A stretch of 29,397 bases of DNA. Source: a virus (Duplodnaviria > Heunggongvirae > Uroviricota > Caudoviricetes). How positions within the stretch are numbered: the stretch's first letter is position 1; every line of letters begins with the position of its first letter. The notes under the pieces are model-generated. The model was not told where the DNA came from. It saw only the letters and a program-made list of their open reading frames with translations, and made no database searches. Made by a program: the position numbers and the translations under genes. The stretch is from IMG/VR virus record IMGVR_UViG_3300035498_002028; one strand, written 5' to 3'. Of the stretch, positions 1 through 29,397 are shown one piece after another.

Positions 1-159
1 AAAGAATTTAATAGACTGATTGCAGAGATTGATAAAAAGAGCTTTAATCTAAAAGACCTTGAAACACATAATATACAACATATTATTATTCCACAGAAGA
101 AATTAAAAACAAGGTATTCATATGATATGGATTATTTCATTAAAAATACCAATATATAG
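1..159 (+). CDS. 3' end of a truncated ORF; possibly a RecU-like Holliday junction resolvase C-terminus
   Basis: Frame 1 is open from base 1 to TAG 157-159 (KEFNRLIAEIDKKSFNLKDL...KKLKTRYSYDMDYFIKNTNI). The family guess rests on recalled resemblance only. Confidence 0.35.
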   Translation, partial: KEFNRLIAEIDKKSFNLKDLETHNIQHIIIPQKKLKTRYSYDMDYFIKNTNI

Positions 160-197
160 TTGAAAACGAACAAATAAGAATTTTGGAGGATGCAAAA

Positions 198-794
198 ATG
201 GCAAAAAGAAAAATGGTCGTAAATACCGATTTAGGAATGGTTGATTATTTAGTTATGGTCAATGAAATTGTTCTTGAGTATTTCAATGAGGATGGCGAAT
301 ATCAACCACAGATAGGAACTATAAATGCAATGAGATTATTCTACAATAAGTGTGTTGTAGAAAGTAAATTTGATGCTCCGCATGATATTGTAGATGCAAT
401 GGATATGGAAACAATGATTGAGGATGATGATTTTATTGAAGCATTTAACAACGCAATTGTAGGCAATTATCCAGGAATCCGTATGGACTTCGCAAATGCA
501 TATAGAGACGCACTGGAAATTGTTGAAACCAAGAAAAATTCTATTGAGCGCGCATTTGTATCAATCAAGAAATCTATATCTGCTATTTTAGATACAATCA
601 ATCCTCTTCTATCCGATGACCATATTGATAAAGTGTCCGAAATTGCAAGAGATGTCGCAAACGGAAAGATTAGTGCAGAAGCGGTTGTTGATGCATATGG
701 GAAATCAAATAGATTTAAACAGGTAATCAATTCCGGAGAAAAAAGCAAAGATGCGGATAAAAACGTTGTCTCTATTGACCACTTAAAGAAATAA
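198..794 (+). CDS. Hypothetical phage protein (tail module, possibly an assembly chaperone)
   Basis: ORF track 183..794; ATG 198 follows GGAGGA at 185-190; acidic and predicted helical. Confidence 0.6.
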   Translation: MAKRKMVVNTDLGMVDYLVMVNEIVLEYFNEDGEYQPQIGTINAMRLFYNKCVVESKFDAPHDIVDAMDMETMIEDDDFIEAFNNAIVGNYPGIRMDFANAYRDALEIVETKKNSIERAFVSIKKSISAILDTINPLLSDDHIDKVSEIARDVANGKISAEAVVDAYGKSNRFKQVINSGEKSKDADKNVVSIDHLKK

Positions 795-803
795 GGTGAT
801 TGT

Positions 804-1235
804 ATGGTTGCCACAAATATGGCGCAATTAGAGAAAATGCTATTAAGTCAAGCAAAAAAAGCAATGAATGTAGCTGCCGAAAAAATGAAAGCAGATGTCA
901 TGGAAGAAACGTATTCTTTTTATACTGGTTCAAATCCAACAATGTATATTAGAACAGGTGCTTTAGGAGATACGCCAAGAGTTACTGCTATTTCATGTAG
1001 TGGAAAAACAGTTTCATTCGATGTATCTTTAGACACTTCTTTCAAATATTCTACAGGTGATAACCCAAGCATGGAGCAAGTATTATTGCTCGCAGATAAG
1101 GGAATACCATGGACTACTCAAAGCGGCGCACTTGCAAGACAAACCGTAGGTCGTGGTGGTTTCTGGGAACGCTCAGAAAATAAATTTAAGAAAACATTAG
1201 ATTCAGTTATGGCTTCATTTTTTAGAAAGTTATAA
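804..1235 (+). CDS. Putative neck/tail-completion protein (HK97 gp10-like)
   Basis: 143 aa with a YIRTGAL motif and a C-terminal GFWE; AAGGTGA RBS; located in the tail module. Confidence 0.5.
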   Translation: MVATNMAQLEKMLLSQAKKAMNVAAEKMKADVMEETYSFYTGSNPTMYIRTGALGDTPRVTAISCSGKTVSFDVSLDTSFKYSTGDNPSMEQVLLLADKGIPWTTQSGALARQTVGRGGFWERSENKFKKTLDSVMASFFRKL

Positions 1236-1269
1236 CTAATATATAACAATTATATAAGGAAGTGATTAA

Positions 1270-2322
1270 ATGGGAAATCAAAAGGAAGGAAGAACTACTG
1301 TCTATAACAATATAACTTCCGAAGATAAAATGGAACAGGTGAATCCGGATAATATTCAGTTGGAGAACGACTTTTTGGAGTACCTTGCTTCCATTGACAG
1401 AGCCAAATCAACAATTAAACAATACAAAGCAAATTTACATGTATTTTGGTGTTGGAATCTTGAATTTAATAAAAACAAATTCTTTGTCAATTTAACGAAA
1501 AGAGAAATCTCTAAGTTTCAAAGTCACGCTATGACTGTTTGGGGATGGTCGCCAAAGCGTATACGAACAGTAAAAGCTACTATCTCATCTCTGAGCAATT
1601 ATATTGAAAATATTCTTGACGATGAATTTGAAGGATACAAACCAATTGTAAGAAAAATTGAATCTCCGGCAGATGTGGCAGTAAGAACAAAGACAGTATT
1701 TTCAGAGGATGAATTACAAGGTTTGCTCGATAAATTGGTTGCGTCTGAATATTATATGAAAGCATGTGCGTTAGCTCTTGCCATGAATAATGGTAGAAGA
1801 AAAGCCGAACTGCCAAGGTTTAAAGTTTCATATTTTAATGATGAAAATTTAATTTGCGAAGGTGCATTATATAAAACGCCAGAAAAAATCATGACCAAAG
1901 GTAGAGGTTCAAGAGGTAAAATGCTTGATGTGTATACATTGGCAAGTACATTTAAACCATATCTTGATTTGTGGTTAGATGAACGTAAGAAATTAGGAAT
2001 CACAAGTGACTGGCTATTTCCTAAATTCAAAGATGGACAATGGATTGATGAGCAGATTGATACTGTTCTATTGGATTCATGGGGAAATACATTTTCTAAA
2101 ATGTTGGAGAAACCATTTTACTGGCATAGTTTAAGACACTATTTTACAACTAAGTTGTCAATGGCTAATTTACCAGAAAGCGTTATCCAGGAGATAATCG
2201 GTTGGGAAAGTTCAGATATGGTTCGTTTATACGATGACCAAACTGCTGAATCTCAGTTTGATAAATATTTTGGTGCAGATGGTATTAAGAGTGTAAAACA
2301 AACAACATTAACAGAATTATAA
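1270..2322 (+). CDS. Tyrosine recombinase (XerC/D- or integrase-like)
   Basis: Catalytic set R (NNGRRKAEL), K (TKGRG), HxxR (HSLRH), W (IIGW), Y (VRLYD); N-terminal core-binding helices (RAKSTIKQY). Confidence 0.92.
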   Translation: MGNQKEGRTTVYNNITSEDKMEQVNPDNIQLENDFLEYLASIDRAKSTIKQYKANLHVFWCWNLEFNKNKFFVNLTKREISKFQSHAMTVWGWSPKRIRTVKATISSLSNYIENILDDEFEGYKPIVRKIESPADVAVRTKTVFSEDELQGLLDKLVASEYYMKACALALAMNNGRRKAELPRFKVSYFNDENLICEGALYKTPEKIMTKGRGSRGKMLDVYTLASTFKPYLDLWLDERKKLGITSDWLFPKFKDGQWIDEQIDTVLLDSWGNTFSKMLEKPFYWHSLRHYFTTKLSMANLPESVIQEIIGWESSDMVRLYDDQTAESQFDKYFGADGIKSVKQTTLTEL

Positions 2323-2335
2323 AATTGATTTTTAG

Positions 2336-2364
2336 TAACACGCAATATGTAGCGTGTTATTTTT
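2336..2364 (+). terminator. Intrinsic terminator-like hairpin
   Basis: TAACACGC-aatatgta-GCGTGTTA followed by TTTTT. Confidence 0.55.
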
Positions 2365-2392
2365 ATGCAAATTTTTTTATGGAGGTAAGTAT

Positions 2393-4318
2393 ATGTCTGA
2401 TTTTACAGCTAAAATTATAGCTCAATTAGATACTTCCAAAATACCAAGCCAAATTTCACAGATTGGTAAAACCGGAATCAATCTGAGTAATGTTAAAATA
2501 AAGAATGTGCAGATGGATACAAGCAAACTTGCATCTCAAGTGCAAGCTGCATTAAACCGACAGAAGTTTACAATAAATATCTCAAAAATTGGTTTAGGAA
2601 ATGTATCTAATTTTGCAACTAGCAGTCTGACAAAGAGTTTAACTGATAGAATAAATTCTCAAATTAGTAGTGGCGGTATTGAAGCATCTATCGCCAAAGT
2701 AACTGCTCAGTATGAGAAGTTAGGCACCACAGGGCATTCAAAATTATCACAAATAAAAAGTGATATCGAAACCCTAAATAAACTGCAATCGCAGATGAGC
2801 ACATCATCAAATAGCAAGGCTTTGGTTAGCAATTATGAGAAGTTTAATGAGACGCTTGCCAAAGTAAAAAATAATTTAACAACAGTATCAGCGGAAAGTA
2901 AAACTTTTGCAACTAGCTTTCAAATAAATACTCTTGACAATAAGATATCTCAGTGGGCTGCAAATAATTCAAGGGCAATGTCTACTTTTGGTGCTGATAT
3001 TGCAAATGTGCAGTCTCAATTAAGAGCACTTGCAAGCTCTGGCGAAGTTCCACTGTCAAGTTTAAAATCGCTTGAGAATGAATTTAAGAATATTTCTTTA
3101 GCAGCTACGCAAGCTGGATTAACCGGAAAAACATTTGGCGATACAATGCGTGGCGCATTCTCTAGCATTACAAAGTATGTATCTGTTTCCACAGTCATTT
3201 ATCAATCAGTTCGTGCAATCAGAGAAATGGTTGATAATGTATACGAAGTTGATACAGCAATGACAGAATTATATCGTGTTACTAATTTATCAGCATCACA
3301 ATATAAATCTTTGTATGCAGATATGACAAACTCTGCAAAAGAATACGGAGCTTCATTATCAGAGATAATTGATTCTACTGCTAGCTGGGTTCGTTTGGGA
3401 TTTGATTCGCAGACTGCAAATAAATTAGCTGAAATCACTACAATGTATCAACATGTTACAGACTTAGATGAATCTACTGCCGTAGATAATTTGGTAACTG
3501 CATATAAGGGATTTCAAGAACAATTAGACGAATTATATTCTGGCGATTCTGCCGCAGCCGTAGAATACGTTGCCGATATTTTCGATAAACTTGGTAACGA
3601 ATTTGCTGTTACAGCCGCAAATGTCGGTGATGGACTGACAAATTGTGCTTCTGCCTTAGAGGTAGCTGGTAACTCAATTCAAGAATCAGCTGCTATGGTA
3701 ACTGGTATTACGGAAGTTACACAAGATGCTTCCAAAGCGGGCAATGCTTTAAGAACGTTATCTATGCGTTTGCGTGGTACAGACGCAGAAGAATTGGAAG
3801 CTCTTGGAGAAGATACAGAAGGATTGATTTCTGTAACATCGAAACTCCAAGACAATATTAAATCGCTCACCGGAGTTGATTTAGTGGATGCAGAAGGTCA
3901 ATTACGTTCTACATATGATGTAATGTCTGACCTGGCAAAAGTTTGGGATTCGTTAGATGGAAATACTCAATCAAACGTTTTAGAAACTATTGCAGGTAAA
4001 AATAGAGCTTCTGATATTGCCGCTCTTTTGAAAAACTGGAATCAAGTTGAATCAGCGATGCAAGCTGCTACTAACGCCGAAGGTACTGCTGCGCAAGAGC
4101 AGGAAACATGGAGCGAACACATACAAGCATCAGTAAAAAAATTACAGGCTTCTTGGGAAGCTCTTTCTAATACAATTATAAATTCCGATTTCTTAAAAGC
4201 ATTAGTAGATTCTGGAACATCACTTCTTGATTTACTTGACAATTTAATTTCAAAGTTTGGAACGATACCAACGCTTTTAGCTGGTATAGCTGCGGCTATG
4301 TCATTCAAAAATGTCGGT
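2393..4318 (+). CDS. Tape measure protein, exon 1 (TP901-type TMP core domain)
   Basis: ATG 2393 follows GGAGGT; typical motifs (VDTAMTELYRVT, AGNALRTLSMRL, RSTYDVMSDLAKVW, IAGKNRAS). The unspliced frame runs to TAA at 4342; the proposed 5' splice site follows GGT 4316-4318. Confidence 0.88.
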
Positions 4319-4709
4319 AGGGATAAAATGTTTTCCCTCTAATCTTAAATGCCGACAGTTGTGAAATTTCTATTGGATACAATAGTTTAGACACAACGCT
4401 CAATGAAATACATTGAGTTAAACGAAGTCTCAATATGCGAGGAAAATGGTACACTGTAACTACTCTCCTACTATGGCAACATAGATAGGTTCGTAACAAT
4501 GTTGCACTCCATTGGTTCGCAGGGATAGTTCTCTTTGAGAAAAGCCCTCACTGTAGCGACAACAGATGGTCGTGGTTATATGCAACGATGCCACGGTAAT
4601 ATGCGCTCGGAACTAACCGAAGTATGACGGTATTATTATAGTAGGAATCCTATCTCCTTCTCTCATACATGCTTGACCCTATGATATAAAGGGTAAAATA
4701 GGAGTTATA

Positions 4710-5006
4710 TCACCACTTATATCCACAATTTTGACATTCAAATTGTGAACGTGCTGTTTTACTAAATAAACCAAAAGCATATCCATGTAACACCCTTTTC
4801 GCATAGGATATTGTTTTAATATTAGTGGATTTACAAGTTGGACATATAGGAATATTACTTTGTTTCACTATTTGTTCTCTTCGTTCCAACTGGTCTTGTT
4901 CTGATTGTTCATCCGAATAAGGAACAAGCCGATTTCTGTCGTTGAGACAATAATAATCATTTGGTTGGTTGTAAATACGTTTGCACAATGGACAAATTTT
5001 CATCAT
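4710..5006 (-). CDS. Intron-nested antisense zinc-ribbon protein, function unknown
   Basis: 98 aa with CPLC, CPTCKSTNI and CQNCGYKW plus a short FGLFS hydrophobic patch; AAGGGGGA RBS; no HNH, GIY-YIG or LAGLIDADG motif seen. Confidence 0.8.
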   Translation of the reverse strand: MMKICPLCKRIYNQPNDYYCLNDRNRLVPYSDEQSEQDQLERREQIVKQSNIPICPTCKSTNIKTISYAKRVLHGYAFGLFSKTARSQFECQNCGYKW

Positions 5007-5010
5007 TAAA

Positions 5011-5056
5011 TCCCCCTTGATAATATTATTATATCATCTTTTTTGTAGCTTTTCAA
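5011..5056 (-). promoter_or_regulatory. Sigma70/SigA promoter and RBS for the antisense gene
   Basis: Minus strand: TTGAAA (5056-5051), 17-nt spacer, TATAAT (5033-5028) with extended TGn; RBS AAGGGGGA (5018-5011). Confidence 0.8.
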
Positions 5057-5083
5057 TATACAAGCAAGATTGAAAATAGTTCG

Positions 5084-8000
5084 ATTTTTAGAAATTTATC
5101 TACTGAATTAGATGGATTTATCAATCAAGTGGGTATTGCTAAAACAAGTATTGCTGATTTAGTCAATGCATTTAACGCTGGAAGTTCTGGGAAAACTGGC
5201 GCTAGTGGACTTTTTAGCGGATTATCTGCCATGCAAAATTCTGTTAGCAGCGGAATTACTCAACAAGACATTGTTAATATACAAGCCTATAATGACCAGA
5301 TAGATGCTTGTGTTGGTTCACAAACTGCTTTTTATAGAACAATGCTTTCCTCTTCAAAAGCAGCGCAAGATATGGTTGCTGAATGTAATGGTGGAAAAGT
5401 TGCGCTTTCTGGACTAACCGCTGCTGAAAACACTTCCTTGGGAGCTACAATCGCGCTAAAAGTTGGAGTTATAGCCCTTAATGTTGCTTTAACAATGGGA
5501 TTGGCATTGGCTATTCAAGCTGTTATTACAGGTTTAACAAAACTTGTAAATGCTAAGAAGGATGCAGCTGATGCAGCTCAGACAGCCGCAAGTGAAGCAA
5601 AGACCGCTGCCGAAACCGCCAAAGAAGAAGCGGATTCTATTGACGAGTTAATTGAAAAATATAAAGAACTCAAAAATAGTGACACTCAAGATTCTTCCAC
5701 AAGAGCTGAAATTGCAGATATTCAATCACAAATCGTAGACCTTGTTGGCGACCAGGTAGAGAATTTAGATTTGGTCAATGGCAAATTAGACGAACAGATT
5801 GAAAAGTTAAATGAAGTCAAACAGTTGGAAGCCGAAAAAGCTCTTGATTTTGCAAATACGGCATATACAACAGCAAAGAAGGCTTCTGATACTGCTATCG
5901 GTGACGATAGTGTTGGGTTTTCTAGCGGCTATGAGTATTCCGGAAAAACATCATACTCTGAGAAAGAATTAAGAAATGCACTTGGCGAATATTATCAAGC
6001 TGTAAGTAAAAGACCAATATTTGGCACATACGGAGTAAATTTAACATCTAACGAACAAAACCTCGAATTTTCTGGCATTGATGTGAGTACAATCGAAGGC
6101 AAAATTGATGCATTAGAGGAAATGCGCAATAGATTGTCAACATTGGAAGGATATGCCGATGATGACTTATATACCGGATTAGGTACTGCTATTGAAAAAT
6201 ATCAAGAGTTGTTAGACGAGGAAACTGATTCTGCTAAATCATTGATAGAACGTGCTGCGGATGTTGAATCTTATAACAACGATATAATTGTAGATAGTGC
6301 TGAAACATATGAAGAATATCGTAAGAAATTGATTGATTTAATTTCTGATAATGATTATATTTCTGGTAAGCTCTCTAGCGGCGATATAAGTACAGACCAG
6401 ATTGAAACATATGTGAATGACTATATGGCTTCACTTGATACATTTTCTGATTACTATGATGAATGGGCTGAAAAGTATAATTCTACCACGGAATCAGTGA
6501 ATGATGGTGAAGTGCCATTGGCTGGAATTTCCAAAGCTATAGCAGATGAAACAAAACGAGTAGAAAAGTTTTCAGAACTCACAAAGAATTTTAGTGATGA
6601 AACAAAAGAATGGTTTAATGGTCTTAGTGATAGTGACCAAGATATTGTATATGATATCAGCTTAGAAGTTGATGATTCTGCGACATTTACTTTAGAGAAA
6701 TGGAAAAGTGAATTAGAGACTGTCAAAGAAACTGGAAAGACTACTGAATCTTCATTACAAGATTTTTATGATTTAATGCAAGATACAGATGATGGTAATT
6801 TTTCAACAGTTATTGATGATTTTACTTCACAGCTTGATACATTACAATCTGCGTTAGATAATTACTATTCCGGAAATTTATCAAATTCAGATATTTTCGA
6901 TTTAATGCAGAATTTCCCGATTCTTACTCAATATGCAGATGATTTGGGAACTGGAATCAAAGTTGCAATGCAGGATATAATCGGCAGCACAAGTGACGCT
7001 GGTTCTGTTATGGAAGTATTTGATGAACAGATACAAGCGGTTGGTGAGAATTCTGCTGCTGCTGATGCTTTGAGAACACTTAGAGACGAAATGCTTAGTC
7101 TTTATAGTGTAGCTGACGATGGCTTTTCTTTTAAGATAGATGCAGAGATTGGTCATATGGATACTGTATATGACGCTATCGAAAAATCTGTTTCTTCTAC
7201 GGGATTAGACACTGATACTATTAACAGTGTCAAGCAATTATATCAAAACCTTGAAGGCTATGATGAAAGCACGTTATTTGAAAGAACTGCGAATGGTATT
7301 CACTTAAATGTTACTGCACTCAGAGAACTTGAATCGGAATACGAGAAGCAAAAGAAAAGTGAAATTGATAGTCATTTAGATGATTTGATTAGTCAGTACA
7401 ATGACTTAACGGAGCAAATCAATGATTGTAGCGATGCGGCTGGAACTGCGGATTTATATGCTCAAAGGGCTGATATATTAGAGCAAATCAATGATACAGC
7501 GGATTTAGCTGCACAATACGAAGGACTTACATCGGCATTTAATAAGTGGGAAGAAGCGCAATCTACACCAGATGAAGATGATATGTTTACAACCTTATCT
7601 GACGGTCTGGATGATATTAAAGAATTGTTTGATTCCGGCAGAGTTGGTGTCGATGATTTTAGAGAAGCTGTACAGCTTATGACAGATACAGATTTGTCTA
7701 CTGCATCTGTTGAAGAGCTTATGTCTGTATATGACAATGGCTTTTCTACTATGAAACAATTTTTCACTGGAAGCCAGGATGGATTATTACAATTTCTAAA
7801 TACTGCGAAAACAGTGAGCGATGAGCTTGGTGAAGATTGGGTCAAGTTAGACGAAAACGGAAATTGGTCTGTCAACCTCGGCGTTGGTGGCGATGAAGAA
7901 CTTGCAAATGCAATCAATGAAATGACAGATTTGCAAATGTCAACAGAAGAGGTTCAAATTCTTTTAAGAGCAATGAGTGCTTATGGATTTGATGTCAATT

Positions 8001-11000
8001 TAGATTCTGCATATTCATCTTTTGAATTATTGCAATCAGATGCGGAAGAAGCAAATGATAAGTTAAAAGAATTATCTAAGACCGATTATACTTTTACGTT
8101 TGATACTCAAAGCATTGATGATGTAAATGAGCAAATAACAAAAGCCCAGGATATCCTTGACACTTTTAAGGATACGGATGGCAATGTCGATGTGAGCATA
8201 GATGGCGCACAAGAAGCTCAGACAATATTAGGTACTCTCATATCTAATAAGCAGACATTAACTGCGCCAGAAGTAATGCAGATTGATACTACTGCTCTAT
8301 CAGATGTGGATACAGATATATCAAATGCCATTAGTTTGATGCAGGAATTTACGAAATATTCCAATGACCTTGAGATTGAAACATCGTTAGGAATTGATAC
8401 CTCTGATACACAAGAGAAGTTACAAAATGTAGCTTCTAAATTGGATGAGGTTCCGGATGAAGTAAAAACCAAGTTGGAATTGGATGATGAGGATTTTCAG
8501 ACTGCATTAACTAATCTTTCTAATACGGAAGTTGATGTTAGTACTGGTGTCACCTTAAATAGTGAAGATATTGAAAGTGTCCAGTCTGCAATAAATGGTA
8601 TTAAAACCAAAGATATTGAGTTGCTGACCAATTCTTCCGAAGTTACAGAAGCATTGGATGGAATTGATGAATATACGATTGATGACAAAACTTTTAATGT
8701 TTCCATAGACAACAATCCTATGATGGAACTTTATAGCATCAATTCATATGTAATAAAGGATAAGACATACAAAGTAACCGCAGAAACTTCTTCATCTGGA
8801 ACAAGCGATGCTCAAGGTTCGGCATATGCAAAGGGCGTAGCTTATAATTCCGGAGATTGGGGAATTAAAAATAGCGGCACTGCTTTAGGTGGTGAATTAG
8901 GGCAAGAACTTGTTGTACGTGATGGTAAATATTTTACTATCGGTGACAATGGTGCGGAATTCTTCAATTATAAAAAGGGCGATATTATTTTCAATGCAGC
9001 ACAAACCAAAGAGCTTTTTGAAAATGGTAGAGTTACAAGTTATGGTGGAAGAGGAAAATCTTTTGCAAAAGGTACTGCTTTTTCTAATGCTCAAGGTACA
9101 ATGTACAATAAGGGAGATGTTGTAACTGTTGGAAAAGTATCTAGTAGTAACGACAACAGTAGTAGTAGTAAAAGCAATTCTAAAACCGCACTGGAAAAAT
9201 TCCAAGAATGGTTCTCAAAACTGTTTGACTGGATTGAAATTAAACTTGAAAGACAAGCAGATAAGATAGAAAAATATACAACCAAAGCCGACAATGCTCA
9301 AAATAATGGAAACTATAAAAGTGCTGCTAAAAATTATAGGAAAGCTATAAACGCAACCACAACCCAAGTTTCTTATGAACAAAAAGCAGCGTCTAAATAT
9401 AATACACAGGCTAATTCTGTCTTAAAGAAAGCTGTGTCTATGGGTGTTGTTTCTCAAAAGCAAGCTAATTCTATTGCCAAAAAAGTAAAGTCTGGAAGCA
9501 TGAATATATCTGAGTATTCAGATAAAATTCAAGAGGTTATCAAGGACTACCAGGAATGGTATGAAAAATCCAAGAGCGCCAAAGATGCTATTACTGAATT
9601 ACATCAGTCAATCCGTGAATATATTCAAGACTTAAAAGATGTTCGTGATGCTCAAAGAGATGCAAAGCTGGAAAGTATAGACACATACTCTTCTATCGGA
9701 ACATCTGGCGTTACACAAACATCTGCTGCTAAAAATAGCCAACTCAATTATACAAATTCGCAATTAAAGTCACAGAATGGCGCATACGATACGGAAGTTA
9801 AAAATGTTTCCAGTGATACAACCTCAGTTGGTAAAACAGGAACTAAAGCTATCAATAAAGCGTTAAAAACCAGTGACGCAAAGAAGAAAAAGGTTTACAA
9901 GAAAGCCCTTAACAATGCGAAGAAGGCTATTGAATCGAAGCAGAAAGTTTCAAGCGCTGATTTAAAGACAATTAAGAAATACTCTATTTCTGTTTATGAA
10001 AAGATATATGCATATAATATTGCTTTAGATAATCTTGAAACAGCAAAGTTAGAGCAGGCTACAAATTACGCAGCCACAAGTTCGGAAATCTATCAAAATA
10101 TTGCTGAAACATATAGCAATATGGATGAAGAGACGAATGATAATATTAGCTTATTATCTCAAAAGGCTAATAATGCTACGACTGCAAGTGCGAAGAATAG
10201 CTATCTTTCACAACAAGCAGCTCAGTATGATACTATATTGTCAAATGACGATGCAGAAATCAATAGATATTCTGCTGAGGTTAGTAGTAATAAAAGCACT
10301 ATTTTAAAGAAAAATGCTGGCACGAGCAAGTATAAGAAACTTGATTCAGCAACGCAAGCAGCTGTTAAGAAAAAGATTGAAGCTGCACGAAAAGCCGCCA
10401 AATCCGGTGTGGCTATTAGTGCATCGGTAATATCCGCACTTGCGAAATACTATTCAAAGGGTTATGTAACCAAAGCGTTTTACCAAGCATGTGTTGACTA
10501 CAATAATGCAATTGAAAGCAAAGCACAAGCAGAAGCCCAGAAAGAAATTGATGAGCAGACAGCTATTGCAGAAAAAGCCGCCATTGGTACACAAATGGTT
10601 AGCAATGTCGAGCAAGAGTATACCAATAAGCTGAATGAGAATAGTTCAAAAACTGCTCAAATTACCACAGCTCAATCTCTTAAAACGACAAGAGGTTTGT
10701 CATTAACCGCATCTGATTATAAGAATTTAATCAATCAGAGCAAGACAGACCAATCGCTTTATAGCCAAGCTGCGTCTGCTATCTCACAACAGATACAGGC
10801 AAATTTAGCAGCTGGATACTGGACAACTGATTCACAGGAATATAAAGATGCCATTCAGACAATGAATGACTACTCTAATAAAGCCGAAGAATGTAGAGTT
10901 GAGCAAGAGGAATGGAATAATGCCATAGCGCAAATTCCGTATACCAATCTCGAAAAGGTTCTTGACTTGTTGGATTCTATCAAAGATAATTACAAGTCTC

Positions 11001-12820
11001 TGCTTTCTATTAGTAGCGCCAAAGGATTAACAGAAACAGAGAGCCAGTATTTAACTGAGATAGCGAATTTGAATGCTGAAATCGCTAGATATCAAGAGCT
11101 TCGCGCTCAAGCATGGAGCGATTATCGGACAGCGTTAAATAGTGCCGACAGTGTTTATGGCGGCAAAACTGCCGATGAATGGTTGGAAATATACTATGAT
11201 TATGATACTTCTATCAATAATCTCACAGCAGATATTGTAGAATTAAATAATTCTATTGCCGACCTTCCATATCAATCAGTCGAAAAGATTCTTTCATTAC
11301 TAGAATCTGCACAATCATATGATAAATCTTCAATAGATTATAAATCAGCTCTTGGTTTAGACTTGAGCGTATCTGATTATGAGAAGCAGATGGAGAATAA
11401 CAGTAAGCAAATTGAGCAATATCAGAAAGAAAGAACTCAAGCATATGCTGATTACTTAAAAGCGCTTTCTAACTCAGAAGGTGTTTATGGCGGCAAAACT
11501 GCTAATGAGTGGCTTACTGAATACAATCAATTTGGCACTTCTATCAATAATCTTCTTGTAGAAAATGAAGAACTCAAAGATTCGTTAAGAGACGATGTAT
11601 ATTGGAGAACATTTGAAAAGGCTCATGCAGCTGCTCAAAGATTTCAAGATGTACTATCCGGTTTGTCAGAATTGATTGATGATGATATGTATTTTGATGA
11701 TGATAATAATTTGACTGAATACGGTGTTGCTCAAGTCGCTAATCTTGTTAGCGAATATGAGAATGCGCGCAAAGAAGTACAAAATTATCAAGCAGATATC
11801 GAAAACTTAAATAAGTTATACGCAGATGGTTTTTATACCGAAGATGAATATACTGAAAAGTTGAATGAGTTACAAGTTAGCTTATTAGATTCTGCATCAT
11901 CAATGAAAAAGTTTTCTGACAGTATTGTTGACATGTATAAAGACATGGCACAATCAGAGTTAGATTCACTTATGGACTTAATTGATGCGCGAAATGATGC
12001 ATTGAGCGCGAAGAAATCCTATTATGAATATGATAAGACAATTAAGGACAGAACAAAGGATATTCAAACACTAGAAGCTGAGATTGCAGCTCTTGAGGGT
12101 GTCGAAACAGCCGAAGCAAAAGCTAAACGTGCGACCTATGAAGCACAATTATCTGATGCAAAAGATGAGTTAGAAGATACTATCAATGAGCATATCTTTG
12201 ATTTATCACAAGATGCCCTGGATGAATTGAAAAATACATTACAGGATGCTTTTGATGATAAATGGGATAATATCAATTCAAATCTTACTGAATTGGCAAA
12301 TCTTATGTCAACTGCGAACCAGCTAACTTCTAGTTCGGCTGGTACTATTGTAAGCACAATGAATAAGCTGTTAGACTACTACGGTATTGACCCTGTAGCT
12401 TCCGGCATTCAAGCCGCTTATGCTTCTGGTACTAGAAATGTTCCTAAGAAACTCAATGCTCTTACCAACGAAAAAGGTAATGAGATTATTGTCACAAAAG
12501 ATGGTATGATTACTCCATTGGAGCAAGGCGATGGCGTTATTCCGTCATATTTGACAGATAGACTATACGACTTAGCTTTGAAAGGTGTACCTACACCTAA
12601 TATAACCATGCCAGACATCTCTTTTCCGGATATCGAAATCCCAGCGACAGAGGTAAGCCAACATTTTGATAGCCTTATCAATATTGAAGGTAGTGCTGAT
12701 GCTGCGACCGTGGAAGATTTGAAAGCACTCAGTAAAGATATTCTTGAAAAGTCATATAACTACACAAGTGAAAAAATCTACAAAGGATACTTAAAATCCG
12801 GCGGGAAAAGATATGTGTAA
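5084..12820 (+). CDS. Tape measure protein, exon 2
   Basis: ORF track 5129..12820; the frame is open back to 5024. Long coiled-coil protein with a TM-like segment near its start and TMP motifs (ALGGELGQELVV, YASGT..NEKGNEII). No convincing RBS before GTG 5129. Confidence 0.85.
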   Translation: MFRNLSTELDGFINQVGIAKTSIADLVNAFNAGSSGKTGASGLFSGLSAMQNSVSSGITQQDIVNIQAYNDQIDACVGSQTAFYRTMLSSSKAAQDMVAECNGGKVALSGLTAAENTSLGATIALKVGVIALNVALTMGLALAIQAVITGLTKLVNAKKDAADAAQTAASEAKTAAETAKEEADSIDELIEKYKELKNSDTQDSSTRAEIADIQSQIVDLVGDQVENLDLVNGKLDEQIEKLNEVKQLEAEKALDFANTAYTTAKKASDTAIGDDSVGFSSGYEYSGKTSYSEKELRNALGEYYQAVSKRPIFGTYGVNLTSNEQNLEFSGIDVSTIEGKIDALEEMRNRLSTLEGYADDDLYTGLGTAIEKYQELLDEETDSAKSLIERAADVESYNNDIIVDSAETYEEYRKKLIDLISDNDYISGKLSSGDISTDQIETYVNDYMASLDTFSDYYDEWAEKYNSTTESVNDGEVPLAGISKAIADETKRVEKFSELTKNFSDETKEWFNGLSDSDQDIVYDISLEVDDSATFTLEKWKSELETVKETGKTTESSLQDFYDLMQDTDDGNFSTVIDDFTSQLDTLQSALDNYYSGNLSNSDIFDLMQNFPILTQYADDLGTGIKVAMQDIIGSTSDAGSVMEVFDEQIQAVGENSAAADALRTLRDEMLSLYSVADDGFSFKIDAEIGHMDTVYDAIEKSVSSTGLDTDTINSVKQLYQNLEGYDESTLFERTANGIHLNVTALRELESEYEKQKKSEIDSHLDDLISQYNDLTEQINDCSDAAGTADLYAQRADILEQINDTADLAAQYEGLTSAFNKWEEAQSTPDEDDMFTTLSDGLDDIKELFDSGRVGVDDFREAVQLMTDTDLSTASVEELMSVYDNGFSTMKQFFTGSQDGLLQFLNTAKTVSDELGEDWVKLDENGNWSVNLGVGGDEELANAINEMTDLQMSTEEVQILLRAMSAYGFDVNLDSAYSSFELLQSDAEEANDKLKELSKTDYTFTFDTQSIDDVNEQITKAQDILDTFKDTDGNVDVSIDGAQEAQTILGTLISNKQTLTAPEVMQIDTTALSDVDTDISNAISLMQEFTKYSNDLEIETSLGIDTSDTQEKLQNVASKLDEVPDEVKTKLELDDEDFQTALTNLSNTEVDVSTGVTLNSEDIESVQSAINGIKTKDIELLTNSSEVTEALDGIDEYTIDDKTFNVSIDNNPMMELYSINSYVIKDKTYKVTAETSSSGTSDAQGSAYAKGVAYNSGDWGIKNSGTALGGELGQELVVRDGKYFTIGDNGAEFFNYKKGDIIFNAAQTKELFENGRVTSYGGRGKSFAKGTAFSNAQGTMYNKGDVVTVGKVSSSNDNSSSSKSNSKTALEKFQEWFSKLFDWIEIKLERQADKIEKYTTKADNAQNNGNYKSAAKNYRKAINATTTQVSYEQKAASKYNTQANSVLKKAVSMGVVSQKQANSIAKKVKSGSMNISEYSDKIQEVIKDYQEWYEKSKSAKDAITELHQSIREYIQDLKDVRDAQRDAKLESIDTYSSIGTSGVTQTSAAKNSQLNYTNSQLKSQNGAYDTEVKNVSSDTTSVGKTGTKAINKALKTSDAKKKKVYKKALNNAKKAIESKQKVSSADLKTIKKYSISVYEKIYAYNIALDNLETAKLEQATNYAATSSEIYQNIAETYSNMDEETNDNISLLSQKANNATTASAKNSYLSQQAAQYDTILSNDDAEINRYSAEVSSNKSTILKKNAGTSKYKKLDSATQAAVKKKIEAARKAAKSGVAISASVISALAKYYSKGYVTKAFYQACVDYNNAIESKAQAEAQKEIDEQTAIAEKAAIGTQMVSNVEQEYTNKLNENSSKTAQITTAQSLKTTRGLSLTASDYKNLINQSKTDQSLYSQAASAISQQIQANLAAGYWTTDSQEYKDAIQTMNDYSNKAEECRVEQEEWNNAIAQIPYTNLEKVLDLLDSIKDNYKSLLSISSAKGLTETESQYLTEIANLNAEIARYQELRAQAWSDYRTALNSADSVYGGKTADEWLEIYYDYDTSINNLTADIVELNNSIADLPYQSVEKILSLLESAQSYDKSSIDYKSALGLDLSVSDYEKQMENNSKQIEQYQKERTQAYADYLKALSNSEGVYGGKTANEWLTEYNQFGTSINNLLVENEELKDSLRDDVYWRTFEKAHAAAQRFQDVLSGLSELIDDDMYFDDDNNLTEYGVAQVANLVSEYENARKEVQNYQADIENLNKLYADGFYTEDEYTEKLNELQVSLLDSASSMKKFSDSIVDMYKDMAQSELDSLMDLIDARNDALSAKKSYYEYDKTIKDRTKDIQTLEAEIAALEGVETAEAKAKRATYEAQLSDAKDELEDTINEHIFDLSQDALDELKNTLQDAFDDKWDNINSNLTELANLMSTANQLTSSSAGTIVSTMNKLLDYYGIDPVASGIQAAYASGTRNVPKKLNALTNEKGNEIIVTKDGMITPLEQGDGVIPSYLTDRLYDLALKGVPTPNITMPDISFPDIEIPATEVSQHFDSLINIEGSADAATVEDLKALSKDILEKSYNYTSEKIYKGYLKSGGKRYV
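10900..11580 (+). repeat. About 110-aa tandem repeat within the TMP (approximate limits)
   Basis: GTGTTTATGGCGGCAAAACTGC occurs at 11151 and 11481 (330 nt apart); VYGGKTA.EWL...TSINNL and IA..PY...EK.L.LL.S each occur twice. Confidence 0.8.
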
Positions 12821-12827
12821 CTTACAG

Positions 12828-12863
12828 ATAGTGGGGTCACTTCAATGTGATTCCCACTATTTT
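12828..12863 (+). terminator. Intrinsic terminator-like hairpin after the TMP gene
   Basis: ATAGTGGGGTCAC-ttcaat-GTGATTCCCACTAT followed by a T-rich tail. Confidence 0.65.
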
Positions 12864-12891
12864 AATTATTTTAGAAGGGAGAACGTGCAAA

Positions 12892-13776
12892 ATGATAGGA
12901 GAAGATTTTGCTTTTAATGGAAGCTGGCTTTCAGACTATGATTTAAAAATGTATGACCCGCAAGATTCTCAACAATTTATCAGCAGGGAAATTGATAAGG
13001 CTGATATATCTGCAATAAGAGAAATTCCAAATCATTACTCTACTCATTATTCTGATGTATTGATTCTCTCTTTTTTGGTTTTGAAAAATCCAGACATATA
13101 TGATACAGATGAAATGCGACTTACGGGAGATGACGTGGACGAAATTCGTGCATGGTTGGAAAGTCCCAAAACGCCAGCAGAACTTCATATGATGTTTGTT
13201 GAAGATAGTTTTGATACATATTATTTCGGAATTTTTACAGATGTTCAACCATACATTTTTGAACAAGATTGTTATGGTTTGTATTTGACATTTACTTGTA
13301 ATGCGCCATATGGATTTTCGCCATATGTGAAAAATAAATATGTTATATCGAATAATGATATTACCTCTGGTTCTTTTTATAATAATTCCTCTGAAAAGAA
13401 TAGTTTTGTTAAACCACTGGTAACAATATATTCGAGCGGAGTATTTAATGGTAGTGAAAAAATCACTATTCAAAATAAGACCGATAATAACAATTCAATG
13501 GTTATTACCTTACCAAAAGGAATTTCTAAATTGATTATTGATACACAAAAGAAGCAAATAACTGACCAAGATGGTAACTTGATTACAATGAGTGATATCG
13601 GCGTAACCGTACCTTCAAGCGATGAGTACAATTTTATATCAGCAGAAACCTATTTATTTTACTGGTTTAGATTAGCTTATGGCGCAAATCAGTTATTATT
13701 TATTCCGGAAAACAATAGCACCATTACAACAGTAGAAATTAGTGCTAGACATCCGAGAAAGTCGGGAGGATTTTAA
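12892..13776 (+). CDS. Distal tail protein (Dit-like)
   Basis: Directly follows the TMP; N-terminal DFAFNGSWLSDY, plus TFTCNAPYGFS and WFRLAYGAN motifs; ATG 12892 follows GAAGGGAG. Confidence 0.75.
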   Translation: MIGEDFAFNGSWLSDYDLKMYDPQDSQQFISREIDKADISAIREIPNHYSTHYSDVLILSFLVLKNPDIYDTDEMRLTGDDVDEIRAWLESPKTPAELHMMFVEDSFDTYYFGIFTDVQPYIFEQDCYGLYLTFTCNAPYGFSPYVKNKYVISNNDITSGSFYNNSSEKNSFVKPLVTIYSSGVFNGSEKITIQNKTDNNNSMVITLPKGISKLIIDTQKKQITDQDGNLITMSDIGVTVPSSDEYNFISAETYLFYWFRLAYGANQLLFIPENNSTITTVEISARHPRKSGGF

Positions 13777-13778
13777 TT

Positions 13779-16700
13779 ATGTTTAATGTAGATATTTACA
13801 ATAATCCCGAACCATTAAGCATTTTTTTGGCACAACCATCCGGAAAAATCATTTGTTGTCTTGATGAATTCATAAACACAGATGACACAAGCCTTGTTAT
13901 CGGGCTAAACCAACAGTATGAGCTTGATTTCACAATAACAAATAGTCTTAATGACATACAGACATCCTATGAAGCAATTCAAGAAGGTATGTATTTATTT
14001 GTCGAAAAGATTGGTCTATTCAAAATGAAGCAACCATCCGTAAAAAATAATGGTATTACGGAAACAAAGACTGTGATTGCATTTAGTTGTGATTGTGAAT
14101 TAGAGGATAAGAATTGCTCTCTCTCATTAAATATGGGCACGACTGAATCACAGGAATATCTTGTAACCTATGATGATGACGAGACAGAATCTTTATTGAA
14201 TCCATATACAAATATTCCATACGATTGGCTTGTGATTTATAATACTTTCCCAGAGCAACTTGAGATTGCAAAAGAGAAATATATCAATGGTTATTATGGT
14301 TCAAAGGACGCAAGCGGTCAAGTGACAACGACCGATGAATCAATTATTAGCGAGTTATCGCAGCTATTTAATTTGATTCCACGATTAAAAAATAAAGTTA
14401 CGGAAACAGTTGATTCAAATGGTATATCCGATTATTCACTTACAGAGTATGTATTATTTACATACGATGAATCTGGTGAAAAACTTATCTCCATTACTCT
14501 TCTATCGAATTTCTTAGACCGAGTGGATACCTTAATTACATTCTACAAGAAATACAGGAAACAACTTAGTTTATTATCTGTCGTATTAGATAAGATTGGT
14601 GGAGCCTGGGATATTGGAGAAATATACGGCGTTTCAGAAGGCGACTATACTCTTGCGAATAAAAAATATCAATTTGAAACGGATGAAACAATATATTCTT
14701 TTCTAACATATACATTATCCGAAGCGTCTGAATGTATTGTATCATTTGATTTAGTTAATCGCAAAGTGAATATGACACCCGTTAGTGTAATCGGAGAAAA
14801 TACCGGAATCAATTTCAGTTACGACAATTTAATAAATACGCTGGATATTTCTTCAAATGATGAACAACTTACGACACGTTTATATGTGACTGGCGCGAGT
14901 GATTTATCAATTGAACAAGTAAATTTTGGATTGGCTTATATTGATGATATTACATACAAGTTAAATGCAAGAGATAGCAACGGAAAGCGTATCTATGTAT
15001 CCGATGAACTTGCGGAAAAGTATATGAAGTTTATCGAATATAGAGAATCACTGAGACAACAATATATTCAGTATTCAAAGGACTATAGCTCATATGGCGA
15101 ACAAATAACAGAATTGCAGTACCGTGTGCCTAATGATAGCTTAAAAACCGATTGGGGAACATATACATATGATGAGCTTACGGCTGCATTGACAACATAT
15201 AAGAACCTATTGGCTTCTCTCATAGCTTTGTATAAAGAAGATTACGGTACAGCTGGTGTAAATGACGATGGCAGTGTAAATGAATCTTATATCAAACAAA
15301 CGATGTATTGGTATGATTATGAAGCATATCAGAATACCATTACTGAAATCGAGTGTGCCTGCCATACTTATCCTTATTATTCAGATGAAACAAAATGGAC
15401 TGATGAGGATATTGCTCAATTTAAAGAAGCAATCAAAGCATGGGAAACTGATTGGACATTGTACGGCACAATCGAATTGCAAGCAAAGATTGACACTTAT
15501 ACTTCTAATATGAAGATACTCGCTGAGCAATCTGTTATTTTAACATCTGCCGAAGCTGACACAATTAAAACATGGTCGGAACTCACAGACGATGAAAAAG
15601 AGCAATTTGGCGGCGCTGAAATCAACTATTTCTATGATAAATACATGACCTATTATAATTATAGGCAATCAGCATATGAATACTTAGATAGTCTGCAAAC
15701 GGAAATTAACTCTTTGAAAAAGGCACAAACTGATTGCCAGGCAAATCGTGTCAATATTGTTAAGAATGTCACAGTAGATAATTATTTCACGGCAGATGAG
15801 TGCAAAGAGATTTATCTATTATATAGAGATTCATCATACAGTAATGAAAATATTCTCGTAACATCAATAGACGATTCAAGTAAATCCATTGATATTATGA
15901 GCGAGCTATTGGACGATGGCATAGAAAAGCTATCTACTCTATGTAGACCACAATTAACATTCGCCGTAGATTCTGATAATCTTTTAGGCTTGGTTGAATT
16001 TCAACCGTTGTGGAAACATTTTATTCCTGGCAATTATATCTTAGTACAGTATAAAGACAATACCTATATGAAGCTGAGATTGGTTGGTTATAAATTCAAT
16101 CCACTACTGCCCTCTTCTAAAGAATTTACCATGACTTTTAGTAATTACATCCGCTCAAAGACGAAGGTTTCAGACCTTGAGGATTTACTTGGTCTTTCTG
16201 CGTCAGCTGGTACAAATGGAGGTTCTGGTAGTTCTAGTGGTGGTTCAGATGGTACATATGGCGAATCAGACGATATTGATGTAACAATCAGCAATACAAT
16301 GTTGGCAAAGTTGCTGAATAGTGAAATGTTTGGCACACGAGTTAGCAATATCATTCTTGATACTGTGGATGTAAATTCAATTACGGCGAAGTATGCAAAG
16401 TTTGAAGGACTTGCAAAAGGCACTACCACAATTGACGGAAAATGCGTTACAACGGGTTATATTATTGACCAGATGTATAACGGCAAAGATGGAGATGTAG
16501 ATAATACCTCTGGTTCAGTCATCAATTTGGAAAGTGGCAAATTCAATTTTGCTGGTGGAAAAATAAAGTATGACGGAGATACCCTTGCTGTTAAAGGGTC
16601 AATAACAGCTGATAGCGGATATATTGGTGGAGAATCTGGTTTTGTTATTGCTGCCGGAAAGTTGTATTCTAATGGTCATAGTGCATATAACACCGACAAA

Positions 16701-18170
16701 GATGGTGTATATGTGGGAACAGATTATATTGCACTAGGCAAAAACGGAGCAACATATTTCAAAAGTGATGGTACAGGTAAAATCGGAAGTTGGTATGTGA
16801 ACGGAAGCTCTATATATAGAGGTAATGCAAATTATGGAACTTCTGGCGGTATGTACTTTGGCACAAATGGAATTTCTATTTCTGATAAGTTTAAAGTAGA
16901 CAATGAAGGTAATTTATCAATAACAGACCTTTTCACTGTTACTAAGGATGGGAAATTGACTGCCACAAGTGCTTCTATCACTGGCGACATTACAGCAGAT
17001 AAGTTGACTGCGACATCTGAGGGAACAATCGCTTGTTGGAACATTAACAGCACATCTATTTGGCATGGTAATAAATCATGGGGACAAGCTGGTGGAATGT
17101 ATTTTGGAACAAGCGGATTATCAGTATCAAATAAATTTACTGTAACTGCGACTGGTAATGTTAATATTGGAGATAAATTAAAATTTGATGGAAGTACACT
17201 TACGTTTGGTTCTGACGTGACTTTAGAATGGTCACAAGTTAGTAACTCTCCTACTATCCCTACTGATGTAAGCCAGTTGACAGATAGTTATGGTCAAAAA
17301 TGGAGTACAAGTATCGGTAATAGTTGGATTAGTACAGCTAACGTAATTGCTCAAAATTTGACAGTAAACAATGGAAACTTTACAAAAACATTTAAGGTTA
17401 ATTCATATATGAATAATCCAACATGGGGTCAAACAGATTTATATTTTGTTATAGATTCTAGTAGCAGCGGTATAGAATTTGGTTATACATCGGGTGGCAA
17501 TTTAGCCGCTGGGATTGTCATAGATGATACCTCAATCCAAATAACTACTCCGAATAACGCAAAATTCGGCTATGATAATTTGTATATAAATGGTGTTTCA
17601 TTTGGAGAAATAATCCCAAGTTATGATTTATCGCTTTATGCTAAAAAAGCATCTAACAACACGTTTAGTGGAAACAATACTTTCAATGGAACTAGCACTT
17701 TTGGTGATAAAGTAACATTGAATGATGAAATAAGTGCAAACGGTATTAAAAAACATACTTCCACTTCAACGGCAAATATACGAATGCAAGATGGAACTAA
17801 CGCATGGTTAGCGGAATTAACATCATCTTCTCAGCGATATAAGCATGATATATCAGACATTGTTGACGAAACATTGAAGCCTAGCAAGTTGTACGACCTT
17901 CCAATCCGGCAATATATTTATAATTTTGATTATCTTGACGATGATGACAAGAGATACAATAAGCTAGTATGCGGATTTATTGCGGAAGAAATGGACGAAT
18001 ATTATCCAATTGCTACAGAATATAACCCAAATGGACAACCAGAAAACTGGAATGAGCGTTATGTTATTCCACCCATGCTTGCTCTTATCCAAGAACAACA
18101 CAAAGAAATTAACGAATTGAAATCTCAGTTGAATGAGATTTTGGATAGTTTGGGAAAGGCAAATAATTGA
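13779..18170 (+). CDS. Tail tip/spike protein (Tal-like) with C-terminal peptidase S74 intramolecular chaperone
   Basis: 1463 aa following Dit; Gly-rich beta repeats (GGMYFGT.G.S.S.KF.V twice); C-terminal SSQRYKHDI...GFIAEEM followed by a coiled coil. Confidence 0.8.
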   Translation: MFNVDIYNNPEPLSIFLAQPSGKIICCLDEFINTDDTSLVIGLNQQYELDFTITNSLNDIQTSYEAIQEGMYLFVEKIGLFKMKQPSVKNNGITETKTVIAFSCDCELEDKNCSLSLNMGTTESQEYLVTYDDDETESLLNPYTNIPYDWLVIYNTFPEQLEIAKEKYINGYYGSKDASGQVTTTDESIISELSQLFNLIPRLKNKVTETVDSNGISDYSLTEYVLFTYDESGEKLISITLLSNFLDRVDTLITFYKKYRKQLSLLSVVLDKIGGAWDIGEIYGVSEGDYTLANKKYQFETDETIYSFLTYTLSEASECIVSFDLVNRKVNMTPVSVIGENTGINFSYDNLINTLDISSNDEQLTTRLYVTGASDLSIEQVNFGLAYIDDITYKLNARDSNGKRIYVSDELAEKYMKFIEYRESLRQQYIQYSKDYSSYGEQITELQYRVPNDSLKTDWGTYTYDELTAALTTYKNLLASLIALYKEDYGTAGVNDDGSVNESYIKQTMYWYDYEAYQNTITEIECACHTYPYYSDETKWTDEDIAQFKEAIKAWETDWTLYGTIELQAKIDTYTSNMKILAEQSVILTSAEADTIKTWSELTDDEKEQFGGAEINYFYDKYMTYYNYRQSAYEYLDSLQTEINSLKKAQTDCQANRVNIVKNVTVDNYFTADECKEIYLLYRDSSYSNENILVTSIDDSSKSIDIMSELLDDGIEKLSTLCRPQLTFAVDSDNLLGLVEFQPLWKHFIPGNYILVQYKDNTYMKLRLVGYKFNPLLPSSKEFTMTFSNYIRSKTKVSDLEDLLGLSASAGTNGGSGSSSGGSDGTYGESDDIDVTISNTMLAKLLNSEMFGTRVSNIILDTVDVNSITAKYAKFEGLAKGTTTIDGKCVTTGYIIDQMYNGKDGDVDNTSGSVINLESGKFNFAGGKIKYDGDTLAVKGSITADSGYIGGESGFVIAAGKLYSNGHSAYNTDKDGVYVGTDYIALGKNGATYFKSDGTGKIGSWYVNGSSIYRGNANYGTSGGMYFGTNGISISDKFKVDNEGNLSITDLFTVTKDGKLTATSASITGDITADKLTATSEGTIACWNINSTSIWHGNKSWGQAGGMYFGTSGLSVSNKFTVTATGNVNIGDKLKFDGSTLTFGSDVTLEWSQVSNSPTIPTDVSQLTDSYGQKWSTSIGNSWISTANVIAQNLTVNNGNFTKTFKVNSYMNNPTWGQTDLYFVIDSSSSGIEFGYTSGGNLAAGIVIDDTSIQITTPNNAKFGYDNLYINGVSFGEIIPSYDLSLYAKKASNNTFSGNNTFNGTSTFGDKVTLNDEISANGIKKHTSTSTANIRMQDGTNAWLAELTSSSQRYKHDISDIVDETLKPSKLYDLPIRQYIYNFDYLDDDDKRYNKLVCGFIAEEMDEYYPIATEYNPNGQPENWNERYVIPPMLALIQEQHKEINELKSQLNEILDSLGKANN

Positions 18171-18191
18171 AGATAGAAAGGAGATTTGAAC

Positions 18192-18638
18192 ATGAAAATG
18201 ACAAATCATACATTGATTAGGCTTGTTAATGAGTTGAGTTTTTTTGTTGATAAAAAGCTCCCTCAGAAGATTAGTTACGCTATTACGCGTAATATAATGT
18301 TGGCTACAACGGAATATCAGATTTATGAAGCACAATTGAAAAAAATTATAGAATCATACTCAGACAATATGTTAAAAGATAGTGACGGTAACGTTAAAGT
18401 GTCCACAAACGGATTGCCTATGGTTGATAAATCTGTATCCCAAGAGTTTTATGATACCATTGCTGATTTGTTAAATATTGAGATTGAGTTAGATATTTAT
18501 ACAATTGATGAAAGTGCTTTTGATTATGACGATAATGGAAAGTATGACGTATTAACAGCAAACAATATTATATTACTACAGTCTATTTTGTGTTCACATG
18601 AAGATACCAAAAATAAAAAATCAGAAGGTGATGAATAA
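18192..18638 (+). CDS. Hypothetical phage protein
   Basis: ORF track 18186..18638; GAAAGGAG RBS; KLPQKISYAITRN motif. Confidence 0.6.
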   Translation: MKMTNHTLIRLVNELSFFVDKKLPQKISYAITRNIMLATTEYQIYEAQLKKIIESYSDNMLKDSDGNVKVSTNGLPMVDKSVSQEFYDTIADLLNIEIELDIYTIDESAFDYDDNGKYDVLTANNIILLQSILCSHEDTKNKKSEGDE

Positions 18639-19039
18639 TGCGGAATATGTCTGAAAAGAAATATCAGCAAAAACTTGAGAAAATTCAAAAAAATAATGAA
18701 TCCCTCAAGAGAATTCAACTTTTGAAAGATGAACGAAATAAATATAGGACAAGTATTATTAAAAAGGTTTCCACAACAAAACTTGTAATGCTCTATTTAT
18801 TCTTACTGCTCAATGTCATATTGATTTTTGCTATGGTTGCAATGTGGCATTTTGCAGATTTATCATATTTAGGCGTTCTTGTCACTGATATTGCGGCACA
18901 AATCATTACGTTCTTTATATATGCAGTGAAATCAACAAAAGAAAACACAGTTGGCGGCATTACATATGATTTAGCAATGATGGATGCAGATAGTGTCGAT
19001 GAAAGTATTGAGGAAGATGTTGAGGAATCTGTTAGTTGA
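18638..19039 (+). CDS. Two-TM membrane protein (holin-like or lysis accessory)
   Basis: Basic N-terminus, two hydrophobic segments and an acidic tail; located in the lysis cassette. Confidence 0.6.
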   Translation: MRNMSEKKYQQKLEKIQKNNESLKRIQLLKDERNKYRTSIIKKVSTTKLVMLYLFLLLNVILIFAMVAMWHFADLSYLGVLVTDIAAQIITFFIYAVKSTKENTVGGITYDLAMMDADSVDESIEEDVEESVS

Positions 19040-19053
19040 TTGGAGGAAGTAAT

Positions 19054-19440
19054 ATGAATATTTTGACTGGCATTAAAAATTTCTTGTCGTTTATCAATGA
19101 TAATTGGACTTTGATTATTGTAATTATTGGATTGGCGATTGCTGTTTATAAAAAGGTAAAAGCATACTTCTCACTGAGTACAGACGAGAAAGTTGCAATT
19201 GCCAAAAAGCAAATCAGTGAATCAATCTTGAAAATGATTACAGATGCAGAGGAAGATTATGAAAATTGGGTAAAAGCTGGCGAAATTAAGCGCTCCGAGG
19301 TTATCAAGAAAATCTTTGACGATTATCCTATTTTGAATAATGTTACAAATCAAGAGGAACTAATCAGTTGGATTGATTCAGAGATTAACAATGCGCTCAA
19401 AACATTACGAGCTATTATCCAGGAAAATACAGATGAGTAA
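19054..19440 (+). CDS. Putative holin (LL-H-like)
   Basis: ATG 19054 follows GGAGG; single N-terminal TM and AEE..GEIKRSEV motif; directly upstream of the endolysin. Confidence 0.65.
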   Translation: MNILTGIKNFLSFINDNWTLIIVIIGLAIAVYKKVKAYFSLSTDEKVAIAKKQISESILKMITDAEEDYENWVKAGEIKRSEVIKKIFDDYPILNNVTNQEELISWIDSEINNALKTLRAIIQENTDE

Positions 19441-19452
19441 TCTAATTATCCC

Positions 19453-19482
19453 AAGGGAGCAGTAAACCACTGCTCTCTTTTT
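19453..19482 (+). terminator. Intrinsic terminator-like hairpin
   Basis: AAGGGAGCAGT-aaacc-ACTGCTCTCTT followed by TTT. Confidence 0.6.
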
Positions 19483-19498
19483 ATATGGAGGAAATAAT

Positions 19499-20383
19499 AT
19501 GGCTAATACGGTTAATAAAGTAATTGCGATTGCACAGAATGAGGTTGGTTATCTCGAAAAATCGGCAACCGCATATAAGAAGAATCCAGCAGTTTTGGAT
19601 AAAAAGACCGAAGGTGCAGGAAGTGACAATTACACAAAATATGGTAGGGATATGCACAAAGTTTATCCGGCAGTAATGGATTTCCCTGCATATTGGTGTG
19701 ATGCTTTTGTAGATTGGTGTTTTTATACAGCATATGGAATTGCAACGGCTAAATCACTTCTTGGTGGTAATTTTGATGACTATACTGTTGCTTCTGCGAC
19801 AATGTATAGCAAAAAGGGAGCTTGGCATAAGGCAAGTGAAACGCCGGAAGTTGGCGACCAGATTTTCTTTGTAAAGTCTGGCACGAAACAAGAGATTGGT
19901 AATATTTGCCATACTGGACTTGTATATAAGGTTACAAGCACAAGAGTATATACAATCGAAGGTAATACAAGTGGTGGCAATACGGTAGTTGCCAATGGCG
20001 GCGGCGTAGCATACAAGGATTATCCTTTGAACTATAGTCGAATTGCCGGATATGGCAGACCAAAATATGATAAGTCTACGACTACAGTAAAAAGCGATAG
20101 TGCTAAAGCTACTAATGCAGATAAGAAAAGCGATATTCCTACTTTGGCAAGTGCAACACCTAATTTGAAAAAAGGCAGCACTGGAAAACAGGTGGGCTAT
20201 TTACAGCAAGATTTGAAGTATCTTGGTTTTAAGGGGAAAAATGGGAAGGTTTTAACTGTCGATGAAAGTTTTGGCGAAAATACAGATTATGCTCTGCGCG
20301 CTTTCCAAACAAAATATAAATTGATAGTTGATGGAGTTTATGGAAATGCATCAAAAAGTAAAATGTCAGCATTGTTAAAGTAA
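19499..20383 (+). CDS. Endolysin: CHAP domain plus C-terminal peptidoglycan-binding domain
   Basis: YWCDAFVDWC, HTGLV and TIEGNT motifs; LKKGSTGKQVGYLQ...FQ...VDGVYG (PG_binding_1-like). Confidence 0.9.
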   Translation: MANTVNKVIAIAQNEVGYLEKSATAYKKNPAVLDKKTEGAGSDNYTKYGRDMHKVYPAVMDFPAYWCDAFVDWCFYTAYGIATAKSLLGGNFDDYTVASATMYSKKGAWHKASETPEVGDQIFFVKSGTKQEIGNICHTGLVYKVTSTRVYTIEGNTSGGNTVVANGGGVAYKDYPLNYSRIAGYGRPKYDKSTTTVKSDSAKATNADKKSDIPTLASATPNLKKGSTGKQVGYLQQDLKYLGFKGKNGKVLTVDESFGENTDYALRAFQTKYKLIVDGVYGNASKSKMSALLK

Positions 20384-20443
20384 CTCCAAAACGAAAGTTT
20401 AAGAGTGGCGGCTATTATGCCGCCTTAATTATAGGAGGAAAAC

Positions 20444-20920
20444 ATGGATAAGAGTGATGTTATTAAATACTTATCTTCAATTCAAGTCGGAACACTTATT
20501 GCATGGATTCTTGTTATCGGAACAATTATTGGAGTTATCGTGTTTGGACTTAAAAAACTTTATAAGATATTTGAAGCATCACGCACTGTAAAAGATGAAA
20601 GTGACGCTTTGAAGAAAATGGTGCAGAACCATGAAGCGCAATTAAAACAAATTAGCGAACAGCTAACTAATATTCAGAAATCTTTGGATGAGCAAGATAA
20701 TGTCGAATTGAAGCGAATGAGACATGATATCGTGCAAGCCGGAGAATCTGCAATATCTAACAAATCAATTACAATTAGACAGCTCAGAGCTTTGGAAGAA
20801 TTATATGAGGTATATCATGACGAACGCCACGGTAACGGATATGTTTCTACACTCATGAAGAAAGTGAGATGTTTACCTGTGGATGGCAAATTGAATGATA
20901 ACGATGAAGATATTGAGTAA
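20444..20920 (+). CDS. Membrane-anchored coiled-coil protein (lysis-cassette associated)
   Basis: One N-terminal TM, a coiled coil and a LYEVYH..HGNG motif; AGGAGG RBS. Confidence 0.6.
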   Translation: MDKSDVIKYLSSIQVGTLIAWILVIGTIIGVIVFGLKKLYKIFEASRTVKDESDALKKMVQNHEAQLKQISEQLTNIQKSLDEQDNVELKRMRHDIVQAGESAISNKSITIRQLRALEELYEVYHDERHGNGYVSTLMKKVRCLPVDGKLNDNDEDIE

Positions 20921-20965
20921 TGTAATTGATAAAACACGATTTTTATTTATATAAGGTGGTGATTT

Positions 20966-22450
20966 TTGATGCAAGATATTTCGGTTTATGACCTAAATGG
21001 AAATACACTTTCAAACCTTGTGCAATTTGATAAAGATGTATACATCTATATTAACGATTCGAGAATCACAGCTGCGTATCAAGTACAGTTTTTTAATTCA
21101 GCATCAGAAGTAGCATATGTAGTTAATTCAACTTATGATAACGGTATTCTTTGCGTAAAGATACCAAACGATTTGCTTGTTGAGCCATATGCTATAACAG
21201 GCTATGTACAAATTGTGGCATCAGATGGCACTAAATGTTTATATGGCTTTAAAATTGCCGTTAGAAAGAAACCCAAACCAAGTGATTGGGTTTATATAGA
21301 TAGCCATGATTATATTACATTTGAGGAAGTTATAGAGGAATGTAGAACATATGCTGAGAACGCAAATATAGATGCAAACAACGCAAGTGAATCTGAAAGC
21401 AATGCATCAAAATCCGCTGAAAACGCCAAAAACTCCGAAGATGCAGCTGCCAACTCTGCCGCTGCCGCTTTAGCTTCTGAACAGAATTCAAAATCAAGTG
21501 AGCAAGCTGCTAATTCATCAGAAACAAATGCAAAACACTCAGAGCAAGAAAGTGCTTCAAGTGCATCGTTAAGCAAAGATTATTCAGATGCAGCAAGGGA
21601 TTCTGAAACTAATGCAAAGACAAGTGAGGAAAACGCCAAAAACTCCGAAGATGCAGCTGCCAACTCTGCCGCTGCCGCACTGAGTTCTGAAAATGAATCT
21701 AAATCAAGTGAACAAGCCGCAGGTCTATCAGAAAAAAATGCAAAGACTTCCGAATCTAATGCCAAGGATTCTGAGGACAAAGCAAAGCAGTATATGACTA
21801 CTATTTTAGAGACTGAACTTTCTTCTCTTGATAATGCACAAAAAGCTGAATCATACGCAGTTGGTACGGGTAATTCATATCGAGATAATGATTCTGTTGA
21901 CAATGCTAAATATTATTACGAACAATCAAAATCTATTTCACAAGGTCTTTCGGGCGCATTACTTCCAATGGGGACAATTGCATATGAACAATTGGCTACC
22001 CAAGAAAAACAACCTGGATATATGTTCAATATTAGCAATGAATTTACAACAGATTCAACATTCAAAGAAGGAGCTGGCGTGGTTTGTCCAGCAGGTACTA
22101 ATGTATATTATACCTATGATGGATATTGGGATTGTCTTGCCGGAAGTTTGGTTGTTGGTATTAAAGGTGAAAAGGAAACAACATATCGTAATGGAAATGT
22201 AAATATTACATGCTCTGATATTGGAGCAACAACATATGAAGATGGTGAAGCAATCAAAACTGATATTAAAAATATCAATTCTGATTTATCGGATATCATA
22301 TCACGTATTGATGACGTTGAAAAATACGATTCAGACAATACGCAAAAAATAAATGATATTTTAGATTCATTAACTAAAATTACCAATAGAATTTCAGCAA
22401 TTGAGCAGAAACTTGATGAGAATGTAACAGTTCTTCAAATTACACCATAG
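20966..22450 (+). CDS. Fibre/baseplate-like protein with Ala/Ser-rich stalk
   Basis: N-terminal VKIPNDLL...RKKPKPSDW (BppU-like); SE.NA repeats; GIKGEKETTYRNGNVNIT motif; C-terminal coiled coil. Confidence 0.65.
   Translation: MMQDISVYDLNGNTLSNLVQFDKDVYIYINDSRITAAYQVQFFNSASEVAYVVNSTYDNGILCVKIPNDLLVEPYAITGYVQIVASDGTKCLYGFKIAVRKKPKPSDWVYIDSHDYITFEEVIEECRTYAENANIDANNASESESNASKSAENAKNSEDAAANSAAAALASEQNSKSSEQAANSSETNAKHSEQESASSASLSKDYSDAARDSETNAKTSEENAKNSEDAAANSAAAALSSENESKSSEQAAGLSEKNAKTSESNAKDSEDKAKQYMTTILETELSSLDNAQKAESYAVGTGNSYRDNDSVDNAKYYYEQSKSISQGLSGALLPMGTIAYEQLATQEKQPGYMFNISNEFTTDSTFKEGAGVVCPAGTNVYYTYDGYWDCLAGSLVVGIKGEKETTYRNGNVNITCSDIGATTYEDGEAIKTDIKNINSDLSDIISRIDDVEKYDSDNTQKINDILDSLTKITNRISAIEQKLDENVTVLQITP
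21419..21678 (+). repeat. Exact 50-bp direct repeat, 210-nt period
   Basis: GAAAACGCCAAAAACTCCGAAGATGCAGCTGCCAACTCTGCCGCTGCCGC at 21419-21468 and 21629-21678. Confidence 0.92.
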
Positions 22451-22469
22451 AGTGAAAGCGAGGTATTAT

Positions 22470-22763
22470 ATGAGTGCATATGAAATAAATAGAAATAATA
22501 CAACGCGCCATTGTGTGTTTGCTTTAGATGATGAATCAGATTTAGCGATGTTACCAACAAGCAAGAAATCTGGAACAGGGGATTTGAAATTATCAACTCC
22601 ATGCAGACAAGGTTCCGTAGCAAGAACAACGGCGGGTAAGCGTTATGTACTTTCTGGGAAAGATGAATGGGATATTTCATCTTCCGATAACGGTGGAGGT
22701 GGTTCAAACGATGAAGATGTTGAACCGATTTCCACATCTACAATTGAATCATTATTCGAATAA
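22470..22763 (+). CDS. Small virion-associated hypothetical protein
   Basis: ATG 22470 follows GAGGT; DDESDLAMLPT..GS.A motif, a Gly linker and C-terminal EPISTSTIESLFE. Confidence 0.6.
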   Translation: MSAYEINRNNTTRHCVFALDDESDLAMLPTSKKSGTGDLKLSTPCRQGSVARTTAGKRYVLSGKDEWDISSSDNGGGGSNDEDVEPISTSTIESLFE

Positions 22764-22765
22764 CT

Positions 22766-22793
22766 GAGAACATCAATTTTGATGCTCTCTTTT
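22766..22793 (+). terminator. Terminator-like hairpin
   Basis: GAGAaCATCA-attt-TGATGcTCTC followed by TTTT. Confidence 0.45.
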
Positions 22794-22836
22794 ATTATAC
22801 ATATTTTTAAACATTTTTTATAAGGAGGGTCATTAT

Positions 22837-23853
22837 ATGGCTACAGTACAGTATTTGGACATCGCAGGTTTGAAGATTTATGACGGTCTTATCAAGGGCG
22901 TAATTTCAAAGAGCGAAGCAAAAGCATTAAAAACAGTGAAGATTAGTGGTCAGACATTAAACTTCTACAAAGCAGAAACACCAGCTAGTGATGCTACACC
23001 GGATTTCACTATTACACTTCCAAAGCAGGATTTATCTAATCTCCTGGAGAAGATTAACGGTGGTGTTGTAGGTAACGTTGTTACTATCGGCGCTGATGGC
23101 ATTGTAGTAGATTCTGGCATTAAAGCTACAGATATCGCTACATCAACAGACGTTAGCACAGCAAAGAGCGAGGTAGAAGCAGAAATTGGTTCTTTAGAGA
23201 ACTTAACTACAACTGCCAAGGATAATGTTGTAAGTGCGGTAAATGAGGTTAAGGGCGCTGTTGACAATATTAAAACAGATTCAGCCGTAACAATCACAAC
23301 GGATACTACGTCTGAGGGTGCTGCTAAATCTTACACAGTTAAGCAGGGTACTACTCAAATTGCAGTAATCGACATCCCGAAGGATATGGTTGTATCTAGT
23401 GGTACAGTTGAAACTTATACTGCGGACACTCTTCCTACAGGTGAGGGCGCTCCGACAACTCCGGGTACTTACATCGTATTAACAATCGCAAATAAAGAAG
23501 CAAGCAAGTTATATATTCCGGCTGATAAGCTCGTTGATATTTATACCGCTGAGAAGAACGCAGCTCAGATTCAGCTCTCAATTTCTGCTGATAATGTAAT
23601 CTCAGCTCTCATTGTTGCTGGTTCTGTTGGCACAGCTGAGATTGCTGATTCCGCAATTACTACGGCTAAGATTGCCGACAAGAACGTTACCCTTGCTAAA
23701 TTGAGCGATACAGTACAGACATCACTTGGTCTTGCTGATTCAGCTGTACAGGAAAGCGATATTACAGAGCTTAGAGCTACTGCCGCTTCTGCTGTTCAGC
23801 CAGGGGATATTGAAGTTATTCCGGAAGATGATATTACAGGTCTTTTCGAGTAA
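22837..23853 (+). CDS. Head/tail fibre-like structural protein
   Basis: AGGAGG RBS; YLDIAGLKIY, LTTTAKDNVVSAVNE, IDIPKDMVV and AITTAKIAD motifs typical of phage fibres. Confidence 0.65.
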   Translation: MATVQYLDIAGLKIYDGLIKGVISKSEAKALKTVKISGQTLNFYKAETPASDATPDFTITLPKQDLSNLLEKINGGVVGNVVTIGADGIVVDSGIKATDIATSTDVSTAKSEVEAEIGSLENLTTTAKDNVVSAVNEVKGAVDNIKTDSAVTITTDTTSEGAAKSYTVKQGTTQIAVIDIPKDMVVSSGTVETYTADTLPTGEGAPTTPGTYIVLTIANKEASKLYIPADKLVDIYTAEKNAAQIQLSISADNVISALIVAGSVGTAEIADSAITTAKIADKNVTLAKLSDTVQTSLGLADSAVQESDITELRATAASAVQPGDIEVIPEDDITGLFE

Positions 23854-23899
23854 TTCAGAGCAACTATTGTCACACAATAATCAGCATTAAATGAGGTAT

Positions 23900-24160
23900 T
23901 AAGCATGGCTTTTTTAGATTTTGATGGATTAAAGCAATTTACCAGTGAACTCAAAAAATACATGTCTGAACACCTTTCTATTTGGGAAGTAGATGATAGT
24001 CTTTCGACTTCATCTACTAACCCAGTTGAAAACCAAGTTATTACCAGAAAAATCGAATCATTAAAAGATAGAGTTGAAAGATATGAACAAATAATCTTCC
24101 CAAGTGAAGAATAATAAGCGAGGTATAAGCATGGCTTTTTTAGATTTTGATGGATTAAAG
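23900..24160 (+). repeat. Tandem gene duplication with identical 35-bp starts
   Basis: TAAGCATGGCTTTTTTAGATTTTGATGGATTAAAG at 23900-23934 and 24126-24160; similarity continues downstream. Confidence 0.9.
23905..24114 (+). CDS. Short fibre-module protein, paralog 1
   Basis: MAFLDFDGLK...DDSLSTSSTNPVENQVIT; GAGGT RBS. Confidence 0.65.
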   Translation: MAFLDFDGLKQFTSELKKYMSEHLSIWEVDDSLSTSSTNPVENQVITRKIESLKDRVERYEQIIFPSEE

Positions 24161-24427
24161 ATATACACACAAGAAATTATAAAGTACATGTCTGAACACT
24201 TTCCCAAAGGAATTGTCGATAGTAGTCTTTCGACCGTTTCCACTAATCCTGTAGAAAACCAGGTTATTACTAATGAGCTTTTAATTCTTGAGAATAAGAT
24301 GGATAAGTTTGAAGATTACCTAATTAACGGAGAAGTAACGCAGTTCTTAACAACAGACGATAACGTTCAACTCGTGACCGATGATGGAAATAATCTTTTG
24401 GTTTGGTGGAAGGTTAATATGACATAA
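24131..24427 (+). CDS. Short fibre-module protein, paralog 2
   Basis: ATG 24131 follows GAGGT; MAFLDFDGLK...DSSLSTVSTNPVENQVIT...LTTDDNVQLVTDDG. Confidence 0.65.
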   Translation: MAFLDFDGLKIYTQEIIKYMSEHFPKGIVDSSLSTVSTNPVENQVITNELLILENKMDKFEDYLINGEVTQFLTTDDNVQLVTDDGNNLLVWWKVNMT

Positions 24428-24443
24428 TGGAGGATAATAATTT

Positions 24444-26777
24444 ATGAGTGATTCAAAGAAAATTACTGATTTATCACAAGTAGAATCTGCTAGTGATTCT
24501 GACTTGTTACTGTTAGATACAGCAAAGGGTACAAAATCCATTACTGCATCTACATTACTAGCAAAACATGGAGATGTCTCTGTCAGCAGCGAAGATGGTG
24601 CTCATGGTATTAGATACTATAATAATGAGCTTGCATATAATGACGGAGAAAATTGGAACAAAATTAAAACAGGCGGTTCTGCCGTAATACCAGGGGACGT
24701 GACCAACATTACAGCAAAGCCATCAAATAAGAAAATCATTTTGACATGGACAGACCCAGAGGATGTAATAATTTCTGGCGCATATTTATGTCGTTGGGCT
24801 GGAACAAAAGTTGTTTATAAGGAAGGCTCATATCCAACTTCCCCGGATGACGGAACACTTGTTATTGATAGTCAAGTACGAAATCAATACGCTTCGGAAG
24901 GTCTTGAAATTACAGGATTGACAAATGGCGTTGTATATTATATTGCTTTATTCCCATATAGTACAGATGATGCAGAAAATACAAATGAAACAAATAGAAC
25001 TTCTGCTACACCTGCGGCAATACAGTTAGATAATTGTACTTCTGTTTCTGCCACAAAAACAAATAACTCTGTAACAATTACATGGACTGACCCAGCGGCA
25101 ACTAAAAATAACGGAGATTATACAGCTTCGTGGGCTAAAACGGTCTTAGTTTATAAGGAAGGCTCATACCCTACAAGCATTAACGATGGAGTGGTTGCGG
25201 TAGAAGAAACTACACATGATAAGTATTCATCTTCTGGATATACTATTTCCGGCTTAAATGAAAAGACAAGATATTACTTCTCACTGTTCCCTGTATCAAC
25301 TGATGATATTGTAACTGTTCCAACGAACGGAAGTGTATCCGTACTGACAGGTGGTTTACTTACCGTAAGTACAAGTGAAGCGTCACTGTTTGGAAAAACT
25401 GTTACAGCAACTTCTTCTGGCGGCGTTTCTTCATCATCAACTTTCGACAATGAGGGACAGGCTACCATTATAACAGCGTGGTTAGGCAAGACAACTGTAT
25501 CCTCAACAGACGGAGATAACACAGCAGAATCAGAGATTGACATTACATCCTATGCTGATAGCGGATTTTCCGTTGAATTGGCATTTTACGAATTATATGG
25601 CTTTAAAATTGAAAAATCAAATTCCAACCCGGCAAATAGAGTTACCTATCTTTCAGATTGCAAAAATGCATCCTACTCTTCTGCCTATATGGATTATACT
25701 ACTGGAAAGTTTAATTACGGTTCATGGGCTGACGCTTTCTTTATCAAGAATTTAAAACCATGTATGCTTAAATACAATGGTACGGTCGATTACGAATTAA
25801 ATCCAGATGATTATTCAAAGAAAAAGACTGGCGGCTCTTCGGATATCTCAAATACTTCATATGAAGGAAATGCAATGGTTGGTTTCCCTACTATTTGGTT
25901 TAAAACTTATGAATCTGATGGATATCAGTATTGCTATATTTGTTCTAAGCAGCTTGATAGTTCATATAAAGCATATGCTCATATGGATAGTGCCGGAAAC
26001 ATTATGCCGTTTACATATCTTCCAATCTACAACGGTTCCCTTATTTCAAGCAAGGTTCGTTCCTTGAGCGGACAAACTATCATGAATACACAAACCGGAA
26101 CAAATGAGATTACTTATGCAAAAGCAAATAATCTTAGTGGTTCTACTATTTGGTATACCGAGCTTCTTTGTGACAGAATTATGGTCAATCATCTTCTTAC
26201 ACTTATCGGTAAGTCAACAAATACACAGACTGTATTCGGTAATGGATATTATACAGGTGGTTCATCTGCTAGTAACTTATTACAGAGCGGAACAATGGAT
26301 GCTAAAGGTCTGTTTTATGGAACTAATGGAACAGGTGTCGGCGTTAAGGTATTTGGTATTGAAAACTGGTGGGGCAATCAGTGGCGAAGAATTGGTGGTT
26401 GGATTAACTCAAATGGTACGCAGAAAGTAAAATTAACTTACGGTACGCAAGATGGTTCAACTACTACAGGATACAACACGGATGGCACTGGATATATTTC
26501 ACTTGGCTTAACACCTGGCGGCACATCTGGAGGTTACATTTCAGCTTCTACAATGAATGCATATGGATTATTCCCTCAAACTGCTAGTGGGTCAGATTCT
26601 ACATATGAATGTGATGGTCTATGGTTCAGCAATTCTCAAGTAGATTATGCGTGTGGCGGTGGCTGTTGCGGCGATGACTTGCGTGTTGGGGCTTTCTGCT
26701 CGAGTCTGAACGTTGCGGTTTCGCATTCGGGCTGGAGCTTTGGCGCGTCTTTGTCTTGCAAACCTCTCTCAGCATAG
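24444..26777 (+). CDS. DGR target protein; probable receptor-binding/adhesin fibre with two FN3-like domains and a C-terminal C-type-lectin-like variable domain
   Basis: Two copies of TWTDP..W..T..VYKEGSYPTS..DG...GL....YY..LFP.STD; GIENWWGNQW motif; C-terminal GG...GAF......GASL matches the TR. Confidence 0.85.
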   Translation: MSDSKKITDLSQVESASDSDLLLLDTAKGTKSITASTLLAKHGDVSVSSEDGAHGIRYYNNELAYNDGENWNKIKTGGSAVIPGDVTNITAKPSNKKIILTWTDPEDVIISGAYLCRWAGTKVVYKEGSYPTSPDDGTLVIDSQVRNQYASEGLEITGLTNGVVYYIALFPYSTDDAENTNETNRTSATPAAIQLDNCTSVSATKTNNSVTITWTDPAATKNNGDYTASWAKTVLVYKEGSYPTSINDGVVAVEETTHDKYSSSGYTISGLNEKTRYYFSLFPVSTDDIVTVPTNGSVSVLTGGLLTVSTSEASLFGKTVTATSSGGVSSSSTFDNEGQATIITAWLGKTTVSSTDGDNTAESEIDITSYADSGFSVELAFYELYGFKIEKSNSNPANRVTYLSDCKNASYSSAYMDYTTGKFNYGSWADAFFIKNLKPCMLKYNGTVDYELNPDDYSKKKTGGSSDISNTSYEGNAMVGFPTIWFKTYESDGYQYCYICSKQLDSSYKAYAHMDSAGNIMPFTYLPIYNGSLISSKVRSLSGQTIMNTQTGTNEITYAKANNLSGSTIWYTELLCDRIMVNHLLTLIGKSTNTQTVFGNGYYTGGSSASNLLQSGTMDAKGLFYGTNGTGVGVKVFGIENWWGNQWRRIGGWINSNGTQKVKLTYGTQDGSTTTGYNTDGTGYISLGLTPGGTSGGYISASTMNAYGLFPQTASGSDSTYECDGLWFSNSQVDYACGGGCCGDDLRVGAFCSSLNVAVSHSGWSFGASLSCKPLSA
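26648..26757 (+). repeat. DGR variable region (VR)
   Basis: 110-nt ungapped match to 26881-26990 with 20 mismatches, 18 of them opposite TR adenines. Confidence 0.95.
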
Positions 26778-26809
26778 GAAGAGGGAATTGCGGAATGAAA
26801 TGTAGCAAG

Positions 26810-26829
26810 GGGGAAACATTCGTTTCCCC
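26810..26829 (+). promoter_or_regulatory. DGR target-recognition hairpin/cruciform (possibly also a terminator)
   Basis: GGGGAAAC-attc-GTTTCCCC: 8-bp stem and 4-nt loop just downstream of the VR, as in characterised DGRs. Confidence 0.7.
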
Positions 26830-26880
26830 TATTTTAAGTTGTTAAAAAATTTATTTTAAATAAGGGATTGTGGTAACGAC

Positions 26881-26990
26881 TGCGTATGTCGGTGGCAATT
26901 GCAACAATGACTTGCATGTTGGGGCTTTCTACTCGAATCTGAACAATGCGGTTTCTAATTCGAACTGGAACATTGGCGCGTCTTAATCTT
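26881..26990 (+). ncRNA. DGR template region (TR)
   Basis: Non-coding copy of the VR with nine AAY codons in the VR frame; located upstream of the RT. Confidence 0.95.
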
Positions 26991-27115
26991 ATCTAATCTT
27001 GGGATAAAAAACTAAATGTTGCCACAATTCCTCTCCCCTTGGAGAAAATTAACTCGTTGAGAGATGCTGTTAGTAACTATTTTATAGAGAAAGTGGTACA
27101 GAGGATAAGACAAAA

Positions 27116-28246
27116 TTGAAAACTTACAAGAATTTATACGAAAAATTTATATCAGAAGAAAATATCCGGCTCTCAATCATAAATGCTAGTAAGCATAAAA
27201 GAAAAAGAAAAGATGTAAAAAGAGCTTTAAATAATCCAAATTATGAAAAGATAATTGAAGAATACGCTGCAAATTACAAAAATCGAAAACATACACCTAA
27301 AGAAATCTATGATGGTATTTCAAGAAAAAGAAGGACGATAATTGTACCATCCTTTGAAGAGCAAGTAGTTCATCATATGGTGGTCAATGTTATGCAGCCG
27401 ATGTTCAGAAAAGGAATGTATGAACATACCTACGCTTCTATTCCACAAAGAGGCGGTCATAAAGGTAAGAAATATATTGAACGGTGGATTTCAAATGGTG
27501 GTAAAGATATAAAATATTGTTTCAAAATGGACATTAGAAAATTTTTCGATAGCATATCACACGATATACTAAAAGAAAAATTGAGACGGAAAATTAAAGA
27601 TGAACGTTTTTTGAAAATCCTTTTTGAAATAATAGATGTCACTGAATCCGGCATACCTTTAGGCTTTTATACTTCTCAATGGCTCGCCAATTGGTTCTTA
27701 CAAGATTTAGACCATTATATCAAAGAAGAACTTGGTGCTAAATATTATATGCGCTATATGGACGATATGGTTATATTTGCTTCAAACAAGAAGAAATTGC
27801 ATCAAATGAAAGACGCGATAGAATGTTATCTTAAAACTGAATTAGGTCTGGAAATAAAACAAAATTGGCAAGTGTTTAGATTTCATTATATAGATAGAAA
27901 GACTGGTGAAGAAAAAGGCAGATTTTTAGATTTTATGGGATTTAGGTTTTATAGAAACCGGACTACATTGAGAAGGAGCATATACTTCAAAGCCTGTAGA
28001 AAAGCAAATAAAATGAGTAAAAAGGATAAGGTGACAATCCATGATTGCAAACAGATGCTATCCTATCTAGGATGGATAAAATCAACTGATACATATTCAG
28101 CATATGAAAAGTATATAAAACCAAAAGTTGATTTTGGTAAATTAAAGAAACGCATTTCTAATTATGATAGGAGGAACAATAATGTCAAATTTAATATGGA
28201 AAAAGAGCGAGAGCACAGTGTACCCACAGACTGTTGTTGCATATAA
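27116..28246 (+). CDS. DGR reverse transcriptase
   Basis: KMDIRKFFDSI, GIPLGFYTSQWLAN, YMRYMDDMVIF and LDFMGF motifs; 376 aa; TTG start; adjacent to the TR. Confidence 0.95.
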   Translation: MKTYKNLYEKFISEENIRLSIINASKHKRKRKDVKRALNNPNYEKIIEEYAANYKNRKHTPKEIYDGISRKRRTIIVPSFEEQVVHHMVVNVMQPMFRKGMYEHTYASIPQRGGHKGKKYIERWISNGGKDIKYCFKMDIRKFFDSISHDILKEKLRRKIKDERFLKILFEIIDVTESGIPLGFYTSQWLANWFLQDLDHYIKEELGAKYYMRYMDDMVIFASNKKKLHQMKDAIECYLKTELGLEIKQNWQVFRFHYIDRKTGEEKGRFLDFMGFRFYRNRTTLRRSIYFKACRKANKMSKKDKVTIHDCKQMLSYLGWIKSTDTYSAYEKYIKPKVDFGKLKKRISNYDRRNNNVKFNMEKEREHSVPTDCCCI

Positions 28247-28493
28247 CGATTATGCTTACATTCGTAAAAATGTGGTGGTCGAAGAAAGAAAGTATGAAAA
28301 TAGCGACGATGTTGTTAATTTCTATGTGTACGATGAGTGTCTTACAACGCCTAATGCAGCAATTGAGTGGTTAAATGAGCAAAATTCTGCGTTAGTTAAA
28401 AAGAGTGCTGAGCTGAGTGATTATATTGATAACATTTTAACCGATGTAATTCCAACAATTGTTGATGAAATTACTAATGTGACGGAGGAATAA
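28182..28493 (+). CDS. Small phage protein, possible fibre-assembly chaperone
   Basis: ATG 28182 follows AGGAGG; beta-rich N-terminus (YIRKNV) and coiled-coil end; overlaps the RT end by 65 nt. Confidence 0.6.
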   Translation: MSNLIWKKSESTVYPQTVVAYNDYAYIRKNVVVEERKYENSDDVVNFYVYDECLTTPNAAIEWLNEQNSALVKKSAELSDYIDNILTDVIPTIVDEITNVTEE

Positions 28494-28496
28494 TTT

Positions 28497-28673
28497 ATGG
28501 AAACATTTATCGCTACAAAAATTGAGGAACAGGCAGATATTAGTCTTGAAAATGGACAAGCAAAATATCGTGCATATTTTATTAAAACCAAAATCTACGT
28601 TAAGAAATATAAAGAATCTGTAGATAAATTGCTCATTGCAGATGGTTATGCAGATGTCATTGTGGAGAAATAA
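28497..28673 (+). CDS. 58-aa phage protein (not in the ORF track)
   Basis: GGAGG RBS; METFIATKIEEQADISLENGQAKYRAYFIKTKIYVKKYKESVDKLLIADGYADVIVEK; fills the gap between neighbouring genes. Confidence 0.7.
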   Translation: METFIATKIEEQADISLENGQAKYRAYFIKTKIYVKKYKESVDKLLIADGYADVIVEK

Positions 28674-28676
28674 CAA

Positions 28677-28877
28677 ATGATAAGATACGAAAATCAATGT
28701 CTTGCATGTGCAGCACCATTATATCCATGCATGGGTTCTTCGTGTCCAAACAGGCATGTAAAAATTTATGAGTGTGATTGTTGTGGTGAGGAACTTGAGC
28801 CAGGAGAATTATTCGAATTTGATGGTGAAGAGTTGTGCATAGACTGCATAAAGGAACGGTTAGATATCGTTGAATAG
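28677..28877 (+). CDS. Small Cys-rich metal-binding protein
   Basis: CLAC..C....C, CDCC and CIDC in 66 aa. Confidence 0.65.
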   Translation: MIRYENQCLACAAPLYPCMGSSCPNRHVKIYECDCCGEELEPGELFEFDGEELCIDCIKERLDIVE

Positions 28878-28880
28878 TAC

Positions 28881-28914
28881 AAGGGATAGCTTAATTGCTA
28901 TCCCTTTATTTTTT
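28881..28914. terminator. Terminator between convergent transcription units
   Basis: AAGGGATAGC-ttaatt-GCTATCCCTT followed by TATTTTTT; overlaps the stop codon of the minus-strand gene. Confidence 0.75.
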
Positions 28915-29104
28915 CAGCTTCCCGCATATGCGAAAATCTTTCATCAAGTGTGTAATCCAGTGATTCTCTTAAATCTTCATTTTTCCTTCCATGACCTCGC
29001 AATGTTTCCTCAATTTCACAGTGGATTTTATTTATAATTTCAGTTTCCATATAGAGTAAATCTTTTACCCTTATTTGATTTGCATTCATTACATTATCAC
29101 CCAA
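28898..29104 (-). CDS. Hypothetical protein
   Basis: 68-aa ORF that follows the upstream minus-strand ORF after 5 nt. Confidence 0.5.
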   Translation of the reverse strand: MGDNVMNANQIRVKDLLYMETEIINKIHCEIEETLRGHGRKNEDLRESLDYTLDERFSHMREAEKIKG

Positions 29105-29109
29105 TCTTT

Positions 29110-29397
29110 CTAATTATTTTCAATTTTATAGTATAACTTACCACCATCATCATAGGCAATTTTAATTTCTGGATATGTTTTACATCTTAATTCACAGTCC
29201 GTAACGAAATCACAATCTCGGTTTACGCATGATAAATAACCACATTCCATGGAGCCATTATCTTCTTTTCGTATACGATTTTTTGATAGTTTACCGTTTT
29301 GCAAAACTTTAAAGATATTTGAATACTGCATTAAAGCTGAGTATTCTAATTCATTCCCACATACCGGACATTTGTTTAATAATTTAAGCTCGCCCAT
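29110..29397 (-). CDS. Zinc-ribbon-like hypothetical protein
   Basis: CPVCG...CVNRDC; starts at the window edge. Confidence 0.55.
   Translation of the reverse strand: MGELKLLNKCPVCGNELEYSALMQYSNIFKVLQNGKLSKNRIRKEDNGSMECGYLSCVNRDCDFVTDCELRCKTYPEIKIAYDDGGKLYYKIENN

Follow-up and report, generated by a model that had tools for sequence, protein, structure and literature searches.

A predicted group I intron with an unusual P7 and a passenger gene in a phage tape measure gene

Group I introns in tape measure genes and comparable elements

That tape measure genes can contain a group I intron is, as a basic fact, already known. Those of Bacillus cereus-group prophages were described to harbour the group I introns TMP-IVS1, IVS2 and IVS3a/b (Tourasse and Kolsto, 2008; PMC2504315), and splicing of introns in capsid and tail genes of Cluster J mycobacteriophages was demonstrated by RT-PCR (PMC3706429). 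The locus studied here lies in a window of 29,397 nucleotides (the whole stretch of DNA that was analysed, virus record IMGVR_UViG_3300035498_002028). A preliminary description had proposed an intron at this position and had stressed that phage introns mostly sit in DNA-metabolism genes; given the introns published in phage structural genes, as far as the available text of PMC2504315 and PMC3706429 goes, the location is less surprising than was claimed. Judged from the sequence, the tape measure gene is very probably interrupted by a group I intron with a complete, unusual core, which likely self-splices from the late transcript to give the junction KNVG-IFRN.

According to the available text on the Bacillus cereus-group introns, the window intron shares with them the tape measure gene, a phase-0 insertion after U, a stop codon in the initial 27 nt, the use of one site by different cores through a common P1 and, for most of them, the lack of a homing endonuclease (PMC2504315). 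However, those introns belong to classes IA1 and IA2 and match known phage introns, whereas the window intron is without P7.1/P7.2, has a double-bulged P7, is missed by the Rfam model RF00028 and is associated with unrelated passenger genes (PMC2504315). The Cluster J introns, in the accessible part of their description, resemble it in occupying a virion gene, in their U and G ends and, in one case, in an opposite-strand ORF, which encodes a homing endonuclease there and a zinc-ribbon-like protein in the window (PMC3706429). The window element has an antisense passenger gene in place of the usual mobility enzyme.

The IStrons (CdISt1, CboIStron) are likewise clostridial group I introns in which genes lie beyond the core and ahead of the 3' splice site, but in the portion of the source at hand TnpA/TnpB genes move the element, whereas the site of the window intron is fixed in one gene (PMC10690162). 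Neither TnpA nor TnpB was present in the window intron, whose single ORF is the antisense one of 98 aa, and, as to an omega-RNA at the intron 3' end, the window gave no Rfam match. The giant group I intron ND5-717 of coral mitochondria also contains ordinary, non-mobility genes; as its partial text describes it, it is organellar, carries them in P8 and is removed by back-splicing, in contrast to the variable, accessory cargo in P9 found here (PMC6545197).

Exon junction and intron ends

The proposed junction of the two exons (Table 1) is supported and would yield a predicted protein of 3220 residues. In the alignment with intron-less tape measure homologs the junction was matched: NVG/IF is contiguous across the predicted site in 111 of 120 full-length homologs, nearly all of which form one cluster and amount to about one independent observation. 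The loci L194 and L195 likewise read NVG/IF. That the two open reading frames share a frame, which had been noted for the locus, is true here but coincidental, as no more than 11 of 29 related introns have a length divisible by three. Although the lengths of related introns (692-6803 nt) span all three classes modulo 3, the predicted site is where exon 2 begins in frame, a comparison in which the starts were partly chosen by motif.

Table 1. Coordinates of the predicted features in the window.
Feature	Position	Strand	Remarks
Tape measure gene, exon 1	2393..4318	+	642 codons, ends ...SFKNVG; PF10145; PHROG tape measure families
P1	4312..4357	+	TGTCGGT 4312-4318 with GCCGACA 4351-4357; U.G at 5' splice site; 95.8% of P1 cells paired, 17 introns
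Group I intron	4319..5083	+	765 nt, phase 0; pairings, homologs, covariation
P1 internal hairpin	4319-4323/4334-4338	+	structure, 17-intron comparison
In-frame TAA within P1 region	4340-4342	+	
P10 guide	4347..4350	+	AAAT; pairs with exon 2 bases ATTT 5084-5087
P2 hairpin	4370-4385	+	structure, 17-intron comparison
P2.1 hairpin	4399-4417	+	structure, 17-intron comparison
P3	4427-4430/4564-4567	+	GTCT with AGAT; both-side changes in 3/4 pairs
P4	4436-4441/4516-4521	+	both-side changes in 4/6 pairs; enclosed by P3
P5 region	4445-4513	+	enclosed by P3
P6/P6a	4522-4547	+	enclosed by P3
P7	4551-4558/4604-4609	+	C-u-G-u-AGCG with CGCTCG; structure, comparison
P8	4571-4595	+	
P9.0, 5' strand	4610..4615	+	GAACTA; directly 3' of P7
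Passenger gene	4710..5006	-	98-aa protein, CxxC pairs, zinc-ribbon-like; lies in P9
Sigma-70-type promoter-like site	5028..5056	-	TTGAAA-17-TATAAT with TG extension, 11 of 12; 27 nt inside intron 3' end
P9.0, 3' strand, and omega-G	5077..5083	+	TAGTTC 5077-5082; omega-G = 5083
Tape measure gene, exon 2	5084..12820	+	2578 codons, starts IFRNLSTE; intron-less homolog match

The common frame, together with a tyrosine recombinase encoded next to the tape measure gene (1270-2322), could also reflect joining of the halves without RNA splicing, the ribosome bypassing the insert or this recombinase excising it from the DNA. This is extremely unlikely: terminal direct or inverted repeats were not found at the ends of the insert, a matched take-off and landing codon is not evident, the gaps in relatives reach 6.8 kb, and a full group I core with its U.G pair and omega-G marks exactly these ends.

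The pairings that had been assigned to the intron ends were all recovered, i.e. P1 with six Watson-Crick pairs and the U.G pair 4318/4351, P10 with 4 bp, and P9.0 followed by omega-G; the splice sites and the assignments of P1, P9.0 and omega-G are supported by the intron-less homologs and by covariation. The insert contains 15 in-frame stops. Taken alone, the four pairings are modest evidence and the 4-bp P10 is weak. A P1-like match is found at 61 of the 8546 T positions of the window, and TAGTTCG occurs twice where about 1.7 occurrences are expected. The case for the intron rests mainly on the homolog junction and on the covariation of the core and of P9.0. The pair at the 5' splice site is U.G in 16 of 17 aligned introns and C.A in one. 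Elsewhere P10 measures 6-8 bp (L171, L058 and the L001 group) or 2-4 bp (others), with the guide mislocated by the script in at least L184, L193 and L203.

Covariation of P9.0 among homologous loci, the absence of which had been named as speaking against an intron, was found and spans up to 4 kb to the 3' splice site. At least four contiguous pairs were present in 24 of 30 loci; of the six with fewer, four look like wrong exon-2 calls and were retained in the count. Of the 30 loci, 15 have T-A as the second pair and 12 have A-T. Watson-Crick pairs numbered 76 versus 56.6 after shuffling, the observed count being reached in none of 5000 shuffles; exon-2 starts were chosen for this test by protein motif and not by pairing, those of the L001 group and others being read by eye and motif, so that these rows were not blind.

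P9.0 also bears on whether the intron is dead, with the halves made separately as a split tape measure protein or the gene decayed in a prophage. The non-textbook P7, the lack of an Rfam match and of an RNA joint, and four core copies without a tape measure gene (L321, L338, L346, L364) would fit such a state. It is nevertheless very unlikely. GGAGG precedes the start of exon 1 (ATG 2393), and no clear ribosome-binding site was found ahead of the first four in-frame start codons of exon 2, which argues against separate synthesis. Moreover, exon 2 is open over its entire length, its first residues agree with those that follow the predicted site in intron-less proteins, and covariation of P9.0 with a distant 3' site is sensible only if the ends are joined.

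No spliced joint was detected in three small read runs, which comprise only contigs, as 151-nt pieces, with a word share of 13-16% and are too thin to decide. The sole RNA run gave two pieces, situated to either side of the 5' site, of which one lies in the intron. Pieces crossing the 5' junction unspliced (X2, 4286-4433; X3, 4192-4342) bear on an assembly artefact, which might be suspected in a metagenomic virus record that is 65% complete by CheckV. These independent pieces, though possibly from the source sample, speak against an artefact, and homologous inserts at the same site in dozens of other genomes largely refute it; its probability is negligible.

For the self-splicing intron, established group I chemistry suggests the following course. 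The TAA in the P1 loop (4340) would halt the ribosomes, and the core would fold. Free guanosine bound at G4553-C4608 would attack at U4318, the long 6-bp P9.0 and the short P10 would span the passenger region and so place G5083 at the core, and the exons would ligate. Tail assembly would then require splicing. The region from P9 to omega-G presumably tolerates passenger genes because all of it is removed on splicing.

Core structure and P7

The insert had been called densely structured, which holds for its 5' part (4312-4700, folding z -3.5), the 3' part (4701-5083) giving z -2.0; equal lengths of exon gave -0.7 and -0.95, and the whole of 4300-5100 gave -4.3. The complete core was overlooked in the preliminary description. 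It consists of P3, P4, P5, P6, P7 and P8, and P7 is immediately followed by P9.0. In a comparison of 17 related introns, 91.8% of 1306 cells are paired, compensatory double changes occur at 54 of 77 pairs, and all helices of the P4-P5-P6 domain, the P3/P7 pseudoknot and P8 are present and covary. The same score was reached in 0 of 500 shuffles and slid controls were 34-46% paired. The structure is favoured in two ways, as the sequence of the window itself served to draw it and as the shuffles take no account of relatedness.

P7 shares with that of the Tetrahymena LSU intron six pairs, the G-C guanosine-binding pair, the next A-U, the J6/7 A and an adjoining P9.0, as far as the consulted part of PMC10020454 describes it. 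The two differ in the bulges, one in Tetrahymena (A263) versus two in the window (U4552, U4554), and in the length of P9.0, 2 versus 6 bp (PMC10020454). The guanosine-site pair of the window intron is G4553-C4608; U4552 holds the usual bulge position and U4554 is the extra bulge. As P7 does not show the single bulge, having a second bulged pyrimidine and U rather than A at the first, the intron was classed as a variant. Only 5 nt separate P7 from P3, which leaves no P7.1/P7.2, the insertion that marks class IA.

An extra pyrimidine follows the guanosine-site G in 14 of the 17 aligned introns, while three close relatives have the single-bulge form; the G-C pair and the following A-U are invariant (17/17). 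Close relatives are split on the extra base: L191 and L172 are without it and L173 and L189 have it, being near-identical otherwise. L084 has the variant with C. A tally of 82/89 was obtained with a search pattern that already contained the extra base and thus shows its spread, not its frequency. The base probably either flips out or joins the base-triple stack. It is common to many related gut-phage introns in the predicted catalytic pocket, and, if the intron splices, the group I active site can accommodate an additional base in its most conserved part in a natural ribozyme.

There is an even chance that these introns form an undescribed, widespread and active group I subtype of Clostridia phage tape measure genes, missed by Rfam, in which the guanosine pocket is remodelled (the equivalents of G264 and A265 being separated by a second bulged pyrimidine, often with U at 263), P9.0 is long and covaries, and an essential virion gene becomes a protected bay for swappable accessory and defence genes. 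Our literature search, whose reach did not extend to the older group I literature and, for P7, to the GISSD alignments, found no paper on a double-bulged P7 or on tape measure introns that bear cargo.

Relatives, detection and passenger genes

Fixation of the intron in the clade was considered and rejected, since 25 of the 51 loci left after dereplication are intact and interspersed in the tree. Well-supported branches force at least six changes in this 51-locus tree, whose labels are automatic (L193, with a different core, is mislabelled).

The Rfam search that had been suggested gave no match to RF00028 in the window or the genome, even at loose thresholds, nor in six close relatives including two with a textbook P7. 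Six weak Rfam matches (E 1.8-6) were dismissed as chance. RF00028 did detect the different core of the same-site intron L001, with a score (33.4 bits, E 4.8e-5) that falls short of the gathering score of 50. The score of an Rfam model is a detector and not a defining feature of a group I intron. A blastn search of the core against GenBank phages returned a single 34-nt match. Phage introns of this class escape standard models, so that a large group of gut Clostridia phages would be assigned two genes in place of one tape measure gene and a wrong tail length.

The P9 region offers a defined place for finding accessory and anti-phage genes: the cargo of relatives includes ToxN/AbiQ, PemK, GmrSD-like and NYN proteins. 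Homing endonuclease families (HNH, GIY-YIG, LAGLIDADG; Pfam) were found in none of 67 cargo ORFs from 29 introns, and a maturase-like or endonuclease gene was found neither among these nor, with PHROGs, among the 85 ORFs of the 65%-complete genome. In the window the 3' part of the intron is mostly the antisense gene, which is absent from the preliminary description. Its ATG is preceded at 5 nt by GGGGG, and its own promoter-like site would make its expression independent of the tail operon. Such sites number three in the search versus 4.6 in shuffles, which is not significant alone; a similar one lies at the same place in five of ten relatives examined.

As this site points into the core, here and in those relatives, splicing might be a regulated step, e.g. 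gated by antisense transcription or a chaperone, of an intron that its changed P7 makes slow or dependent on a protein of the host or the phage. The extra base and the A-to-U change at the bulge agree with this, and protein assistance is common for group I introns, according to the available text of PMC3984707. On the other hand, 14 of 17 aligned introns retain the variant without loss of any other helix, and the ORFs surveyed include nothing maturase-like. Regulated splicing of this kind is unlikely; it overlaps with the self-splicing intron preferred here.

For the 98-aa zinc-ribbon-like protein, searches of Pfam, PADLOC and PHROGs gave no family that passed the threshold. Its look-alikes in the Atlas are hypothetical zinc-ribbon proteins, and similar antisense genes of the CPTC type occur in L171, L189, L193 and L214.

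Core of the tape measure intron and its P7

The preliminary description had placed a group I-like intron between the two tape measure ORFs, and its coordinates all proved correct when re-checked against the sequence. The pairings it relied on are individually not rare, a P1-like match following 61 of 8546 T positions. The intervening segment had been called densely structured, which holds for its 5' 390 nt (z -3.5 vs shuffles; exon stretches of equal length were not better than shuffles). Comparison with Rfam yielded no group I intron match in the window at any threshold tried. The core was read with the help of close relatives found by DNA pattern searches. The GAACTA proposed for P9.0 directly adjoins the 3' end of P7, as expected of P9.0. 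Over 17 aligned introns 91.8% of cells were paired and 54 of 77 pairs showed two-sided changes. This level was equalled by 0 of 500 shuffles, and slid controls were 34-46% paired; the structure was derived from the window and the 17 sequences are related, both of which bias the covariation result upward, but in P3 by itself two positions have four different kinds of pair. On this sequence evidence the element is a real group I intron.

The P7 of Tetrahymena is a six-pair helix with one bulge, A263, and the stacked triples A263-C262-G312, G-G264-C311 and A261-A265-U310 (PMC10020454). In the window CGCTCG forms the partner strand of C-u-G-u-A-G-C-G. All 17 aligned introns retain the G-C and A-U pairs seen in Tetrahymena, but the window has a second bulged base between them and its first bulge is a U. 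The extra base was present in 14 of the 17 introns, none selected by P7; L172, L191 and L214 have a textbook P7. As L172 and L191 were also missed by Rfam, that miss cannot be due to the extra base alone. A pattern with the extra base built in matched 102 loci. The partner strand was found in 82 of 89 distinct loci (extra base U in 70, C in 12), and 73 of these 82 were preceded closely by a tape measure match. At L321, L338, L346 and L364 the double-bulged core has no upstream tape measure exon, and these copies may be truncated or rearranged remnants; at L338 an HNH-like ORF lies just upstream.

The tape measure placement of a group I intron is already known. Earlier reports describe such introns in prophages of the Bacillus cereus group, some of them distinct cores that share one site (PMC2504315), and spliced introns within mycobacteriophage capsid and tail genes (PMC3706429). 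The sections available of a Bastillevirinae survey, in which loop ORFs are endonucleases (PMC11878797), and of the Jug phage preprint (10.1101/2025.08.10.669567) do not mention tape measure genes. A double-bulged P7 was not found described in the literature searched, of limited coverage, and is the part specific to the present analysis.

Features of the window and of related loci
Feature	Position	Strand	Details
Tyrosine recombinase	1270-2322		within tail module
P2.1 hairpin	4399-4417	minus	terminator-like score
P4			TGCGAG/TTCGCA
P6			GGG/CCC
J6/7			TCA
P7	4551-4558 with 4604-4609
P3			GTCT/AGAT
P8	4571-4595
98-aa gene	between P9 and omega-G	minus	ribosome-binding site present
Probable diversity-generating retroelement	24444-28493		reverse transcriptase 27116-28246
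Different core, L193	7523-8640
IStron-like element, L007	4625-7100		left end only located
Lysis genes, L203	7885-9255
NAD salvage cluster, L377	13991-17619		85-88 kb of same genome
Reverse transcriptase with Avd gene, L378	329-2253		91-93 kb of same genome

Predicted splice junction and 3' splice site

The predicted protein junction NVG/IF was found at the aligned position in 111 of 120 full-length homologs (best 120 of 478 matches); nearly all of these belong to one cluster, so that the count amounts to little more than a single independent observation. NVG/IF is also found at loci L194 and L195, and many shorter homologs end a few residues past KNVG or its equivalent. Of the 51 dereplicated loci placed in a tree, with labels assigned automatically and including two known errors, 25 are intact and interspersed among split ones. 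This implies several gains or losses of the intron.

The 3' splice site was studied in 30 of the 61 loci with the window-type P7 (27 without exon 2 in the flank, 3 without a motif start and 1 duplicate were left out), exon-2 starts being picked by protein motif. At least 4 bp were formed between the bases preceding the G and the P9.0 of the same locus in 24 of 30 loci. The second P9.0 pair was T-A in 15 and A-T in 12, and the first three positions gave 76 Watson-Crick pairs vs 56.6 with shuffled partners (0/5000). The introns are between 692 and 6803 nt long, with a length divisible by 3 in just 11 of 29. The frame shared by the two ORFs of the window is therefore a coincidence, and the conserved property across loci is in-frame ligation.

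Judged from these sequence features, the intron very probably splices as predicted. This would involve two transesterifications with a P7-bound guanosine, the chemistry established for group I introns (PMC3984707), the distant 3' site being fixed by P9.0 and P10. Splicing would have to be kept because the tail needs the full-length protein. No spliced joint was present in the sequencing runs examined, all small.

Passenger genes and other elements at the site

The contents of P9 would be excised at no cost and could be expressed from their own promoter. A promoter-like site (11/12 match, by itself non-significant) lies 27 nt within the intron 3' end, with a counterpart at the same place in 5 of the 10 relatives inspected. 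In each of the 10 an antisense ORF starts at most 160 nt from the 3' end, and in four it encodes a similar CPTC-type protein. The P2.1 hairpin could terminate the antisense passenger transcript once past the ribozyme core.

After near-duplicates from the L001 group were dropped, 67 of 101 ORFs of at least 80 aa, from 29 introns, were scanned. None of the 67 matched homing endonuclease families. Matches include ToxN/AbiQ (2), PemK (2), GmrSD_N (5), NYN (1), a holin and a CHAP lysin; the majority had no family match, and some ORFs are probably spurious. No endonuclease was named among the 85 ORFs of the incomplete genome; if the intron spreads without an endonuclease of its own, phage-phage recombination or an endonuclease acting in trans would be conjectural routes. 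At L203 a Holin_SPP1 holin and a CHAP/peptidoglycan-binding endolysin lie between a group I core and tape measure exon 2, so a lysis cassette appears to be inside the intron, of which the precise 3' splice site is uncertain. At L214, L230, L239, L245 and L251 (exon 1 end 7561) C opposite A replaces U opposite G at the 5' exon end; these introns of 4.1-6.8 kb carry GmrSD-like (PADLOC NsnA), ToxN, PemK and NYN cargo.

Several clearly distinct group I cores are found at this site or close to it (L193, L001, L203, L216, L252); L193 is the window's closest tape measure relative (61%), yet its core is different. At L007, and also at L013 and L039, an IStron-like element begins directly past TGCTGGG, which lies within the tape measure intron's P4 strand, in agreement with the TGGG target reported for CboIStron. 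It comprises a second group I core, a RAGATH-18 RNA and, by eye, an IS607-type transposase ORF, and is an intron nested within an intron.

Genome setting

The window belongs to a 101-kb virus record and holds a siphophage tail module (tape measure gene as two ORFs, tail proteins, CHAP lysin, reverse transcriptase); portal, terminase and a second integrase are located elsewhere in the genome. The full P7 was present in 50 of 57 GTDB loci matched by core motif, 46 of these 50 bearing Clostridia-class names, among them Lachnospiraceae, Acetatifactor and Ruminococcus. The window's probable retroelement has a 109-aa ORF behind the reverse transcriptase and an fn3-containing gene upstream. Another reverse transcriptase with an Avd gene lies in the same genome, which may thus have two retroelements. 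The genome also encodes ribose-phosphate pyrophosphokinase, nicotinamide phosphoribosyltransferase, NAD synthetase and a nucleotidyltransferase, a cluster that resembles phage NAD-rebuilding counter-defence pathways and that is followed by a tRNA-His guanylyltransferase gene.

Follow-up and report, generated by a model that had tools for sequence, protein, structure and literature searches.

A predicted group I intron in a phage tape-measure gene holds an antisense zinc-ribbon gene in a loop that related phages fill with variable cargo

Group I introns of phages are usually viewed as selfish elements that carry homing nucleases. Group I introns are already known from tape-measure genes, as are introns that carry a transposon and a giant intron that holds genes, and the locus described here has points in common with each. 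Prophages of the Bacillus cereus group have group I introns, TMP-IVS1, IVS2 and IVS3, in their tape-measure genes (PMC2504315). These share with the present intron, as far as the available part of that report goes, the prophage tape-measure setting, an early stop codon inside the intron, the usual lack of a homing endonuclease and the presence of different introns at one site; the only ORFs that it describes for them are endonucleases or endonuclease remnants, and neither a self-promoted antisense gene nor cargo of several genes is mentioned in it (PMC2504315). The core described below differs from the TMP-IVS introns in its doubly bulged P7 and in having just five unpaired bases that separate P7 from P3. 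Vibrio phage ICP1 likewise has tape-measure introns and a spliced transcript, and there too intron content varies while splice junctions stay; in the accessible text on ICP1, the swappable content consists of HNH endonucleases only, whereas here it comprises accessory and defense-like genes, reaches up to 9.6 kb and occupies both strands (PMC10448857).

Two further systems are similar in part. The hexacoral mitochondrial intron ND5-717 holds functional non-nuclease genes over many kilobases; its insert, in the portion of the source at hand, is located in P8, is made up of core mitochondrial genes and is handled by back-splicing (PMC6545197), whereas the insert described here lies in the P9.0 loop and consists of variable accessory phage DNA. 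In IStrons, such as CdISt1, a group I ribozyme keeps extra DNA at its 3′ end from harming the gene that is interrupted; the cargo, in the sections available, is a transposon, by which the element spreads to many sites (PMC4227781). In contrast, the site here is fixed, the cargo is open-ended and the unit carries no mobility gene: no IS200/IS605 or IS607 transposase and no TnpB was found in the window, and the only transposases among the 149 scanned cargo representatives are two Mutator-family insertions.

Phage morons include gp15 of HK97, which lies beside tail genes. Morons such as Tab of JBD26 are small self-promoted genes that lie inside late operons and are expressed from the prophage, a description that would also suit the zinc-ribbon gene reported here, and some morons act on the tape-measure proteins of other phages, according to the part of the source available (PMC10884400). 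Unlike these morons, which are placed between genes, the zinc-ribbon gene lies inside an essential gene, within an intron and on the opposite strand, and no sequence shared with any named moron product was detected in it. In the mostly open-access literature covered, neither a phage intron acting as a variable accessory-gene island nor a cargo-filled tape-measure intron was found described.

The window, i.e., the whole stretch of DNA that was analyzed, comprises 29,397 nt of the IMG/VR record IMGVR_UViG_3300035498_002028, a 101-kb virus contig that is 65% complete. The contig encodes tyrosine recombinases and tRNAs, together with a 927-aa protein similar (E 2e-21) to proteins annotated as YonO polymerases in SPbeta-like phages. 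Because relatives sit in provirus-classed records and in long contigs of Lachnospiraceae and Oscillospiraceae, a temperate life style is likely for this phage. The window also contains, at 24444-28493, a diversity-generating retroelement with a reverse transcriptase at 27116-28246 and a template-like repeat at about 26870-26990 that resembles the end of the ORF at 24444-26777, the differences falling mostly at adenines; RT-17/RT-18 matches from Rfam at 27028-27129 are weak and below threshold. Elsewhere in the phage (G000:C1:95600-99638), at least six adjacent small genes share the starting motif K-[IFY]-R-x-D-F-V-T-N-S-S-S-S-S.

Pfam and PHROG matches identify the ORFs that flank the intron as two halves of one tape-measure gene. 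Exon 1 (2393..4318, plus strand) has 642 codons, ends in KNVG and matches PF10145 (E 4e-23) and PHROG tape-measure families; exon 2 (5084..12820, plus strand) has 2578 codons and begins with IFRN. The unspliced reading of exon 1 stops at 4342, and this 649-aa form is present in the database, whereas joining position 4318 to 5084 restores a single frame with a predicted product of 3220 aa. A tyrosine recombinase gene (1270-2322) lies directly upstream of the tape-measure gene, and in Brevibacillus phage Sundance one similarly lies two genes before it. In other relatives (P0002-P0120; L206, L208, L209), tape-measure frames stop at several other points and have other tails, and some tape-measure genes have a second, upstream interruption, which in L209 holds a 312-aa gene; the tape-measure gene looks like a hotspot for several introns.

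The 765 nt between the two halves (4319..5083, plus strand) are assigned to a group I intron by fold, covariation and in-frame junction. Our main reading, to which we give a probability of roughly 0.8, is that this intron is self-splicing and that the loop closed by P9.0 holds an antisense zinc-ribbon gene likely transcribed by the host in the lysogen. The helix names P1 to P9.0 and the textbook form of the core are used here in their general meaning. In P1 (4312..4357), the end of exon 1 pairs with an internal guide at 4351-4357, forming a helix of seven pairs closed by the U4318·G4351 wobble at the 5′ splice site, and nucleotides 4347-4350 can form P10 with the first 4 nt of exon 2. The catalytic core (4427..4609, plus strand) comprises P3 (4427-4430/4564-4567), P4 (4436-4440/4517-4521), P5, P6, P7 (4551-4558/4604-4609) and P8 (4571-4575/4591-4595).

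The P1-P8 structure was drawn on the window sequence, and its pairs were then counted in 26 diverse relatives. In these 26 sequences, 92% of the cells are paired, compared with 72% in shuffles and 32-44% when the structure is slid along the sequences; 61 of the 79 pairs are changed on both sides, a figure reached in none of 500 shuffles. Both-side changes affect four of the four pairs in P3, four of five in P4 and five of five in P8, and P3 is 100% paired using four different pair types. It must be borne in mind that the structure was derived from one of the compared sequences, and that conservation of P7 is partly built in because part of P6-P7 belonged to the search pattern.

Related introns were collected with a 20-nt core motif, which returned 59 viral and 65 genome-contig loci, and with a second motif, which returned 27 more; these intron DNA motifs found more loci than a single-protein scan of viral contigs, which gave one locus, an intron-less one. 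Including the window, 92 of the first 125 loci were kept as having the core right after the same tape-measure site. Loci without an exon-1 match ending at the insertion site were excluded, and about a dozen of the 65 genome-contig matches, which lacked a second P7 strand or a tape-measure gene, were judged chance matches and dropped.

The G-binding G-C pair of P7 is invariant in all 26 relatives, and the G is followed by a second bulged base, U or C. Positions of P7 that the search left free still covary: the first P7 pair, next to the G-C pair, is C-G at 86 of the 92 loci, U-A at three, A-U and G-C at one each, and misregistered at one. A second core type has a different P7, which is also complementary, and the extra bulged base after the G occurs in both types. 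To our knowledge, a second bulge adjoining the G-binding pair of P7 is absent from any textbook group I core, so that the intron may be inactive or may need a helper. One relative, L032, has a plain textbook P7 at the same tape-measure site. Rfam gave no group I match in the window, nor in L032, L115 or L062; because it misses even L032 with its textbook P7, the blank result carries no weight. The 5′ splice-site pair is U·G at 79 of the 92 loci, C·A at 12 and unassigned at one; where C·A replaces U·G (L111, L116, L134, L138, L146, L150, L164 and others), both bases have changed together. When L008, L009, L018, L020, L030 and L032 are compared with L005, different catalytic cores stand behind one and the same P1-P2 sequence at an unchanged site, which points to recombination within the intron.

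The 3′ end was placed by P9.0, whose 5′ strand (GAACUA, 4610..4615) pairs with UAGUUC at 5077-5082, followed by the terminal G5083 (together 5077..5083, plus strand); the loop is therefore exactly 4616-5076. G5068 and G5131, which likewise give an open frame, were rejected as 3′ splice sites, since only G5083 follows a P9.0 partner. Exon 2 was in view at 64 loci, of which 59 were retained after duplicates were removed. A P9.0 of at least five pairs followed by G lies in phase with exon 2 at 40 of these 59 loci, as opposed to 2 and 2 in the other frames; at six pairs, the corresponding counts are 25, 0 and 0. In this blind test 19 of the 59 loci fell below five pairs, and in 26 weak cases that were rechecked the usual 3′ motif was present in 14 and absent in 12. 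The comparison set of 68 non-redundant introns with both ends assigned was chosen for an assignable 3′ end, so its count of P9.0 pairing, 55 of 66, is partly circular; for this reason we rely on the frame control. The two P9.0 strands co-vary across kilobases, GAAC occurring with GUUC, GUAC with GUAC or GUAU, and GUGC with GCAU. Exon 2 of the relatives mostly starts with IFKT, and its guide pairing (P10) extends up to nine bases, compared with only four in the window.

A scan for the uninterrupted junction returned three loci, two of which were chance matches. The third, L200, is a tape-measure-like frame that reads KNVG-IFKT and stays open for 841 aa, i.e., an intron-less allele carrying the junction typical of relatives. 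The tape-measure gene is also uninterrupted in L001 and in three cultured phages chosen by tape-measure similarity, and neither the intron core nor the cargo has a match in the GenBank phage collection. At the level of sequence, a group I ribozyme fold with compensatory changes and an in-frame 3′ splice site are shown.

The comparison set puts the window in a wider context. Intron length, whose observable range is bounded by the 10-kb flank, extends from 354 nt in L115, which is empty with intact ends, to 9639 nt, with a median of 4624. In the 68 introns, 430 ORFs were called, which fall into 165 clusters and occupy both strands, although the gene caller was crude and ORFs below about 80 aa in these counts may be spurious. 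Only 4 of the 160 intron pairs whose cores are at least 95% identical have the same set of cargo genes, and cargo GC is below that of both exons in 63 of 67 introns. Scans of 149 of the 165 cluster representatives against Pfam and of 108 proteins against PADLOC gave defense-like matches (ToxN/AbiQ, NsnA/B/C, AbiEi/ii, MazF, NYN, Mrr, and the CmdTAC-like PD-T4-9 A and C within one three-gene run) and others to DUF3800, Bro-N and Mutator transposases, most of the 149 representatives being without a Pfam match. A toxin-antitoxin or defense-like cluster is present in 17 of the 68 introns. A DUF262-like gene (cluster c1) is found in 32 of the 68 introns, on the sense strand near the 5′ end; the window phage has a similar-looking gene elsewhere (G000:C1:80117-81166), and the intron copy is possibly a core gene that moved in.

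Among cargo genes of at least 100 aa in introns longer than 2.5 kb, 73 are sense and 10 antisense in the first half of the intron, compared with 9 and 77 in the last quarter, which amounts to a convergent layout. The last gene before the 3′ splice site is antisense in 67 of 67 introns, and a strong promoter-like site faces it on the minus strand in 18 of 67, versus 2 of 67 for the plus strand. The relatives themselves thus document, in their sequences, an exchangeable cargo of 0 to more than 9 kb whose last gene is fixed in the antisense direction. Since in related phages the content of this loop ranges from nothing to more than 9 kb, some of it defense-like, the intron is likely a harmless storage site inside an essential gene.

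The initial annotation had proposed comparing tape-measure genes that end near KNVG, and would have taken a conserved ribozyme core with variable antisense cargo as support for its reading; both the covarying core and the cargo turnover agree with it. Its proposal of a landing pad for a moron-type gene is supported, with the correction that the gene is not an arbitrary one, its family being the commonest in the slot of fixed polarity (see below). Analogously, the window does carry a single cargo gene in place of a homing endonuclease, as had been suggested, whereas the system as a whole is far larger, with up to 9.6 kb on both strands, and 4 of the 68 relatives have a nuclease-like gene within the same loop.

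Sense-strand terminator-like sites are found in 42 of the 48 introns of at least 2.5 kb versus 2 of the 20 short ones, exon 2 contains one such site in 178 kb, and no general signal of extended pairing between the far ends of the introns was detected (11 of 67 at z < -2, with no length trend); because of such sites, and with no extra long-range pairing, plain cis-splicing of long introns is not assured. The terminators would suit an alternative without any cis-splicing, in which the tape measure consists of two separately made proteins or two RNAs supply the exons for joining in trans. The terminal G belongs to an in-frame ATG in 39 of the 68 introns, in keeping with this, and there is a precedent for a giant group I intron that does without cis-splicing, as stated in the part of the report available (PMC6545197). 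We nevertheless regard this alternative as improbable: no Shine-Dalgarno match precedes exon 2 at any of the 68 loci, compensatory changes have preserved the core, the intron-less allele reads on in a single frame, and the window intron is only 765 nt long, has no sense terminator-like site and ends in the codon TCG.

Splicing in cis being preferred, the terminators of long introns may be read through by a YonO-type polymerase, as is suggested by the gene content of these phages. A gene for such a polymerase is present in the window genome and in 7 of the 10 relatives tested, 2 of the 10 having been found by protein search and 5 of 5 upon a repeated search with the family profile, with three not found or not searched again. 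YonO is described, in the portion of the source available, as processive and pausing little, and the late genes of SPbeta as transcribed in one operon (PMC5467207). In one relative (G120:C1:47138-51212), the YonO-type gene is itself in three pieces.

In the window, the P9.0 loop is occupied by a gene on the minus strand (4710..5006) that encodes 98 aa with three CxxC pairs (CPLC, CPTC and CQNC) and the C-terminus CQNCGYKW. An RBS-like sequence, AAGGGGGA (5011..5018, minus strand), is separated from the first ATG by 4 nt and from the second by 7 nt, a spacing that makes 97 aa the likelier length. Upstream of it, at 5028..5056 on the minus strand, lies a promoter-like site, TTGAAA-17-TATAAT with a TG extension, which matches the sigma-70/A-type consensus at 11 of 12 positions. 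It is the best of nine promoter-like sites in 3500-6500, where the total is not raised (shuffle mean 11.3), and none of 100 shuffles of the stretch before the gene reaches its score. Just past the stop codon, an inverted repeat without a U-run, ACCCT-N9-AGGGT (4676..4694), is shared with 1 of 67 other introns (L128); no terminator consisting of a hairpin and a U-run follows the stop codon in the window, whereas L062 has one. Thus, among the marks of a moron, the gene has its own promoter and RBS by consensus, is replaced among relatives and is lower in GC, and it is without a terminator of its own.

In the predicted protein, a helix separates two zinc ribbons, the second of which is conserved and contains an amphipathic insert modeled at low confidence (pLDDT 80 and pTM 0.43 for the whole model). 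A fourth site is CxxD in the window protein, and C5, C8 and C20 are kept in at least 90% of 49 relatives. No transmembrane helix is predicted (best 19-residue hydropathy 0.5). Comparison of the model with the PDB gave no match at E 0.001; fold searches returned one unnamed siphovirus protein at 1.8e-4, a best Z of 3.2 and weak generic zinc-ribbon matches, and the ESM Atlas solely unnamed or generic zinc-ribbon clusters. PADLOC gave no defense profile match for the protein. The gene has 50 close database relatives; within the family the C-terminal 45 residues are conserved and the N-terminal part is freely replaced. In 26 of 27 close pairs, which are not independent and one of which had a single change, dN/dS is 0.02-0.57, and between the window gene and that of L128 dN is 0.11 and dS 1.56; judging from these substitution patterns, the gene is under purifying selection. 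In L147, L165, L134 and L148, the loop is filled with two or three tandem diverging zinc-ribbon copies, between which dN/dS is up to 0.57.

The possibility that the protein is a cryptic homing endonuclease deserves consideration, given its location in an intron loop, its zinc-binding motifs and the nuclease-like genes found in the same loop of four relatives. Some HNH enzymes bind zinc. However, no nuclease family in Pfam, PHROG, NCBIfam or PADLOC matches the protein, and none is among the Pfam and NCBIfam matches listed for the 49-member alignment (25 of 26 NCBIfam families). The only invariant residues in the 49 relatives are C55, P56, C58, G79, S82, C91 and C94; no H, N, D or E is invariant, the sole histidine, H74, being kept in 27 of 49, and there is no conserved catalytic motif. 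Given also the free replacement of the N-terminal half and the occurrence of tandem copies, a nuclease function is very unlikely. The features reported in the initial annotation, namely a 98-aa zinc-ribbon gene within a P9.0 loop spanning 4616..5076, its own promoter and RBS (both as consensus matches) and the lack of an endonuclease motif, are all recovered here; a cargo that is neither transcribed nor under purifying selection had been named there as an argument against its reading, and purifying selection is seen.

The zinc-ribbon family is found in 41 of the 68 introns, always antisense (50 of 50 genes), and supplies the last gene in 36 of 67; 25 of the 31 other last genes encode a strongly hydrophobic stretch of 19 residues. 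In a scan with the zinc-ribbon motif, 10 of 11 viral loci lie between tape-measure exons, five of the 10 being near-identical phages whose ribozyme is unmatched by the core profile. Of 113 bacterial genomes, 10 have a match, which precedes an exon-2-like frame in five, including the seed genome, and lies elsewhere in the other five. The family therefore favors the slot and is not confined to it.

Such a preference could mean that the protein serves the intron or the tail gene, either by assisting splicing with the unusual P7 or as a partner or regulator of the tape measure, and its frequency in the introns, particularly as the last gene, would fit. So would the observation that, among 22 pairs whose exon-2 starts are nearly identical, 20 have the last gene in common; we attribute this to linkage, since at all but one locus just 57-154 nt of poorly conserved DNA separate the two, and a cognate pairing of last gene with exon-2 type was set aside for that reason. 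On the other hand, 27 of the 68 introns, including the empty L115 with its intact ends, lack the family, unrelated membrane proteins occupy the same slot, half of the matching bacterial genomes have it in other settings, and related exon-2 starts are accompanied by different last genes (L183, L106, L089 and the window). In our opinion, a role in the service of the intron or of the tape measure is unlikely.

The fixed polarity of the last gene admits yet another explanation, that the antisense transcript itself matters by entering the ribozyme core and keeping the tail gene, whether of the lysogen or of a related incoming phage, from being spliced or transcribed. The window has no terminator-like site between the cargo stop codon and the core, the first weak one being at 4417-4399, and such a transcript could thus run on. 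This explanation does not account for purifying selection on the protein; moreover, L062 has its hairpin and U-run right after the stop codon, and in long introns the last gene lies kilobases from the core with convergent terminators in between. There is accordingly only a small chance that the transcript, and not the protein, is what matters.

For a storage site whose cargo would be expressed from the prophage, the following sequence of events is proposed. In the lysogen, the zinc-ribbon gene would be transcribed alone by the host RNA polymerase. The last cassette would have to point away from exon 2, presumably because a sense cassette would either drive the tail and lysis genes in the lysogen or require a terminator, which would then obstruct the late transcript; this would account for the fixed polarity. 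During lytic growth, the cassettes would be crossed by the YonO-type polymerase that the phage itself encodes, the short helices P9.0 and P10 would draw the remote 3′ splice site into place, and the intron would remove itself from the late tape-measure transcript. DNA inserted within P9.0 would cost the tail protein nothing, as it should leave together with the intron.

As to the protein, analogy with morons such as Tab and with its cargo neighbors suggests an effector role. We tentatively picture, at slightly under even odds, a lysogen effector that acts in phage competition, by exclusion or defense, at the membrane surface via its conserved C-terminal module, with the variable N-terminal part setting the target. 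With about the same reserve, a lysogen-expressed effector is ranked as the most likely role, ahead of an intron helper, an antisense effect and a cryptic nuclease. A broader interpretation of these loci, possible but somewhat more doubtful still, is that, in temperate gut phages that encode YonO, a domesticated intron has become a defense island of fixed polarity: the host polymerase would read the cassettes in the lysogen, the zinc-ribbon family of the terminal slot would be a hitherto unrecognized anti-phage effector, the loop would supply new defense genes, and YonO read-through with a variant ribozyme that relies on P9.0 and P10 alone would allow up to 9.6 kb to be removed.

A ribozyme of the same kind as those of the selfish introns appears to be kept here as a safe insertion site for accessory genes. 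The interruption explains why these phages have their tape-measure genes annotated as fragments. The loop is a sharply bounded place in which to mine anti-phage genes of gut phages. With this system it can also be tested over what distance a group I ribozyme is able to find its 3′ splice site and whether host terminators are disregarded by a YonO-type polymerase, and the 765-nt intron of the window, the simplest of the compared introns that is intact and carries cargo, would be a good bench model.
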